Shown here piece by piece: positions 1 through 64,000 of a DNA stretch of 64,000 nucleotides. The position numbers and the translations under genes are program-made. The number at the start of each line of letters is the position of its first letter. Position 1 is the first letter of the stretch. Source of the DNA: Spirochaetia bacterium (lineage in GTDB: Bacteria; Spirochaetota; Spirochaetia; DSM-16054; Sediminispirochaetaceae); NCBI GenBank assembly GCA_034520965.1, contig JAXHMY010000001.1, forward strand, positions 480,001-544,000, written 5' to 3'. The notes under the pieces were generated by a model. It ran no database searches. It was not told where the DNA came from and worked only from the letters and a program-made list of their open reading frames with translations.

Positions 1-321
1 GCTGATATAATCGTCTTTTAGCTTGTCTGCTTCACCCTCCGCCAGGCGCAGTACATTCGCCAGCTCCGGTGAAATAGTGACCTGGGCGGATGTACCGTAC
101 ATACGCGGTTTGTCTTTTAATATTTTATCCAGCTCCTCAGCCACGGTATCGCGATTCACCCCGATCCGATCCAGAAGCGGAGGTATCACACCATCCTGCT
201 GTGTCAGCAGCACCATAAGATAGTGGTCCACATCTACAGTACTGTGATTGTATTTCCCTACAAGGCTGTCGGACTCCTGGAGCGCTTCTTGAGCCTTGAG
301 TGTCATTTTGTCATATCTCAT
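1..321 (-). CDS. clpB: ATP-dependent chaperone ClpB, N-terminal part (runs off the window)
   Basis: Manual translation from ATG 321: MRYDKMTLKAQEALQES...HYLMVLLTQQDG...LAEGEADKLKDDYIS, a typical Clp N-domain; GAGG RBS upstream. Not in the ORF track. Confidence 0.85.
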   Translation of the reverse strand, partial: MRYDKMTLKAQEALQESDSLVGKYNHSTVDVDHYLMVLLTQQDGVIPPLLDRIGVNRDTVAEELDKILKDKPRMYGTSAQVTISPELANVLRLAEGEADKLKDDYIS

Positions 322-449
322 TTATGTTACCTCGAAAAAATGTATTTTAATATCACTGTTTATTCACTACAATTAAACTGTAGTTTAAAGATACTGCGAA
401 GCCATTTTGCGGTCAAACAAAATAATACCTATTCGCGAGAGGAGCATCT

Positions 450-728
450 ATGAACACTGAAACTGAGAATGAAAAGACCCCGGATGAACGGATGGTGCTG
501 ATCCACGGTTTTTCACGGGAGGAGACTATTGCAATCATGAGGGCCGCCAAATCGGTAGCGTCCGACCCTCAGGGAATCGCCTTTACCACCTCAACCCCGT
601 CGAATATTGAATGGAAACTGCGGGATGTGATTGCCGAAGTACGGGAGGAGCATGAATATATGCGCAACAACCCCCCGCAGGCAAACCGGTCCAAAGGCAG
701 CTCGCAAGCGCACGGGGGAGCCGAGTAA
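450..728 (+). CDS. small conserved protein, DUF3783-like
   Basis: 92 aa ORF with GAGGAG RBS; VLIHGFS...IAFTTSTPSNIEWKLRDVIAEVREEHEYM pattern. Confidence 0.6.
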   Translation: MNTETENEKTPDERMVLIHGFSREETIAIMRAAKSVASDPQGIAFTTSTPSNIEWKLRDVIAEVREEHEYMRNNPPQANRSKGSSQAHGGAE

Positions 729-731
729 TCG

Positions 732-1400
732 ATGGAATTACTCCTGCTCAACATCCTGCTGGCGGCGTTACCCTCATTAATTCTGCTCTGGTATTTCAAC
801 CGCTGGGACCGTGGCCGCAGCGAACCGGCAGGGCTGCTGCTATTTACCTTTTTTCTGGGCTTTGTAGCGGTCATCCCGGCGGCGGTAATGGAAATGTTGA
901 TCGATCCCCTCAGACTGCCCTTCCCGCCTCTACTGCAGCTGCTGTTCCGCGCATTTATTGTGGCGGGGCTGGTGGAAGAAGGGGTTAAACTATTCGTAGT
1001 GAGGCGTTTCATTCTCGGCCGGCCGGCATTTGACGAGGTAATGGACGGAATTATCTATACCATTACCGCCAGCTTAGGTTTTGCATTTTTCGAAAATATA
1101 TTTTACAGCTTTGGAGGGCCCGGTACTCTGATTATCCGCGGCCTTACCGCGGTGCCTTTGCACGCAGTGGCCTCGGGAATTATGGGCTATTACCTCGGCA
1201 TATCAAAATTCGGGCGGGCTGATATCTGGAAAAAGGGGCTCGTAATTGCCGTTTTAATCCACGGGGCTTACGATTTCTTCCTTTTCCTGGGGGGAGGTTT
1301 CGCTTTTCTGGCATTTCCGCTGCTGCTGTGGTCGCTGCGCTCTCTTTCCAAGCTTCATCACAAAGCAATCGAGGCGGACAGACAAAGCGGGAGAATTTAG
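732..1400 (+). CDS. PrsW-family intramembrane glutamic protease
   Basis: Multi-TM protein with VEEGVK, GFAFFEN, VPLHA and IHGAYD motifs. Confidence 0.85.
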   Translation: MELLLLNILLAALPSLILLWYFNRWDRGRSEPAGLLLFTFFLGFVAVIPAAVMEMLIDPLRLPFPPLLQLLFRAFIVAGLVEEGVKLFVVRRFILGRPAFDEVMDGIIYTITASLGFAFFENIFYSFGGPGTLIIRGLTAVPLHAVASGIMGYYLGISKFGRADIWKKGLVIAVLIHGAYDFFLFLGGGFAFLAFPLLLWSLRSLSKLHHKAIEADRQSGRI

Positions 1401-1460
1401 CTTGCTTACAGGACATATAAGCCCCCCTTAGTCTACAGCCAAACCCTCCGTACACACAAA

Positions 1461-1493
1461 GCCCCTCCGGGCAGGGGCCGCGGAGGGGCAAAA
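1461..1493. terminator. GC-rich hairpin between convergent genes, probable intrinsic terminator
   Basis: GCCCCTCCG...CGGAGGGGC followed by an A run. Confidence 0.5.
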
Positions 1494-1514
1494 ATTCAGC
1501 ATTTCATGCAGCAG

Positions 1515-2630
1515 CTATTTCTTCTTTATCGCCGCGAGGGCCTTCAGCAGCCGGTCCACGTGCTCTTCTCTGGCGGTATTGCCCATAAGGCCAATTCGCC
1601 ATACCTTGCCAGCAAAATCGCCTAAACCACCGCCAATCTCAATATGATGATCGTAGCGTAGAGCCCGGCGCCCTTCGGCATCATCAATACCTTCGGGAAT
1701 CCAGATTGAGTTCAGCATCGGCAGGCGAAACTGCTTATCCACCACCATCTTAATCCCAAGCTCTTCAAGCCCGGCGACCAGTTTTTCATGCATCCTCTGG
1801 TGTCGGTCGTATACATTTTCAAGGCCCTCTTCGAGTACCACCGCCAGGGCTTCATATAGTCCGTACAGCATATTTATGGGTGCTGTATGGTGATAGGCTC
1901 GTTTCTTACCGGCCCAGTAGTTGGCTATCATACTTACATCAAGATACCAGTTGGGCACCTTAGTTTTGCGGTTCATGATAGAATCAACCGCCTGGTTGGA
2001 GAAGGACACCGGCGACAGCCCTGGGGGACAGGAGAGACACTTCTGGGTACCGCTGTATATCGCATCCACATGCCATTTATCCACCGCTACTTCCATACCG
2101 CCTAAACTGGTGACCGTATCAAGAATGTAAAAAGCTCCATGCTCTTTAACTAGCTTTCCGACTTCTTCGGCGGGGTTACACACACCGGTCGATGTTTCAG
2201 CATGCACCATAGCCACGATTTTGTACTTCTTTTTCTTTAGCTGGGCTTCGACCTCATCCGTGGTTACCGGAGTTCCCCATTTAAAATCCATGGAGTCCGC
2301 ATCGGCACCCAGCCGCTGGGCTATATCCAGCATCCGTTTTCCGAAGGCTCCGTTAATCAAAATCAATACCGGATCGCCCTTCTCAATCAGGTTAACAAAA
2401 ACCGTCTCCATACCGGCAGAACCGGTACCGGACATCGGAATGGTCAAATTGTTGTTGGTTTGAAACACTTTCTGCAGCATCGCCTTGATATCATCCATAA
2501 TCTGGATGAAGTAAGGATCCAAATGCCCCAGGGTTGGCCGGCTCAGGGCACTGTACACCCGCGGATGTGTCAATGAAGGCCCCGGCCCCATTAGTAAAAT
2601 TTCTTCAATACCTTTAATTTTATTTTCCAT
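1515..2630 (-). CDS. alanine-glyoxylate/serine-pyruvate aminotransferase family (class V PLP enzyme)
   Basis: LLMGPGPS, SGTGSAGME, VHAETSTG, SGTQKCLSCPPG (PLP lysine), YHHTAP, WRIGLMG. Confidence 0.9.
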   Translation of the reverse strand: MENKIKGIEEILLMGPGPSLTHPRVYSALSRPTLGHLDPYFIQIMDDIKAMLQKVFQTNNNLTIPMSGTGSAGMETVFVNLIEKGDPVLILINGAFGKRMLDIAQRLGADADSMDFKWGTPVTTDEVEAQLKKKKYKIVAMVHAETSTGVCNPAEEVGKLVKEHGAFYILDTVTSLGGMEVAVDKWHVDAIYSGTQKCLSCPPGLSPVSFSNQAVDSIMNRKTKVPNWYLDVSMIANYWAGKKRAYHHTAPINMLYGLYEALAVVLEEGLENVYDRHQRMHEKLVAGLEELGIKMVVDKQFRLPMLNSIWIPEGIDDAEGRRALRYDHHIEIGGGLGDFAGKVWRIGLMGNTAREEHVDRLLKALAAIKKK

Positions 2631-2695
2631 ACTTTCCTCCTATTGGAAAATTCTATTGTACATCATGTTCTCTCTCCGTCCAATGTAAGTTACAT

Positions 2696-2836
2696 CAGCA
2701 ATTCGCAATTCGAAAATTTTGGAAAATTTTTCAAATTGCGAATGCTTACATTTTTTGTTTAAGATAAAGTATCTATGAAGTATGTTGTGGCACCTCATTT
2801 TGGAAGTCTTATGACTTCCAAAAATGAGAATACCTG
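2696..2836. mobile_element. MITE-like double-hairpin element, copy 1 (141 bp)
   Basis: Ends CAGCAATTC...GAATACCTG; flanking 9-bp direct repeat AAGTTACAT (2687-2695, 2837-2845); two internal palindromes; closely similar to 43887-44028. Confidence 0.8.
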
Positions 2837-2912
2837 AAGTTACATATACGCCTTAAATCATATCTACCCCACTTGACCAAAGCTCAATACTTTAGTATGT
2901 TGTGAATGTCGA

Positions 2913-2985
<73 letters not shown>

Positions 2986-3057
2986 ATTTGGCCAAATCAC
3001 TTAGTGGTTTGGCCATTTTTTTTTGCCCTTCCGGCTGCCACTTCCGACTACCCCCTG

Positions 3058-4422
3058 CTACACAGGTACCGCGCCGTGTTCAACCGTAAGGGCCACAATG
3101 TCCTCCGCCGGAACATCTCGCGACGGAACGCCGCGCTGGACCGCCAGTGCCGCCGCAGCTCCCGCAGCCTGGCCCATCGCCATGCAGGTACACTGAGCCC
3201 GCAGACCGGCCAGTGCCCGTCGTTCGGATGAAATTATACGACCGGCAATCAAAAAGTATTTTACCCCTTTGGGAATAAGCGACCGAAAAGGGATTTTTGG
3301 AATCAGCTCCTCAGATGAGTGGAATTCTTCTTCGCATCCGGACTCTTCATTGTGCAGGTCAATATAATTGAAGGCATTGCAGATCTGGTCCGGATACGTG
3401 CGCGCCTCCATAAACTCATCGTAGGAAATCCGGTGTTCCCCTACCACCCGATACCCCTCTCTGGAGAGGGCCCGGGCATACATGGTTTGCAGCACTGCCC
3501 GTTCAGCACCCGGAATCTCTTCCTTTACAAAGCGGAACATCCGCAGCATTGCGGCCCTGCCGCGGATATTTGCATCGGTTTGCCCGTTGGCATCCGTGGT
3601 ATCACAGTCGTAGATGTGCGTGGCATTATGGCCACCCATCTGCAGGTACCATAAAAAGGGATAAGTTGCAAAATAAGCCCAATCGCCGGGCTGCAGTCGT
3701 CCCTCCGCCAGCGCTTCATCGTACAGCTGCTGCGCTTCGCCTTTCCACACCTGCTGCAGGTCTATGTCCTCAATTCGATACTGCAGCGTTCCGGGCTGTC
3801 GGGCCGGCGCCTTCTCAACCTCCAGTCCGGCCGCCCGGGCACCATCGGCATCCCCGGAGGCATCAATTATCTCTTTCGCTGTAGTAATACGTTTTATCCC
3901 GCGGGCGTAGGAGACAACCTCCCATCCAGCTCCATCAGCTCCGGCTGCAGCCACTTTGCCGACGAACTCGCCGTAGTGGAGTACAACCCCGGCCTCCAAA
4001 GCTTTCTGTTCGGCGATAGTTGCATAAATAGGTACATTGATGTGGCTGTAATATCCCGGAGTATCCACCGGACGGCGCTTGTGGAAAGGTTTGGGAGGAA
4101 TCCCTTCAATTTCCCGACTCTGCAGATACAACTCCCATGGAATCCCCTGCACAACCGACCCGCTGCGGGTATGAAAGTGGTTGGGCATGAACACTCCTCC
4201 CTCAGTCATAGTACCCCCGAGCATGTGTCCGGCCTCAATTACTGAAATTCGCGACGGCGGCTCAGTCGCCTGTGTATCTGCCGGACTGCCAGTCCGCCGC
4301 TCACCAGACGGCCCGGCCGGATTCAACCCGTTCAGTGCCCGCCCGGCCTGGATAGCTGCGATGTGTCCGGCGGTACCCCCGCCGATTATGAGTATTTCAA
4401 CCGATTCTCGAACAGTTTTCAT
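3058..4422 (-). CDS. FAD-dependent oxidoreductase
   Basis: IIGGGTAG Rossmann motif, LGGTMT, IDASGDAD, IPFRSLIP, AMGQAAG; start placed at ATG 4422 after AAGGA. Confidence 0.85.
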   Translation of the reverse strand: MKTVRESVEILIIGGGTAGHIAAIQAGRALNGLNPAGPSGERRTGSPADTQATEPPSRISVIEAGHMLGGTMTEGGVFMPNHFHTRSGSVVQGIPWELYLQSREIEGIPPKPFHKRRPVDTPGYYSHINVPIYATIAEQKALEAGVVLHYGEFVGKVAAAGADGAGWEVVSYARGIKRITTAKEIIDASGDADGARAAGLEVEKAPARQPGTLQYRIEDIDLQQVWKGEAQQLYDEALAEGRLQPGDWAYFATYPFLWYLQMGGHNATHIYDCDTTDANGQTDANIRGRAAMLRMFRFVKEEIPGAERAVLQTMYARALSREGYRVVGEHRISYDEFMEARTYPDQICNAFNYIDLHNEESGCEEEFHSSEELIPKIPFRSLIPKGVKYFLIAGRIISSERRALAGLRAQCTCMAMGQAAGAAAALAVQRGVPSRDVPAEDIVALTVEHGAVPV

Positions 4423-4598
4423 AGTATTCCTTATTACAGAGTATAGAGGAGTGTGAGAATAAGTCAAGCTTTATTTCACATTTTAATATTACATTTTAAT
4501 AATTAAAATAAAAACTGCGAGCTCGTTTAAACTATTTCAAGTCTAATTCAAAGCGCACCGCAAGTATGGGTGCCTAGGAAAAACTCCACCCCAGTTCC

Positions 4599-5354
4599 TC
4601 AGATGTCCGCCGGCCGAACATCCCGCAACACCTGAATCACCCGCTCTTCCTTCTCCGGGCTTAAGCGGGTAATCGGGGCGGAGACACTAATCGCGGCGAT
4701 GTTTCTTCCGCTGAAATCCTTAATCGGAAAGGCTATACACCTCACCCCTACCTCACACTCCTGGTTGTCGTAGGCAAAGCCCCGCTGCTTGACCGTCTCT
4801 ATCTCGGCCAAAAACTTCTCGGAGGTGGTAATTGTGTGCTCAGTAAAAGCCGGTAAGCCCTTCGACTCCACATACCCCTCAAGCAGGGGGCCGCTGTAAT
4901 TCTGCAGCAGCACCTTCCCGGCCCCGGTACTGTGCATCGGGGCCACCTTCCCAATCCGCTGCAATGTCCGCAGCATGTGGTCGGGCCCGTCCACCGTATC
5001 GATGTACACCACGCTCCCATCCCGCTCAACCGACAGGGAAACCGGCTCCTGCAGCTCCCGGCTCACCTCTTCTAAATAGGGATGGATAAGCTTCTGATAC
5101 GGATAATTGGAGTGTACCCGGCTGCCCAGCTGGGCCAGCTTCAGGGTAAGACTGTAACGAGAGGTGCGAGCCTCCCGGCTCACATACCCGTAATCGATCA
5201 TGGTTTTCAAAAAGCGCAGCAGGGTACTCTCGGGCATTTCCAGCTCATGCGCCAGATCATGCAATCGCAGCGGCGCCCCATGACTCGCCAATACCTCAAA
5301 AATCTGTAAAGCCTTGCCAAGCGACTGGTTCTTTTTCACCCCCTCCGACTGCAT
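4599..5354 (-). CDS. IclR-family transcriptional regulator
   Basis: N-terminal HTH (NQSLGKALQIFEVL), PMHSTGAGKVLL, GFAYDNQECEVGVRCIA; AAGGAG RBS before ATG 5354. Confidence 0.92.
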   Translation of the reverse strand: MQSEGVKKNQSLGKALQIFEVLASHGAPLRLHDLAHELEMPESTLLRFLKTMIDYGYVSREARTSRYSLTLKLAQLGSRVHSNYPYQKLIHPYLEEVSRELQEPVSLSVERDGSVVYIDTVDGPDHMLRTLQRIGKVAPMHSTGAGKVLLQNYSGPLLEGYVESKGLPAFTEHTITTSEKFLAEIETVKQRGFAYDNQECEVGVRCIAFPIKDFSGRNIAAISVSAPITRLSPEKEERVIQVLRDVRPADI

Positions 5355-5626
5355 CAGTATCTCCTTTCTTAGGTTCCCACAATACTGGAAAAGTCCGTTT
5401 TCGTCCAGCTTCACCCAGTTTCATCTGCCCTTGGGGTCCCAAAATGAAAGCCCCGACACAGAAAAGGGACGGGAATTTTGAGCGGGGGAAGGCCCCCGCG
5501 CTCCATAGCCGCCGGGTAAAGAATGGGGCTCCCGGGCGCTATTCCGTCTTCGCTCCTCCGCTCAGCCGGGCGCCCTGGCCACTCACTTCGTTCGTTGCTC
5601 GGGCATGCATCCGGGCCCGGGGCGGG

Positions 5627-7774
5627 CTATTGCGCTCCCCCCTTAGTGGGCAGACGGGTAGAAAGTGCTTTGGCGGTGAACACCGGCTGCTCACAGGCGA
5701 AATTTTTACAGATGTATGCCGATGCCCCGCTATGGGTATCGGGCCTGTGATACTCGGTATGCGGGGCGATACGGGCAAGCTGTTCTGCGGTGCCGGTGGT
5801 CTTCCGCAGGACAAAGCCCTTGGGCAGAAATAAGCTGCGAAGATACTCGACCATTTTATCAGCCTCCGCCCCGTCCCCCGCAATAACCACCTCGAAATCG
5901 TAGCCCCTCAACAGGTTATCAACAGCAGAAATAATGCCCGAACAGGCCATCGGGGCAGCCTCAATTTCCCGCCGGTGTGCAGCTGCCGCTCGCAGCGCGG
6001 AGTCCCGGAACTCAGTCTCACCGCTTACGCGAAACAGAAGCAGCAGATTTTCGATCATCTTCGACACCGCAGATGGAAGTGCCCCCTCGTACAGACTCTT
6101 CGTTTGAAGGGGAAGGGAGGAGGCCCCTTCGCGGTGGCTTAAAAAGTAGCCGCCCTTCTCCTTATCCTCGAAGCGGTCAAGAACCGTCCCGACAAGCCCC
6201 AGAGCCTCCTGCAAATAAGAAGGGTCGAAACCGGCGCTGTAGAGTTCTATCAGCCCGGAGATAAAAAAGGCATAATCCTCAAGATTCCCTTCTACCGCGG
6301 CCTCACCCCTGCGATATCTATGAAAAAGGGAACCATCATCGCTTCTCATGAAGGAGAGGAGAAACTGCGCCGCCCCTGCCGCGCGGCTTGTATATTCCGG
6401 CTCTCTCAGCACCCGCCCTGCCCGCGCCAGGGCGGCTATCATTAGGCCGTTCCAGTTAGTCAGTACCTTGTCGTCCCGCGCAGGCGGAACCCGGAGGCTT
6501 CGCTGCCGATAGAGTTCCTCCCGAATATCCTCCCAATTGGCAAATTCCGAAAAAGCGCTTCTGCCCGCCTCCGTGTACAGTATGTTGCTCCTCTGCTCCT
6601 CACCGCTTACCGGATCGCGCCAGTTTCCGTCCGACCGAAGATGAAAAAAATCCGCCACAGCCTCCTTATTAATGCTAGTATTCCGGTTTTCGAGAAGCTC
6701 GATAAACTCATCCCTGCTCCAGAGATAATACTTGCCCTCCTCCCCTTCGCTCTCCGCATCGAGGGCGGAATAGAAACCTCCCTTTGGAGCGGCAAGCTCG
6801 GCAAGGACGAAGCGGATTGTCTCCCGCGCCGTTTCACCACAGAGTCGGTCGCCCCCTGCCTGAAATGCATCGAGATACACCGGCACCAGGAGGGCTTGAT
6901 CGTAGAGCATCTTTTCAAAGTGAGGAACCCTCCACTGCCGGTCTGTGGCATAGCGGTGAAAGCCCAAACCGATGTGGTCGTAGATTCCGCCGGCACGCAT
7001 CTGGCTGAGGCTGTGCAGCACCATGCGTAGTGCCTCTCCGCCCTCTTCAAGATTGGTGATGTTATGGAGGAGAAATGTCAGGAGCGGAGTCTGGGGAAAT
7101 TTTGGAGCAGAGCCGAAACCTCCCCACCGGCTATCATAACGGTCGCGAAGGTCGGCATATACATCGGCAAGGTGGACCTGCGGCAGGGGCAAGGCGGAAG
7201 TTTCATTTTCATCTGCTTGAACTTCCTCCGGCCGCAGGGCCGATATAATCGAATCGGCAGAGGCACGCACCCGCTGCCGTTCCTCCTTCCACAGGCGCTC
7301 CACCTCCGGCAAGAGCTCCAACATGCCCGCTCGTCCGCCCATGCCGTGTTTTGGAATGTAGGTTGCTGCAAAAAAGGGTTTACCCTCGGGAGTGGCGATA
7401 ATTGTCAGGGGCCAGCCCCCTTGCCCGTTGAGTTTAAGCGCTACATCCATGTAAAACGCATCCACCTCCGGACGCTCCTCACGGTCTATTTTAACCGGCA
7501 CAAAGCCTCGATTAAGAAGCTCAGCCACCTTTTCGTCTTCAAAAGACTCCCGCGCCATTACGTGACACCAGTGGCAAGTCGAGTAGCCGATGGATATAAA
7601 CAGAGGCTTTTCCTCCCGCCTTGCATACGCGAAAGTTTCCTCTTCCCACATACGCCAATTAACGGGATTGTACATATGCCCAAGCAGGTAGGGATTGTTG
7701 GAATAGGCCAGCCCGTTGACGTGCTCTTCCGTTCCTTTCCCATCATCAGAAAATTTTTCTTTTTCTTCAGACAT
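5627..7774 (-). CDS. thioredoxin-domain protein of the YyaL/DUF255 family
   Basis: [46 protein letters not shown]. Confidence 0.9.
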
Positions 7775-7926
7775 AAAACCTCCCTACTCAAATGTAACCC
7801 CAGCCCCTTGGTGAGGAAACCCCCATTATTCAAATTCCTGTAAACTCAGAAAAAAGCGGTGCACCACGTCGCGCACCACGTGAAAACATGCTGTGAAATT
7901 CGGCTAAAGCTTGCTACAATTGAGCC

Positions 7927-8846
7927 ATGATACGAAGTTTTAAGCAGTTGATTGAAGAGGTTCAGGCCAAACACATTAGCCCGATTGCAGTGGCCGGTGC
8001 AGAAGACCCGCCCGGTACGAGGCAGCGGTTTGTGCCGCCAAGGACCAAGAGATTATGGAGGCCGTGCTGGTAGGCAATGGCAGCAGGATCGAGGAGGGAC
8101 TGCAGGCCACCGGCCGCTCACCCGCCGACTTCCGGGTAGAGCATGTAGACGGTAATTCAGAGGCGGTGGCCGAGCGCACGGTGCAGCTGGTTCTCGACGG
8201 AGAAGTCGGCTCAATCATGAAGGGCTACATGGACACATCGGTACTCCTCAAAGCGGTTCTGGCCCATAAGGAGCTGAAAACCGGCCGTTTTATGAGCGTC
8301 CTGGGCATTATCGAAAGCCCCCACTACAAAAAGCTGCTGTTTTTAACCGACAGCGGTTTTATCATCCGCCCCACCCTGGAGCAAAAGATCGATCTTATTC
8401 ACAACGGGGTTGATTTGGTGGAGAAACTCGGTGGAGAAATGCCGAAAGTAGGGGTGGTCTGCGCGGTTGAAAAGGTAAATGAGAAAATGCCCGACACCCT
8501 GGATGCCGCCGAATTGGCCGGACTAAATCAGCAGGGGGACATTACCGGCTGCATTGTGGAGGGCCCCCTGGGCTTCGACAACGCCGTCTCGGCGGAGGCA
8601 GCCGCCCACAAGGGGGTGCAGGGGCAGGTCCCCGGAGATGCGGATATTCTGCTCTTTCCCGACCTAGTCTCGGCCAATTCGGTGTATAAAACCTTCGGCT
8701 TTCTTACCGACTCCAAAACCGCCGGCTACCTGGCGGGCGCACAGGTGCCCATCATCATCACCTCCCGGGCGGACAGCGTAGAAACCAAACTAAATTCACT
8801 GGCCATGGTGGCCCTGGCCTCAGCGACCTCTTCCTCTCGCCCCTAA
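7927..8846 (+). CDS. ptb: phosphate butyryltransferase-like protein, frameshifted near 8010
   Basis: ATG 7927 gives MIRSFKQLIEEV..IAVAGAEDP in a different frame from ORF 8055-8846 (IMKG, VEKVNEKMPDTLDAA, GPLGFDNAVS, TSRADS). Confidence 0.75.
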
Positions 8847-9703
8847 GAGCGGTCACTCTGCAGCTCCTGCTGCAGCTCCTGTACGATCTGCCGGCGGTCA
8901 TGATCCCTCATCCGGCGGGCAAAACTTACCCTCTCCGGGGCTAGACTGCGGCGGCTCAGCTCCATAAGCTCCGGGTTGGCAATTACGTTGTGGGGCGGCA
9001 GGTTCAGGCGCCGGGCATGGGTATCCCGCAGGTTAAACAGCCGCCTCAGCAGCTCCTGTTCCCCCTTTTTCAAGTAGCGGAAGCCCTTCATCTTTTTGTG
9101 GCGCTGCCCCGGGGTACGCTTATAATTCCGGTTTTGAACAATCGAGTTGCGGTGGTAGAACTCCTCCAGCTGACCGGCTGCGTACAAGCGCTCCAGCAGC
9201 TCCTTTTTTAAGGCTGGAATGTGCAGCACATCGTCAATGGCATACTCAAGCGCTTCTTCATCAATAGGCCGTTTCAGCCAGTTATAACGCTGAAACTTTT
9301 TCTTGGCCTTGGTCTCGACGCCCAGCACCTTCCCCAGCACGCTGGAGTAGTCCTTTTTTTCAAACTCGAGCAGGTCCGCCGCCGGCCGCAGGTCCAGTAC
9401 GCTTTTAATCGTCATACCGTAACCGTTCACCAAGAGTGAAATATCACTGGAGGCATCCCACATTACCTTCAACAGCTTCTCATCCTCCAGCAGCAGGGGA
9501 AGAGCCCCCTGTTCTATTTTCAGGGGGTCGATAATAATCGCCTCCTGGCCGTCATACACCTGTATTAAACAGAGACGCTCGCCGTATACATGCAAGTTGA
9601 ACTCACCCTCCAAATCGACCGCCAGGGAGGTTCTTTCTTCTTTCTTGAGGGTATCCACATACAACTGCAGTGTGTCCCTATCATTAATTTCCCTATATTT
9701 CAT
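8843..9703 (-). CDS. rnd: ribonuclease D (3'-5' exonuclease plus HRDC domain)
   Basis: AVDLEGE, LCLIQ, NWLKRP, YAIDDV, C-terminal HRDC-like region. Confidence 0.8.
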   Translation of the reverse strand: MKYREINDRDTLQLYVDTLKKEERTSLAVDLEGEFNLHVYGERLCLIQVYDGQEAIIIDPLKIEQGALPLLLEDEKLLKVMWDASSDISLLVNGYGMTIKSVLDLRPAADLLEFEKKDYSSVLGKVLGVETKAKKKFQRYNWLKRPIDEEALEYAIDDVLHIPALKKELLERLYAAGQLEEFYHRNSIVQNRNYKRTPGQRHKKMKGFRYLKKGEQELLRRLFNLRDTHARRLNLPPHNVIANPELMELSRRSLAPERVSFARRMRDHDRRQIVQELQQELQSDRS

Positions 9704-9822
9704 TATACCCCACTATAACATAAAAGAAGGTTGCTTATAGAGCCCCTATAGCTTAAAATTCATGGATTCACTTCTGAGACCAGCTTTACAATTGTTTTTC
9801 CAATTCCAGGGGAGGAAACCTT

Positions 9823-12322
9823 ATGAAAGGAATTGCACTCTTTACTTACCATGCAGTTTTTTGCGCAGTATGACTTGTACGGTCTGCGACCCCCTCCTTT
9901 AGCAGCGGCTCCTCGCCCGGTCCATGAGAGTGTTGCCCTGTCAAGCTCAGTGCAGGGTGGTTTTGTAAACCCGGCCGTGCTTAGTTACGGGCGCGGCACC
10001 GGCTTTGCATATCTTCAGAATTACACCGATCAGGGCTTTAGCGATGATTTTACCTTATATCTGCATACCAAGTTATTGGGCTATGCCTATTCGTCCGAAC
10101 AAAATGAAAATTTTCATACCCTAACAGCTTCTTTTCCGTTAATGGATAATTTGTATTTCGGAACATCCCTGCATACCTCCGACTTTAACGAGGCAAGCTC
10201 TATTTGGAATACGGGCCTGCTCCTGCGGCCGCGCCCCTTTTTATCAATAGGAGCCACTGCCGGCTTGCCTCCGGAGGAGGACCCAACGTACACCCTCGGA
10301 GTAGCCCTACGGCCACTCTCGTTCACCCGCCCCGAAGCAACTCACCGGCTAAGCCTGTTTGCCGACTTACCCTGGACAGCAGAGACGCTTCAGCTCCCTA
10401 AAGTAGGAGTACACTTCGAACCGGTGAACGGAGTTCAGGCTCGCCTCGGATACGATCTTGAGTCACAGTCACTCGGATTCTCGTTAAGCATCGCCCTTTC
10501 ATCGGTCAACGGCGGAACATCTCTCTCCACCGATACATCTGGAAACATGGAGTCCGGGACAGCCTTTGTTCAATTTGCTCCCCGGCCGTTCAATCATCCC
10601 CGGTCTTTTGGAAATGAGCTATATTATGAATACGATATGGGACCGGGGGTGTACGAGGCGCCCCAGGGAATGCGCACCGGCCCATTCTACTTTCTCATAA
10701 ATCAAAATACATTGCTCAACAGACTCAATGAGCTTAAAGAAATCGCCGATGACCCATCCATCAGCGGGCTGATATTTGTAAACCAGCACCCCCAAATGTC
10801 CCTGAGTACCATGCGGGAACTTCGGGATGCGCTGTTGCACCTCAAAAGCAAGGGTAAACAGATATACTTTTACAGCAACCGGATGAACACCGTCGAATAC
10901 AGCCTGGCCGCTGCTACGGCCGATAAGCTTTACCTCCACCCCCAAGGAAGCCTCGACCTGCGCGGGCTTTCGGCCTCCAGCCCATATTTGAACAGTTTCT
11001 TTGAGAAATACGGCATCGAGGTTGAAAATTTTAGAACCGGAGATTATAAAACCGCCTACAATTTCCTGTCCGAGGATTCAATGCCTCCCGCAGAACGGGA
11101 GGCCCTGGATTACATGCTGCAGGGAATGTTGGACGAGTTGGTCCTGGTTATAGAAGAAGGACGGGGAGAAGATTTAAACGGGTCGGCCCGTGAGCTTATT
11201 AAAAACGGCCCCTACCTTAAGGCAGAAGACGCCCTTTCAGCCGGTCTGGTAGACGGTTTACTGCAGCAGGATGAATTTAAAGACGAAATTCCTGCTTACA
11301 TAGGAAAAAAGGGCATAAGGAACAATCAGCCCCCGCAGCAAATCCGTCGCGAATGGAGTAAGCCACCGAGCACGAAGGTTGCCTTTATCCAGGCTGTCGG
11401 GCCGATTCATACCGACCAAAAGAATCCCTTCGACAGTATTGGAGCAGAAACAACCGCAGCAGCTCTCAAAGCAGCCCGCGAGAACAGCCGGATAGAGGCT
11501 ATTTTGCTTCGAATAAACTCGGGCGGCGGTTCAGCCCTGGCCTCCGATATCATCGCCCGCGAAGTCCAGCTGTGCCTAAGTGGTGAAAACGCAAAACCGG
11601 TTATAGTTACTATGGGAGGTACCGCCGCCAGCGGCGGCTATTACATTTCCGCCTTTGCCGATAAAATCGTCGCATCCCCCTTCACCCTCACCGGTTCAAT
11701 TGGAGTAATCACTATTTTTCCGAACATCGCCGACGCCCTGGAGCAGCATGCAATCCAATGGGATGTGGTCAAACAGGGCCCGCAGGCGGATTTTGGGGCT
11801 TTGTACCGACGGCTAACTACGGAGGAACGGGAGAGTATCAACGACTATCTGCAGCATACCTACAACCGTTTTCTGCAGGTGGTCAGCGAGGGCCGTAATA
11901 TTCCACAGACAGAAGTGGAAAAGGTTGCCGGCGGCCGAGTGTGGACCGGAGTGCAGGCCCGGGAACGGGGATTGGTAGATGCGATTGGCGGATACCGGGA
12001 GGCCATCGACATCCTTGCGGAGGAGCTCGATACATCCAAAGAAATTGAACTGATAAATTACACCTTTGCCGATACCTGGGGCACAGTGTCCCTGGGGCGG
12101 CAACTGGGGCGACAAAGCATAATTGCAAACAGTTTGCTGAATATCCGTTCACAGCTGTCCGGCAGCATTCAAAACCGCTTCGAGGGGTTCCTCCCTCCGG
12201 AGGTGGCCAACTTTTACCGCTATTACCGGATATCTGCCGCAAGCGACCCCCACGCGGGCCTGATGCTCATGCCTTATTACGTGGAAGGAATAACTACTGC
12301 AGGCGCTTTCAAGGAAAAATAA
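9823..12322 (+). CDS. sppA: signal peptide peptidase SppA (67K type) with a long N-terminal extension; probable frameshift just after the start
   Basis: Two S49 domains (GDYKTA; RINSGGGSALASD, AASGGYY, TGSIGV, GRVWTG); GGAGG plus ATG 9823 is out of frame with ORF 9833-12322. Confidence 0.85.
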
Positions 12323-12369
12323 TTTTGCTGTACTGAAGCAGGGAACCATCTCCGCCCCTCTATTGGGGT

Positions 12370-13062
12370 ATGAGATACCAAGAAGAAGTATTTGAACAGC
12401 CGCTGGGCGGGGTCACCGGCCTTGAAAAGGCCCGCCCCCGCGAGCGATTACTCCTGCAGGGTGCCGGCCGGCTCAGTGATCTTGATCTGGCGGCACTGAT
12501 TATAGGTTCGGGCATAAAGGGCAATTCGGTCGATAAAATTGCCGAAAAACTGGTGCAGATACTCGACCAAACCTCCGCCCCGGTAATAGAGGTACAAGCC
12601 GTCCGGGCAATTCCCGGAATCGGAACCGCCAAAGCCGCCCAAATATGTGCCGCCCTGGAGTACGCCCGACGGCGGCTGCGGCCGGCGGAAAACCGTATCC
12701 GCTTTCCCCAGGATCTGCTGCCGGTCATTCGTCACTATGCCGACCGCCGCCGTGAGCATTTCCTCAGTATCAGCTTGAACGGCGCTCACGAAGTCATCAG
12801 CGTGCGCGTGGTGTCTATAGGGTCTGTGAATCGAACGATCGTCCACCCTAGGGAAGTCTTCTGCGAACCCCTGCAGGACCGGGCCACAGCTGTTTTGGCC
12901 GCCCACAACCATCCCTCGGGCAATGTAGACCCCAGCGACGAAGACCGGGAGATTACCACCCGCCTTCGCCAGGCCGGGGAGACTTTAGGAATTAGCCTGC
13001 TGGACCACATCATTTTTACTCAAAACAGCTATTACAGCTTTTTAGAACACGGGGCGTTGTGA
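12370..13062 (+). CDS. radC: RadC family protein (JAB domain)
   Basis: RPRERLL, GIGTAKA, VHPREVF, HNHPSG, LLDHII. Confidence 0.93.
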   Translation: MRYQEEVFEQPLGGVTGLEKARPRERLLLQGAGRLSDLDLAALIIGSGIKGNSVDKIAEKLVQILDQTSAPVIEVQAVRAIPGIGTAKAAQICAALEYARRRLRPAENRIRFPQDLLPVIRHYADRRREHFLSISLNGAHEVISVRVVSIGSVNRTIVHPREVFCEPLQDRATAVLAAHNHPSGNVDPSDEDREITTRLRQAGETLGISLLDHIIFTQNSYYSFLEHGAL

Positions 13063-13121
13063 AAGAAAAAGGATCTTGGTCATTTCTGCTGGTTCTTGCT
13101 ATTTAAAACGAGGAGCATAAG

Positions 13122-13322
13122 ATGTATAATTCGATTATGGGTATCACGAAGGACAATGCAATAAAAGCTATCCAAGAATTGCCTGACGACGCAACTTATG
13201 AAGACATCATGGAGAAGCTCTATTTCATGGAAAAAGTTGAAGCAGGGTTAAAAGATATCCGCGAGGAAGCCACCGTCTCTCATGAAGAAGTAAAGAAACG
13301 TATTCATAGATGGCTGAAGTAG
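13122..13322 (+). CDS. small putative antitoxin (alternative start 13137)
   Basis: LPDDATYEDIMEKLYFMEKVEAGLKD...VSHEEVKKR; overlaps the downstream RelE/ParE gene. Confidence 0.7.
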   Translation: MYNSIMGITKDNAIKAIQELPDDATYEDIMEKLYFMEKVEAGLKDIREEATVSHEEVKKRIHRWLK

Positions 13323-13597
13323 AAATACTGTGGTCCAAAAAAGCACTATCGGATATAGAAGAAATTATCACCTACATTTCGAAGGATTCTCCATCTTACG
13401 CACGTAATTTTGCATTGAAAATACTCGAAAGTATCGAGACCATCCGAACCTTTCCCCACATAGGTCGGATTGTACCAGAATACAATGACCCTCAACTGAG
13501 AGAAATACTATTTCGCAATTACAGAATAGTATACAAGTCAGGCGAAACCCGTGCAGAAATAGCAACGATTTTCCAGGGTAGTAAGCTGCTGGAGTAG
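13310..13597 (+). CDS. RelE/ParE-family toxin
   Basis: ILWSKKALSDIEEI..YI, FPHIGRIVPE, REILFRNYRIVY. Confidence 0.85.
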   Translation: MAEVEILWSKKALSDIEEIITYISKDSPSYARNFALKILESIETIRTFPHIGRIVPEYNDPQLREILFRNYRIVYKSGETRAEIATIFQGSKLLE

Positions 13598-13696
13598 ACA
13601 GGAAAATAGTATGGACCATTGAGGCCGCAGCAGCGAGGAGGGGGTGTTGTGAGACACTTCGGACATGCACAGACACAGGCCAAGAATCTTTTTTTG

Positions 13697-13725
13697 TTGA
13701 CAATCGGGTGACAATAGAATATACT
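13697..13725 (+). promoter_or_regulatory. sigma70 promoter of the Phd/PIN module with TGACAAT direct repeats
   Basis: TTGACA-17 bp-TATACT; TGACAAT at 13698 and 13709. Confidence 0.6.
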
Positions 13726-13745
13726 TTTGAAGTAGGAGAAATAGG

Positions 13746-14030
13746 ATGAAATTCATTACCGTCAGAGACCTCAGAACCTCACCTGCACAAATCTGGAAGG
13801 ATTTGCCGACAGAACGGGAGATGGTCATTACCAACAACGGGAAACCCATAGCACTGCTCACCCCTGTAGGTGACGCGAACCTGGAGGAAACCCTTGCTGC
13901 TGTGAGAAGGGCGCACGCGATTCAGTCGGTGAAACAAATGCAACAGACATCGATGCGTCGCGGCACTACCGGTCTCCCCGAATCCGAAATCCAGGACGAA
14001 ATTATCCGGGCCCGCACCGAGCATTCATGA
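13746..14030 (+). CDS. Phd/YefM-family antitoxin
   Basis: MKFITVRDLR...MVITNNGKPIALL. Confidence 0.85.
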   Translation: MKFITVRDLRTSPAQIWKDLPTEREMVITNNGKPIALLTPVGDANLEETLAAVRRAHAIQSVKQMQQTSMRRGTTGLPESEIQDEIIRARTEHS

Positions 14031-14422
14031 TCATTGTCCTCGATACCAACATACTCGTCTCTGCTCCTCTCAATCCTGAAAGCTACCCTGCCCACGTCCT
14101 CAATGCGATCTTGAACGAAAAAGTGACTCTGCTTTTCGACAACAGAATACTTGAAGAATACAAAAGGGTTCTGCTGCGGCCGCGGTTCGGATTCTCTGTG
14201 GAGATTGTAGGACCTCTGCTCGATTATCTCGAATCTGAAGGGGAGTTCGTGGCGGCCGACTATTCCGGCAGACAATTCGAGGATGACGAAGACAAGAAGT
14301 TCTACGAAGTTGCTGTGACCGGAGGCGCCGACTATCTGGTCACCGGCAACATAAGACATTTCCCGAATGAATCCCTTATCATCACCCCGAAAGACTTCAC
14401 TGAGAGAGAATTGGGCCGGTGA
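14027..14422 (+). CDS. PIN-domain toxin
   Basis: IVLDTNILVS, EEYKRVL, DEDDKKF, ADYLVTGN; ATGA overlap with the antitoxin. Confidence 0.87.
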   Translation: MIIVLDTNILVSAPLNPESYPAHVLNAILNEKVTLLFDNRILEEYKRVLLRPRFGFSVEIVGPLLDYLESEGEFVAADYSGRQFEDDEDKKFYEVAVTGGADYLVTGNIRHFPNESLIITPKDFTERELGR

Positions 14423-14637
14423 TTTTTACCTACTCTCGCCAGCAATACTCACACTAGTGTATACCTTATAAGAGAATAAATCCCGAACGTCAAAATACCC
14501 ATATTTGGCCTCTTTAATAGAGACAAAATGGAGTATTTCTACACTCCCGGTGAAAATATTTCCATCTGGAAAAAGCTGCCCGCGGGTGTGATAATGAGGT
14601 CTTGTATGCTATAATATAATAGAAATGAGGACATGAA

Positions 14638-14862
14638 ATGAATACCAGAGACCTTATTGATGTAGCATATTCTCTCCCGGTTGAAGAAAGGGTTCGGCTC
14701 GTAGATTCTCTTCTGCAAAGCCTCAACAAACCAGAAACCGAGCTCGACAAGAAATGGACAGCAGTCGCCCGCAGAAGGCTGCAGGAACTGCAGAATGGAT
14801 CTGTCGAAGCAATACCCGGCAAGGAAGTATTCGAAAAGGTATGGCAAAGGTTTCATGATTGA
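14638..14862 (+). CDS. putative addiction-module antitoxin
   Basis: LPVEERVRLVDSLLQSL...W...ARRRLQEL..G.VEAIPG.EVF. Confidence 0.8.
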   Translation: MNTRDLIDVAYSLPVEERVRLVDSLLQSLNKPETELDKKWTAVARRRLQELQNGSVEAIPGKEVFEKVWQRFHD

Positions 14863-14965
14863 ACTTCTCTTTTCATCCGGAAGCTGAGAACGAGTTCAAC
14901 GAAGCAATTGATTACTATGAGAAGCTCTACACAAAGAACCAGGCTATTGGAAATCAAGAAAATAG
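14859..14965 (+). pseudogene. RelE/ParE toxin remnant with an internal deletion
   Basis: TTG start gives MNFSFHPEAENEFNEAIDYYE, joined out of frame to LHKEPGYWKSRK*, a ParE-like C-terminus. Confidence 0.7.
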
Positions 14966-15191
14966 GTACGTATCATATTCGCTTTTTTAGCTGCAAAAGT
15001 CGAGGGAGTACCATCCTCGAGAAGTCTTCCCCCAACATAAATACTACTGTTTTTTGGAGCATTGGGTTTTGTATATGATCTCTACCGAGCAACAAATGTC
15101 GGAATAGAGGTCACTCCGATCGGAAAGAACTGCTCGTACCAGTCGAATCTCTTCGCCGGTAGCTATTTCGAGAAAAAAGAGATGTTCTGAT

Positions 15192-16857
15192 CTATCTGAA
15201 GAACAAGCCTCGCCTCGTGAAAGTAATGAACACCACGTGCTCGTCGATGACGAGCTCTTCGAGAACCCGGGAAATCCTCTGGCGATACGTGTAGTTTGCA
15301 TCCAGATACCAGTCTCCACCGAAAAAATTAAGTCGAAGGGACACACCTCCGGTTGCTCCCCATCCCCATTTGTCGTAGCTTCCCATTTTGAGGTACGTGG
15401 CCTCAAAACCACCTCGTACTCCGAATAAATCCAAGAACCACTGTTCGAACGCGGGGATGAGTTTTCCGGCGTAGTTGTCCTCTTCGAGATAGAGTTTGGT
15501 TCTGCTGCCCCAGTGTGAGGTAGGAGCGTTTGCGGTTAAAAGCGTAGGTAAGACTGTTGTCGAAGATGAGAGGTACGCCTACCGGATCAAATTCATCCGT
15601 TTCCACGCGATAATACTCGAACCAGTTGCTCGAGTAAGCTATATGGCTGTCGAAAAAGAGAGAATCGTCGAGAAACTGCAAGAGTATACCAGCCTCCGCC
15701 CCCCACACCACATCTTTCTCCTTTTTATACTTATCCCAGGGTAACTTGTAGTAGTCCCTCGATCGCAGCATACACGATCCGCCGATCCCGACGGCTATAG
15801 TATCACTCAGTCGGAACCCGCTGGCGAGTATGAGGTTGTAGAAATCGATATAGTTCGAACCTATGTTGTGGTCATAACCTTCCGGCCCCGTGATCGCAAC
15901 GTCTATCGATGAATGTATGAATTCTAAACCCGCTCCCCAGCCCGGGAGAATCGGAAGAGAATACCGTATGTTCCCATAGTCAGATGATTCCCCGCTTCCG
16001 GTCTTACTCCCCGAATCATTGGTAATAAAAGTTGGATCATGAACAGGTTTTTGCCGGCTGAATAAAAACGAAAGATAGTCTTTTTCGATAATGCCGAGAT
16101 ACGCCGGGTTCTGGAAAGAGAGGTAATGTTCGGGCATGACCTTGAATCTCGAGGCATTACTCGTCAGCTTGTCCAGATAGGTCTGCACCGCCTCGTAGTC
16201 TGGGTCGATCCGCTTCGCCTCAACAAGCTCCTTCTTCGCCTCCTCTTTCTCTCCCGTGTCATATGCGGCCAGCGCCCGGGAGAAGGCCACCACTGCCGCC
16301 TCCTGCTTCTCCTCTTTCTCCTCCACCTTCTTTTCCGTGCTCCGGGCCACCCTCACGTCGAAATGGTCCAGGATTTTCGAGGCGAAGTAGCCCGAGATGT
16401 ACTCATACCGGCCGGGCCGCTCGGTCACATTGTCCTGGTAAACCACCTCTCCCGAATCCACCCCCGTCACCCTGATGCTGATCAGCAGCTGTGGGGCCAT
16501 GTCCACGATCTCGCCGAAGACGATGTAATCGGCGGCGAGCATCCTGCCGAGCTCTATCTGCCGCTCGGTTTCTTCGGCCACGCCGGAGTGGGCAAACTTC
16601 ATCTCCTCCATCAGCTAGGTCCGCTGCTCCCGGTCGACCAGCGCCACTCCCTGACTGTTGGCCAGCTCCATGGCGATCATTTCGCTGATACCCTTGCCGA
16701 GATAGGTGTACTTCGGGTTGTCGCTGTGCACCACGAAATCGACCAGCGCCACCCGCATCTCTTGGGCCGGTGCCGAGACGCTCACGAACAGGACCACAAC
16801 TGCGAGAATAAGAATTGATAATGGACTTTTTCGCACCACAGACATCTCCCTCCCCAA
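15192..16857 (-). pseudogene. exported CsgG/FlgO-like + TPR + beta-barrel-like protein, interrupted by an in-frame TAG and a frameshift
   Basis: ORF 16615-16857 (signal peptide, VALVDF, LVDREQ) is in frame with ORF 15403-16611 across TAG 16615-16617 (IELGRMLAADYIVFG); the C-terminus continues in ORF 15192-15434. Confidence 0.6.
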
Positions 16858-17072
16858 GCCATCTCGGTAGATCTATCTAACCGCGGCTGCAGAGCGAAGA
16901 TGCCGTTGCAAAAAGGCAGGCTTGCACTATAATTACCTCTTTATTGTACCATCCTCGTTAAGGAGCGCAAGTGTTTTCTTAGACATCCTCTTCCAATCTG
17001 GTTAGATTAGTGGTTGGGTCGATTGAGAACAGGTTGGCGACACAGAAAAAGTAGTATTTATTGGGCGGGACT

Positions 17073-17143
17073 ATCGTCCACCCTAGGGAAGTCTTCTGCG
17101 AACCCCTGCAGGACCGCGCGGCTGCGGCAGGCCGGCGAGACTT
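17073..17143 (+). repeat. internally deleted radC fragment
   Basis: 17073-17116 is identical to radC 12838-12881; 17128-17143 matches radC 12970-12985 at 15/16. Confidence 0.85.
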
Positions 17144-17237
17144 CAAGGCTGTTGGCCAGCTTCATCCCAGCAGTACTAAAGCTAAAATCGAATACCGCGA
17201 GCTTGCGGGCCGGGGGCCGAGCTGGTATGATATACAC

Positions 17238-17546
17238 ATGGTTGATTTCAACAGGATTATCCGGGAATGTTTTTGGGACAGCAATATCTCCACAGAAGAG
17301 GTAGAGAGGATAATAACCGGAGGCGATCATCGAAGAAAAAGTCAGCTCTTCGAAAGAATCTTACTCAACAGCTCACATTATCTGCTCGATCTGCAGCTCT
17401 TCGACCGGGGTGATTTGCGGCTATTGCTCGAAGAATACCAGCCACCCGAATTCAATAATGAACACGCCTTTCGTCGAAAAAATATTGCAGAGGTCTTTTT
17501 CTTTGATAAGAAATTACAAATAGGTGAGCTCCAATGGCCGGCATAG
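17238..17546 (+). CDS. small FWD-motif protein, putative antitoxin partner of the AbiEii-like gene (DUF6922-like)
   Basis: MVDFNRIIRECFWDSNIS..; overlaps the AbiEii-like gene; the longer ORF-track start lies in the radC fragment. Confidence 0.6.
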   Translation: MVDFNRIIRECFWDSNISTEEVERIITGGDHRRKSQLFERILLNSSHYLLDLQLFDRGDLRLLLEEYQPPEFNNEHAFRRKNIAEVFFFDKKLQIGELQWPA

Positions 17547-18208
17547 AACATCCTGAATTTCCATCACAGCACAAAGATTTCGAGATTCTGTATAAACTTC
17601 AGAATCGAGTTTTAGATACGGTGTTCTCCACCGAATCGCTGTTCTACCTGACAGGCGGGACTTGTCTGAGTCGTTTTTATCAGGCTAAACGTTATTCGGA
17701 TGATCTGGACTTTTTTACCAATGACTCTCCCAGATTCGCCTATGCCCTGCGTAATGTGCGAGCCGCTCTTCAGGAAACACATGAGGCAACTGTGGAAGTG
17801 GAGACAAAAAATTTTTTACGCCTTACAGTGGACAACCGCTTACAGGTAGATTTTGTAAACGACGGCCCTTTTAGATACAAGGAGCCGGTTGTTACCGAAC
17901 AAAACTACCTTATTGACAATATCGAAAACATCCTCGCAAATAAACTCACCGCTGTTATCGGCCGGGATAATCCAAAAGATGTGTTCGACATCGTTCTCAT
18001 TTATACTTTCTACCATTTTTCATGGGCCGAAATCCTGGAAGCCGCCCATAAAAAAGCCGGTTTCGCCGACGAAGACCTTGCCGTTCGCCTCAAGAGCTTT
18101 CCCAAAGAGATGCTCGGGCACATCAAATGCATCGACTGCAGCTTTCTAGAGAATTTCGACACCGCTATCGAACATATCATTCAGGCGATCATAAAAAACG
18201 GTACTTAA
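17534..18208 (+). CDS. nucleotidyltransferase, AbiEii/AbiGii toxin family
   Basis: FYLTGGTCLSRFY..RYSDDLDFF, ILANKLTA, PKDVFD. Confidence 0.88.
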   Translation: MAGIEHPEFPSQHKDFEILYKLQNRVLDTVFSTESLFYLTGGTCLSRFYQAKRYSDDLDFFTNDSPRFAYALRNVRAALQETHEATVEVETKNFLRLTVDNRLQVDFVNDGPFRYKEPVVTEQNYLIDNIENILANKLTAVIGRDNPKDVFDIVLIYTFYHFSWAEILEAAHKKAGFADEDLAVRLKSFPKEMLGHIKCIDCSFLENFDTAIEHIIQAIIKNGT

Positions 18209-18317
18209 CCTAACTTGGCCAAAAATTTGAAATATTGTGGTAAAACAAGCCAAATTCGGCACTTTTGAGAACAATCAAACTGTTTGTGTAGAGCATTATC
18301 GAAAAGGCCGTCTAGGG

Positions 18318-18653
18318 TTATGACTCAATCATTTTCATTTCATCTTCAATTGCTTTTTCTACAAACTTATTAAGTGAAAGGTTGAGTTTCTTTGCGGTAA
18401 TAGCTACTTCACGGTGCAGTTCGGGTGATAACCGCAAATTAAATTTTCCTGAATAGGGACGTTCGGGACTTTTTCCCTCTTCCTCACACCATGAGATATA
18501 ATCATAAATTGATTCCCTAAATGCCATTTCCAATTCTTCTACTGTTGTGCCTTGGAAAGTTATAACATCTTGTGTGTTAATTACATCTCCATGGAATATC
18601 TTCGCGTCGGCGTCATATTCCACATCTCCAATATATCCTTTATATTCCATCAT
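18318..18653 (-). CDS. hicB: HicB antitoxin
   Basis: MEYKGYIG...TFQGTTVEEL..AF..YI.WC...PERPYSGKFNLR..PELH. Confidence 0.9.
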   Translation of the reverse strand: MMEYKGYIGDVEYDADAKIFHGDVINTQDVITFQGTTVEELEMAFRESIYDYISWCEEEGKSPERPYSGKFNLRLSPELHREVAITAKKLNLSLNKFVEKAIEDEMKMIES

Positions 18654-18905
18654 GGCTTTACTCCTGCCTGTTCTAAAAAACGTTTCATGGATTTTACTGA
18701 ACCTTTATCGGTCCCTTTTTGTGGGTGAGGTCTGTGAAATACAGCTCTTCTTTTATTCAGCTTAACTCGAATCCTGGATCCACTTCCTTCCGACAATTCA
18801 GCCCCTAATGCAAGTAACAAAGATTCAATATCATTCCACATAATATTGGAAGGAGGCGGATTAGTAAAAATTGCTTCCAATATTTTCCAGTGCTTTTTTA
18901 TTCAC
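18650..18905 (-). CDS. hicA: HicA toxin (GTG 18905, one extra A in the homopolymer near 18895)
   Basis: WNDIESLL..LG....GSGSR....FHRPHP; GTG AAT AAA AA(A)G CAC TGG restores MNKKHWKILEAIF. Confidence 0.85.
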
Positions 18906-18911
18906 GGCTTT

Positions 18912-18940
18912 ATGGTACCACTTAATGGTACCATTGTCAA
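18912..18940 (-). promoter_or_regulatory. hicAB promoter overlapped by two TGGTACCA palindromes (probable autoregulatory operator)
   Basis: Minus strand TTGACA-ATGGTACCATTAAGTGG-TACCAT (17-bp spacer). Confidence 0.7.
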
Positions 18941-19024
18941 TGAAAAATTGAGGTCTACCGGGTGCTGGCGGAGTTTATAGCTACGGCGGATTTGTTGATC
19001 AGCCTAAAGCACATACTTCGCTTT

Positions 19025-19130
19025 ATGCACCTCCTGGATACCGATATCTGCATCTATCTCATAACAAATAGATATCACTATCTCCAGAAAATTTTGCTGC
19101 AGCCCCCCTACACCATAGCCGTCTCGGAGT
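19025..19130 (+). pseudogene. VapC/PIN toxin N-terminal remnant
   Basis: MHLLDTDICIYLI...IAVS, cut off by the radC fragment. Confidence 0.6.
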
Positions 19131-19145
19131 CCGCTGTGTTAGCTA

Positions 19146-19304
19146 CACAACCATCCCTCGGGATATGTGGACCCCAGCGACGAAGACCGGGAGATTACCA
19201 CACGCCTTCGCCGGGCCGGGGAGACTTTAGGAATCAACCTGCTTGACCACATCATCTTTACTCAAAACAGCTACTACAGCTTTTTAGAACTTGGGGTGCT
19301 GTAA
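19146..19304 (+). repeat. second copy of the radC 3' end (159 bp)
   Basis: Colinear with radC 12904-13062, about 15 mismatches by manual comparison, includes a stop codon. Confidence 0.9.
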
Positions 19305-19915
19305 TTGCTCAGATTATTTATTATAGAACCCCATCAGCTTTCATTTCTGATAACAGTTTTCCTGCCAGGTATCGATATCGGTCCCACGCATCATTTCTGA
19401 TGGTAAAACCTGCAGAGGCATAATCTCCGCTTTCATCGATAGCGGGCAGTTCAGAAATATCCAGAAGGTCCTGAGTTCTAATGACCTTTTCATTCAATGC
19501 ATCCATCTGGTAGTTGAAACCAATGCGGGAAAAGTTATTCCAATTAGCTCTTTTCGGTTACTACAAATAACAGTATTGCTTCTGCTCCACAGTCTAACCC
19601 TAAAAATCGATTCAATTTCCAAGTGCATCTGCAAGTGGTTTTCCAGGTCACCAGACAAAGAATATTGAGGTGAGCTGGGGTAAAGAACCAGATGCGTTTC
19701 TATAAGATGCGGCTTGATTTTATACCCCATATAGGCGCCGCTACTCATAGTCATTAAAAGGGTGATAATTAATGTAACAATAGAGTTTGAAGCAGAACAT
19801 TGTGTTTAATATTCAAAAGGGCTTACATTATATACTTTCAATAAGAAGGCCAGTTTTGCCTGTATAATTAGGTTTGTATTTTTCTGTGCAATAGGTATCG
19901 GCATAGCTCCAGTCG

Positions 19916-20288
19916 TCACATAGCAGTATCGCCAAGCTCTTGAAGGTGCGGCTGCAATAGCTCATAGCGGATAGGTTTTTCCAGGTACATGTCAAATGAA
20001 ACATTTCTTAAGCTCCTTTTCATAGAGGGAGCGGTGATAACCGGACAAAAAAATCGTCTTGTCGAAGGGACCGGTTTCGTCGACGAAATCGATACCGTTC
20101 TTTTGCTGGTTCAGATTGATATCTACAATTGCAACGTTTATCTGATGGGTGCGAGAAATTTCCACCGCCTTTTCATAGCTGCCGGCAATATGAACTCGGT
20201 CGAATCCCATTTTACGAATCACAGACTGAAGGCCAAGTCCCGCTATAACCTCATCATCGAGTATAAGTATGTGAATTGAACTACTCAT
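19916..20288 (-). CDS. single-domain response regulator (frameshift near 20005)
   Basis: ILILDDE, AIVDINL, NGIDF, IFLSG; removing one A continues the frame as SFDMYLEKPIRYELL...*. Confidence 0.75.
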
Positions 20289-21737
20289 TGGGCCCCCTTT
20301 TGTATAGTCAAGCTAATATGAGTGCCGTTGATATTCTGTAAGGTGACCGTACCGTTCAGCTGATGCCGCACGATGTTATCAATCAGCTGCATTCCAAGTC
20401 CGCCACCGTGTTTCAACAGCACAGCTTCCGGCAAACCACAGCCGTTATCCTGATATTCCACGCAAATGTAACCACTCTCCTCACGGATATCAAGCTTAAT
20501 CTTGCGCCGGCCCTGGGTTTCAGAAAAAGCGTGCTTGAAGGCGTTGGTGAGAATCTCGTTAATCACGAGTCCCGTAGGAACTGCGGTTTCAAGATCCACC
20601 AGTACATCCTCCCCCTGGATAGCCATATACACCGCCTCTGAGGAGCCGTAAAAGGTCACGAGTAAATTCGAGGAGAGTTCCCGCACATACTCTACTAAGC
20701 CAATGCGGGCGAGCGACTGAGAAGAATAGAGCTTACTGTGAACAATCGCCATTGAAAGAATACGATTGCGTGTATCGAGCAACATTTGCTGAAAGATCGG
20801 ATTCTCTATTTGCCCGCCTTGGAGGGTAAGAAGGCTGATAATGATAGACATATTATTTTTAGTACGATGGTACACCTCACGTAAGAGAACAGCTTTTTCC
20901 TCCTCCGCATGCTTACGCTCGGTAACATCGGAACCTGAAAGGAGCAATCCTATACCTCCATTCCAGGACGCTGGCCGCGGCACATTGTGCCAACTGATAA
21001 TAAGTTTGTTTCCGTTTTTTGCTTTAAGCGCATACTCACTGTAAGCAAACTCTTCCGATACCCCGCTAAGCAGTTTTTCGAGCCCTTCCCGTACCTCTTT
21101 CGGATGAGAATCCCCGTGCAGCAGCTCTACCCATTTTGTCTCCATCAGTTCCTGCGAGGAGTAACCTATAATTAGTCGCAGCATGCTGATTGATGGTGAG
21201 AATTTCCAGATCAGCATCGAGTTCGACAATCAGCGACTCGGAGACCTCCAAATATTTCTCGGCACGGTTGCGCTCCATTTCAGTTCTAGCCCGGGAAGCC
21301 TCCAGCTCTCTGGTTCTCCTCCGCACCCGTTGCTCCAGATCCAGACTATACTGCTCCTTGAGCTCTCGCTGTCGCCGCTCTTCCAGCACTACTGCGGTCA
21401 GGAAACAAAGGTTTTGTATAAATGGAGCGTAGGGTTCGAATCGACCCTCATCAAGTACCTCAAATATAAGGGTTCCAAAATGGGTGCGGTCCATAAAGAC
21501 AGGAAAATATTTAAAACCCTCCCTGGTGTCCCCTTCCGTCTCCAATTTTTCGGTGGAAAGGCGATTTGTTACCTCCCCGACACCAGGTACTTCTTCCAGG
21601 CCCCGACATATAAATTCGAACATCGATTCTTGCTCGGTAAAACTTCCGAGCATATCTTGAAGTACCATAATTCGGGAGAGGACCTGTGCCTCAACCTCTG
21701 AAGAGGGCTTATCTTGAAAATTATGGTTACTGCTCAT
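20285..21737 (-). CDS. PAS sensor histidine kinase, HisKA_2 type (frameshift near 21175)
   Basis: LLREVYHRTKNNM, GLVINEILTNAFKHAF, YQDNGCG, GLGMQL; ORFs 21066-21737 and 20285-21229 join within the PAS domain. Confidence 0.8.
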
Positions 21738-21739
21738 TG

Positions 21740-22364
21740 CTATTCGACGAGGTTATGCTGCGATAAAAACTCTTCGGGAGGAATAAAAAACGGGTTATGA
21801 ATAACAGAACCACGAACGACCATCATCGGATGAACCTTCAGCACATCCATGATCATCGCCCCATCAAACTCAGCGGCATTGTACTGACACACAGTAGTAA
21901 TGGGTTTCTCCCTTAGCAGCATACTTACCCGAGATTCATACTCGAGCAGGCGTTCCCCCCCTTCAATCCGTCCAATATCAGCGGTCATCTCCCCTATCAC
22001 ACGTGCTCCGTGAAAACCTTTCTCATCTGCACCTTGATAGAACTCCGAAAGGAGCGCAAGCATCCGGTCAGGATCAAACCTCTCGTCCTTGTAGTAGACA
22101 TCTGAGGTGCGTTGGAGCAGAAGCGCTGTACTCCGCTCCAGCTCCTTGAGGGAAATCTTATCACCTTCTAAATAATGCTCAAGCAGCTCCCAGGTAATGT
22201 CATTCGAGAAACAGGCCGCTCTTTTCCCGCAGCTCAATCCCCTTACTTAAAAACTTCAGGAGCGCCTCATTTCGCTCGTCTTCATCGTTGTATATTTGGC
22301 AAATATGCGTACCCGGTGGAAGAGTTGTGTGGCCAAAGCCCAAATCAACGTCTTGTTTATTCAT
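21740..22364 (-). CDS. stand-alone MEDS sensory-domain protein (frameshift near 22225)
   Basis: PGTHICQIYNDEDER..F...G, RVIGEM, LLEYE, VCQYN, VLKVHP, NPFFIPPEEFL. Confidence 0.8.
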
Positions 22365-22513
22365 ATTTTCTCCTATTTTCACTATTGTGCTTAATCGGCG
22401 TAATGTCAAATATTTTACTCTTCCTGCTGTTACTATCTCCCATGAATTACTCGAATATTCTCAGCTCTGCTTGACAAAAAAGAAAAATTTGTGCATTGTC
22501 ATCTTTACCTAAA

Positions 22514-22587
22514 GGGGGCGTAGCGAAGATGGTTATCGCGCCGGCCTGTCAAGCCGGAGATCGCGGGTTCAATCCCCGTCGCTCCCG
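22514..22587 (+). tRNA. tRNA-Asp (GTC); CCA not encoded
   Basis: GGGGGCG/CGCTCCC acceptor stem, CCGGC-CTGTCAA-GCCGG anticodon arm, GGTTCAATCC T-arm; TTGACA at 22471; terminator at about 22592-22623. Confidence 0.95.
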
Positions 22588-22821
22588 CTAAAAGCCGTTC
22601 GACTTGTGTCGGACGGCTTTTTTGTTGTATGTACCACAAATTGTCTATCCCACAAATTAAACCTCCTAGAACTCCGTCCATGCCAATATAGCTGCAGAAT
22701 TTGAATTCCGATTTCTTAGATAGTATAATTAAAGTATGTATTCGTATATAAGAATTACATGTCGTCTAGTCACATTTATTGTCTGTTCAAAATAAAAAAA
22801 TATGTTTAAAAGGAGTCTATT

Positions 22822-24132
22822 ATGGCTGAAGACGAAAATCGTATTATGATGATTTCCACTCATGGGTATGTAGCTGCCGAAGCACCACTGGGAGCACCAG
22901 ATACCGGTGGTCAGGTTGTATATGTTCTCGAATTATCGAAAAAACTGGCTCAATTCGGAAACAAGGTGGACATCTGGACCCGCCGTTTTGAAGATCAGCC
23001 GGAGCTTGAAGAGGTTGATGAAAATGTACGAATCATTCGGGTGCCCTGCGGCGGTAAAGATTTTATCCCCAAGGAGTATCTAAATGAGAAAATCCCGGAG
23101 TGGGTTAAGAACGCCCTTGGATACATTAAGAAAAACAATCTGTCCTACTCCTTTGTAAACAGTCATTACTGGGATGCCGGCCTGGCCGGTCACATGCTCA
23201 GTGAAAAACTGGATATCCCGCATGTGCATACTCCCCACTCTTTGGGTACCTGGAAGAAAGAACAAATGGAGACCGACTACGCCGAGGACGCTCAGGCTTT
23301 TGAGGAAAAATACAACTTTACCAATCGTATTAAGTATGAAACTATGATTTATCGCTCCTGCGACCTTCTTATCGCCACGACCCCCGTACAGGTGGATAAA
23401 ATCGAGAGCGATTACGATGTTCCTCAAAAAAGAATTCGAATGATACCTCCGGGGTATGATGATAACCGCTTTTTTCCGGTTGGGGAATCGAGCCGGCAAG
23501 CAGTTCGAGCACAGCTTGGCTTTACAGGCCATACTGTCTTTGCAGTTTCCAGACTCGCCAACAACAAGGGGCTGGACCTTCTTATCGACAGCTTTTCCCT
23601 GCTTGCCGAACGCATGGAAGATGCCCAGCTGGTACTTGCAATAGGACATGAGGATCGCAGTGAAGGCGAGGAGGAAATATACCAGGATCTGCTTTCGCTT
23701 ATAGATAAACACAATCTAAAGGATAAGGTAACATTTATCGGGTTTATTCCCGACGAAGAGCTTCCGGACTACTACCGGGCGGCAGACCTATTTGCTCTCT
23801 CCAGCCGGTATGAACCCTTCGGTATGACCGCGATAGAAGCGATGGCCAGCGGAACCCCCTGTGTTGTTACTATTCACGGAGGCCTATGCCGGGTATTAGA
23901 ATACGGAATACATGCACAGTTTGCCGATACTTTTGATCGTGAGGATCTTGGGATTAGTATGTATCAGGCACTGAAGTATAAATCTCTGCACCGACGAATG
24001 GCGGAAAAGGGAGCTCAACGGGCCCGAGCTCGATTTACCTGGACCGGTATTGCCCAGAAACTTCTTAACGATGTAGAAAATCTCACGGATGTTACACACA
24101 TTAGCGACATAAAGCCGAAGGAACATATTTAA
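22822..24132 (+). CDS. mfpsA: GT4 mannosylfructose-phosphate synthase-like (sucrose-phosphate synthase family)
   Basis: MISTHGYVAA..PLGAPDTGGQVVYVLEL, NSHYWDAG, HTPHSLG, SSRYEPFGMTAIEAMASG; resembles Agrobacterium MfpsA as I recall it. Confidence 0.75.
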   Translation: MAEDENRIMMISTHGYVAAEAPLGAPDTGGQVVYVLELSKKLAQFGNKVDIWTRRFEDQPELEEVDENVRIIRVPCGGKDFIPKEYLNEKIPEWVKNALGYIKKNNLSYSFVNSHYWDAGLAGHMLSEKLDIPHVHTPHSLGTWKKEQMETDYAEDAQAFEEKYNFTNRIKYETMIYRSCDLLIATTPVQVDKIESDYDVPQKRIRMIPPGYDDNRFFPVGESSRQAVRAQLGFTGHTVFAVSRLANNKGLDLLIDSFSLLAERMEDAQLVLAIGHEDRSEGEEEIYQDLLSLIDKHNLKDKVTFIGFIPDEELPDYYRAADLFALSSRYEPFGMTAIEAMASGTPCVVTIHGGLCRVLEYGIHAQFADTFDREDLGISMYQALKYKSLHRRMAEKGAQRARARFTWTGIAQKLLNDVENLTDVTHISDIKPKEHI

Positions 24133-24171
24133 GGCCCATATCTAAGAAATAGGCGCGAGGAGAGCCCACGC

Positions 24172-26249
24172 ATGAGCGAACAGATTAAATTATTCTCATC
24201 CGATTTAGACGGTACACTGCTGGGTAAGCCGGATGCCACATTGGCATTTCACCATACTTGGAACAAGCTACGGGAAACCTCCGATCCATCTCCGGCGCCG
24301 GTCTTGGTATACAACTCGGGAAGGCTGCTGCCGCACACTTTAGAAGTAATGAAGGCCAGCCATCTGCCGGACCCTGACTACCTAATATGCGGGGTTGGAA
24401 CAATTATATTTGATTATAAAAAGCGGGAGTATATCAAAGTCTTTGCCGATACACTGAACACCGGATGGGACCGCGAGCTTGTGCAGCATGTGATGCACTC
24501 CTTTTCGAATATTGAAGAACAGCCAAAAAAATACCAAAATAAGTTTAAATCCAGTTGGTACATCCACGACGCTCCTTCGGAGAGAATAGAGGAGATCCGG
24601 AAAGCTTTGGAGGATGAAGGTTTATCCGTAAATGTTATTTATTCCTCCAGTCGAGATTTAGATATTCTGCCCCAATATGCAAATAAGGGAAATGCACTCA
24701 ATTGGCTGCTTCACTGGCTTGGAATATCTTCGAGTGAAACCCTTGTAGCCGGAGATACCGGGAACGATAATTCGATGTTCCAGATCCGTAATATTAAAGG
24801 TATTATCGTCGAGAACGCCCAGCCGGAGCTCTTTCTTGAGACCATCGAAAAACCTACCTATTCAGCCACCAAGCCCTTTGCGGACGGGGTGCTGGAAGGT
24901 CTCATGCATTTCGGAGTGATCTCAAGAATCGAAGATGTCAGTAGTGAAGAGCTCAGCCATAAAAACTTTGACCCGCAACTCCATAATTTAGTTCGGTCGG
25001 AGTCTTTTAAGCACTCTCTTCCGATCAAATTGAGCTTATCAATACCGCCTACGATGAGGCCTTGAAGGCCCTGCGTAAAAACATCACCCCCTACGGTTTC
25101 TCTGCGTGCAGCTTGTCGGATAACACCTTTAAGTCTACCGACGAAAATTACCGCAGTGTATGGGCCCGTGACGGGGCAATAACCGTCATGCAATCTCTGT
25201 CGGTGGAAGACGAAGATATTCGGGAGTGCCAGCGGGCCACCTTGGCGACCCTCTTGGAACATATCTCTCCGCGCGGCCAGGTACCCAGTAATGTACGCAT
25301 AGACACACAGATGCCGGATTACTCGGGTGTAGGCGAAATTGCCTCTATCGACGGGGGGCTCTGGTTGGTGATTGCATTTTATCATTATGTTCGGCAAACC
25401 CGGGACTACCAGTTTCTCCGCATCTGGGCGAACGAAATTACGCTGGCCATGAACTGGCTCGAGGCCCACGACAGCAATAACGATTCTTTGCTGGAAATTC
25501 CCGAAGCCGGCGACTGGATGGATCTGTTCGGCCGCAGTTACAACGTCCTCTACGATGAAGTCTTGTGGTACTATGCCAATCTTACCCATGGGAGAATTGC
25601 AGAGCTGTTAGGGGATTTTGGCCTTTCCAGCTACCGTTTGCGATTAGCTCAAAGCATCAAGGAGGCAATCAATCGTAAGTTCTGGCCTTCGATTCATAGC
25701 GAGAATATCCGCAAATTTTCCGAGCAGCAGTACACCCTGGGCGACACCCATTATCTGCTGGCGGAAATTACTCCCTTTGGCTTTGACTGGCGCTGTGATG
25801 TGTACGGTAATCTCTTGGCGGCATTGTTTAACGTACTAAGTATGGACCGGGCCAAGATGGCCTTTAACTTCATGTGGGGGGTCGGGGCCAACGAACCTGC
25901 TCCGGTAGTGAACTTGTATCCCCCCGTTTTATCGGGAGACCCGCAGTGGCGTCCTTATTATACGGTTAATCTGCTAAATCTGCCCGATCATTATCATAAC
26001 GGCGGGGTGTGGCCGTTCATTGGCGCGTACTGGGTTATGTTCATCAGCCGGCTGGGTCTGCGCGATTTAGCGCAGCAGGAGCTATACCGTTTGGCCCTTG
26101 TAAACCAACAGGGGATTGAATCCGACTGGGAATTTAACGAGTGGGTGCATGGAAAAACCGGTCGCCCGATGGGCAAACGCTATCAAGCCTGGTCGGCAGC
26201 CGGATTCATCGGAGCCTACTACAACCTGCAAATAGAATTGATCGGCTAA
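24172..26249 (+). CDS. HAD-IIB sugar-phosphate phosphatase fused to an invertase-like (GH100-like) hydrolase; frameshift near 25015
   Basis: SDLDGTLL, NKGNAL, AGDTGND; then VWARDG, YHNGGVWPF, QAWSAAG; adding one C at ~25015 fuses ORFs 24172-25065 and 25062-26249. Confidence 0.75.
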
Positions 26250-28489
26250 TTCCGCATTACGGCGGTATGCGACGCAGCGCGAATAATACGCAGTGAGTTC
26301 GCTACCGCCAGCAAGGCCACCCCAACATCGGCAAACACCGCCGCCCACATACTTGCCGCGCCGGCTATCCCAAGGAGCATCACAACTACCTTCACTGTCA
26401 GGGCGCCGACAATATTCTGCATTACAATTCGCCGAGTATAACCGGCAATACGAAATCCCTGGGCCAGCGTAGCCAAATCATCGTTCATTAACACAATATC
26501 CGCCGCTTCGACAGCAGCATCCGAGCCAAGCCCACCCATCGCAACACCTACATCGGCGCCGGCTAATACGGGTGCATCGTTTATACCATCCCCGACAAAC
26601 ATAACTGAATACTGACCGTTTGCCTCAGCCTTTAGCAATTCGAGGCTGCGCAGCTTGTCTTCCGGGAGCAGACGCGAGTAATAGCGATGGATGCCCGCCT
26701 CTTGGGCAATACGTTTAGCTGTGGTTGCATCATCGCCGGTCAGCATTACGGTGTCCTCTACTCCAAGTTCGTACAATTCCTGTAGTGCCCTGGGGGTCTC
26801 CGGTTTTAATTCATCGGTGATATTGATGTATCCCATATAATTGTTATCCACGGCTACATACACCACAGTCCCCTCCGCATCACAGTCCTCGTGGGGAATC
26901 TGTTCCTGATGCATCAAACGATCGCTGCCGACTGCCACTTGCAAACCGTCTATTCTGCAGAGCATGCCGCGGCCTTTCAGTTCTCTGCTCTCTGATGTAG
27001 CGGCACCTATAGTGTAATCTTCTATATAGGAAGCCTCTTTAGCGGGTATCTCCTGCGAGCTTTCTTCCGCAGCTTCAGCATATTCAGAATAAGCTTGGCG
27101 GATAGCCGTTGCCACGGGGTGCCCCGATTGTCGCTCCCCTGCAGCCGCCCAGCTAAGCAGTCCGCCCTGGCTATAGCCGTTGCGTGGAACAATTTCCGTC
27201 ACCTTGAAGTTACCCTTGGTTACGGTGCCTGTTTTATCGAAGGCTACAGTTTTTACCTTCAATAGACGGTCCAGATACTCGGCTCCCTTCACCAGCAATC
27301 CGGCTCGGGCGGCGGCACCCACTCCGCCAAAATAGCCTAAAGGCACTGATATGACCAACGCACAGGGACATGAAATTACCAGTAGTACCAAAGCCCGATA
27401 CCCCCACACTGATAGGGTTTGCCCGGCAAAAAACAGCGGCGGAACAAGGGCGACCAGAACTGCCGAAATTACCACTATCGGAGTATAATATCGAGCAAAA
27501 CGGGTAATAAAGCGCTCGGTAGGAGCCTTCCGGCCGGCAGCATCTTCAACCATGTGCATCACACGGGCCACGGCAGAGTCATCAGCCAATTTGCCTGCCC
27601 TCAGCCTCAACGAACCTTCTCCATTGACAAATCCGCCCAAAACTTCATCACCCTGGACAACTGATCTGGGAACCGACTCGCCGGTAAGTGCGGAGGTATC
27701 AACGTAGGAGCTTCCCCTTGTTACATGTCCGTCAACCGGAATCTGCTCGCCCGCATAGACCTCTATTTCATCCCCTATGCGGATATCATCTAGATCTACT
27801 TCACGGGGGACCCCATCGGCGGTGATTTTCCGCGCTGTAGTAGGCCTCATATCCAGCAGGGCAGAAATTGAACTGCGCGATTTATCTACCGCCCGGTCCT
27901 GAAAATAATCTCCGATTGTGTAAAAAAGCATCACCCCAACCGCCTCAGGAATCTCGCCAATGGCTATCGCTCCAAAGGTAGCAACTGTCATAAGAAAGTT
28001 CTCATCAAAAACCTTACCATGAAAAATATTTCCTAGGGCAGCGCCGATTACCTTGTACCCCATCAGCAGATATGCCGCTCCAAAGACACCGTACCTTAGG
28101 GTTTTTGAGAGGATCTCCGAAAGTTCTTCCAAGAGCAAAAATTCTCCGAGAATCAGACCGAAGGCAAACAGGAGTATCGAAATAAAAATTCGGTTTTTCG
28201 TCTTTTGAAAAAAGTCTGCTTTTTCTTCAACTTGAGGGACAGAAGTTTTTCGCTGGGAGCCTTTCATTCTTACCTGGGGCTCGGTTTTCCTTATAACCTC
28301 TTCTACTTCAGCCTCATAACCGGCATCGAACTCTATCGATTTTGACACAAAGTTTACATTTACCCGAGAAATACCGGGTATCTTGGCCACATGATTTTCG
28401 ATGGCTGCGGCACACTGGGCACAATCAAGCCCATCCAGGTTGTATTTCTTTGTAACTCCAGTACTGTTTTGCAGCTTCTCTTCCGACAT
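26246..28489 (-). CDS. cadA: heavy-metal P1B ATPase (CadA/ZntA type)
   Basis: GLDCAQC metal-binding domain, TGES, SCPCAL, FDKTGT, GDGINDAP. Confidence 0.92.
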   Translation of the reverse strand: MSEEKLQNSTGVTKKYNLDGLDCAQCAAAIENHVAKIPGISRVNVNFVSKSIEFDAGYEAEVEEVIRKTEPQVRMKGSQRKTSVPQVEEKADFFQKTKNRIFISILLFAFGLILGEFLLLEELSEILSKTLRYGVFGAAYLLMGYKVIGAALGNIFHGKVFDENFLMTVATFGAIAIGEIPEAVGVMLFYTIGDYFQDRAVDKSRSSISALLDMRPTTARKITADGVPREVDLDDIRIGDEIEVYAGEQIPVDGHVTRGSSYVDTSALTGESVPRSVVQGDEVLGGFVNGEGSLRLRAGKLADDSAVARVMHMVEDAAGRKAPTERFITRFARYYTPIVVISAVLVALVPPLFFAGQTLSVWGYRALVLLVISCPCALVISVPLGYFGGVGAAARAGLLVKGAEYLDRLLKVKTVAFDKTGTVTKGNFKVTEIVPRNGYSQGGLLSWAAAGERQSGHPVATAIRQAYSEYAEAAEESSQEIPAKEASYIEDYTIGAATSESRELKGRGMLCRIDGLQVAVGSDRLMHQEQIPHEDCDAEGTVVYVAVDNNYMGYINITDELKPETPRALQELYELGVEDTVMLTGDDATTAKRIAQEAGIHRYYSRLLPEDKLRSLELLKAEANGQYSVMFVGDGINDAPVLAGADVGVAMGGLGSDAAVEAADIVLMNDDLATLAQGFRIAGYTRRIVMQNIVGALTVKVVVMLLGIAGAASMWAAVFADVGVALLAVANSLRIIRAASHTAVMRN

Positions 28490-28494
28490 AATAC

Positions 28495-28845
28495 TTACTT
28501 TGCCTCCGAAAAATGTTCCTGCGCCACTTTTATCAGCTGGACTATATGTTCATCATCCAAACTGTAGTAGGCCTGTTTTCCCTGACGCCTATATTTAACC
28601 AGCCGCATCGTACGTAAAAGTCGGAGATGATGGGACACCGCCGGCAGAGTCATACCAAGTATATCCGCAATGTCACACACACAGAGCTCTTCATCGGCTA
28701 AGAGATAGAGGATTTTAGTCCGGGTTTCGTCACTGAGGGCTTTAAATAGTTCCGAGACACCGGCTACCTCCAGCAGCAGCTCCTGATAGCGGGGATCCTC
28801 ATGATTGTAGCCTGGGCTAAAACTTTCGCACACATCTCCACTCAT
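28495..28845 (-). CDS. ArsR/SmtB (CadC-like) metal-responsive repressor
   Basis: FKALSDETR..IL, ELCVCDIA, AVSHHLRLL; AAGGAG before ATG 28845. Confidence 0.9.
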   Translation of the reverse strand: MSGDVCESFSPGYNHEDPRYQELLLEVAGVSELFKALSDETRTKILYLLADEELCVCDIADILGMTLPAVSHHLRLLRTMRLVKYRRQGKQAYYSLDDEHIVQLIKVAQEHFSEAK

Positions 28846-28876
28846 TTTCCAACTCCTTGATTTCCGTCTTAATAAC

Positions 28877-28896
28877 AATTAAGCAACCGTTTAATT
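28877..28896. promoter_or_regulatory. probable ArsR/SmtB operator
   Basis: AATTAAGC-AACC-GTTTAATT imperfect inverted repeat just upstream of the repressor gene. Confidence 0.55.
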
Positions 28897-29082
28897 AAAG
28901 GTATCATAAACTACACAGCTCTTCAACAAAAATTCAACTTTTTCAAATAAATCTTACTTTGACATTAACCTGCGGATAATTGATAGGCGGGGCAGCTCTT
29001 TGCTAAAGTTTGCCCGCTTCGCTGGGCAAATAAAAACCGCCCATTTCTGGGCGGTCAACAATCTAAAGATTATTTACGTGGT

Positions 29083-29952
29083 TTACGGAATCCACTTCTT
29101 TACAATGTCCATGTTGTCGTTCATCCATTGACGTGCACCAGCTTCCGCACTAGAAGCTTCGTTAACGGTAACTATAAGATCACCTAACTGTGCCTCGGTA
29201 AAGAAGTAGTTACTCAGAAATTGTGCAAGTTCGGGTTTTTCGGTCATAATGTTTTTACGACCCATAATGTGGATATTTCCAGAACCCCATACCTTATCCT
29301 TGTCCTGCTCGAGGAACCTGAGGTCCCAGCGTCCGAACATGGAGTGAGGAGTCCAGCCGGTTACCACAATAGGATCCTCGTTAGTGATAGCTTCCTGAAG
29401 GGCAGCCATCATAGCAGGACCGCTGGAGGCCATAAGGCTTACATCGAGGTCATAGAGTTCTATTACCTCTTCGGTTGTCTGCATAACTCCTGCACCTGCA
29501 TCGATTCCGGTAATTTTCCCGCCAAGTTCGTCTGCGATGTCGTTGATCTCAGAGATGGTGGTAATATTCATATAATCGGGTACTACCAGTCCACTCTGGG
29601 TACCTTCAAACACGTATCCGAGGTCGGTAATATCTTCACGATACTGCTCTACGTAATCCTTATGAAGTACCGGCAGCCACGTTTCCATAAATGCATCCTG
29701 GTCGCCCTGGGCAACCGAGGTATACGCAGGACCAGCGTCCGCGGCGGTTATCTCCACCTCATATCCCATCTGATCTTCTAAAACAACCATTGCCAAGTGA
29801 GTGTATGCAACACCCTCTTCCCAGTTTACATAAACCAGGTTAGCAGTTTTCTGCGGCTCAGCTCCTTCTTCCTGCTGGCCTTCAGCAAATACTGCTGTGC
29901 TTGCCACCATCAAAATGACGGCAAAAATGAAAAGTTTCTTTGTAATTTTCAT
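29083..29952 (-). CDS. proX: glycine betaine ABC transporter, substrate-binding protein
   Basis: YVNWEEG, ETWLP, GIDAGAG, VTGWTPH. Confidence 0.88.
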   Translation of the reverse strand: MKITKKLFIFAVILMVASTAVFAEGQQEEGAEPQKTANLVYVNWEEGVAYTHLAMVVLEDQMGYEVEITAADAGPAYTSVAQGDQDAFMETWLPVLHKDYVEQYREDITDLGYVFEGTQSGLVVPDYMNITTISEINDIADELGGKITGIDAGAGVMQTTEEVIELYDLDVSLMASSGPAMMAALQEAITNEDPIVVTGWTPHSMFGRWDLRFLEQDKDKVWGSGNIHIMGRKNIMTEKPELAQFLSNYFFTEAQLGDLIVTVNEASSAEAGARQWMNDNMDIVKKWIP

Positions 29953-30039
29953 ATCTCCTCCTTAAAGGTTTAAAAATTATATCTATCTTCTGCCGCATAA
30001 ATACTTATGCGACTGAACTACATTAACAATGCAGGACTC

Positions 30040-30894
30040 TTATTCTTCCTGCTGCTGACTTGCAACACCCAGGGCCTGAGTTACACGGTCTAGAAAGATT
30101 GCCAAGATTACAATTGCAATTCCGCTTTCAAAGCCAAGGTCAATCTTTAACTGAGTAATACCCTTCAGAACCTCGTTCCCAAGACCACCTGCACCAATCA
30201 TACCGGCAATAACCACCATAGAGAGGGCCAGCATAATAGTCTGGTTAACTCCAGCCATAATGGTCGGTATCGCTACCGGAATTTCTGCTTTTAGCAACAT
30301 CTGCCGGTTACTTGCACCAAAGGCTATCGAAGCTTCTTTTATCTCCTTCGGTACCTGTCGAATCCCTAGGTTTGTCAATCGGACTGAAGGGGGCATTGAA
30401 AAGATGAGTGTTGCGACAACACCGGGTACCGGGCCAAGGCGGAAGAAAAGTACCGCCGGAATCAAGTAGACAAAAGCCGGCAGGGTCTGCATAAAGTCAA
30501 GAATAGGCCTTACAATGGCTTCGACCGTATCTTTTTTAGATGCCCAAATTCCAATTGGAATGGCTATCAGGATAGCGATAAACACCGAGGTAATTACCAA
30601 GGCCAGAGTTTCCATGGTCGCTTCCCACAAATTCATGGCATAAATTAAAAAGAAGCCGACCAGGGTAAAAATTCCCACTCCTTTCTTTGCAACCCACCAG
30701 GCGATAGCGGCAAACAGCGCTATCATGATAAACGCGTGGGGAAACATCAGTACATTAAAGAAACCGGTCAGCAGGCTGTCGATTACATTGGCAATTATAT
30801 CAAAGACTGCGCCTAGGTTCTCAGTTAGCCAGTCAATAACCGCCTCAAAGACACCCCCAATATCAAATATTTTATGTAAAGTTACACTATCCAT
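30040..30894 (-). CDS. proW: glycine betaine ABC transporter permease
   Basis: LDFMQTLPAFVYLIP, GVNQTIMLALSMVVIA. Confidence 0.92.
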   Translation of the reverse strand: MDSVTLHKIFDIGGVFEAVIDWLTENLGAVFDIIANVIDSLLTGFFNVLMFPHAFIMIALFAAIAWWVAKKGVGIFTLVGFFLIYAMNLWEATMETLALVITSVFIAILIAIPIGIWASKKDTVEAIVRPILDFMQTLPAFVYLIPAVLFFRLGPVPGVVATLIFSMPPSVRLTNLGIRQVPKEIKEASIAFGASNRQMLLKAEIPVAIPTIMAGVNQTIMLALSMVVIAGMIGAGGLGNEVLKGITQLKIDLGFESGIAIVILAIFLDRVTQALGVASQQQEE

Positions 30895-30896
30895 TT

Positions 30897-32168
30897 TTAT
30901 TTTCCTCCATTATCCGATTCTTGGCTACTAATACCTTCTTCCATCTCAGAAAAGTGCATCGGAGACTCGCTGTCTTCAGTCTCGTCACGGACTTCATTGA
31001 TGATCGCAGCACGGTCAACTATTCCTTTATACCGATAGTCTTTATCGATGACCACAATAGGATATTTGGTTGACAGCGCAGTGGCTAAAAGATCGGATAT
31101 CGGAGTATCTTCATAAGCGGTATATATATCGCGTATGAGGATTGGTTCAAGATCGCGCTCTTTCTTCTTCTGCAATTTCACTGTATCGTCGATACGAGCC
31201 ATACCTTTCAGGTAGCGCTCCGAATCAACTACAAAGATACTGGAAATACCATTTGTTTCCATAGTTCGGCTGGCAGCACCGGGGCCGTCTTTCGGAATAG
31301 TCATAACCGGGGCCTTACGCATAATAGATGAAACGGTGATAATCTTGGTTTTATCAACCTTCTCGACAAACTTTGCCACATACTCATCGGCAGGTTCTGA
31401 GAGGATCTCCTCTGGAGTTCCAAGCTGCCGAGAGGTTCCATCCGGACCAAGAATAAGAATTCTGTCGCCCAGTTTCAAAGCCTCATCCAGGTCGTGGGTA
31501 ATAAATACAATTGTTTTATGCATTTTAGCTTGCAGCTCGAGCAGCTCATCCTGCATCTGATTACGGATAAGCGGGTCAAGTGCACTAAATGCTTCGTCCA
31601 TCAAGAGTATTTCGGGGTCATTGGCAAGGGCGCGGGCTAAACCGACACGCTGCTGCATACCACCGGAGAGCTCATCGGGTAAACTTTTTTCGTAGCCCTT
31701 CAGCCCCACCAGTTCAATCGCATCCAGAGCCTTTTTGTGGCGCTCCTCTTTTTCCATACCGCCAATTTCAAGTCCAAACTCGACGTTGTTTGTTACATTA
31801 CGGTGCGGCAGAAGACCAAAGTGCTGAAATACCATAGACATCATATAGCGACGACTTTCACGAAGCTCTTCTTTATCCATTTCCAGAATGTTCTTGCCGT
31901 CGATATAGATCTTACCGCTGGTCGATTCAACTATACGATTCAAACAGCGAATAAGAGTCGACTTCCCGCTGCCGGAAAGCCCCATAATAACAAAGGTCTC
32001 TTTCTTTTTAATTTCGAAGCTGACCCCGCGAACGGCAACTACATTTCCGGTTTTTTCAAGTATTTCGGATCTCTCCAGTCCCTTTTCTATTAAAGGGAAG
32101 GCCCTCTTCGGGTTCGGTCCAAAAATCTTAAACAGATTATCGACCTTAATTTTTACGTTATCATCCAT
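30897..32168 (-). CDS. proV: glycine betaine ABC transporter ATPase with CBS domains
   Basis: GLSGSGKS, LSGGMQQRVGLARAL, DEAFSALDPLIR, C-terminal CBS pair. Confidence 0.93.
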   Translation of the reverse strand: MDDNVKIKVDNLFKIFGPNPKRAFPLIEKGLERSEILEKTGNVVAVRGVSFEIKKKETFVIMGLSGSGKSTLIRCLNRIVESTSGKIYIDGKNILEMDKEELRESRRYMMSMVFQHFGLLPHRNVTNNVEFGLEIGGMEKEERHKKALDAIELVGLKGYEKSLPDELSGGMQQRVGLARALANDPEILLMDEAFSALDPLIRNQMQDELLELQAKMHKTIVFITHDLDEALKLGDRILILGPDGTSRQLGTPEEILSEPADEYVAKFVEKVDKTKIITVSSIMRKAPVMTIPKDGPGAASRTMETNGISSIFVVDSERYLKGMARIDDTVKLQKKKERDLEPILIRDIYTAYEDTPISDLLATALSTKYPIVVIDKDYRYKGIVDRAAIINEVRDETEDSESPMHFSEMEEGISSQESDNGGK

Positions 32169-32499
32169 ATTTATCCCTCTTACAATTACAACTCTATTAG
32201 ATTCAATGTTTAATGCTCAAAATGTTTAACAAGTTGCTTTTAATAGTATTAAACTAAAAGGAAAAAGTCAAGTTATATCAATTTTCTAAGTTATTATATC
32301 ATATAATTTTATTAAAATATATATTTTTTTTCTATAAATAAAGAAGTTGCATACGATATAATAGAACTATTTACTATTCTAAATAAGTTGCATATTGGAG
32401 ATACAGGAATAGTAACAGAAGTAATGAAAGCACACGCAAAAAAGTGAAAAAAAAGAATACACTTTAGATTACAGTAGTTATTGTGCTACAATTTTTGCA

Positions 32500-33353
32500 A
32501 TGTGGCACTTCAAGGAGGATCAAATGAGCAACGGAAATCTACTCGGTCAAGACTGCACTTCACGGACCTATTATTACTGGGGAACAGACCTACCTGTTAA
32601 AGGAGATATTGTCCTGGTTCACGGCTATGCAGAACACGCCGGAAGATATGCCGAGGCGGCAGAGCAATTGAACAGGGCAGGATTCAACGTGTGGGCTATG
32701 GACCACTACGGTCACGGACTATCCGACGGCCGGAGGGCGGATGTAAAGGACTTTCGACTATATGCACAGGATTTGAAACTTTTTATACAAACTACCGTCA
32801 AAGCACAGCAGCAACAGTCCCTGTTTGTGTATGGCCACAGTATGGGCGGAGCTGTCTCTCTGTTATATGCATTGGAACAACAGTCGGAACTAACCGGTCT
32901 TATCTTATCCGGACCAATGGTCCGACCTGGTGCAGTGTCCAGCAAGCTCGAACGAAGGCTAGCCCATTTATTAAGAAAAATTGTACCGAACCTCCCATTT
33001 CGCCCCTTTTCCGCCGAGCTTTTATCCACGATCCTGAGGAGGTAGAGAAATATAAGCAGGATCCTCTCAATTATAACGGCAAGTTAAAGGTAAGGCTGGG
33101 CGATGAGTTCCTGCAAATGGAGGGATATCTTTCAGATATGGCTCTATCCCAACTCACCCTTCCGGTATTGCTGCTGCATGGCGGGGAGGATGCGGTAGTG
33201 CCCCCGGAAAACAGCAAGGTAGTGCTTGACCGGATAAATTCGACAGATAAAACAAGAATAGTATTTCCGGGCATGTACCACGAGATTCACAAAGAGGCTG
33301 ACCGTAAATCGGTATTCTCAACTGTCATTAAATGGCTAGAGGCCAGATGCTGA
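32500..33353 (+). CDS. alpha/beta hydrolase (lysophospholipase/monoglyceride lipase type); frameshift near 33027
   Basis: VHGYAEH, GHGLSDG, GHSMGG; the second frame carries LHGGEDAVV and GMYHEI. Confidence 0.8.
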
Positions 33354-33376
33354 CGGCGATAAGGAACCAATAGATT

Positions 33377-35969
33377 TTACTTCTTTGAACTCTTTTGATT
33401 CTTTACTATTTTTCTCACTTCCTCGACCGTCAATTTGTCGATTTCTTCTTGTTCACGCTTCTCTTCGGGGAGAGATACATTTTTGGTACCGGCTTTAATG
33501 TAAGGGCCGTACTTGCCATTGTAGATGGCCAGCTTCTTGCCCAGCACCTCATCCTTTCCAAAGTCTCTCAGCACCCGTGAGTTACCTCTTCCCTTTTTCG
33601 GTGTTGCGAGTAATTTCAGAGCCTCATCCAGGGTGATGGAAAACAGCTCGTCCTCCGATTTAATGGAGCGAAACTCTCCATCATGCACCACAAAGGGGCC
33701 AAAGCGGCCTCGATTCGCGGCCACTTCCTTGCCGGTTTCCGGATGAGTCCCCAGGACCCGCGGAAGACTCAGCTGCTTTAGGGCATCTTCCAAGTTGGCT
33801 TCGCTCGGTTTAAGCCCTTTGTTGAGAGCAGCCCGTTTAGGCTTGGGATTTTCCTCGGTCACCTCTCCAAGCTGATAGTAGGGGCCGTAGCGACCGGTTA
33901 GACAATAAATAGCCTGGCCTGTCTTCGGATCATGCCCCAGGGGTTCCGGTCCGTTTTTCTGAATCTCGATTATCTCCCGCACTTCCTCTTCTGTAAGATC
34001 GGCAGGGGCAATATCCTCGGGAATCGAAGCATGAATTGGCCCGTTTTCATCATCCTTATAGACAATATACGGCCCGTATTTGCCTACTTTAATACCGTCT
34101 ACAATATTGATATGGGGCAGTTTAATGGTGCGGGTCTCATCGGGGGAAATTTCCTTCTCCCGCTGCTCTATCTTCTGCTGCAGCCCGTCCTTCCCGGAAT
34201 AAAAGGACTCCAGATATTCTAGACGGTCAACTTTTCCTATCGCGATATCATCCAGGGCAGCCTCCATAGCTGAGGTAAACCCGTACTCGATAAGATAATG
34301 AAAATGGTTTTCCAGCAGCTGTATAACTGCAAAACCGGTAAAAGTCGGCAATAGGGCGCTCCCCTGCTTGCGGACATACTCACGCTCAAATAGAGTATTT
34401 ATAATCGAGGCGTAGGTTGATGGCCGACCAATAGCCATATTCTCAAGAGCCCTTACCAAGGTAGCTTCAGTGTAACGGGCCGGAGCCTTTGTTTCGTGGT
34501 AGAGCTGCTGAATCTCAAGCAGATCAACAGTCTCCCCTTCTTCTAGGGGCGGCAGAAAGCTCTCTTTATCATCCAAGGCAGCCTCGGGGTCATCCTTACC
34601 CTCCACATACACCCGGATAAACCCGGGAAATTCTATGCGGGTACCCGTGGCGCTGCAGACCGTACGGCCGGCACTAATTTTAACTGTATTTGAAACCTTG
34701 CGAGCCTCCGCCATCTGGCTGGCAAGAGTACGCTTCCAGATTAATGCATACAGGGATTGCTCCTTCCCCGACAGACCGGTCTCATCCGGATGTTTAAATA
34801 CTTCCCCCGATGGCCGGATAGCTTCATGCGCTTCTTGCGCTGCTTTTGACTTTGTAGAATACTGGCGCGGCTGTTCAGCTAAATATTCTTCGCCGTAGAG
34901 CCGGCGTACCGCCTGTATAGCACCATTCACCCCCTCCTGGCTAAGGGCAGGAGAGTCGGTACGCATGTAGGTGATAAAGCCTTGCTCATACAGGCGCTGT
35001 GCGGTACGCATCGTCTCACGGGCGGATAAACGCAGCTTACGGTTGCCCTCCTGCTGCAAAGTTGAAGTAATAAAAGGAGGGGCAGGCCGATTTTTACTCT
35101 TTTTCTCGGTCAGCGATGAAACTTTCCACTCGGAAGCCTCGACTTCAGCTTTCAGCTCAGCCGCCGCCTTCTCGTCCAATACTACGACGTCTTTTTCAGG
35201 CAGTATTTTACCGGTCTCCGGATCAAAATCCTTTCCCGGCAACCCGCTTGCCGTCAACCGATTCCAGGGCAGCCTCAAAACTGTAGCCTGCCTCAGCACC
35301 GTTACCTTTAGCGTCCCCGCCGGCACCCTGCTTCTTCAGCTGTGCCTTCAGGTCCCAGTAGACCGATTTCTTAAATTTGATTCGCTCACGCTCACGTTCA
35401 ACAATTAAACGCAGTCCGGGGGACTGCACACGGCCAGCGGAAAGGCCGTAGGCAATTTTCTTCCAAATCAATGGAGAAAGGGTATACCCGTACAGACGGT
35501 CAAGAATACGGCGAGTTTCTTGGGCATTCACCAAATTAGTATCAATATCGCGCTCGTTTTCCAGTGCCTTTTGAATAGCTGTTTTTGTGATCTCGTGGAA
35601 CACCATCCGCTTTACCGGCACCTTCGGATCGAGCACCTTCACCAGATGCCATGAAATACTCTCCCCTTCGCGGTCTTCATCAGTTGCAAGCAGAAGCTGA
35701 TCTACATCTTTAAGCTTCTTTTTAAGCTCCCGAATGATCTTTCCCTTGCCCCGGGGTACAATATAAAGGGGCTTAAACCCGTTCTCTACATCAATACCAA
35801 GCCTGGCCCAGCCGGTCTTTTTTAGGTCCTTCGGGATATCGGACGCCGATTGCGGCAGGTCGCGGACGTGGCCTATACTCGCCTCCACGATGTAATTCTT
35901 GGGGAGAAAGCGTCTAATAGTACGCGCCTTTGTGGGCGATTCGACAATTACAAGTGCAGTGTGTTCCAT
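33377..35969 (-). CDS. topA: DNA topoisomerase I; frameshift near 35235
   Basis: [24 protein letters not shown]; then [22 protein letters not shown] and C-terminal GRYGPY/GRFGPF repeats. Confidence 0.92.
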
Positions 35970-36065
35970 AGTAACCCATAACTATACCGATAGCGGGTAT
36001 TCTGTAAAGGGGCATTAGCAGCCTTTAAGTGGCCTTTATAAAAAAATGAGCCGAAATAGCCCTTT

Positions 36066-37127
36066 CTACCGGATAATACCGCCGCCAAGGACATTATCCC
36101 CCTCATAGAGCACCGCAGACTGGCCGGGGGTTATGATATGCGGTTCTTTTAACTCGATCAGAGTTGGCGAGCCGGGAGTAACCCTACAGGGAGTTTCTCC
36201 GGCATTGTAACGGACTCTCACGGTGGCCTCAAACCCCTCTGAAACGGGAATAAACCAATTACAGCGTTCGATACTAAAGCGGGTATCCCCCAACTCTTCC
36301 TTCCTCGCAACAACCACCTTGTTTTCGGCCGCGTTGAGCTTGGCTACATACCAGGGGCCGTCGGATAGGCCCAGACCCTGGCGCTGACCAATGGTGTAAT
36401 GCATATATCCGCGATGCTCTCCCAGAGGCCGTCCCTGCATATCTACAATCCGGCCGGGATTCTGGGTCACCTCGTTTTTAGTGTATTCTTCTATAAAATC
36501 TATATATTTTCCATCCACAAAGCAGACATCCTGACTCTCTTTTATGCTTGAACTGGGAAACTCGTGGGCATGGGCCAGTTCTACTACCTGGGGTTTGGTC
36601 ATGCCGCCTAAGGGAAAGTCACACAGAGGCAGTATGTCCGGATTAATGTGATAGAGCATATAGGACTGGTCTTTTGCAGTATCAATACCTTTCTGTAGAA
36701 GGGTTCTGCCGTTCTGCTTCTGTGTACGGACATAGTGGCCGGTTGCCATATGCAGCGGCTCTTCGGCCGACATGTGGCCCTGCTCTACCAGCAGGGTCTT
36801 GATTCGTTGTGGAAACAGCCCGAAGCGTACAAACTCATTACAGCGGACACAGGGATTTGGAGTTTTCCCATGACGATAGTTTTCTACAAAGTCGTCCACC
36901 ACAAATTTTTGAAATTCATCAACCAGGTTCAGGATATAAAAGGGAATTCCCAGCCGGTCACAAATCTCCCGAGCACGCTGCAGGGTCTCGGTATTGCAGC
37001 AGTTGGAATCTTCCCATATATAATGACTCACCCCAACCACCCGACTCCAGCGCTGGGTAAGCAGATGAGCAGCGACGCTTGAATCAACCCCGCCACTCAT
37101 ACCAATTGCAATTATTCCATCGTTCAT
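36066..37127 (-). CDS. mnmA: tRNA 2-thiouridine(34) synthase
   Basis: MSGGVDSS, PNPCVRCN, ATGHY, KDQSY, ESQDVCF, TIGQR, PGQSAV. Confidence 0.95.
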   Translation of the reverse strand: MNDGIIAIGMSGGVDSSVAAHLLTQRWSRVVGVSHYIWEDSNCCNTETLQRAREICDRLGIPFYILNLVDEFQKFVVDDFVENYRHGKTPNPCVRCNEFVRFGLFPQRIKTLLVEQGHMSAEEPLHMATGHYVRTQKQNGRTLLQKGIDTAKDQSYMLYHINPDILPLCDFPLGGMTKPQVVELAHAHEFPSSSIKESQDVCFVDGKYIDFIEEYTKNEVTQNPGRIVDMQGRPLGEHRGYMHYTIGQRQGLGLSDGPWYVAKLNAAENKVVVARKEELGDTRFSIERCNWFIPVSEGFEATVRVRYNAGETPCRVTPGSPTLIELKEPHIITPGQSAVLYEGDNVLGGGIIR

Positions 37128-37159
37128 AGGGTAAATATAACCAAATTACTCAATTTTTG

Positions 37160-38209
37160 TTAACCGCTTTCACGGTAAATCATAAGAGGTTTTATAACTT
37201 TTTGCATGATCGGACGCATATCCCGGCTGTCGAGCATTTCAATCAACCGCTCACAGGCCAGTCGAGCGTGTTCTTCCCGGGGCTGGTGAACCGTTGTTAG
37301 TTTAGGACGAAAATAGCGGCCAAGCTCTGTATCATCATAACCTACCACCCGGATATCATCCGGAACCTTTACGCCTAGTTCACGCAGTGCTTCTATGGCA
37401 CCTAAAGCAACCAGGTCTGCTTCAGCGAAAATTCCGTCAAAGGAGGTCAGATTATTTTTTCGATCCATTATCGCCTGAAAACCGAAATCGAAGGCACAAT
37501 CACCGGCGACCACCAGTTGGGGGTCGTAGGCGATACCCGCCTCTTGCAGGGCTATTTTGTAGCCCTCGGTTCTCTCGTTAAACTGAATTTCATCGGAGTC
37601 CTCCCGCAAACAGAGGATAGAGCGACAGCCGCCGTCAAGCAGCACTTTAGTGGCCATACGTCCCCCTGTCACATGGTCGGTAAACAGATAATTCATCCAG
37701 CTGTAGTCGAAACTCCGCGGTTTGAAGTGCAGCACCACAAAGGGTATTCCCGATGTGCGGATAAACTCCCAGTCATCCACCGGTATCTCGGGATGAATCA
37801 CCAGCAGTCCGTCAATTTTTTTGCGGCTTATGAGTTTGCGAATGTTACTCTCGGCGGTATAGTGATTACGGGGAAAACTCCCAATACTATCCAGAGAAGC
37901 CTTTTCCAAGCCATGGCGCAGTCCTTGTACCAGAAGTCCCATGTAAAGTGAGTTTCCAAAGGTATCGTACAACTCGGGATATATAATTCCGATAGTACCG
38001 GTACGGCGGGTAGAGAGGCTCTGAGCACTGGAATTAAAGGCAAAATTAAGGTCATCCGCAATTTTTTTTATACGGTTTTTGGTCCTCTCAGAAATAAGAG
38101 GGCTATCATTTAAACTGCGGGATACTGTAGAATGACTTACGCCAGCGATACGGGCAATGTCCTTAATTGTTATAGTTTGCTTGTCGGTTTCATTTTGATT
38201 CATGCACAC
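37160..38209 (-). CDS. LacI-family transcriptional regulator
   Basis: ITIKDIARIAGVSHSTVSRSLN, VPDDIRVVGYDD, LTTVHQP. Confidence 0.95.
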   Translation of the reverse strand: MCMNQNETDKQTITIKDIARIAGVSHSTVSRSLNDSPLISERTKNRIKKIADDLNFAFNSSAQSLSTRRTGTIGIIYPELYDTFGNSLYMGLLVQGLRHGLEKASLDSIGSFPRNHYTAESNIRKLISRKKIDGLLVIHPEIPVDDWEFIRTSGIPFVVLHFKPRSFDYSWMNYLFTDHVTGGRMATKVLLDGGCRSILCLREDSDEIQFNERTEGYKIALQEAGIAYDPQLVVAGDCAFDFGFQAIMDRKNNLTSFDGIFAEADLVALGAIEALRELGVKVPDDIRVVGYDDTELGRYFRPKLTTVHQPREEHARLACERLIEMLDSRDMRPIMQKVIKPLMIYRESG

Positions 38210-38285
38210 GGTTGCATACCTCCTTTCCAGTATAGCTCTATTCTACATACTGTCAAGATAAAAAAATGCCTTGCACACGGTTGCA
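38203..38285. promoter_or_regulatory. two LacI-type operators TGCACACGGTTGCA (38203-38216, 38272-38285) in the divergent promoter region
   Basis: Identical 14-mer imperfect palindromes; minus-strand TTGACA (38251-38256) and TATACT lie between them. Confidence 0.75.
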
Positions 38286-38397
38286 TGAACTTTTATACTT
38301 TCCCTGTTCTACCAAGAAAATAGCCGGCCCCGGCTATTTTCGTCGTTTCGCTTGTTGCGAAGCGGCAGGCGAAACTATATTTGTATGGAGGCACGCC

Positions 38398-40752
38398 ATG
38401 AGCAGCCACGAAAGCCCTATCTATATTGAAAACGAATGGTCTATTAGCGAAAATCGATTCGATCCGGTACAGATAGTGACCACCGGAAGTAATTTTATGA
38501 CGGGAAACGGCTATTTAGGGTATCGGGGAACTTTTCCGGAATGGGAGGCCGATGAGTATGTAGGCTGTATCGTGAGCGACACGTATGATAATGCGGACGG
38601 TAAATGGAAGGAACTGTGTAATGTACCAAACGGACTCTACACCACACTGCAGCTTGGAGCAGCTCCGGTGCATCCCACTCGCAACCCCGAAGAGGTCTCG
38701 GATTACAGACTGTCCCTTAACTACCGCTACGGCCGTACTTCCGGGGGATATACCTGGAAACCACAAGAATCGGGCTTTCAGAAAGCTGCGGAGCTGCAAG
38801 TCTCTTTTGAAAGGTTCGCCTCTTACTCTTCACTGCATCTGCTTGCACAGCGTGTGAGAATTGCCGCGATAACCGGCGGGACCCTTACCCTCTCTACCGG
38901 AGTTGACGGACGAGTGTGGAGTCTAAACGGAGAACACCTTCGAGAGTGCTCAGCTTTTAATGAGAGTGATATAATCGGACTGAACTGTACCACAACTGAA
39001 AAAGGAATAGAGCTAGTGGTAGCCCAGGGAGTACGAATATACGGCGTAACTCCTAAGGAGAAAACGAGCCGAGAGCCAGTTTCACAGCCCCAAGAAAAGC
39101 GCCGAAACCTGCGGCAGCTGCAGTTTGAATTACAGGCCGGCGACGAACTGGTGATAGAGCAAATGATGACCGTCTTTTCCAGCAATGATACTAAAGACCC
39201 CTATACAGCAGCGATAGAATTGGCCCGGGAAGCTACCGAGAATGGCTACGAACGCGAGGCTGGTCAAAGTGCGCGTGTCTGGGATGCCCTATGGAATCGC
39301 TATTTTATTCATATCGACAGTACCGATACTACCCAAGCACTGCTGAATTACAATTTGTACCACAATATTATTGCTACCCCGGCCCATACCGATCATCTTC
39401 CAATCGGTGCCCGGGGTCTTTCCTGTCAGGCCTATCAAGGAGCAGCCTTCTGGGACCAGGAAATATTTAACCTACCGATGTACCTCTATACCTATCCAGA
39501 AGTCGCCCGAAACATACTTATATACCGCTACAAAACCCTGGACGGAGCCCGGCGGAAGGCCCAACGGCTTGGCTATGAAGGGGCTTACTACGCCTGGATT
39601 AGCGGCGACACGGGGGACGAACTTTGTCCGGACTACTTTTTTAAAGACGTCCTTACCGGCCGCAAAATCCGCAACCACTTTAATGACTGGCAAATTCATA
39701 TATCCCCGGATATTTCCTATGCCGTCCAGCACTACTACCAGGCCACGGGAGATTGGGAATTTATAAAAGACTACGGGGCGGAAATGTTGTTTGAAATTGC
39801 CAATTTTTTGGTATCCCACGCCTACTTTAAAAAGAACAAAGACCGGTACGAAATTATTCGTGTACTCGGTCCCGATGAATACCATGAAAATGCCGACAAC
39901 AACACCTTTACCAACTTCCAGGCGAAATGGGCTATAGGAACCGCTTTAGATGTGTATACCCGCTTATCCGCCGCGGATCCGCAAGTTCTACAACAGATAG
40001 CCCAACGCTCCCGCATAGATGCGGAACGGATAGAACTGTGGAAGGAGATGTATGAGTATATGTACATCCCCGCCCCCTTAGCCGACAGCAGTCTCATTGA
40101 GCAGTTCGACGGTTACTTTGGCCTGGAAGATATTATGCCGGATGCACTGGCAGAGCGATTGAAGGATCCCAACGAATACTGGGGCTGGCCAACCGGTATT
40201 GCCTACGAGACCCAGGTTATTAAACAGGCCGATGTAGTGCAGTTGTTCTGTCTCTACCCCGAAAGCTACTCCGTTGAAACCATGAGAAAGAACTACCGTT
40301 ATTACGAACCACGTACCCACCACCGATCATCTCTAAGCCCAGCGGTACACTCAATTGTAGCCGCTCGGATTGGGTTTTATGATCAGGCCTACAGCTACTT
40401 CCAAGAATCATTACGCATTGATCTGTTTAGTACAAACCCGCCGGCCAGCGGAGGTACATTCATTGGAGGAATCCATACGGCCGCCTGCGGGATTGCCTGG
40501 CAGATGGTAGTATTCGGATTTTCCGGAATTGTCTTTACGGACCAGGGAATTCTCTGCAAACCCCATGTACCGCAAGAGTGGAGCGGAGTACAGTTTAGCC
40601 TCCACTACCGCGGGCAGAGCTGCCTCGTCAGCATTACCGCCGATTCGGTGAAGCTTGATGCGGCCCCTTCCAATCAAAAGGCACTGCCCTTTCAGGTTCT
40701 AGAGGAGAAATACCGAGTGCAGCCCGGAGACTCAATTACCCACTCCCTTTAA
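38398..40752 (+). CDS. GH65 glycoside phosphorylase (kojibiose/trehalose phosphorylase-like)
   Basis: GNGYLGYRG, ARGLSCQAYQGAAFWDQE, GPDEYH, KQADV, SSLS; GGAGG before ATG 38398. Confidence 0.88.
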   Translation: MSSHESPIYIENEWSISENRFDPVQIVTTGSNFMTGNGYLGYRGTFPEWEADEYVGCIVSDTYDNADGKWKELCNVPNGLYTTLQLGAAPVHPTRNPEEVSDYRLSLNYRYGRTSGGYTWKPQESGFQKAAELQVSFERFASYSSLHLLAQRVRIAAITGGTLTLSTGVDGRVWSLNGEHLRECSAFNESDIIGLNCTTTEKGIELVVAQGVRIYGVTPKEKTSREPVSQPQEKRRNLRQLQFELQAGDELVIEQMMTVFSSNDTKDPYTAAIELAREATENGYEREAGQSARVWDALWNRYFIHIDSTDTTQALLNYNLYHNIIATPAHTDHLPIGARGLSCQAYQGAAFWDQEIFNLPMYLYTYPEVARNILIYRYKTLDGARRKAQRLGYEGAYYAWISGDTGDELCPDYFFKDVLTGRKIRNHFNDWQIHISPDISYAVQHYYQATGDWEFIKDYGAEMLFEIANFLVSHAYFKKNKDRYEIIRVLGPDEYHENADNNTFTNFQAKWAIGTALDVYTRLSAADPQVLQQIAQRSRIDAERIELWKEMYEYMYIPAPLADSSLIEQFDGYFGLEDIMPDALAERLKDPNEYWGWPTGIAYETQVIKQADVVQLFCLYPESYSVETMRKNYRYYEPRTHHRSSLSPAVHSIVAARIGFYDQAYSYFQESLRIDLFSTNPPASGGTFIGGIHTAACGIAWQMVVFGFSGIVFTDQGILCKPHVPQEWSGVQFSLHYRGQSCLVSITADSVKLDAAPSNQKALPFQVLEEKYRVQPGDSITHSL

Positions 40753-40795
40753 ACACTCTATGGCCCCAGGTTCACCTTAGGCTTAATTGCCCGAC

Positions 40796-43700
40796 TTATC
40801 TAGCCTCGAAGCGCCCGTAAAATATCTCTCGAAGCTTTTCCAGCGTAAGCTCCTCGGTGGAGCTGCACTTCCAGTCGGCATTCATCAGATACTCTCCCAC
40901 GCCTACTGAAAAAATCCCGGCCCCGTTAATAGCATCTATCCCGGCCTGGGCATCTTCCACACCCACACAGTTGCGGCTTGGAACCTTCAGCAGCTCGGCG
41001 GCCATAAAAAACTGTTCCGGATCGGGCTTTCCCTTTTTCAACTGCCCAGGATCGGTTATTACATCGAACATATCCTCCACCTGCAGCTGCCGGACGATGG
41101 TACCTGCATTCCGGCTGGCAGAGGCCAGGGCGGCTTTTATACCCGCCGCTTTCAAATCTTTAAGAAGGGTATCGATACCCGGCAACAGATCCTCCGGGGT
41201 GATCTGCTGGATAAGTTTTTTATAGTACTCGTTTTTGCGGCTTGCTAAATGGACCTTCTCCTCTTCGCTAAAGCTGCGCTCCGGCACCTGCGACAGCAGC
41301 AGCTCTAAACTCTCCATCCGACCAACTCCCCGCAACTGGTGGTTGAACTCCCGGTCAAAGGAAATATCCAGCTCATCACAGAGCTTTTTCCAAGCCTGAT
41401 AATGGTACTCCGCAGAATCGGTGATAACTCCATCTAAATCAAAAATAACTGCTTCCATATCCGGGCGATGTGAGAACACCAGGGGCGAGCCGGCATACAC
41501 AGTATGTCTGTCCCCCTCATGCACAAGGGCAAGTGACTCACCCTCTTTTAAGGTATAGGCAACTTCATTATGGGTAATTGCCACTTCCAGAAGAGTATTC
41601 CGGATGTTCAAATTAAAGGTCAACCGGTTCCACTGGGTAGGCAAATGGGGATTGAAAGAAAGTTCTCCCTTGTAGTCACGCATTCCCGCAAAACCGTATA
41701 CGATACTTGTCCATGTGCCGGCCATTGCGGCGGTGTGCAGCCCATCCCGCACATTTCCGTTCACGTTATCCAGGTCGATTCGCGCAGTCCGGGTAAAGTA
41801 ATCGTAGGCCGCCTCATCGTAGCCCACCTCAGCGGCAACGACACTCTGCACGCAGGCGGAGAGAGAAGAATCGCCGGTGGTAAGCCGGTCGTAATAATCA
41901 AAATCACGTTTTTTTTCTGCGATACTAAAACGATCGCCCTGCAGCAGCAGAGCCAGCACGAGGTCAGCCTGCTTTAATATCTGATGTCGATAAATCACTA
42001 ATGGATGATAGTGCAGCAGCAAAGGACGCTTCTCATCCGGAATCTCGCCAAGGGGCCACACTTTCTTGTTCAGAAAGCTGTCATCTTGTGGATGAATCCC
42101 CAGGGGCTCATCATAGGGTAGATACATAAGCTCAGCAGCCCTGCCCCATTCATCCAGCTCTTCCTTTTTTAAACCCGTACGGTACACTACCTGCTCATGT
42201 GCAGCGCTATCTCTGTCATGCAGCATACGAAGCGCCTCTATAGCAAATTCCAAATTGTCCTTGGCCATTACGTTGGTGTAATAATTGTTGTTTACCAAGG
42301 CGGTATACTCATCCGGACCGGTCACTCCGTTGATACAAAAACTGCCGTCCTTTTGAGGGATATACTCGCCAAGATCGGCCCACAATCGGGCAGTTTCAAT
42401 TAAAATTTCCACCGCCCGGGACAAGAACTCTTCATTTCCACTTATTTGGAGATACTTCTTAATTCCATAGGCGATATCTGCATCGATGTGGTACTGGGCG
42501 GTTCCGGCAGGATAATAGGAAGAGGCTTCATGTCCATTGATAGTTCGCCAGGGAAAAAGCGCCCCGGTCTGGCTCAGTTCCTTCGCCCTTGATCTAGCCT
42601 GCTGCAGAATGCTGTAGCGGTACTCCAGGAGCGATTTGGCAATCTCCGGCTGGGTATAGGTAAACAGGGGCAGGACGTATATTTCGGTATCCCAAAAGAA
42701 GTGGCCCTCATACCCTTCTCCCGTCAAGCCTTTGGCGGGAATACTGGTGGTACCGTTTCGCCCTACCGACTGCAGCAAATGGAATAGGTTAAAGCGGATT
42801 CCCTGCTGCAAGGCTAGATCTCCATCGATTTTCACATCAGAATGGTCCCAAAAATAACTCAAATAACTAAACTGCTCGCTCACCAGGGCCTCGAAGCCAT
42901 CATTCGCCGCCGTTTTAAGTTCATTCCGCATTATTTCAATATTCCGAGCCTCTTCTGCTATACCGCGATACGAGTAGGAGAGAAACTTATCGCAGGTAAA
43001 ACTAGTGCCTTCCTCTAGATCCAGGGAAAACCGAATTCCTACTTCACTATGCTCGGAAACCGGCTCTATTAGATCCTGCGGGATATCGGGGCACAGGTGC
43101 ATTACTCCACAGGCCAGGGTAAGGTCCGACTGCCCGGTACGCGCAGCAAGTTCACCCATCTCTGTGGTGGAGCTGCCCTCGTTGTAGACCAATGCGTTTT
43201 TATCCAGATGAGCGCCTACCCGGGGGTCTTCTTCTGCGGCAAGATTAGTTACATTCCCATCGAGGGTACTGACAAAATTCAATCGACCACTGCCCCGGCT
43301 TAGAGTCACTTTGTAACGGATTGCAGCAATGTGACGACGTTCAAATGCAACCAGCCGGTCGCTTACAATATGCAAGATTTTTTCCTTGGGAGATTCCCAG
43401 AGAATCTCTCGCCGTAACACTCCCTCCCGCAGATCTATTTCACGCCGATAGCTGTGAATAGTGCCTGAAGTCAAATCGAACTGCTCATCGTCGATCCATA
43501 CTTCTATTTTTCTCCCATCGGCTACATTCAAAATTGTCTGTCCGTGCTCTGGGAAGCCGTAGGCCTTTTCACCGTAAATAATTGGACGGGACTCATAAAA
43601 CCCATTCAGATAGGTACCGCGGCACCACGCGTAGTTCATCTCCTCCAGGGTGCCGCGAACACCCAGATACCCATTGGCCAAAGCAAAGATTGATTCATTG

Positions 43701-43810
43701 CCATCCATATGTTCAGGTACCGGTTCCGTCTCAGTAATTTTCCACGGATCCTGCGGATAGACCTGTTCTTTACTCATATCCATCTCCACTGTAATGTGAT
43801 CTTCGCTCAC
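40796..43810 (-). CDS. GH65 phosphorylase fused to beta-phosphoglucomutase
   Basis: PAKGLTGEGYEGHFFWDTE, TGPDEY, KQADL, DSSLS; C-terminal HAD domain FDLDGVITDS, GKPDPE, VEDAQAG. Confidence 0.9.
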   Translation of the reverse strand: MSEDHITVEMDMSKEQVYPQDPWKITETEPVPEHMDGNESIFALANGYLGVRGTLEEMNYAWCRGTYLNGFYESRPIIYGEKAYGFPEHGQTILNVADGRKIEVWIDDEQFDLTSGTIHSYRREIDLREGVLRREILWESPKEKILHIVSDRLVAFERRHIAAIRYKVTLSRGSGRLNFVSTLDGNVTNLAAEEDPRVGAHLDKNALVYNEGSSTTEMGELAARTGQSDLTLACGVMHLCPDIPQDLIEPVSEHSEVGIRFSLDLEEGTSFTCDKFLSYSYRGIAEEARNIEIMRNELKTAANDGFEALVSEQFSYLSYFWDHSDVKIDGDLALQQGIRFNLFHLLQSVGRNGTTSIPAKGLTGEGYEGHFFWDTEIYVLPLFTYTQPEIAKSLLEYRYSILQQARSRAKELSQTGALFPWRTINGHEASSYYPAGTAQYHIDADIAYGIKKYLQISGNEEFLSRAVEILIETARLWADLGEYIPQKDGSFCINGVTGPDEYTALVNNNYYTNVMAKDNLEFAIEALRMLHDRDSAAHEQVVYRTGLKKEELDEWGRAAELMYLPYDEPLGIHPQDDSFLNKKVWPLGEIPDEKRPLLLHYHPLVIYRHQILKQADLVLALLLQGDRFSIAEKKRDFDYYDRLTTGDSSLSACVQSVVAAEVGYDEAAYDYFTRTARIDLDNVNGNVRDGLHTAAMAGTWTSIVYGFAGMRDYKGELSFNPHLPTQWNRLTFNLNIRNTLLEVAITHNEVAYTLKEGESLALVHEGDRHTVYAGSPLVFSHRPDMEAVIFDLDGVITDSAEYHYQAWKKLCDELDISFDREFNHQLRGVGRMESLELLLSQVPERSFSEEEKVHLASRKNEYYKKLIQQITPEDLLPGIDTLLKDLKAAGIKAALASASRNAGTIVRQLQVEDMFDVITDPGQLKKGKPDPEQFFMAAELLKVPSRNCVGVEDAQAGIDAINGAGIFSVGVGEYLMNADWKCSSTEELTLEKLREIFYGRFEAR

Positions 43811-43819
43811 TGCCTATTG

Positions 43820-43869
43820 TGCACACGGTTGCATCACATTAGTCTAAATAGCCGGATGGCTATTGTCAA
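43820..43869 (-). promoter_or_regulatory. promoter with LacI-type operator (43820-43833)
   Basis: Minus-strand TTGACA-17 bp-TAGACT followed by the same 14-mer. Confidence 0.75.
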
Positions 43870-43886
43870 GAAAAAGCACCTCTAAT

Positions 43887-44028
43887 CAGCAATTCGCAAT
43901 TTGAAAATTTTTGGAAAATTTTCAAATTGCGAATGCTTACATTTTGTTTAAGATAAGTAGTTTATCTTAAAGATGTTGTGGGAATTCTCATTTTGGAAGT
44001 CTTCTGACTTCCAAAATGAGAATTCCTG
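43887..44028. mobile_element. MITE-like double-hairpin element, copy 2 (142 bp)
   Basis: CAGCAATTC...GAATTCCTG flanked by the direct repeat ACCTCTAAT (43878-43886, 44029-44037). Confidence 0.8.
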
Positions 44029-44032
44029 ACCT

Positions 44033-44929
44033 CTAATCAGCAATTCTATCCGGAGGGACAGGAGGTTGGCGAAGAGAACTTGCACGGGAATACCCATATA
44101 TGCCGTATAAAATGATACCCGCACCTATCCCGTTAAGAACAGATGGAACCTCTCCAAAGAAAAAGTAGGCCATTATTCCGGCAGCCACCGGTTCTATCAG
44201 TACCGTAACCGACAGGAAGGTCGAGGGGACGTATTTTAGGGCCCAGCTGTAGATACTGTGACCAAGAATAGTACAGACAAAGGCTAAGGCAAAAAACAAC
44301 AGGAACTCACGGGGCGGATACGGATAGAAGCGAGTATCGGCTATAATATTTATCAATAGAAGGGTTACCCCGCTGGTGCCGTAGACAAGAAAAGTATATT
44401 TTGCCACTGCCACCCTGCGGCGGACAATCCGTCCAAGTACCATGTACACTCCCACCGACAAAGCTCCCAGCACAGCCAGAAAATCACCCAACAGTACATT
44501 GTTTCCACGTCCTAGATCTCCCCAGGAGAGAACTGAACTGCCGAGAACCGTTACAAGCACAAACAAGAACTCCCGCCGTGAGCCCCCCTCCCGTAAAATA
44601 AACCGGCTTATTAAATACACCATCACCGGGTGGGTATTTACCAACAGTACTGAACTGGCAACGCTGGTATAATGCAGCGAAGAGATCCAAGTAGCAAAAT
44701 GAATGCCGAGAAAGACCCCGCTCACTAGCGAGAGCAGCAGATCGCGGCGATTTACCTGCTCCGGTTTTGCGAGGCTGTACGGAAGGACCAGCAAAAAAGC
44801 GATGAGCATACGGTAAAAAGCAATAATCAGAGCCGGGGCATTGGACCAGCGAATAAAAATTGCCGAAAAGGAGGCAAAAATCACCGCCAGGGGCAGCACA
44901 ATCCGGCTAAGCCTGTGAATTTCTTTCAT
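44033..44929 (-). CDS. DMT/EamA-family transporter
   Basis: Multi-TM two-repeat protein with AFYRM, HFATWISSL, GDFLA, EPV. Confidence 0.88.
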   Translation of the reverse strand: MKEIHRLSRIVLPLAVIFASFSAIFIRWSNAPALIIAFYRMLIAFLLVLPYSLAKPEQVNRRDLLLSLVSGVFLGIHFATWISSLHYTSVASSVLLVNTHPVMVYLISRFILREGGSRREFLFVLVTVLGSSVLSWGDLGRGNNVLLGDFLAVLGALSVGVYMVLGRIVRRRVAVAKYTFLVYGTSGVTLLLINIIADTRFYPYPPREFLLFFALAFVCTILGHSIYSWALKYVPSTFLSVTVLIEPVAAGIMAYFFFGEVPSVLNGIGAGIILYGIYGYSRASSLRQPPVPPDRIAD

Positions 44930-44999
44930 CTTGACCTTCCAAACCCTGAAGTATAGGCTTTGTATAGGCTACCACCATTCCATTGTAGGGAAAAGAGAA

Positions 45000-45839
45000 A
45001 TGTCATACAGAAAAAATAAAACCCATCCTTTTCTTACGCCTTTTCCGGTTGTCTGTGCCCACCGGGGCGACTCTGCACATTACCCCGAAAACACCCTTCC
45101 CGCCTTTATGTCCTCCGCCCGGCTGGGAGTAGACTGCATAGAGTCGGATGTCCATCTTACTGCCGATGAGACCTGTGTACTTTGGCACGACAGCACGGTG
45201 GACCGCATGACCGACGGGAGCGGAGAAATAGCTGATTATACCCTGCAGGAACTGCAAGGCTTAGATGCGGGCTATGGTTTTACCCTCCCCGGCGATGGGA
45301 GCCATCCATTTCGGGGACAGGGAATTACTATCCCCACCCTCTCCGATACATTGGCAGCGCTTCCGCAGATGCGCTTCAATCTTGATTTGAAGGGAACCTC
45401 ACCTCTTTTAGCCGAACACTTTGTCGAAGTGGTAAACCAACACCATGCACAAGAGAGGATACTTGGAGCCAGTTTTCATTACCTTCAATTGAAGCGGCTT
45501 CGCAGACTGGCTCCCTCCCTTGCTACCAGTTTTTCTTCACCCGAGGTACGTGCTTTGATTATCCTGAAGCGCATCGGTCTGCTCTCCGTACTGTTTCCCT
45601 TCCCCGGCCTCACCCTGCAGGTTCCCGAGACCCATGGCAAGGTTCAAATTGTAACCGCCAAGCTGATCGGTCGGCTTCATCGAAAAGGGGTCCCCATCCA
45701 AGTATGGACCATCAACAACGAGGCGGATATGCATCGCCTTCTGGAAATGGGAGTTGACGGTATTGTGACCGATGATCCCCAACTACTTATGCAGGTAATA
45801 CAGTTACGCCGTTCATCACACCAGTTAAATAAAATTTGA
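45000..45839 (+). CDS. glycerophosphodiester phosphodiesterase
   Basis: AHRGDSAHYPENT, IESDVHLT, WHDSTVDR, WTIN, GVDGIVTD. Confidence 0.9.
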   Translation: MSYRKNKTHPFLTPFPVVCAHRGDSAHYPENTLPAFMSSARLGVDCIESDVHLTADETCVLWHDSTVDRMTDGSGEIADYTLQELQGLDAGYGFTLPGDGSHPFRGQGITIPTLSDTLAALPQMRFNLDLKGTSPLLAEHFVEVVNQHHAQERILGASFHYLQLKRLRRLAPSLATSFSSPEVRALIILKRIGLLSVLFPFPGLTLQVPETHGKVQIVTAKLIGRLHRKGVPIQVWTINNEADMHRLLEMGVDGIVTDDPQLLMQVIQLRRSSHQLNKI

Positions 45840-45918
45840 CCTCTTAGCCTAGATCCCCTACATTAGAGGTTAAGTGTGTATAATATGTGCACACAAGAGT
45901 ATATGAAAGGGGTTAATT

Positions 45919-46860
45919 ATGAATAAAAAACTCGTATTAGTTACGTCTGTTTTAGCACTGTCCCTCGCAGCTTTTGTTATTCTGACTGGCTGTGAACCGA
46001 AACAGGAAACCAAAGGTAAGGTAGTTATTGCATCAAAGATTGATACTGAAGGGGCATTACTGGGCTCAATGATAGTACAGCTCTTAGACCACCATGGCTA
46101 CGAAGCAGTTGATAAAACAGAATTCGGTACGACCGAGGTAATGAGAAAAGCAATCCGCGCGGAGGAAATAGACATTTACCCTGAATATACCGGTAACGTT
46201 GCTTTTTTTCATAATGATGCCGATAACCCCGTCTGGAAGGATCCGCAGGAGGCGTATGCACGGGCAGTTGAGCTTGATGAAGAGGCCTACGACCTTCGCT
46301 GGCTCCAGCCGGCACCGGCTAACAACACCTGGGCAATTGCAGTACGTCAGGACTTAGCGGAACAGAATTCCCTGTTTACTCTGGCTGATTTGGCTGAGTA
46401 TGTAAACAATGGGGGGAATCTAAAACTCGCCTGCAGCGAAGAGTTTGCCAGCCGCCAAGGGGCTCTGCCCAGCTTTGAAGAGGCATATAACTTCAAGCTT
46501 GAAAAAGATCAGCTGCTGATTTTATCCGGCGGCAACACAGCTACCACGGAGCGTGCAGCGGCAGAACAGACCGACGGTGTGAATGCAGCCATGGCCTATG
46601 GAACTGACGGCGCACTGGCAGCCTTAGGCTTGGTAGTTCTGGAAGATAACCGCAACGTTCAACATGTGTACCAGCCGGCCCCCCTCGTACGGGGAGAGGT
46701 GCTCGATAAATATCCTGAAATCGAAACGATCCTCAACCCGGTCTTTGGAACCCTTGATCTCAAAACCCTGCAATCCTTGAACTCACGCTTAGCGGTACAC
46801 GGCGAGGCAGCCTCCGATGTAGCCCAGGAATACCTGCAGGAAAACGGTTTATTAAAATAG
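45919..46860 (+). CDS. osmoprotectant ABC substrate-binding lipoprotein (OsmF/YehZ-like)
   Basis: LTGC lipobox, SKIDTEGALLG, YPEYTGN, ANNTWAIA, AYGTDG. Confidence 0.88.
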   Translation: MNKKLVLVTSVLALSLAAFVILTGCEPKQETKGKVVIASKIDTEGALLGSMIVQLLDHHGYEAVDKTEFGTTEVMRKAIRAEEIDIYPEYTGNVAFFHNDADNPVWKDPQEAYARAVELDEEAYDLRWLQPAPANNTWAIAVRQDLAEQNSLFTLADLAEYVNNGGNLKLACSEEFASRQGALPSFEEAYNFKLEKDQLLILSGGNTATTERAAAEQTDGVNAAMAYGTDGALAALGLVVLEDNRNVQHVYQPAPLVRGEVLDKYPEIETILNPVFGTLDLKTLQSLNSRLAVHGEAASDVAQEYLQENGLLK

Positions 46861-46884
46861 GCCTCGCACTAAGAGTAATACTAT

Positions 46885-48039
46885 ATGCGCTTCAAAATTT
46901 TTACCGGTTTGTGTGCTGTGTGCACCTTTCTTCTGCCGCTTTTCACTGTTAAACCGAACCGTATACAAACCGGAAGTGCAGTGTGGGTATTCGAGCTGCC
47001 GCCCGGCTACTGGGCGGCAGCGGTAATACTCATATTCCTAATAGCATTTATTGTTTTCTCCCGCCGCCATACCGACATTTTATTCCTCTTGTTCTCGCTG
47101 GCCTTTATGACCCTGTTGCTGGCTATTCTCCACTATCTGCAGGGACATTTGTATATGTGGGATGCTCAAGAGTATGGCCGCATAAGCTTCTCCGGGGGGT
47201 TTTGGATTGCTCTATTAACGATCTATCTGCTCTTAAGCTGGGCATATCGAAATACTCGGCATAAACAACTGCTGCTTCCTATAGCGATACTCCTTATGAC
47301 GGCAGGCGTGTTTCTGTTTATTCTAGTGGGCAGTTTTGAACACACAGCTATCCTACTGGAATATCAAAACCGCTCACAAAAATTTCTAATGGAATTGCTG
47401 AATCACATAAACCTTAGCCTGGCGGCTGTCGGTACGGCAACTGTTATCGGGGTACCCGCCGGTATATGGGCCGCCCGTTCCCAGAAATACCGCATCCTGG
47501 TATTTAAGACAGTAAATGGTATTCAGACAATTCCCAGTCTGGCTTTATTCGGTTTGATGATTGCTCCACTAGCCCTATTATCACAGCAGTTCCCTGTACT
47601 TCGATCACTGGGAATTGCCGGAATCGGCACTGCCCCGGCCTTAATTGCACTTACCCTGTATTCACTGCTTCCTATCATTCGCAACACCTTTACAGGCATT
47701 TACTACATCGAAACACAAATTATCTCTGCTGCCCACGGAATGGGTATGAACAGAGCCCAGACTTTTCGCTATATCGAACTGCCGCTGTCAACACCCATGA
47801 TTCTCACCGGAATCAGGATGTCCCTTGTGCAATGTATAGGCAACACTGCTGTGGCCGCTTTGATTGGTGCCGGCGGGCTGGGTACGTTTATTTTTCAAGG
47901 TCTGGGCCAGTCGGTACCGGATTTGATCCTTCTGGGAGTAATACCGGTAATCCTTTTATCCATTCTGTTTGACCGTCTTTTTCACTTGGCAGAACACTGG
48001 GCTACCCCAAGGGGAGTGCGTCTTGCATGGGGTAACTAA
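46885..48039 (+). CDS. osmoprotectant ABC permease (YehY-like)
   Basis: KPNRI, QTIPSLALFGL, LIGAGGLG. Confidence 0.85.
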   Translation: MRFKIFTGLCAVCTFLLPLFTVKPNRIQTGSAVWVFELPPGYWAAAVILIFLIAFIVFSRRHTDILFLLFSLAFMTLLLAILHYLQGHLYMWDAQEYGRISFSGGFWIALLTIYLLLSWAYRNTRHKQLLLPIAILLMTAGVFLFILVGSFEHTAILLEYQNRSQKFLMELLNHINLSLAAVGTATVIGVPAGIWAARSQKYRILVFKTVNGIQTIPSLALFGLMIAPLALLSQQFPVLRSLGIAGIGTAPALIALTLYSLLPIIRNTFTGIYYIETQIISAAHGMGMNRAQTFRYIELPLSTPMILTGIRMSLVQCIGNTAVAALIGAGGLGTFIFQGLGQSVPDLILLGVIPVILLSILFDRLFHLAEHWATPRGVRLAWGN

Positions 48040-48769
48040 AATTCTGAAGCAGCAAAAGTTAGGAGCACTATTTGTACTTGTGTATCTGCTGTATGTAGCT
48101 CTTCCGACACTACAGTACAGCCTTTTATCCCCCCTGTTTCCTCACCTCCAGGAGATTCTGTACCCGCGGGCCAGTCTACTGCGCCTTTTTGGAGAGCACC
48201 TTCTGTTAGTGCTGCTGTCCGGCATAAGCGCTTTTGTCACCGGAATTATTTTGGGCATTGGCGTTACTCGTCCGTGGGGACGTGAATTTCTCCAGTCTGT
48301 ACAAGACTTGACAGCCCTACTACAAACATTTCCGCCGGTTGCAGTATTGACCCTTGCAGTTCCGGCAGTCGGCTTTGGTTTTACGCCGGCCTATTTGGCC
48401 TTGTTCCTCTATAGTATTCTTCCGATTGTACGAAACACAATTACCGGACTCTTATCGGTACCCCAGCCCCTCAAAGAGGCCGCCCGCGGCATGGGAATGA
48501 CCCCCCTGCAAGTTCTTATCAAGGCCGAGTTGCCGCAAGCCTTTCCAGCCATACTGACGGGCACACGTATCTCAATGATTATCAATATCGGTACTGCCAC
48601 TATCGGAGGGGTAATTGGTGCAGGAGGTCTGGGAGTAGCCATTGTGGCCGGACTGGTGCGTGACAACACCGCATTCGTCTTGCAAGGTGCTATAGCTGCC
48701 GCGGGACTGGCCTTTTTAGCCGATTACCTGTTTGAGTTGTGGGAACAGAAAATGAACAGACAGGAATAA
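48023..48769 (+). CDS. osmoprotectant ABC permease (YehW-like)
   Basis: QTFPPVAVL, EAARGMGM, NIGTAT; TTG start after GGGGAG. Confidence 0.85.
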   Translation: MHGVTKILKQQKLGALFVLVYLLYVALPTLQYSLLSPLFPHLQEILYPRASLLRLFGEHLLLVLLSGISAFVTGIILGIGVTRPWGREFLQSVQDLTALLQTFPPVAVLTLAVPAVGFGFTPAYLALFLYSILPIVRNTITGLLSVPQPLKEAARGMGMTPLQVLIKAELPQAFPAILTGTRISMIINIGTATIGGVIGAGGLGVAIVAGLVRDNTAFVLQGAIAAAGLAFLADYLFELWEQKMNRQE

Positions 48770-48957
48770 TAAGAGAAGGAGCCTGTGCATATGCACGGCC
48801 CCTTCAAACCCTATAACCCACTTTTTTTAATTAACCCTAGTAATAACTAAATATCTTTTTGCTTTATAAAACTTTAGCTTATGCATAAAAGTATACAATC
48901 GATTCAGTATAATTTATATAAGGGAATGTCACGATCTTGTGTGAGTTTCTCACGCTT

Positions 48958-51486
48958 TTAGATATCTATTATTCCAAGCCTGGTAGCATAATGAACTAAC
49001 TCTGCAGCGTTTTTCACCTTAAGCTTGCGAAAAATGCTGGTACGGTGATTTTCAACCGTACGGTAACTTATATAAAGGCTTTGAGCAATTTTTTTTACCG
49101 ATAAACCCTCAGCCAAAAGGCGCATAATCTCCTGCTCCCGCGCAGTGAGGGACTCATAGTCGTTGTCCTGTACATCGTAGAATCGCTGGGGATGTTCCAG
49201 GGCCTTTTGAATTATCACCTCTAGGGTAACTTGATCAAAAAAATACTCGCCCCGCAGCACCTGCTTTATGCCGTCAATAAGGCGCACAGGTGAAGTCTCT
49301 TTGGTCATATACCCGCTCACTCCGTTACTGACCGCTTCCAGCACATAATCACTGCGGCTATACATACTAAGTATGATAATTTTGAGCAGCGGATATTGTT
49401 CACGAAGCTGAGAAACAAGCTCAACCCCTGAACCATCGGGCAGCGAAATGTCAAGAACCACCACGTCGATATCGGAATCTCTTAAGATTTCGCGGAGTTC
49501 TTCGACAGTCTCCGCCTCCCCACTAATAACAATGTCCTTATCTCGCTGCAGAGCAACTTTTACACCATCTCTTACAGGGGGGTGATCATCTACCAGTACC
49601 ACACGAATTCCACGTAGAGTAGACATACTATCGCCTTCCTTCATTAAGGGGGTTACGATAGCATGCCCCTCCCAGAACCGTACGTGCGCAACTAACGCAT
49701 ACGGCTCCTAGCACTAAACATTCGACCATTGCCAGATGTCTTTGCAAATTCTCGGTCTTGGTATTAATTTCCATATCTTTTCAAACGTCTCCCAATTTAT
49801 CTTGTGCTTCTGACCTCTCCGCCTTAGAGCCTTATACAGCGTATATCTGATGTATTTATAGAACTTGTACAGCCCTATTAGATTTCCGTTGACCCCATAG
49901 TAATTGTAGTGCCCAACCAGTTTCCGGCTTAGTGCTCTCACAATCTCCATGACAGGTCGATGCATATTCCATCTAATCCACTGTTTTGCGCTCTCGCGTT
50001 TAGCCTTCAGCTTCTTCTTGCTAGTGAGGTGCAGAACTGTGTACTTACCAGTCCTTGTACTGGCATTCACGTGGGTGAATCCAAGAAAATCAAATGTCTC
50101 CTTGGTTCCTTTGTACCTTCCAAATGGAATGATCCTTGTCTTCTCTTCGGCCACCGTTAGCTTGAACTTTGCAAGCCTTTTAAGCATCACCTCGTAGAAT
50201 CTTTTCGCATCATCCTCGTACTGGAACAATACCACATAGTCATCCGCATAACGGTATAAGTATGCCTCACCCCTCAAACACCTTTTCACTACCTTCTCAA
50301 ACCACAAGTCGAGTACGTAATGAAGATAGACGTTAGCCAGCACCGGCGAAATAAGCCCTCCTTGCGGAGTCCCCTTGTCGCTGTCGCTGACGTTCCCATT
50401 CTCCATGATCCCCGCCTTGAGAAATCTTACTACATAACGGATGAAATTCTTGTCCTGTATATCGTTCTCAAGAAACTTCACCAGCCATTCGTGGTCGACA
50501 TTGTCAAAGAACCCTTTGATGTCGGCATCAAGAATATAATTTACCTTCTTAGTCATGATCGTTTGGTTTATCTCCCGTATCACATCATGACAATTCCGAT
50601 TCGGCCTGAACCCGTAGGAACAGTCCAGAAACCTCGGCTCGTATATCTCAGTCAGCACCTTCGCCATTATTCCCTGTACGAGTTTGTCCTCATACGCCGG
50701 GATTCCCAGCGGTCGTACCGTGCCATCCGTCTTGGGTATGTATGTTCTTCTCACCGCCTGCGGTCTGTAGCTGAAGGATTTCATCCGTCCAAGCAATGCA
50801 TCCACATGCTCTTCCAGTCCGGACTCATAGCTCTCCTTCGTCGCTCCGTCTATGCCTGCGGCTTTTCCTCTGACCTGCGCTCGATGCTCCGCCTTCAGGT
50901 TCTCCCTGTTGACGTAGTGCATGAGCGTCTGCATCTTCGCGTGACTCTCCGACAACCTCCTCAATTCCCCATAACTGTTTTCCACTCTTTCAGAACCTCC
51001 AGTGTTCCTGGTGTTGGCCACAAGAAATACGTTTAATGCCCAGACCCCTTCGCTCCACCGACTTTCACCGGTTTCATCGCTACTATGAGTCTGTCCGATT
51101 GCTGATGCCCCATACAGGTTTCTTGACTCCTCGCCTTTACGTCCCCTATTAGTCCAACGGACAGGACATCAGCCCTCCCAGGTACGCTTGATCTACCTTG
51201 TGTGCTCGCCATGCTCTCAGACCCCGTTGGGTTCTCCGCACTCTCGCCTTTTTCCGAGCGCTTCTTGCTGGTTGCTGTCACATGAAAAACATCACCACCC
51301 AATCTTTATACTAACGAGGCTCAATCACGTTCAACCTTTCGGCTTATGGCTCTCACACTCCTTTACCTACGCTTAAACCTCACCTCACGGCTTCGGCTCC
51401 AAGGCTAAGTACCGGCTGTTGGCTAGACTTTACCGGACAGGGTGTCTCACCCTGCTATATATCAAACGCCGAACTGGCGCACTCAT
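48958..51486 (-). CDS. NarL/LuxR-type response regulator interrupted by a group II intron; exons 51483-51486 and 48958-49613
   Basis: Ligated ATG A|GT GGA ATT CGT gives MSGIRVVLVDDH (660 nt, in frame); LDISLPDGSG, LTAREQEI, TVENHR. Confidence 0.88.
49614..51482 (-). mobile_element. group II intron, apparently complete (1869 nt)
   Basis: 5' GTGCG at 51482; domain V GAGCCGTATGCG..CGCACGTACGGTTC (49675-49707); 13-bp domain VI stem with bulged A at 49620; 3' end AC at 49614. Confidence 0.92.
49714..51021 (-). CDS. ltrA: group II intron reverse transcriptase/maturase without endonuclease domain
   Basis: AAGIDG, RPLGIP, SYGFRP, DADIKGFFD, GTPQGG, RYADD, FDFLGF, X-domain GHYNYY. Confidence 0.93.
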   Translation of the reverse strand: MANTRNTGGSERVENSYGELRRLSESHAKMQTLMHYVNRENLKAEHRAQVRGKAAGIDGATKESYESGLEEHVDALLGRMKSFSYRPQAVRRTYIPKTDGTVRPLGIPAYEDKLVQGIMAKVLTEIYEPRFLDCSYGFRPNRNCHDVIREINQTIMTKKVNYILDADIKGFFDNVDHEWLVKFLENDIQDKNFIRYVVRFLKAGIMENGNVSDSDKGTPQGGLISPVLANVYLHYVLDLWFEKVVKRCLRGEAYLYRYADDYVVLFQYEDDAKRFYEVMLKRLAKFKLTVAEEKTRIIPFGRYKGTKETFDFLGFTHVNASTRTGKYTVLHLTSKKKLKAKRESAKQWIRWNMHRPVMEIVRALSRKLVGHYNYYGVNGNLIGLYKFYKYIRYTLYKALRRRGQKHKINWETFEKIWKLIPRPRICKDIWQWSNV

Positions 51487-51531
51487 GCACAAACTATATC
51501 ATATTTTTTTCTTTTATGGTTCACTATTAAT

Positions 51532-52353
51532 ATGAACATCGATAACTTAGACACAGTCCTGCCGTATATTGTACAGTTAGCCCAGTCCGCCGGAAAGCTG
51601 CAGAGGGAATATATAGATTCCTCCGTTACAATGCAGAATAAAAGCAGTCAGGTTGACCTTGTAACCGAGGTAGATCAACGCTGCGAAGAACTGATTTCCT
51701 CGAATTTGCATACTAAGTTTCCCGAGCATCAGATTTTAGGCGAGGAAGGGGGTTCTCAGGCAAGCACAAGTAATTCTCCGTACAAATGGGTTATTGATCC
51801 GCTGGACGGAACCACGAACTACGTGCATCAAGTTCCGGTGTTTGCAACCTCGATTGCGCTGTTAAAAGACACTACACCGATCCTCGGAGTAGTTCATAGC
51901 GAACCCCTTAAGCGAACCTATACAGCTATTGCCGGGCAGGGGGCGTTTCTTAACTCGACTCGGATCCATTGCTCGGAGACCGGGGATATCAATGCTTCTG
52001 TAGTAGCCACGGGCTTTCCCTACGACCGAGCCACCTCAAAGAAAAACAATGTGAACTACGTTGCCCATATGATCCCACGGGTACGCGGAATTCGTCGTTT
52101 AGGTGTGGCAGCTCTAGATGCCTGTTTTGTAGCTGAGGGAGTTTTTGATGCCTACTGGGAACTGAAAGTACGCCTGTGGGATATCGCCGCAGGGGTATTA
52201 ATTGCTCGGGAAGCGGGTGCAGTGGTACACTACCTCGCCGGTAGGCAGCCATACACCTACGATATACTTTGCGCAGCCCCTACTCTCCACGAAGCTCTGC
52301 TCCAGGAACTACTTACAGTGGATACAGATTTTTCCAGTTTAGCGAGCACCTAG
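51532..52353 (+). CDS. suhB: inositol monophosphatase family protein
   Basis: DLVTEVD, ILGEE, WVIDPLDGTTNY, TGFPY, WDIAAG. Confidence 0.85.
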   Translation: MNIDNLDTVLPYIVQLAQSAGKLQREYIDSSVTMQNKSSQVDLVTEVDQRCEELISSNLHTKFPEHQILGEEGGSQASTSNSPYKWVIDPLDGTTNYVHQVPVFATSIALLKDTTPILGVVHSEPLKRTYTAIAGQGAFLNSTRIHCSETGDINASVVATGFPYDRATSKKNNVNYVAHMIPRVRGIRRLGVAALDACFVAEGVFDAYWELKVRLWDIAAGVLIAREAGAVVHYLAGRQPYTYDILCAAPTLHEALLQELLTVDTDFSSLAST

Positions 52354-52499
52354 GCCGGCAGCTGCCCTTTATGCAGAATTGCTCTATACAGATTCTCTTC
52401 ACTTGGCAGGCTCAGAAGCAGCAAGAAAAATACGAACAAAGGGCTGCCCAAGAACAATTCTCAGACAGCCCCTTTTACTTTTGTTTATCTCTTTTAATT

Positions 52500-53408
52500 T
52501 TATCCCTTTACAGATCCGGCCATCATACCGCGAACAAAGTACCTCTGCAGAGTGAAGAAAATGATCAACGGCATAATCATGGTTAAGAAGGCACCGGAGG
52601 TTAGCACGTGCCAGTCCTGGCCGCGCGAGCCGACCATTTCGGCCAGGCGGGTGGTAACCAGGGCATTCTCTTTATTGGTGCCTAGAAAAACCAAGGCTAC
52701 CAGAAGGTCGTTCCATACCCACAAAAACTGGAAAATTGCAAATGAGGCTATTGCAGGTTTTGATAAGGGCAGCACCAGCCGGGTAAAGCACATCCAGGGA
52801 GTGGCGCCGTCGGCGTGGGCGGATTCAATAATCTCCTTGGGTATTCCGGAGATATATCCGAACAGAAGATAAACTGCCAAGGGCAAACCAAAGCCGGTGT
52901 GGGCCAGCCAGATTCCCAGATAGGTTCCGTTCAGCTGATTAGCGGTATACACCTTTAATACCGGAATAAGGGCCATCTGCAGCGGCACTACTAGGAGGCC
53001 GACAATTATTACAAAAATTGCCTCACGGCCGGGAAAATCCATCCAGGCGATTGCGTATGCGGCAAAGGCTGCGATGGTGATAGGTATTACCGTAGAAGGA
53101 ATAGTAACCAGCAAACTATTGAGAAATGCCAGCCCCATAAAGTCTGCATACAGCACGCTTATGTAGTTCTGCAGAGTCCAGCGGGCACTAAAGGGGTGCC
53201 CTATCACCGTCCACCAGCCGGTATTATTAATTGCCTCGGGGGTTCTAAAGGAACTGACCAAGAGGCCTAGAATAGGCACAACCCAAATCAAAATTATTGC
53301 CAAAAGAATCAGGCGCATCGGGACGCTTTTTAATACGCGCTGCACTTTTACAGATGCGGGCGGCTTATTAATCGTAATCTGTCGGGTTTCCATTGTTGTA
53401 TCACTCAT
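52500..53408 (-). CDS. carbohydrate ABC permease (AglG-like)
   Basis: VVPLQMALIP, IESAHADGA, QFLWVWNDLL. Confidence 0.88.
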   Translation of the reverse strand: MSDTTMETRQITINKPPASVKVQRVLKSVPMRLILLAIILIWVVPILGLLVSSFRTPEAINNTGWWTVIGHPFSARWTLQNYISVLYADFMGLAFLNSLLVTIPSTVIPITIAAFAAYAIAWMDFPGREAIFVIIVGLLVVPLQMALIPVLKVYTANQLNGTYLGIWLAHTGFGLPLAVYLLFGYISGIPKEIIESAHADGATPWMCFTRLVLPLSKPAIASFAIFQFLWVWNDLLVALVFLGTNKENALVTTRLAEMVGSRGQDWHVLTSGAFLTMIMPLIIFFTLQRYFVRGMMAGSVKG

Positions 53409-53411
53409 ACT

Positions 53412-54521
53412 CTACCTCCTGTTCTCCCGCATCTGGGTGATGTTTCGTATCATAAACGGTATAACCACTATGAAGAGAAACACCGCTAAGGCACTACCTC
53501 GACCGAAGTTTCGGTAAATAAAGGCCTCCTTGTACATCCGCGTTGCAACAATACCGGTATCGTAGTTTCCGCTGGTCATAACATATACAATATCAAAGAT
53601 TTTCAGCACCATGAACAGAATCGTGGTCATAACCGTCAGGATGGTACCCTTTATATACGGTATTACCACATTGAAGAAAATCCTGATTTCAGTTGCGCCG
53701 TCAATTCTGGCCGCCTCAAGCAAGCTGCTGGGCACCCCCTTTACAGCCGCCGATTGAATTACCATCGCAAATCCGGTCTGCAGCCAAATCATGATGAACA
53801 GCAGAAAGAAGTTGTTCCACGGCCTGATAATGAGCCAGGCAACCGGCTCACCTCCAAAGGCAGTCACGATTGCATTCAACAACCCGATTTGCTCGTATCC
53901 GGCGGGCTGGTAGTAGTATACAAAGCGCCAAATAACACTGGCACCGACAAAGCTGATGGCCATTGGAAGAAAGATCAATGATTTTACAATTTTCTCCCAT
54001 CCCGGCTTTAGTCGGTCGGACATTACCGCAATCAGCAGCCCCATAGCAACAGCAACAAATGGAACAATAACAACCCAAAACAGAGTATTTCGCAGAATAA
54101 TGAGCATTTGCGGGTCGGTAAAGACGAACTCATAATTCCTCAATCCGACAAACTCCGTGCTGGTACGGTTCAGAAAACTCAAGTAGATGGTTCGCAGGGC
54201 GGGGAATACGATGTAAAACAGCAACACCGCCATTGCCGGTCCAACGAATACAAAGGGACGCAGCATATCCCGCATACGGGTAGGCAGCATCGAGACAAGG
54301 TTGTTGGTAGCTGCAAACAGCACCCACACTCCACCCACACCAATGGTAAGGGCTACAATACCTATGAGGAACTTGGATGCTTCGGAGTCCCTCATAAATA
54401 TAAAGCTCCACCGTAAAACAAGAAAGGTAACAACCGGGACTATTAACGACACAGCGATTCTAGTTGGAGTAGCTGCAAAAATCTCAAATAGGCGGTTGTT
54501 TTTGTTAGGTACTTGTGCCAT
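53412..54521 (-). CDS. carbohydrate ABC permease (AglF-like)
   Basis: FLPMAISFVGA, WLQTGFAM, EAARIDGA. Confidence 0.88.
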   Translation of the reverse strand: MAQVPNKNNRLFEIFAATPTRIAVSLIVPVVTFLVLRWSFIFMRDSEASKFLIGIVALTIGVGGVWVLFAATNNLVSMLPTRMRDMLRPFVFVGPAMAVLLFYIVFPALRTIYLSFLNRTSTEFVGLRNYEFVFTDPQMLIILRNTLFWVVIVPFVAVAMGLLIAVMSDRLKPGWEKIVKSLIFLPMAISFVGASVIWRFVYYYQPAGYEQIGLLNAIVTAFGGEPVAWLIIRPWNNFFLLFIMIWLQTGFAMVIQSAAVKGVPSSLLEAARIDGATEIRIFFNVVIPYIKGTILTVMTTILFMVLKIFDIVYVMTSGNYDTGIVATRMYKEAFIYRNFGRGSALAVFLFIVVIPFMIRNITQMRENRR

Positions 54522-54629
54522 ATAGAACTCCTTCCGGACTGTAGAAGGATGCAGGCAGAATTATCTGCCTGCATACATATTGTTTTTTTCGACTTTTTTA
54601 TATCAGCCGTCTCTCAGCTCACACACTTA

Positions 54630-55982
54630 CTATTCTTCAGGCCAGCTGTTGTCAATATTGGTGAGTACCTTTTCAAGATCTTCTCCACTCACCCAGTCGA
54701 CCATTCCCTTCCAGAAGGAACCGGCGCCAACTTGGCCGGGCATCAGGTCGGAGGCATCAAAGCGGAAGGTGTCGGCATTCATCAGAATCTCGGCATATCC
54801 GCGGTCGATATCGGAGGGATACCACTCGAGGGGAGTGTCTTTGTGGGGAGATACAAAACCGCCGGCCTGCAGCCAGGCTTTAGTAGAAATCCCCTGGGTA
54901 AGATACTTCATCACAGCTTTGGTTTCCGGCTTGTCGGTAAATGCTGATAGGCAGTCACCAGCACCCAGAACAGGCTTGCCCTCTTCTTCGTCGATCCCCG
55001 GCAGATAAAAATAGTCAACATCTTCACCAACCTTCGTGCCATCCGGCAGGAAGCCGAGAATAAAATTGGCCTGACGGTGCATCAGGGCCCGTGGAGGATC
55101 CTGTACAAGGGCAGTGGCGGCATCGCCAAAGGGTACGGTCAGAATGCTGTTGCGCCCGCCGAGGACATAGTCTTTATTGAACCAAATATCCCCTAGAATC
55201 TTGCTGGCACGTTTTACCTCAGGTGAGTTGAAGTCGAGCTCGCCCTTTACCCACTGGTCGTACTTCTCGGGGGGCTGGGTCCGCAGCATGATGTCTTCGA
55301 GCCAGTCGGTAGCCACCCAGCCGGTTGCACCGGAACTTTCAATGCCGATTGACCAGGGAGTATAACCGTCGGCGACCATCTGATCGCTCAGAGCCAGCAG
55401 TTCATCCCAGGTCTCCGGAATTTCATAGCCCTCTTGGTCGAATACCTGCTTTGAATACCATACCAGGCTCTTTACAGTGGCGCGGTACCATACACCGACC
55501 ATCTCGCCTTTGTAAGAACCAAGGTCAAGCCAGCTCTGGTCGTACTGCTGCTTCATGTAATCCTCGCTAAACCAGTCGTTCAAGTCGATGTGGTCCGTAC
55601 GGTTCATCACATCCTGCATAAGACCGGGCTGGGGGAATGCGGCAACGTCGGGGGGATCTCCACCCTCGGTTCGAACGGTAATTAGGGACTCAAAGTCACC
55701 GGAGCCCTCATACTCAACCTCGATACCGGTAGCTTCCTCAAAGGTCACCATACTTTTCTCGAATTTTTCAGCATCCGTATCGACGAATGCACCAAAAATG
55801 TTTACAGTTTTGCCGGAAAGATCCTGTCCATCGGTCCATTCATTGTCGGTATAGTCTCTTCCAGCAGTCTCTTCCGCTTCACCCTCATCGGATTCCTTTG
55901 GCTGACAAGATACAAACAGCATACTTGTCAGAAAGGCAACCACAACAAAAAGGGTAAAGAAAAGTCTTGATCCTTTACGCAT
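54630..55982 (-). CDS. alpha-glucoside ABC substrate-binding lipoprotein (AglE-like)
   Basis: FVSC lipobox, PQPG, KSLVWY, ATGWVATDWLED, FRFDASDLMP. Confidence 0.85.
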   Translation of the reverse strand: MRKGSRLFFTLFVVVAFLTSMLFVSCQPKESDEGEAEETAGRDYTDNEWTDGQDLSGKTVNIFGAFVDTDAEKFEKSMVTFEEATGIEVEYEGSGDFESLITVRTEGGDPPDVAAFPQPGLMQDVMNRTDHIDLNDWFSEDYMKQQYDQSWLDLGSYKGEMVGVWYRATVKSLVWYSKQVFDQEGYEIPETWDELLALSDQMVADGYTPWSIGIESSGATGWVATDWLEDIMLRTQPPEKYDQWVKGELDFNSPEVKRASKILGDIWFNKDYVLGGRNSILTVPFGDAATALVQDPPRALMHRQANFILGFLPDGTKVGEDVDYFYLPGIDEEEGKPVLGAGDCLSAFTDKPETKAVMKYLTQGISTKAWLQAGGFVSPHKDTPLEWYPSDIDRGYAEILMNADTFRFDASDLMPGQVGAGSFWKGMVDWVSGEDLEKVLTNIDNSWPEE

Positions 55983-56037
55983 AGCACTCTCCTTTTAAAA
56001 CTTGTTTATTTTCCATGTGCATCTCAATAACAGTTCA

Positions 56038-56091
56038 TGCACACGGTTGCACTAATAAATTCAGTGTACGTTAGGTCCCATGTACTGTCAA
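56038..56091 (-). promoter_or_regulatory. promoter with LacI-type operator (56038-56051)
   Basis: Minus-strand TTGACA-17 bp-TACACT followed by the same 14-mer. Confidence 0.75.
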
Positions 56092-56108
56092 GAAAAAGTT
56101 TTTAAAAG

Positions 56109-56249
56109 TAGTAATTTTAATTTTGGATAGTGCAATGCACTATCCAAAATTAGAATGCCTCCAACCGTTTAGATACACAAATTTTTGCTAAGAAAATAAA
56201 GCAAATTCTAAATTTGGAAGTCGTAAGACTTCCAAATTTAGAATTGCTG
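56109..56249. mobile_element. MITE-like double-hairpin element, copy 3 (141 bp, divergent)
   Basis: TAGTAATTT...GAATTGCTG flanked by TTTTAAAAG (56100-56108, 56250-56258); shares the TTTGGAAGTC/GACTTCCAAA hairpin. Confidence 0.72.
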
Positions 56250-56394
56250 TTTTAAAAGTAGTAATTCTTAAGCCCAGCCAGTCATAAAAAAGAGCGCTGC
56301 AGCCCTATTCTTCCAAAATATTGAATTGTGAGTGCCCTTCAGCTTTTATAAGCAGATCTTTTCTGCTACTATATATCACATTATTGGAGAAAAT

Positions 56395-56739
56395 ATGGAA
56401 GTGAAGGACGTTTGTAAAATAGTCGATGCTCAGTTGCACACTCCATCGCGTGAGAAAGAGTGTAAAATTGAAAAGGCCTTTTCTTCAGATTTGATGAGCG
56501 ATGTATTAACACTTCTTACGGATAATCTGCTTTTAATCACTGGTTTGAACAATATTCAAACCGTAAGAACCGCAGAAATGGGCGATATCTGTCATATTTT
56601 GTTTGTGAGGGGTAAGCAACCCAGCGAAAAGATGATTGAACTGGCCGAAGAACAGCACATTGTTCTGATGTCTACTTCGTACTCAATGTTCAAGGCTTCC
56701 GGCTTATTGTGGGCAGCCGGGTTATCACCGGTATACTGA
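56395..56739 (+). CDS. DRTGG-domain protein
   Basis: SDLMSDVL, LLITGL, VRTAEM, VRGKQP. Confidence 0.8.
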   Translation: MEVKDVCKIVDAQLHTPSREKECKIEKAFSSDLMSDVLTLLTDNLLLITGLNNIQTVRTAEMGDICHILFVRGKQPSEKMIELAEEQHIVLMSTSYSMFKASGLLWAAGLSPVY

Positions 56740-56773
56740 AAAGTCGGCCGGGCAAGAGAGGTTATAAAAAACC

Positions 56774-57238
56774 GTGCATTTTGAATTCGAAATTGAAGCC
56801 GGCGATTTTTCCAACGCCGGATATGCATCCAGCCAAATAAAAAAAATACTCAAACAGCTTAACCTGCCGAACAACGTAGTGAAAAAGGCCGTAGTGGCTC
56901 TGTTTGAATCGGAAGTAAATGTGATCGGCCACAGCTTCGGTGGAACAGTTGCAATCGATATCGAAAACGAACGCTTACACATATTAGTGAGCGACACCGG
57001 ACCTGGTATCGAAGATGTAGATCTGGCAATGTCCGAGGGCTATTCTACCGCCACGAAGGAAATTCAGGAAATGGGTTTTGGAGCAGGTATGGGACTGCCG
57101 AATATCAAGAAAAATACTGACTACCTTGATATACGCAGTCAAGCAGGGGACCACACCGAAATCGAGATGTTAATACACTTTAACCAAGAGTCCGACCAAG
57201 ATCCAGATCTAGGGTCCGCGGAGGACAGGCAATCGTGA
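56774..57238 (+). CDS. anti-sigma-factor-like Ser/Thr kinase (HATPase_c)
   Basis: ESEVNVIGH, DTGPGI, GYSTA, GFGAGMGLPNI. Confidence 0.82.
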   Translation: MHFEFEIEAGDFSNAGYASSQIKKILKQLNLPNNVVKKAVVALFESEVNVIGHSFGGTVAIDIENERLHILVSDTGPGIEDVDLAMSEGYSTATKEIQEMGFGAGMGLPNIKKNTDYLDIRSQAGDHTEIEMLIHFNQESDQDPDLGSAEDRQS

Positions 57239-58581
57239 AACCCCTTCCCTTTCATCACGCCCTAAAAGTGAAGGAAGAGGTGTGCTTCGGCTGCACCCGC
57301 TGCATGATGATCTGTCCTACCGGCGCAATCCGTATCAATCGCGGCAAGGCCCATGTAAACCCCGACCGCTGTGTCGACTGCGGCAACTGTATGGAAGTTT
57401 GTCCGGTTAATGCCATTGTCATTGAGCAAGATGACTTTCAGAAAATATATCGCTATAAATACCGGGTTGCGGTTGTTCCATCGGTGATGATTGGGCAGTT
57501 CAAAGAAGAGATTACCGAAGAACAAATCTACAGTATACTGATGGAACTCGGTTTCACCCATGTCTACGAAGCAGAGTTCGGCAGTGATATTCTCCATGAA
57601 ATCAGCGGCCGGTATACTACCTACGCCGATCGCTCACCGGTTATATCAACCTTCTGCCCGGCGATCGTACGCCTCATACAGGTACGCTTCCCTTCCCTTG
57701 TCCAGCACCTCAACCTGATTAAACCGCCCCTCGATATCACCGCCGCATATGCCACTCAGCAGCTTATCGAGAACGGAGCCAGAGCCCAGGAGATCGGGAT
57801 GTTCTACGTAACTCCCTGTGCGGCCAAGATAGCCGCCATTAAAAGTCCTCAGGGAGAGAGCAAAAGTGGTTTTGACGGGGTCATCAATATGGACTTCCTG
57901 TTCAACCTGGTCCATAAAACCATTGTAAAGCAGAAACACAAGGAAAACGATACTATTCCTCAGCAAAGAAATCTGTCCGGTGAGGCGGTGGTGTGGAGTC
58001 TTACCATGGGAGAAGCACCCCATATGCCGGGCCGCAGCCTGGCGGTCGACGGAATTCACAATGTCATAGAGTTTCTAGAAAAGCTGGAAAATGAAGAGAT
58101 CCACGGAATAGACTTTCTAGAGCTGCGCGCATGCGACGAGGGCTGTGCCGGCGGAATTCTCGGTTCGGGAAACCGCTTTCTTACCGCCGAACGGCTCCGA
58201 CACCGGGGGGAATCAATGGACGAAATCTCCTCTCATGTAAAACAGGAAATCCACGCGCAGGCAGAATACCTTCGTCACAATCTAAAACTGGAACGGATTG
58301 AAGCCCGCTCTATAGTAAAGCTTGATGATAATTTTCAGACTGCCATGGAAAAAATGGAACAGATTCAAGATTTATTGAAAAAACTACCCCATGTCGACTG
58401 CGGTACCTGCGGTTCCCCTTCTTGTGAGGCCCTGGCCCAGGATATTGTGCAGGACAAGGCGGATTTGTCCCGCTGCATATTTTATCAGAGGAGACAGGAG
58501 CTGCTGGACAGCCGTCACGCCAAAACTAATCTAGAACGGATGATCAAAGTATGGGGCCGCGAGAAGCTGGCAGGCAGCTGA
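57235..58581 (+). CDS. [FeFe]-hydrogenase-like Fe-S protein (2x[4Fe-4S], large-subunit C domain, C-terminal Fe-S motif)
   Basis: CFGCTRC..CP, CVDCGNC..CP, STFCPA, TPCAAK, ACDEGCAGG, DCGTCGSPSC. Confidence 0.8.
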   Translation: MKPLPFHHALKVKEEVCFGCTRCMMICPTGAIRINRGKAHVNPDRCVDCGNCMEVCPVNAIVIEQDDFQKIYRYKYRVAVVPSVMIGQFKEEITEEQIYSILMELGFTHVYEAEFGSDILHEISGRYTTYADRSPVISTFCPAIVRLIQVRFPSLVQHLNLIKPPLDITAAYATQQLIENGARAQEIGMFYVTPCAAKIAAIKSPQGESKSGFDGVINMDFLFNLVHKTIVKQKHKENDTIPQQRNLSGEAVVWSLTMGEAPHMPGRSLAVDGIHNVIEFLEKLENEEIHGIDFLELRACDEGCAGGILGSGNRFLTAERLRHRGESMDEISSHVKQEIHAQAEYLRHNLKLERIEARSIVKLDDNFQTAMEKMEQIQDLLKKLPHVDCGTCGSPSCEALAQDIVQDKADLSRCIFYQRRQELLDSRHAKTNLERMIKVWGREKLAGS

Positions 58582-58606
58582 GCTGCCAACCTACCCATCT
58601 ACCTGC

Positions 58607-61594
58607 CTACATCGGCACAATAATACGCTTTTGCCCCTTGCGGCCGAACAGCTGCTCGGCTTTATCCAACACCTTCGATTCGGCCATCGCAACCCGTACA
58701 GCTTTGCCGCTGTTCTCATGCAGAACCGCAGCTTCACGCTTTACATCCGCTACCTTTACCTCAAGCATCTCATGCCGGGCGCTGCGGCGCAGCTCGTCGC
58801 TTATACCGTACAACCGGCGCTTCAACCCAACAACGCTCTTCTCACCAGGAGATTTAGGACGAGTATCTTTACCAACTATCGCAATAATCGCTTTTTCCAG
58901 ATCGTCTTCGGTAACCCCCTCCTGAGCTATATGAGCCAAACCGTCTGCGTACACCTGCAGCGACTTCTCTACGCTCGGGTCGCGGTAAGAGAGAAAAGAA
59001 AAGATACCTTCAAGCCCGTGGGTCGAGGCGGCTGCACCGTAGGCTCCGCCCTGCATACGAATTTTCTGCCATAAGTAATCGGTTTTCAATAGGTGTGCGA
59101 CCAGAATGTAAGCTGCATATCCCGGTTTTCCGTACAACAGACCCGGAAGAGCCATACCACTGTATCCGACTGAGGCCGGGACTTGCAGGCTCTCCCAATT
59201 ATCCTGATAAGGCTCTATCTGCGTACCGTCATCAGAGACAAAATGGTCAAAGCTGCGGGTCGATTTGCTTCCATCAGAGGAAAAATCGACTAAGTGTTTG
59301 GCCATTTGAGTATGAATGCGGCCCAATTGCTGTCCATCTGCACTCATGTTTAACATCAGCCTCTGGCGGGTCATAACCTTATCCCGCAGGGTCTTCAGCT
59401 CCTGTCCAATCGCTTCAACCTCGGCTCCTGCTTGGGTCGGAAGGGTGGTAAGAAAGAGCAGCTGCTCGATCCCGCGCCATTCATCTTCAATCCGAATAGC
59501 CGGCTCCAGGTGAGCTCCCGCCCGCAGGGTAGAGAAGGAGTGTCCCGCCGGAATAACCGCTGAACGCATGTCGTTTCTAAACTCAGTTAAAACCTCCCAT
59601 AGACGCCGGCGGTCTTCTACCTGGGCGTGCTGTAAGAGGTTAAAGGTCAAGTCAAGGGCTTCCTCCAGGGACCCCTCAAGACACTTTAAGCGTAAAAATA
59701 GATAACCTAGATACGAGTCGGCGGCACCGACCATTGGGCTTATATCCAGATAGGGGAAAAGCCCCCCCATTTTAAGGTTTTGACGGCGTGCAACTTCGTC
59801 ATAAGCAACGCCGGGCAGGCCGGTGGAGGTTAGCATCCGTCCCAGCAGAGGCAGCAGCAGCCGCTCTCTCTCTGATAACTCGGTGATATTAAAGGCGAAG
59901 TCGATGTAGATTATTCCATTGGTAAACAAGTCGTGGGTAAAACCTGGAATACCATCTACCTGAGTATCACCAGTCTCAATCACCGAAATATCCTCAGGCA
60001 GATCCTCGCGGGATAAAATAGGAATTGTTTCAAGGGCAGATTGCGGATCGGGGGCATTTTGAAACTGCTCAAAAGCCTCAAGATCGCCCCGCAGCTGCTG
60101 CTCCTCCACCTCATCCATCTGTGAGTGAATTTTGTCGACAGTTTGTTGAATCTCTTTATCCAGATCCTGCAGGTAGTCCCCGTCCGGCTCGACGATAACC
60201 GTACTACGATGGGTGTTATTCAAAAGCGAGCGCTCAATCAGTTCTTCAAAGTAATGGGGATTCGTATCATACTCCTGTTTTAGCCTTTCCATGTGAGGTG
60301 TAAACTCGAGGGTGGTACGGGGTTCCCCGCCATGCAGCCACCCCCGCAGGGCTTTGTTCATCATCCGCAGGCCAAAGGGTGCTCCTCCGCGGATTTCCCG
60401 GTTCTGAAACTCAACCCGGCGCAGGGTTCCCTTGACTACATCAGAGGGAAGCCCCTCCTCGACAAGCCTCTTCAACTCTCCCAACACCAAATCCTCAAAC
60501 TTACCCGCGTTCTCCGGTTCAATACCCCGAATACCAATGGAAAAACTCATATCACGGATATCAGTTTCCAATCCGCTAACCGGAGACATATCCTCACCCA
60601 ATTCAGTATCATTTATCAATTTCTGCAGGGGAGTTCCCGGATGTCCGATCAAAGCACCACTTAACACCTGCATCGAGAGCAGGGTGAGTGGATCGTTGAT
60701 CACACCGGTGCGCCAGTTGATTGTAATGGTGGGCTTCGGCTTTTCCTCCCCCTCGACTGCCGGACCCTTTACTGTAAACAACTTCGGCTCCTGCCAAGAC
60801 GGCTCGTCAGCTATATCGGGTGCCGGCTCTCCAGCCCCAAACTCGGACAAATAGTTTTTCTGCAGAAACTCCAGCTGCTCTTCAGTGGGAATATTGCCGT
60901 ACATAAAAAAACGACAGTTGGCCGGGTGGTAGTACTTTTTATGGAAGTCTACAAACTGCTCATAACTCAACTGCGGAATTGCCTGGGGGCTTCCGCCCGA
61001 TTCATGTCGATACTGTGATTTTTCAAACAGGGAACGGTACGACCAGTCACCGACGATTGAATCATAGCTTGAAAAACTTCCCTTCATTTCATTAAAGACA
61101 ATTCCCTCAACCTTGAGGCTCCCATCCTCCTGTGGCACAAAGCGGCGCCCCTCCTGCAAAAAGAGCTCTCGTTTTAGTAAAGGGAAAAAAACCGCATCCG
61201 CATACACGGACATTATATTATAGTAATCCTTTTTTACCGTACTGGCGGCGGGATACACCGTTTTGTCGGGATAGGTCATGGCATTCAGAAAGGTATTCAC
61301 ACTCCCCTGCATCAGCGCTAAAAAAGGGTCCTTCACCGGATAGTGCCGCGAACCCGAAAGCACGGTATGTTCGAGGATATGGGCAACCCCGGTGTCATCG
61401 GCGGGGGGAGTTTTAAAAGCAAAGGCAAATAAATTCTCCCGGTCCTCATTATAGAGGTGATACACCTCCAAACCGGTAAGGTCGTGCTGCAGATGGATAC
61501 CACTGCCGTGGTACTCCTCGAGAGAGTCAATATTGGTAACGGTAAACCCGTGTAGTTTATCTCCAATTTTTAGTTGAGTCTGTGTTGTGGACAT
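58607..61594 (-). CDS. M16C insulinase-family metallopeptidase (PreP-like)
   Basis: GVAHILEHTVLSGS, FLNAMTYPD, VFNEMKG, IRMQGGAYG, SYRDP. Confidence 0.9.
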   Translation of the reverse strand: MSTTQTQLKIGDKLHGFTVTNIDSLEEYHGSGIHLQHDLTGLEVYHLYNEDRENLFAFAFKTPPADDTGVAHILEHTVLSGSRHYPVKDPFLALMQGSVNTFLNAMTYPDKTVYPAASTVKKDYYNIMSVYADAVFFPLLKRELFLQEGRRFVPQEDGSLKVEGIVFNEMKGSFSSYDSIVGDWSYRSLFEKSQYRHESGGSPQAIPQLSYEQFVDFHKKYYHPANCRFFMYGNIPTEEQLEFLQKNYLSEFGAGEPAPDIADEPSWQEPKLFTVKGPAVEGEEKPKPTITINWRTGVINDPLTLLSMQVLSGALIGHPGTPLQKLINDTELGEDMSPVSGLETDIRDMSFSIGIRGIEPENAGKFEDLVLGELKRLVEEGLPSDVVKGTLRRVEFQNREIRGGAPFGLRMMNKALRGWLHGGEPRTTLEFTPHMERLKQEYDTNPHYFEELIERSLLNNTHRSTVIVEPDGDYLQDLDKEIQQTVDKIHSQMDEVEEQQLRGDLEAFEQFQNAPDPQSALETIPILSREDLPEDISVIETGDTQVDGIPGFTHDLFTNGIIYIDFAFNITELSERERLLLPLLGRMLTSTGLPGVAYDEVARRQNLKMGGLFPYLDISPMVGAADSYLGYLFLRLKCLEGSLEEALDLTFNLLQHAQVEDRRRLWEVLTEFRNDMRSAVIPAGHSFSTLRAGAHLEPAIRIEDEWRGIEQLLFLTTLPTQAGAEVEAIGQELKTLRDKVMTRQRLMLNMSADGQQLGRIHTQMAKHLVDFSSDGSKSTRSFDHFVSDDGTQIEPYQDNWESLQVPASVGYSGMALPGLLYGKPGYAAYILVAHLLKTDYLWQKIRMQGGAYGAAASTHGLEGIFSFLSYRDPSVEKSLQVYADGLAHIAQEGVTEDDLEKAIIAIVGKDTRPKSPGEKSVVGLKRRLYGISDELRRSARHEMLEVKVADVKREAAVLHENSGKAVRVAMAESKVLDKAEQLFGRKGQKRIIVPM

Positions 61595-61656
61595 GTAGTT
61601 CTTCTCCTATTTTCTTAATAGTTTATTAAATATAATGATTCCTTTACACTAGTACC

Positions 61657-62631
61657 ATGAATTTCACTCAAATGCACAGCCGTTCACGGATTATTAACGG
61701 GATTAGAAACTTTTTTCATGATCGCAACTACTTAGAAGTGGATACGCCCCTGCTTACACCGGCACTTATTCCGGAAGCGCCGATAGAAATCTTTGAAACG
61801 GTTTTTACCAGCGATGAGTACGGATCTTTTCCGCTGTACCTCATTCCTTCGCCGGAGGTTCATATGAAAAAACTCATTGCTTCCGGAAGCGGAAACATCT
61901 TTCAAATTACCCGCAGCTTCCGCAACTCCGAACAGCTTGGGCCCCACCATAACCCCGAGTTCAGCATGCTCGAATGGTATACCATGGAGGCGGACTACCA
62001 TACCTCAATAGCCACCACCGAAGATCTTATTCAAAGCCTCGCCGGCCCTGACACCCCCGCACATATGCGCCCGCCCTTTAGAAAAATTACTGTCCAGGAG
62101 GCTTTCCTCGATTATGCCGGTTTCGACCTGGCTGAAACCCAAGATAGGCCTGCCCTCGTTCAGGCCGCACGGAAACTGGGCCTTTCGATACAGTCGACGG
62201 ATGACACCTGGGAGCAGATATACCACCGAATCTTTCTCAACTATGTAGAACCGAACCTGCCGAGGGACCAGCCCCTTGTTCTTACGGATTTTCCGCGCCA
62301 AATTACCTGCCTGGCCAAGGAGCTTCCCGGAACGCCCTGGCGGGAGCGGTGGGAACTCTACATCAATGGAATCGAGCTGGCCAACTGCTACTCCGAAGAG
62401 ACTGATTCCACCAAAATTGAGGCCTTTTTTCGCAGGGAGTACGCCCTAAAAGCTGCCGAGAGCAGGGTTGTTCCGGATATAGACGAGGAGTTTATTGATA
62501 TTCACCGTTCCGGCTTTCCCACATGCTCGGGGGTAGCCCTGGGTGTTGACCGCCTGATTATGGCGATGAGCGGGCAAGCCAGTATTGAGGGGGTGATCTT
62601 TTTCCCCCTTTCTGATACTATACGGCCGTAG
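61657..62631 (+). CDS. epmA: EF-P lysine aminoacylase EpmA/GenX
   Basis: EVDTP, SPEVHMK, FRNSE..HHNPEFSMLEWY, ERWELY, GVALGVDRL; adjacent to efp. Confidence 0.88.
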   Translation: MNFTQMHSRSRIINGIRNFFHDRNYLEVDTPLLTPALIPEAPIEIFETVFTSDEYGSFPLYLIPSPEVHMKKLIASGSGNIFQITRSFRNSEQLGPHHNPEFSMLEWYTMEADYHTSIATTEDLIQSLAGPDTPAHMRPPFRKITVQEAFLDYAGFDLAETQDRPALVQAARKLGLSIQSTDDTWEQIYHRIFLNYVEPNLPRDQPLVLTDFPRQITCLAKELPGTPWRERWELYINGIELANCYSEETDSTKIEAFFRREYALKAAESRVVPDIDEEFIDIHRSGFPTCSGVALGVDRLIMAMSGQASIEGVIFFPLSDTIRP

Positions 62632-62689
62632 CATTACGCCGCAAACCCAGGTCAACTGAATATAATAACTCAAGCGAGGTTAGATAATT

Positions 62690-63253
62690 ATGATAAGAGC
62701 CGGAGCATTAGAAAAGGGAATGGCAATACTTATAAAGGGAGATCCCTTTGTAGTGGTTGAACGGGAGTTCGTGAAACCCGGAAAAGGGTCCGCCTTTGTA
62801 AGGGCCAAGCTGAAAAACCCCACCAGTGGTCAAGTATTACGCGAAACAATGAAAACCCAGGATCAAGTAGAAGAAATTTTAGTTGAAGATAAAGATAGTC
62901 AGTATCTCTATGCCGATGATACAAGCTACCACTTCATGAATTTGGATACCTACGAACAGTTTGAGATCCCCGCCAAAACCTTTCCCGAATACCGTGAACT
63001 AATGAAAGAGGGAGATACCTACACTCTGATTTTGTGGGAGGATCGCCCCCTGGATATTAAGCTCCCCTTTAAGATAGTGTACACCGTCACCAAAGCAGAG
63101 GATGCAATCAAAGGCGATACGGTAACCGGTGCGACCAAAACCGTTGAAGTGGAGACGGGCCTAAAAGTGAAAGTGCCTATCTTCATTAAAGAGGGCGAAC
63201 GCATTATGGTAAATACCGAAACAAAAGAGTATGTAGAGCGGGTAAATCAGTAG
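62690..63253 (+). CDS. efp: elongation factor P
   Basis: KPGKGSAFVR, KGDT, VPIFI, YVER. Confidence 0.95.
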   Translation: MIRAGALEKGMAILIKGDPFVVVEREFVKPGKGSAFVRAKLKNPTSGQVLRETMKTQDQVEEILVEDKDSQYLYADDTSYHFMNLDTYEQFEIPAKTFPEYRELMKEGDTYTLILWEDRPLDIKLPFKIVYTVTKAEDAIKGDTVTGATKTVEVETGLKVKVPIFIKEGERIMVNTETKEYVERVNQ

Positions 63254-63276
63254 ATTCAGATATAGCCGGCCATACG

Positions 63277-64000
63277 ATGGAATCATTAATTTCCCATTAC
63301 AGCAACAAAGAGGTTTCCCTTCGTTGCACCGAAGGAAACCTCTATTTTTTACTCTCCCAGGCGCTCTTCAGCAGTTATGAAATTGATAAGGGCAGCCGGT
63401 TTCTATTAAAGACAGCTCAGCAAAATATTGATTTCAGTTCCATTCAACAAGTGCTGGATATTGGCTGCGGTATCGGTACTCTTGGAGTCTGTCTTCAGAA
63501 AGGTTATCCCCACCTGCGGGTGACAATGCAAGATCGAGATGCGTTAGCCCTTGCGTTCAGCCGGTACAATGCACAGAAAAACTCTGCAGAGGGAGTGCAC
63601 GTAGTCGGAGGGCTGGCCTTTCAGGGCCTGCAGGGGCAGCATTTTGACCTTGTAATTTCAAATATCCCTGCGAAAGTAGGAGAACCGGTGCTGCGACAGC
63701 TGTACAGGAGCATGCTCTTCCATGCTACGCTTTCGGCAATCGTAGTGGTAAATCCCCTGGCCGACTATACCCAACAAACCCTTGCAGAATTAGGCGCCCA
63801 AATACTGTACCGGGCGCAGGGCTCAGGTCATAGTGTGTTCTACTTTACTCCGGTACAGTCTGCCCTAGCCTCGGAGGAAAAGCTGTCAGCAGAAGAGCTG
63901 CCGTCAGAAGAACTGCCGTCGGCCTATTTTAGAACAAGCGCACAATTTGAATATGCAGACCTAAGTTACTGGCTTGATACGGTATGGGGACTTGCCGACT
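63277..64000 (+). CDS. class I SAM-dependent methyltransferase (RsmC-like small domain), runs off the window
   Basis: Manual translation: LFSSYEIDKGSRFLL, VLDIGCGIG, FDLVISNIPAKVG. Confidence 0.75.
   Translation, partial: MESLISHYSNKEVSLRCTEGNLYFLLSQALFSSYEIDKGSRFLLKTAQQNIDFSSIQQVLDIGCGIGTLGVCLQKGYPHLRVTMQDRDALALAFSRYNAQKNSAEGVHVVGGLAFQGLQGQHFDLVISNIPAKVGEPVLRQLYRSMLFHATLSAIVVVNPLADYTQQTLAELGAQILYRAQGSGHSVFYFTPVQSALASEEKLSAEELPSEELPSAYFRTSAQFEYADLSYWLDTVWGLAD

Follow-up and report, generated by a model that had tools for sequence, protein, structure and literature searches.

A spirochaetal group II intron with probable promoter-start targeting and a candidate translation start signal in domain VI

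Three target specificities of bacterial group II introns, namely homing sites, terminators and attC sites, are given in the excerpted text of a 2015 review (PMC4424553). Targeting of start codons is itself already published for an unrelated clade of IIB1/CL1 introns that includes Avi.groEL and EcKTE56.groEL. As excerpted, PMC12584367 places this clade at start or stop codons, describes a 300-700-nt domain I insertion and a reverse transcriptase (RT) with an endonuclease, and states the process of colonisation as unknown. For group IIE, to which a Syntrophomonas wolfei intron is assigned, the excerpts of PMC3753933 report that EBS2 is dispensable for self-splicing, and the excerpted supplement of PMC4244168 gives class E RTs similar in size to the one described here. 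On the side of the host genes, a TA-like box located some 12 bp ahead of a start is a mark of leaderless genes, whose share among spirochaete genes is 3.9% (PMC3160421, in excerpts). Our literature search, with Michel et al. 2007 outside its scope, found no paper on -10 targeting or on a ribosome-binding site in domain VI.

The window, a stretch of 64,000 nt from a Spirochaetia bacterium (genome G000), contains a group II intron of 1,869 nt, whose GTGCG...CTCTAC ends were placed by Rfam and by the exon junctions (Table 1). The Rfam model group-II-D1D4-6 matches positions 51447-51212 with 116.9 bits, and Intron_gpII matches 49709-49614; the domain I model is fully matched from intron nucleotide 36, and the RT ORF starts at nucleotide 462. 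A GUGYG start, domains I-VI, the AGC triad, a bulged A and an AY end are all present, as expected of a group II intron. The RT comprises 435 residues and scores 370.5 bits against TIGR04416 (cut-off 300); RVT_1 is the sole Pfam domain found, and there is no C-terminal endonuclease. Two further copies with different flanks, together with an empty allele in the same-genus genome G002, fix the boundaries. A sequence-only reading had placed the intron behind the ATG-A of a NarL-type regulator, and the Rfam matches, the boundaries and the empty allele confirm this placement and its coordinates. As that reading had also predicted, joining the exons restores a regulator of 219 aa that begins MSGIRVVLVDD, and a relative without the intron keeps the locus uninterrupted: the G002 site reads ...GATATAGTTTGCACATGA|GTGGAATT, i.e., ATGA|GTGGAATT. 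Translation from the domain VI ATG at 49626 instead gives MSTLRGIRVVLVDD, a product of 222 aa beginning MSTLR.

Table 1 Features of the intron and its host locus in the window (position 1 is the first letter of the window).
Feature	Position	Strand	Basis or remark
Group II intron	51482..49614	-	Rfam and exon junctions
3' exon, NarL/FixJ-type response regulator (REC + LuxR HTH)	48958..49613	-	NCBIfam best matches E 2e-46, all under cut-offs
Domain VI, 61 nt including terminal AC; bulged branch A at 49620; long stem burying the AUG	49614..49674	-	fold
Domain VI ATG, 13 nt from intron end, in frame with 3' exon	49624..49626	-	translation
Domain VI SD-like AAGGAAGG	49634..49641	-	sequence; close relatives have AAGGAGG, AUGGAGG or GUGGAGGU there
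Pyrimidine tract with alternative partners: SD (splicing fold) or domain VI 5' strand (SD-free fold)	49646..49652	-	two-state folding
Domain V with AGC catalytic triad	49675..49707	-	Rfam, fold
RT/maturase ORF, YADD, without endonuclease domain	49714..51021	-	TIGR04416, Pfam
Likely RT start, GTG behind GGAGG (51000-50996)	50985	-	suggested by sequence
EBS3 (U), intron nt 264	51219	-	covariation
EBS1 UCAUGU (anti-start-codon), partner GCAUGA; intron nt 198-203	51280..51285	-	covariation
EBS2-position bulge UUAGUAUAAAGAU, contains UAUA	51302..51314	-	likely pairing with TATA of the -10 box, register shifted 3-4 nt
5' exon ATGA, native start codon + 1 base, IBS1 core	51483..51486	-	sequence; pairs with EBS1
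Extended -10 box TGaTATAGT, putative leaderless promoter and part of intron target	51493..51501	-	6 nt before native ATG; kept in intron-free G002, G005, G008
Divergent inositol-monophosphatase-family gene	51532..52353	+	likely ATG ~45 nt from regulator ATG

Orthologs of the regulator occur in six of nine same-genus genomes. No SD precedes its native ATG in G000, G002, G005 or G008, and TGnTATAGT lies 6-7 nt upstream instead. Because the likely start of the divergent neighbor is so close, no upstream operon is expected to feed the regulator. With a TANNNT box some 12 bp ahead of its start and without an SD, the regulator, like lepA (see below), looks like a putatively leaderless gene, and the precursor would accordingly have a 5' exon of about 4 nt, AUGA. 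It follows from this leaderless appearance that the SD of domain VI would be an added signal. Its earlier description as a replacement ribosome-binding site is thus not supported, as no native site seems to be replaced. The regulator site has no recognisable -35 and was therefore missed by a promoter scan across the window, as that scan demands a -35 match. No kinase gene adjoins the regulator.

G000 holds three copies of the intron, each right after ATGA: at the regulator, at the start of lepA (C2; the product begins MNTPKEF and matches Pfam GTP_EFTU) and at a mid-gene site (C3). The expectation that the 5' exons of other copies end in ATGN therefore held for all three, two of which sit at real gene starts. 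The ATG at C3 is out of frame within a coding region, and this copy is itself interrupted by an insertion sequence. The RT genes of the C2 and C3 copies are frameshifted; we did not take this as evidence since lepA on C2 is frameshifted too, so assembly errors are likely. All three copies share a wider motif, TATAGT-N6/7-ATGA, which occurs at only 18 of 28,322 ATGA in the genome, those three included (0.06%). Seven of the 15 unoccupied motifs open a frame of at least 100 codons, compared to 18% of all ATGA, which argues that the motif is a real start signal in G000. The empty lepA site in G002, G005 and G008 reads TTGATG-17 nt-TATAGT-7 nt-ATGA without an SD, and the sequence of its 7-nt spacer is variable.

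The intron was not found in the nine other same-genus genomes. Within the class it was matched in 10 of 401 genomes, G000 included, and near-identical introns were seen only in G073, G057 and G053. There were no further copies in the families of G053 and G073 outside those genomes, none in a 401-genome sample of the phylum apart from G000 and G073, and none in the viral contigs searched. This patchy occurrence suggests a recent, patchy coloniser. Several of the G053 sites are known from intron stubs of 26-103 nt. The closest named relatives among the matches listed come from Spirochaetaceae and Sphaerochaeta MAGs, and the lineage is present in Spirochaetota and Bacillota.

To see how far the motif extends across the lineage, we combined the best 80 of 146 genome loci, the best 80 of 554 metagenome loci and our genome searches into 85 distinct 5' junctions. 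Five of these were left out: L093 and L140 are end-to-start joins, L198 is a doubtful stub, and the flanks of L003 and L099 are shorter than 24 nt. We scored a -10 box as TAnnnT with at least 4/6 matches to TATAAT, 9-12 nt before the junction. Such a box was present at 35 of the 80 junctions, compared to 6.8 ± 2.5 in 2,000 shuffles (maximum 18), the count not being fully independent because of a few mutually homologous sites (L108, L110). Thirty of the 35 boxes lie 10-11 nt before the junction, and 19 of the 35 carry an extended TG. TTG at a spacer of 17 nt was found at five of the 35 boxed sites and at one site at most for every other spacer from 6 to 25 nt; the -35 signal as such is weak (10/35 vs 4.9 ± 2.1 expected). 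The 45 junctions without a box at 9-12 nt include many at an SD or an SD-led ATG, plus a group without such a signal. In a tree of 159 RTs rooted on a Sinorhizobium meliloti intron, the ATGA introns form one clade (support 0.999), which has a -10 box at 13 of 16 sites, compared to 4.7% of ATGA; the exceptions are L173 and L174, without a box, and L199, whose box matches 3/6. Promoter-type sites are spread over several supported subclades of the same tree.

These counts bear on a rival explanation, in which the intron inserts at any ATGA and the pattern reflects the survival of harmless copies. Only surviving copies can be observed, and intergenic or start-proximal sites are less harmful. However, three of three copies at a motif shared by 0.06% of ATGA is too sharp for filtering alone. 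Survival also does not predict the -10 boxes at mid-gene and transposase sites (C3, L181), and the EBS2 sequence tracks the box (see below). We therefore regard this explanation as very improbable.

How the target is read was approached by covariation. The EBS1 columns are Watson-Crick complementary to exon positions -1 to -6 in 75, 73, 71, 67, 53 and 54 of 77 introns, where 21-33 would be expected, and 35 of 42 introns allow pairing between the EBS3 column and exon +1, against an expectation of 14.8. EBS1 is UCAU(G/A)U in ATGA introns and CACCUC or CCUCU in introns with an SD at the end of the 5' exon. We discarded a canonical EBS2-IBS2 pairing at -7 to -12, which is poor for this intron (3/6 pairs at C1, 1/6 at C2). 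TATA within the EBS2-position bulge is found in 22 of 24 introns at promoter-type sites and in 7 of 36 others, with a p value of 3e-8 that is overstated because kin are not independent; covariation of the bulge with exon positions -12 to -15 is weak. Thus, UAUA of the bulge likely pairs with the -10 box in a shifted register.

This raises the question of whether the association with -10 boxes is pure pairing of EBS2 UAUA with TATA, i.e., recognition of a fixed DNA motif that needs neither an active promoter nor RNA polymerase. The tracking of promoter-type sites by the bulge, among introns that are in part kin, speaks for it, as does the C3 copy, which lies inside a coding region and yet has TATAGT. 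On the other hand, near-identical introns sit at TAGACT, TAGAAT, TACAAT, TATGAT and TATTGT, with an invariant first T, A and final T and variable middle positions, as is the case for promoters. Moreover, the spacing varies from 9 to 12 nt, and both the extended TG and the -35 peak fall outside any pairing. Pure pairing is possible, but we lean against it. Taken together, the free middle positions, the extended TG and the -35 peak argue that the sites are working promoters too, and they suggest that the melted non-template strand may be captured.

We next turned to domain VI, where the SD-like AAGGAAGG is followed by a 7-nt spacer and the ATG. The claim of an in-frame SD and ATG stands for the regulator, and the arrangement is conserved in the close clade, where every variant has an SD-like tract at a spacing of 7-8 nt. 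The domain VI AUG of this clade lies 13 nt from the intron end and, as 13 and 4 are equal modulo 3, always shares its frame with the target ATG. At five of nine close-clade sites (20% expected, p 0.02) this frame holds a long ORF, namely that of the regulator, of lepA, of a GDPD gene (L172), of a gene of 325 aa (L095) and of a hydrolase that is open over 504 aa (L222). The other four sites (C3, L181, L201 and L219) have no long ORF in the AUG frame. L181 precedes an IS transposase in another frame, and the long ORFs near L201 and L219 begin 268 and 45 nt further downstream. In L003, whose domain VI is different, the real ORF is missed as well. The check proposed earlier, whether the domain VI ATG is in frame with each downstream gene, thus has a positive outcome at five of the nine sites. 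Likewise, start-codon targeting agrees with the position of all three G000 copies after ATGA, and the four sites without a long in-frame ORF suggest that the primary cue is the -10 box plus ATG[AG] rather than a functional start codon.

The start signal might nevertheless be a structural by-product of a purine-rich stem, in which case the targeting would be real and protein would come from spliced mRNA only. Domain VI is predicted to fold with -27.3 kcal/mol (z -4.3), and this stable stem buries both SD and AUG, the latter with an unpaired probability of 0.01 and a cost of 19.4 kcal/mol to open. Agreement in frame has a prior of one in three, and SDs of the GAGGUG type nearly repeat the 5' strand of domain VI. 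The sister introns L099 and L036, which have a non-ATG target, carry an AUG at -13 without an SD at the usual spacing, so the domain VI AUG may have arisen as stem sequence. Furthermore, L006, L103, L108 and L110 persist at real starts, behind ATG[AG], and their short domain VI has neither SD nor ATG; a back-up start is thus not required. Against a by-product stands the conservation of the SD-like tract in every close-clade variant, and L095 and L201 keep the AUG although the strand opposite to it is mutated. In-frame signals are also found in other subclades: the distant L146 has an SD and an ATG at -13, in frame with an ATG-G target, and L025 has an SD and an ATG at -31 that opens a long frame. 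Finally, L095 has deleted intron nucleotides 144-367, including EBS1, EBS2 and EBS3, and should therefore not splice; nonetheless, it precedes an intact in-frame ORF of 325 aa and has a stronger SD. On balance, a mere by-product appears unlikely to us, and we consider a back-up start in domain VI probable.

As to whether unspliced RNA also makes the regulator, as had been proposed, the in-frame SD and ATG are kept, whereas the predicted fold buries both. The SD-free fold of the ATGA subclade lies about 15 kcal/mol above the splicing fold. A local hairpin between the 5' strand of domain VI and the pyrimidine tract (-9 to -11 kcal/mol) can, however, precede synthesis of the 3' strand and leaves the SD free, which in these models offers a kinetic route to an open SD. 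Translation from unspliced RNA via the domain VI AUG is thus plausible.

A variant of this design is seen in sister introns. Among the loci listed, 26 relatives have a terminal GUCGAG/CUCGAC hairpin, and in all 26 domain VI has an SD 20-24 nt ahead of the intron end together with the complementary tract. Their 5' exons, where known, mostly end SD-like, so these introns would separate the SD of a gene from its ATG. The SD-free fold is closer to the splicing fold here; it is higher by a median of 5.4 kcal/mol, with a range of -1.5 to 9.7 and 5 of 26 introns within 3 kcal/mol. Twelve of the 26 passed our context filter; ten of these have a start within 15 nt and an ORF that is at least 80 aa long or open to the locus end (at least 80 aa in six of them), and in ten of the 12 examined the terminal hairpin would shorten the distance between the SD and the start in the exon to about 9-14 nt. 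By the 80-aa rule, 4 of 25 outgroup introns qualify. A hairpin-bridged SD has a precedent in gene 38 of phage T4. The domain VI design of the hairpin-type introns makes a selected ribosome-binding role of domain VI more likely across the lineage.

From these data, we consider it likely that the intron lineage targets the few nucleotides that immediately follow sigma-70 promoters, a reading that includes the back-up start of domain VI. EBS1 pairs with the last 4-6 exon bases (AUG[AG] here, the SD itself in the sister subclades), and UAUA of the EBS2 bulge would recognise the -10 box in its shifted register, possibly with help from the non-template strand melted in the open promoter, or in dependence on it. 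Because landing would be guided by the box to about +4/+5, the intron should always be transcribed. At leaderless genes such as the regulator and lepA, the landing site would be directly behind the start codon, and splicing on the 4-nt 5' exon would restore the leaderless mRNA. Unspliced RNA would provide an SD-led back-up start with a change of the N-terminus only (MSTLR for MS); this start would be open during transcription of domain VI, as long as the 5' strand holds the pyrimidine tract, and would close upon formation of the branching fold.

A broader version, which we put forward tentatively, may describe the lineage as a whole. Promoter homing would constitute a fourth target class and the mirror of terminator homing in class C, with an anti-Pribnow EBS2 and an anti-AUG or anti-SD EBS1 acting at about +4 of sigma-70 promoters. 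Domain VI would be a two-state switch between a branching and a ribosome-binding fold, with an SD and an in-frame AUG in this subclade and a hairpin-bridged SD to the exon AUG in SD-targeting subclades. Host genes would remain on either way, and leaderless genes would become SD-led.

Sequencing runs gave a first view of activity. In RNA run X16, one contig (depth 16, ~95% identical) fuses the 3' end of a close relative of the intron to the 5' end, with a full length of exactly 1,869 nt, and no such joint was present in two DNA runs and the other RNA run examined. Ligated exons were seen in none of the runs X1, X3, X16 and X17, a negative without weight given zero cover at 49506-49606. The contig is compatible with an excised circle, although tandem DNA is an alternative; similar end-to-start joins occur in the metagenome contigs L140 and L093. 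In X17, the 3' exon of another copy is open over the 30 bases shown, a stretch too short to count.

Compared with start-codon insertion as first proposed, an endonuclease-less, recently spread retro-intron with promoter-start targeting is the new element and the stronger result. A lineage that reads a -10 box plus a start signal would add a further target specificity to homing sites, terminators and attC. If true, this would explain how a promoter-less retroelement secures its transcription while residing at gene starts such as that of lepA. Splicing would be linked to translation by a branch-site domain that also served in a switch for ribosome binding, and a triphosphorylated 5' exon of 4 nt would be an unusual splicing substrate. 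In practical terms, gene callers put such starts inside the intron, and the arrangement suggests targetrons that insert at gene starts without a knock-out.

How does this intron relate to described systems? Like the Avi.groEL clade, it lies in or beside initiation codons of ordinary host genes and needs host transcription and splicing to restore the gene. It differs in its hosts, which are Spirochaetota and Bacillota, and in reading a -10 box and carrying an SD/AUG in domain VI, neither of which is mentioned in the excerpts of PMC12584367. As it has neither the 300-700-nt 5'-subterminal insertion in domain I nor an endonuclease, a separate origin of a similar habit is indicated. With class C (IIC), as far as excerpted in PMC4424553, it shares the absence of an endonuclease, a short IBS1 and a gene-expression signal as target, a choice that makes spread to many loci possible. 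Unlike class C, it targets the start and not the end of transcription units (there is no terminator-like site before the regulator junction), keeps an EBS2-position bulge and EBS3, and matches Rfam D1D4-6, as do nine of nine loci scanned, including the S. meliloti and Bacillota relatives. The class E/IIE introns Sy.wo.I1 and Cl.be.I2 likewise have endonuclease-less RTs of ~430-450 aa; a 66%-identical relative (L059) resides in S. wolfei, and the dispensability of EBS2 in IIE, as excerpted from PMC3753933, fits a 4-nt exon. In contrast to the present intron, no preference for promoters or start codons is mentioned for class E in the excerpts of PMC3753933 and PMC4244168. PMC3552965, PMC5894124 and PMC4028801, as excerpted, do not settle the class, for which L059 and the Rfam D1D4-6 matches give indirect support; the intron probably belongs to class E.

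Among the three intron copies of the source genome, only the one in the window, behind the start codon of the NarL-type regulator, retains an intact reverse transcriptase (RT). The copies also differ in EBS1, the element that pairs with the last bases of the 5' exon (IBS1), which reads UCAUGU in the window copy (51280-51285) versus UCAUAU in those on contigs C2 and C3. This difference agrees with the base at position -5 from the intron junction at both the window site and the C3 site. In the C2 copy, frameshifts are found both in the RT and in the downstream lepA, whose frame stops at 392 aa; these are probably assembly indels. The C3 copy is interrupted by an insertion sequence, which we take to be IS66-like, with the ends GTAAGCG...CGCTTAC, a target duplication of 8 bp and an internal duplication of 1.2 kb; a related copy is present on contig C7. 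The host gene of the C3 copy carries a frameshift upstream of the intron. A Pfam search with its first 182 aa gave no match, and the gene was not found in the four relatives in which it was sought.

Intron-related features in the source genome and in collected loci
Feature	Location	Locus
C2 intron copy	source genome, C2:355469-357338	L082
Insertion sequence splitting the third intron copy	source genome, C3:55877-59458	inside L083/L084/L211
Host gene of the C3 intron copy	source genome, C3 around 59860-60500	L211
Shortened intron copy (1,643 nt)	L095:1733-3375	L095 (L096 listed with it)

Across the lineage, a subclade of eight named loci (L153, L155, L156, L158, L160, L161, L165 and L167) is inserted behind an SD-led ATGA without a -10 box, and here EBS1 is anti-AUG and the intron 5' ends are the non-canonical TAGCGC and TCGCGC. 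At L006, L103, L108, L110 and L181, several sites are promoter-proximal starts of transposase-like genes, so the intron is also carried along on insertion sequences. Two loci show end-to-start joins: the intron 3' end is joined directly to an intron 5' end on the L140 contig, while 7 nt ending in ATGA separate the two ends at L093 (1489-1495). These joins represent either circles or tandem insertions.

In unspliced RNA from the window, a reading frame of 18 codons begins at the native AUG and runs into the intron (51486-51430, minus strand). A ribosome translating it would cover IBS1 and could thereby slow splicing. Near the intron 3' end, an SD-like sequence and in-frame ATG in domain VI form a candidate back-up start. 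A domain VI insertion of ~120 nt is common to L003, L040, L041 and L051, which lie on distant branches of the tree, and the L003 version includes an ATG that follows AGGAG and lies in the target register. The L095 copy is missing 224 nt of domain I, has an intact RT and sits where a lipoprotein-like gene begins, an arrangement that amounts to a natural experiment on the domain VI start.

Follow-up and report, generated by a model that had tools for sequence, protein, structure and literature searches.

A group II intron one base behind a spirochaete start codon, and a candidate two-part target of a -10-like box and ATGA

The window, i.e. the whole stretch of 64,000 nucleotides that was analysed, contains a group II intron inserted after the fourth base of a gene encoding a response regulator (ATGA|), so that the remainder of the gene forms exon 2 (Table 1). 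The intron begins with GTGCG, its first base lying at 51482, and ends with AC, so it has the GUGYG...AY form. An intron-free orthologue of the host gene is present in another genome (G006, 95% identical protein), where it is continuous across the site as ATG AGT GGA ATT; this fixes both boundaries of the intron and the start codon of the host gene. The same intron ends are found in two further copies in the source genome, making three own copies in total. Orthologues of the regulator are present in 12 of the 16 genomes of the family. A gene of the inositol monophosphatase family (window 51442-52353, plus strand) diverges from the regulator, and a sigma-70-like site for it lies at 51548-51577.

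Membership of group II is indicated by domains V and VI at the 3′ end, the reverse transcriptase/maturase gene and EBS1-IBS1 pairing at the 5′ junction. Alignment with the Rfam group-II-D1D4-6 model scored 116.9 bits, and domains I-IV and V-VI were both matched. RVT_1 is the sole Pfam match of the 406-amino acid intron protein, no endonuclease domain was detected in it by Pfam, and its best matches in the PDB are group II intron proteins. The protein gene begins 548 nt from the start of the intron, and domain I closes within about 310 nt.

Table 1. Features of the interrupted gene and its intron, in window coordinates.
Feature	Position	Strand	Basis or remark
Group II intron (1869 nt)	51482-49614	minus	Rfam RF02005 and RF00029 matches; copies with the same ends; intron-free orthologue
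Intron-encoded reverse transcriptase/maturase	49714..50934	minus	406 aa from ATG, YADD; in domain IV
Domain V, 5-nt loop	49675..49707	minus	Rfam and fold
Exon 2, NarL/LuxR-type response regulator	48958..49613	minus	Pfam Response_reg and GerE
Id3 hairpin	51271..51296	minus	Folds; compensatory changes in 12 relatives
EBS1, UCAUGU	51280..51285	minus	Changes in step with the 5′ flank (98 sites)
IBS1, GCATGA	51483..51488	minus	Sequence and start of the orthologue; host ATG at 51486..51484
One-sided domain I bulge UUAGUAUAAAGA	51303..51314	minus	Candidate EBS2 (UAUA), could pair with TATA of the -10 box
Extended -10-like box TGnTATAGT	51493..51501	minus	6 nt before the ATG; orthologues and enrichment at insertion sites
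SD-like AAGGAAGG in domain VI	49634..49641	minus	7 nt before the spare AUG; -8.2 kcal/mol with own 16S 3′ end
Spare AUG	49624..49626	minus	13 nt from the 3′ end of the intron; shares the frame of exon 2, giving MSTLR instead of MS

A preliminary description had drawn attention to a stem-loop in domain I carrying UCAUGU, and proposed that this is the EBS1 of an Id3 hairpin, pairing with the last six bases of the 5′ flank. The pairing with GCATGA is as described, in sequence and in position (six out of six, including one G-U pair), and no other hexamer of the 548 nt upstream of the protein gene can pair with the flank at all six positions. The hairpin, with an 8-nt loop UUUCAUGU, is found in the single-sequence fold, in the Rfam alignment and in a consensus fold of 12 relatives. 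When taken alone it is no more stable than shuffled sequences (z -0.94), so its support is comparative, and the single-sequence fold was dropped as proof of the hairpin. In the consensus fold (12 hand-picked relatives, columns 55-63) six of the seven pairs in the two helices below the loop change on both sides.

The wider comparison drew on 163 loci: the best 80 among 161 from genomes, the best 80 among 539 from metagenomes, and the three own copies. Of these, 98 were distinct sites for which the 5′ flank was present and the loop was parsed; the others had no 5′ end, failed the parse or were duplicates, and a few mis-registered rows were kept. In the register of UCAUGU the loop makes 4.65 out of six Watson-Crick pairs with its own flank, compared with 2.18 for shuffled partners (sd 0.12, maximum 2.60 in 2000), a contrast that is overstated because kin are not independent. 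Sliding the register by one or two bases reduced the pairing to at most 1.84 out of six. Pairing is found in 89-96% of sites at positions -1 to -4, in 74% at -5 and in 58% at -6. On these comparisons UCAUGU is the EBS1 of the intron.

EBS1 had been likened to an anticodon reading start codons, and invariance of CAU among relatives had been proposed as a check. UCAU is indeed present in all eight close copies whose loop is readable, with proteins 81-100% identical (the three own copies, L001, L002, L086 and two in the genome G348); in L083 a deletion has removed this part. Position 5 of EBS1 tracks position -5 of the flank at six of seven sites (G-C at three, A-T at two and U-A at one), with one mismatch. 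Invariance of CAU across the whole lineage is ruled out, as at most 19 of the 98 wider sites have CAU within the first four positions of EBS1. The commonest words there are CCUC (19), CACC (9) and UCCU (7), and these pair with Shine-Dalgarno (SD)-like flanks. The anticodon is a fair image of the pairing between CAU and ATG; it implies no ribosome or tRNA-like step.

Readers of start codons occupy four places on a tree of 154 intron proteins, i.e. the group of the window intron, a group of seven introns that end in AUG, the distant intron L150 and a group in transposase genes. Placing them in one clade was rejected by the AU test (p 1e-4, on 36 of the 154 proteins), for which the group was named after the tree had been seen and in which repeated gains and losses are not separated. 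No further copies of the close subgroup were found in the 16 genomes of the family; one of 400 genomes of the phylum has full copies, and viral contigs yielded four distant loci.

The preliminary description took the AUG itself as the core of the target, and this is insufficient. ATGA occurs at 28,358 sites in the source genome and is by itself too common. All eight subgroup sites with a flank have in addition a -10-like box, TAnnnT, placed 6-7 nt before the ATG (TATAGT five times; TAGACT, TACAAT and TAGAAT once each). Among the genomic ATGA sites TAnnnT is found at this spacing at 951 (3.4%) and TATA[AG]T at 41. The features of the two G348 copies were predicted beforehand; ATGA, UCAU and the spacing held in both, and a long reading frame in one. 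The stricter requirement for TATA[AG]T at all close copies failed in both (TACAAT and TAGAAT).

The box is also present in orthologues of the interrupted genes. The second own copy of the intron lies in lepA, and TATAGT is found 7-8 nt before the ATG in all 14 full lepA orthologues of the family (one partial locus was excluded). As judged by eye, TATAGT or TATACT is found at 6-7 nt in five of 11 orthologues of the regulator, other orthologues carry looser boxes, and in one there is a leader that includes an SD sequence. In the source genome an SD motif is found at none of 31 candidate leaderless starts, compared with 38% of all first ATGs. On the minus strand, scanning for the promoter consensus gave neither a -35 match nor a -35/-10 pair. 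The box is probably the promoter of a leaderless gene, from which the host transcript would begin at or close to its start codon, and a second part of the target.

A further set of 98 sites from the wider lineage, each with 40 nt of flank, was searched. A -10 box lies 8-15 nt upstream at 53 of these, with a peak of spacing at 9-11 nt and an extended TG in 34 of the 53; by the rule used 45 sites have no box. The corresponding number was 7.8 for shuffles (maximum 17 in 1000) and 10 of 76 for SD-led starts in the same loci. The association with the -10 box, like the assignment of EBS1, appears well supported by these comparisons.

The box could however be a consequence of survival and not part of the target. 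If EBS1-AUG pairing alone directed the intron to start codons, copies lying behind a promoter would be those that are transcribed, survive and spread. Such an explanation would draw on the invariance of UCAU and ATGA in the close subgroup, and on a report that these introns have no promoter of their own (available text of PMC12584367). Yet SD-led starts are also transcribed and would be equally rescuable by domain VI, and no subgroup site out of eight lacks a box at the exact spacing; TAnnnT at that spacing is found in only 84 of 1224 first-ATGA starts. Moreover three of the seven sites described below are not start codons. We therefore regard targeting by EBS1 alone as very unlikely.

If the box is part of the target, it may be read by the intron RNA. 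Domain I contains a one-sided bulge that includes UAUA, and this could act as EBS2. Across 70 relatives the bulge tetramer pairs better with its own flank (-9 to -18) than with shuffled partners (z 6.1-6.4; L044 was dropped from the test), and z falls to about 1.5 when the register is moved by four bases; A/T-rich words pair easily by chance, and these values should be read with that in mind. TATA in the bulge accompanies a -10 box in the flank (33, 7, 7 and 23; Fisher p 8e-7, ignoring kinship), and relatives with no -10 box carry other bulge words that match their flanks. After correction for the tree the covariation is only suggestive, 13 independent pairs keeping the trend, with 6.1 in the same direction versus 0.7 in the opposite (median p 0.07, not significant). 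The spacing from the box to the site is variable (8-15 nt), unlike the usual adjacent IBS2, and the G348 boxes TACAAT and TAGAAT pair less well with UAUA. This leaves room for recognition by the protein or at an open complex. For introns of groups IIE and IIF, EBS2-IBS2 pairing is dispensable for splicing in vitro and a role in homing has been proposed (available text of PMC3753933), which agrees with a contact placed upstream of the transcript. The bulge is a candidate reader of the -10 box.

An alternative retains the same EBS1 and leaves the box unpaired, with the intron entering at the open complex of RNA polymerase, or with the protein reading the box. At an open complex the partner of EBS1 would be the non-template strand, exposed there at about +1 to +4. 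Sigma-70 needs the T, the A and the last T of the -10 hexamer, and these are exactly the positions kept in all eight subgroup sites. With the spacing peak of 9-11 nt, insertion would fall where the bubble ends on its downstream side, and the extended TG in the majority of the wider boxes points in the same direction. Against this, the -10 box in an open complex is held by sigma itself, one copy of the intron lies in the middle of a coding region, and in lineages with no box bulge and flank still vary together. We consider this route unlikely, though less so than targeting by EBS1 alone, and return to a box that is read at least in part by the bulge.

The nature of the sites bears on what is recognized. 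The ATG at the window intron is the true start of its gene, as judged from the G006 orthologue, and long reading frames open from the ATG at four of the seven subgroup sites with both flanks known (the window, lepA at the same +4 position, L165 and L083). At the other three no gene begins with the ATG. The third own copy falls within a coding frame with 68 open codons ahead of the site and 90 beyond it, and its ATG is not in that frame; L168 is in the leader of a transposase that has its own SD and start; and L002 is a few bases upstream of a real start. The proposal that the intron targets start codons thus holds for the window site and fails for these three, so that the intron appears to read a DNA motif typical of leaderless starts and not the function of a start codon.

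The genes carrying the other own copies have further irregularities. lepA (G000:C2) is frameshifted near codon 380, and the protein of the intron copy there (L162) is also shifted; these may be errors of assembly or decay. The third copy (G000:C3:54398-59859; L163 and L164) holds within the intron a 3.6-kb element, IS66-like by its protein sequences, and its host gene is itself frameshifted upstream.

A replacement start in domain VI had been suggested. Both an SD sequence and an in-frame AUG are present there. The pairing energy with the anti-SD of the source genome is -7.8 to -9.6 kcal/mol in all seven introns of this spare-AUG type, including the distant L150, and +0.4 kcal/mol in two relatives that have the same AUG and other targets. 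In the seven introns that end in AUG the SD pairing is -5.3 to -8.6 kcal/mol. Use of the spare SD and AUG by the host is a plausible function of the 3′ end, although the frame of the spare AUG is set by one geometry (13 nt, +4), so that in-frame copies are not independent evidence.

The spare signals could alternatively be by-products of the sequence of the stem, with the host gene expressed only after splicing, or never. The AUG is one base away from the 3′ consensus of the family, it is predicted to be buried in a 13-bp stem, with a probability of being unpaired of at most 0.06, and the relatives that target starts in transposase genes (L006, L092, L094 and L095) have no spare start. On the other side, the distant L150 repeats the same geometry of SD and AUG, and a separate group of seven introns ends in AUG itself with an SD before it. 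A start codon lies 3-14 nt downstream of 3′ ends that bear an SD and are of the hairpin type at 40 of 50 sites, versus six of 53 for other ends (five of 36 short ends and one of 17 long ends with no SD). By-products seem to us a possible explanation of the domain VI signals, yet a doubtful one, and we continue to favour their use by the host.

The relatives show several other arrangements of insertion site and 3′ end. The AUG-ending introns (L011, L028, L114, L115, L120, L128 and L137) form a well-supported group inserted directly behind ATG or GTG, and the end of the intron provides the ATG following an SD. In two of them (L011 and L028) the J2/3 position expected to pair with the intron's final base is occupied by C, as against G in the remaining aligned relatives (by eye). 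In several introns of this group the bulge word UACC could pair with a host SD sequence. Five introns (L006, L092, L094, L095 and L100) interrupt IS transposase genes that appear to be leaderless, again at position +4; their domain VI is short and they have no spare start.

In relatives that target SD sequences (such as L093, L101, L016 and L156) some 29 nt separate the SD of domain VI from the start codon. This spacing could be shortened if the last six bases of the intron folded onto a conserved hexamer complementary to them; by geometry the resulting 3′ hairpin would reduce the median from 29 to 10 nt (n = 42). The hairpin is predicted to pair with low probability, the median being 0.03 and the value greater than 0.5 in seven of 42. 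A more distant clade (about 47% identity; L062, L065, L067, L069, L073, L075 and L078-L080) lies 8-11 nt behind extended -10 boxes, with varied EBS1 sequences and a short domain VI; in many cases the SD belonging to the gene itself follows downstream of the insertion. Two introns (L029 and L154) lie inside other group II introns as twintrons, and have a different, matching bulge word.

Some sequences join intron ends to one another. In an RNA-library contig of a relative the last base of the intron is joined exactly to the first, and an exact head-to-tail junction supports the boundaries of the intron. The contig may be an excised circle, which one IIF member is known to form (available text of PMC3753933), or a tandem copy, as found for a groEL intron (available text of PMC12584367). 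In L081 (1488-1495) an intron end is followed by 7 nt ending in ATGA and then by an intron start, and in L138 end and start directly adjoin; these junctions could be tandem copies, circles or assembly loops. No exon-exon joint was seen in assembled contigs from four of 22 listed runs. In a further RNA-library contig, from run X17 and with its loose end at window 49614, a different exon 2 follows the end of the intron; read by hand, the 30 bases shown of this exon contain no stop in the frame set by the spare AUG. The several recent copies and the one head-to-tail contig are indirect indications that the intron may be mobile and self-splicing.

It is useful to compare the intron with known systems. 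Group IIC introns (class C) sit behind intrinsic terminators, recognizing a hairpin at the end of a transcription unit, and have no EBS2. Like these, the window intron combines a short EBS1 pairing with a second upstream feature and so would reach many sites of one genetic context; it differs in using a promoter-like sequence at the start of the unit, and no terminator-like site was found in 51400-51700. RmInt1 homes into insertion sequences, unlike the window intron, which lies at gene starts. The two resemble each other in the lack of an endonuclease, and for both insertion into the lagging-strand template would be expected (available text of PMC8914252). The strand of the intron is the G-rich strand at all three own sites, which weakly fits such insertion, these being three sites only.

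The IIB1/CL1 introns lie within or adjoining the start and stop codons of ordinary host genes, and have a 5′-subterminal insertion of 300-700 nt; the member studied has a CL1 protein with an endonuclease (available text of PMC12584367). The window intron shares the position at a start codon, and CL1 insertion can likewise replace a translation signal (the groEL stop codon, same text). It differs in having only 548 nt before the protein gene, with no large 5′ insertion, in having no C-terminal endonuclease match, and in the -10 box at its targets. Since both structural characteristics of CL1 are absent, it is not a member of IIB1/CL1.

Features listed for groups IIE and IIF are a 5-nt loop in domain V, an extra bulge in Id3 and an alpha-prime sequence at the tip of a stem-loop (available text of Nagy et al. 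2013, PMC3753933). The window intron has the 5-nt loop in a small ribozyme, together with an Id3 stem that is interrupted by an internal loop in the consensus fold. A conserved GGCGAG at a hairpin tip is a candidate alpha-prime that could pair at five out of six positions with the Ib loop (by eye). With two of the three listed RNA features it may be described as an IIE/IIF-like, endonuclease-less intron, a likeness that is drawn from features of the RNA. The available text of PMC3753933 contains no promoter or start-codon targeting, and the phrase 'start codon' is found zero times. Terminator and mobile-element contexts, and no promoter targeting, are described in the available texts of PMC7306698, PMC8919778, PMC4028801 and PMC7923331. 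A literature search, with most subscription papers outside its scope, found no description of promoter- or leaderless-start targeting or of this lineage.

Taken as a whole, we think it probable that the intron has a two-part DNA target, in which EBS1 reads ATGA and the bulge, the protein or both read the -10 box. Covariation shows that EBS1 (UCAUNN) pairs with NNATGA, which places the insertion one base behind the ATG, and the association suggests that the -10-like box 6-7 nt before the ATG is also required. The box may be read at least partly by the bulge UAUA as EBS2, perhaps helped by the protein. A box followed by ATGA is typical of the start of a leaderless gene, so that true start codons would be struck most often, and look-alikes in leaders and genes as well. 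Both the box and positions -5 and -6 of IBS1 would lie upstream of the transcript, so these contacts could act on DNA only. By analogy with RmInt1 the DNA target is probably single-stranded at a replication fork. The intron would gain a seat directly behind a promoter, and the cost to the host may be limited by splicing together with the candidate use of the spare SD and in-frame AUG present in domain VI. The relatives would follow the same plan, with EBS1 set to the SD or to the first transcribed bases and the 3′ end bearing the matching spare part.

The lineage thus appears to be aimed at the 5′ ends of transcription units, the subgroup of the window intron reading a -10 box plus ATGA. A broader picture is conceivable, though we would put it forward only tentatively. 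A widespread lineage would use its EBS sequences as readers of expression signals, EBS2 being set to the sigma-70 -10 box (the SD in one group) and EBS1 to the AUG or SD. It would insert at the transcription start, possibly in an open complex, leaving a 5′ exon of 4-5 nt, and a 3′ end that rebuilds the displaced signal would have evolved several times. An unspliced copy would make a leaderless gene SD-led, with translation set against the folding of domain VI, and this could act as a switch.

How the IIB1/CL1 introns find start codons is stated to be unknown (available text of PMC12584367); the different lineage analysed here offers a testable rule, i.e. a -10 box plus ATGA. This rule would make these introns the promoter-side counterpart of the terminator-seeking IIC introns. 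The model predicts an EBS2 that works on DNA only, and a 5′ exon as short as about 4 nt at splicing. For genes that bear such introns, annotation pipelines will place the start wrongly. Intron ends that give back a ribosome-binding site or a start codon have evolved repeatedly, and this would explain how these introns can occupy genes such as lepA.
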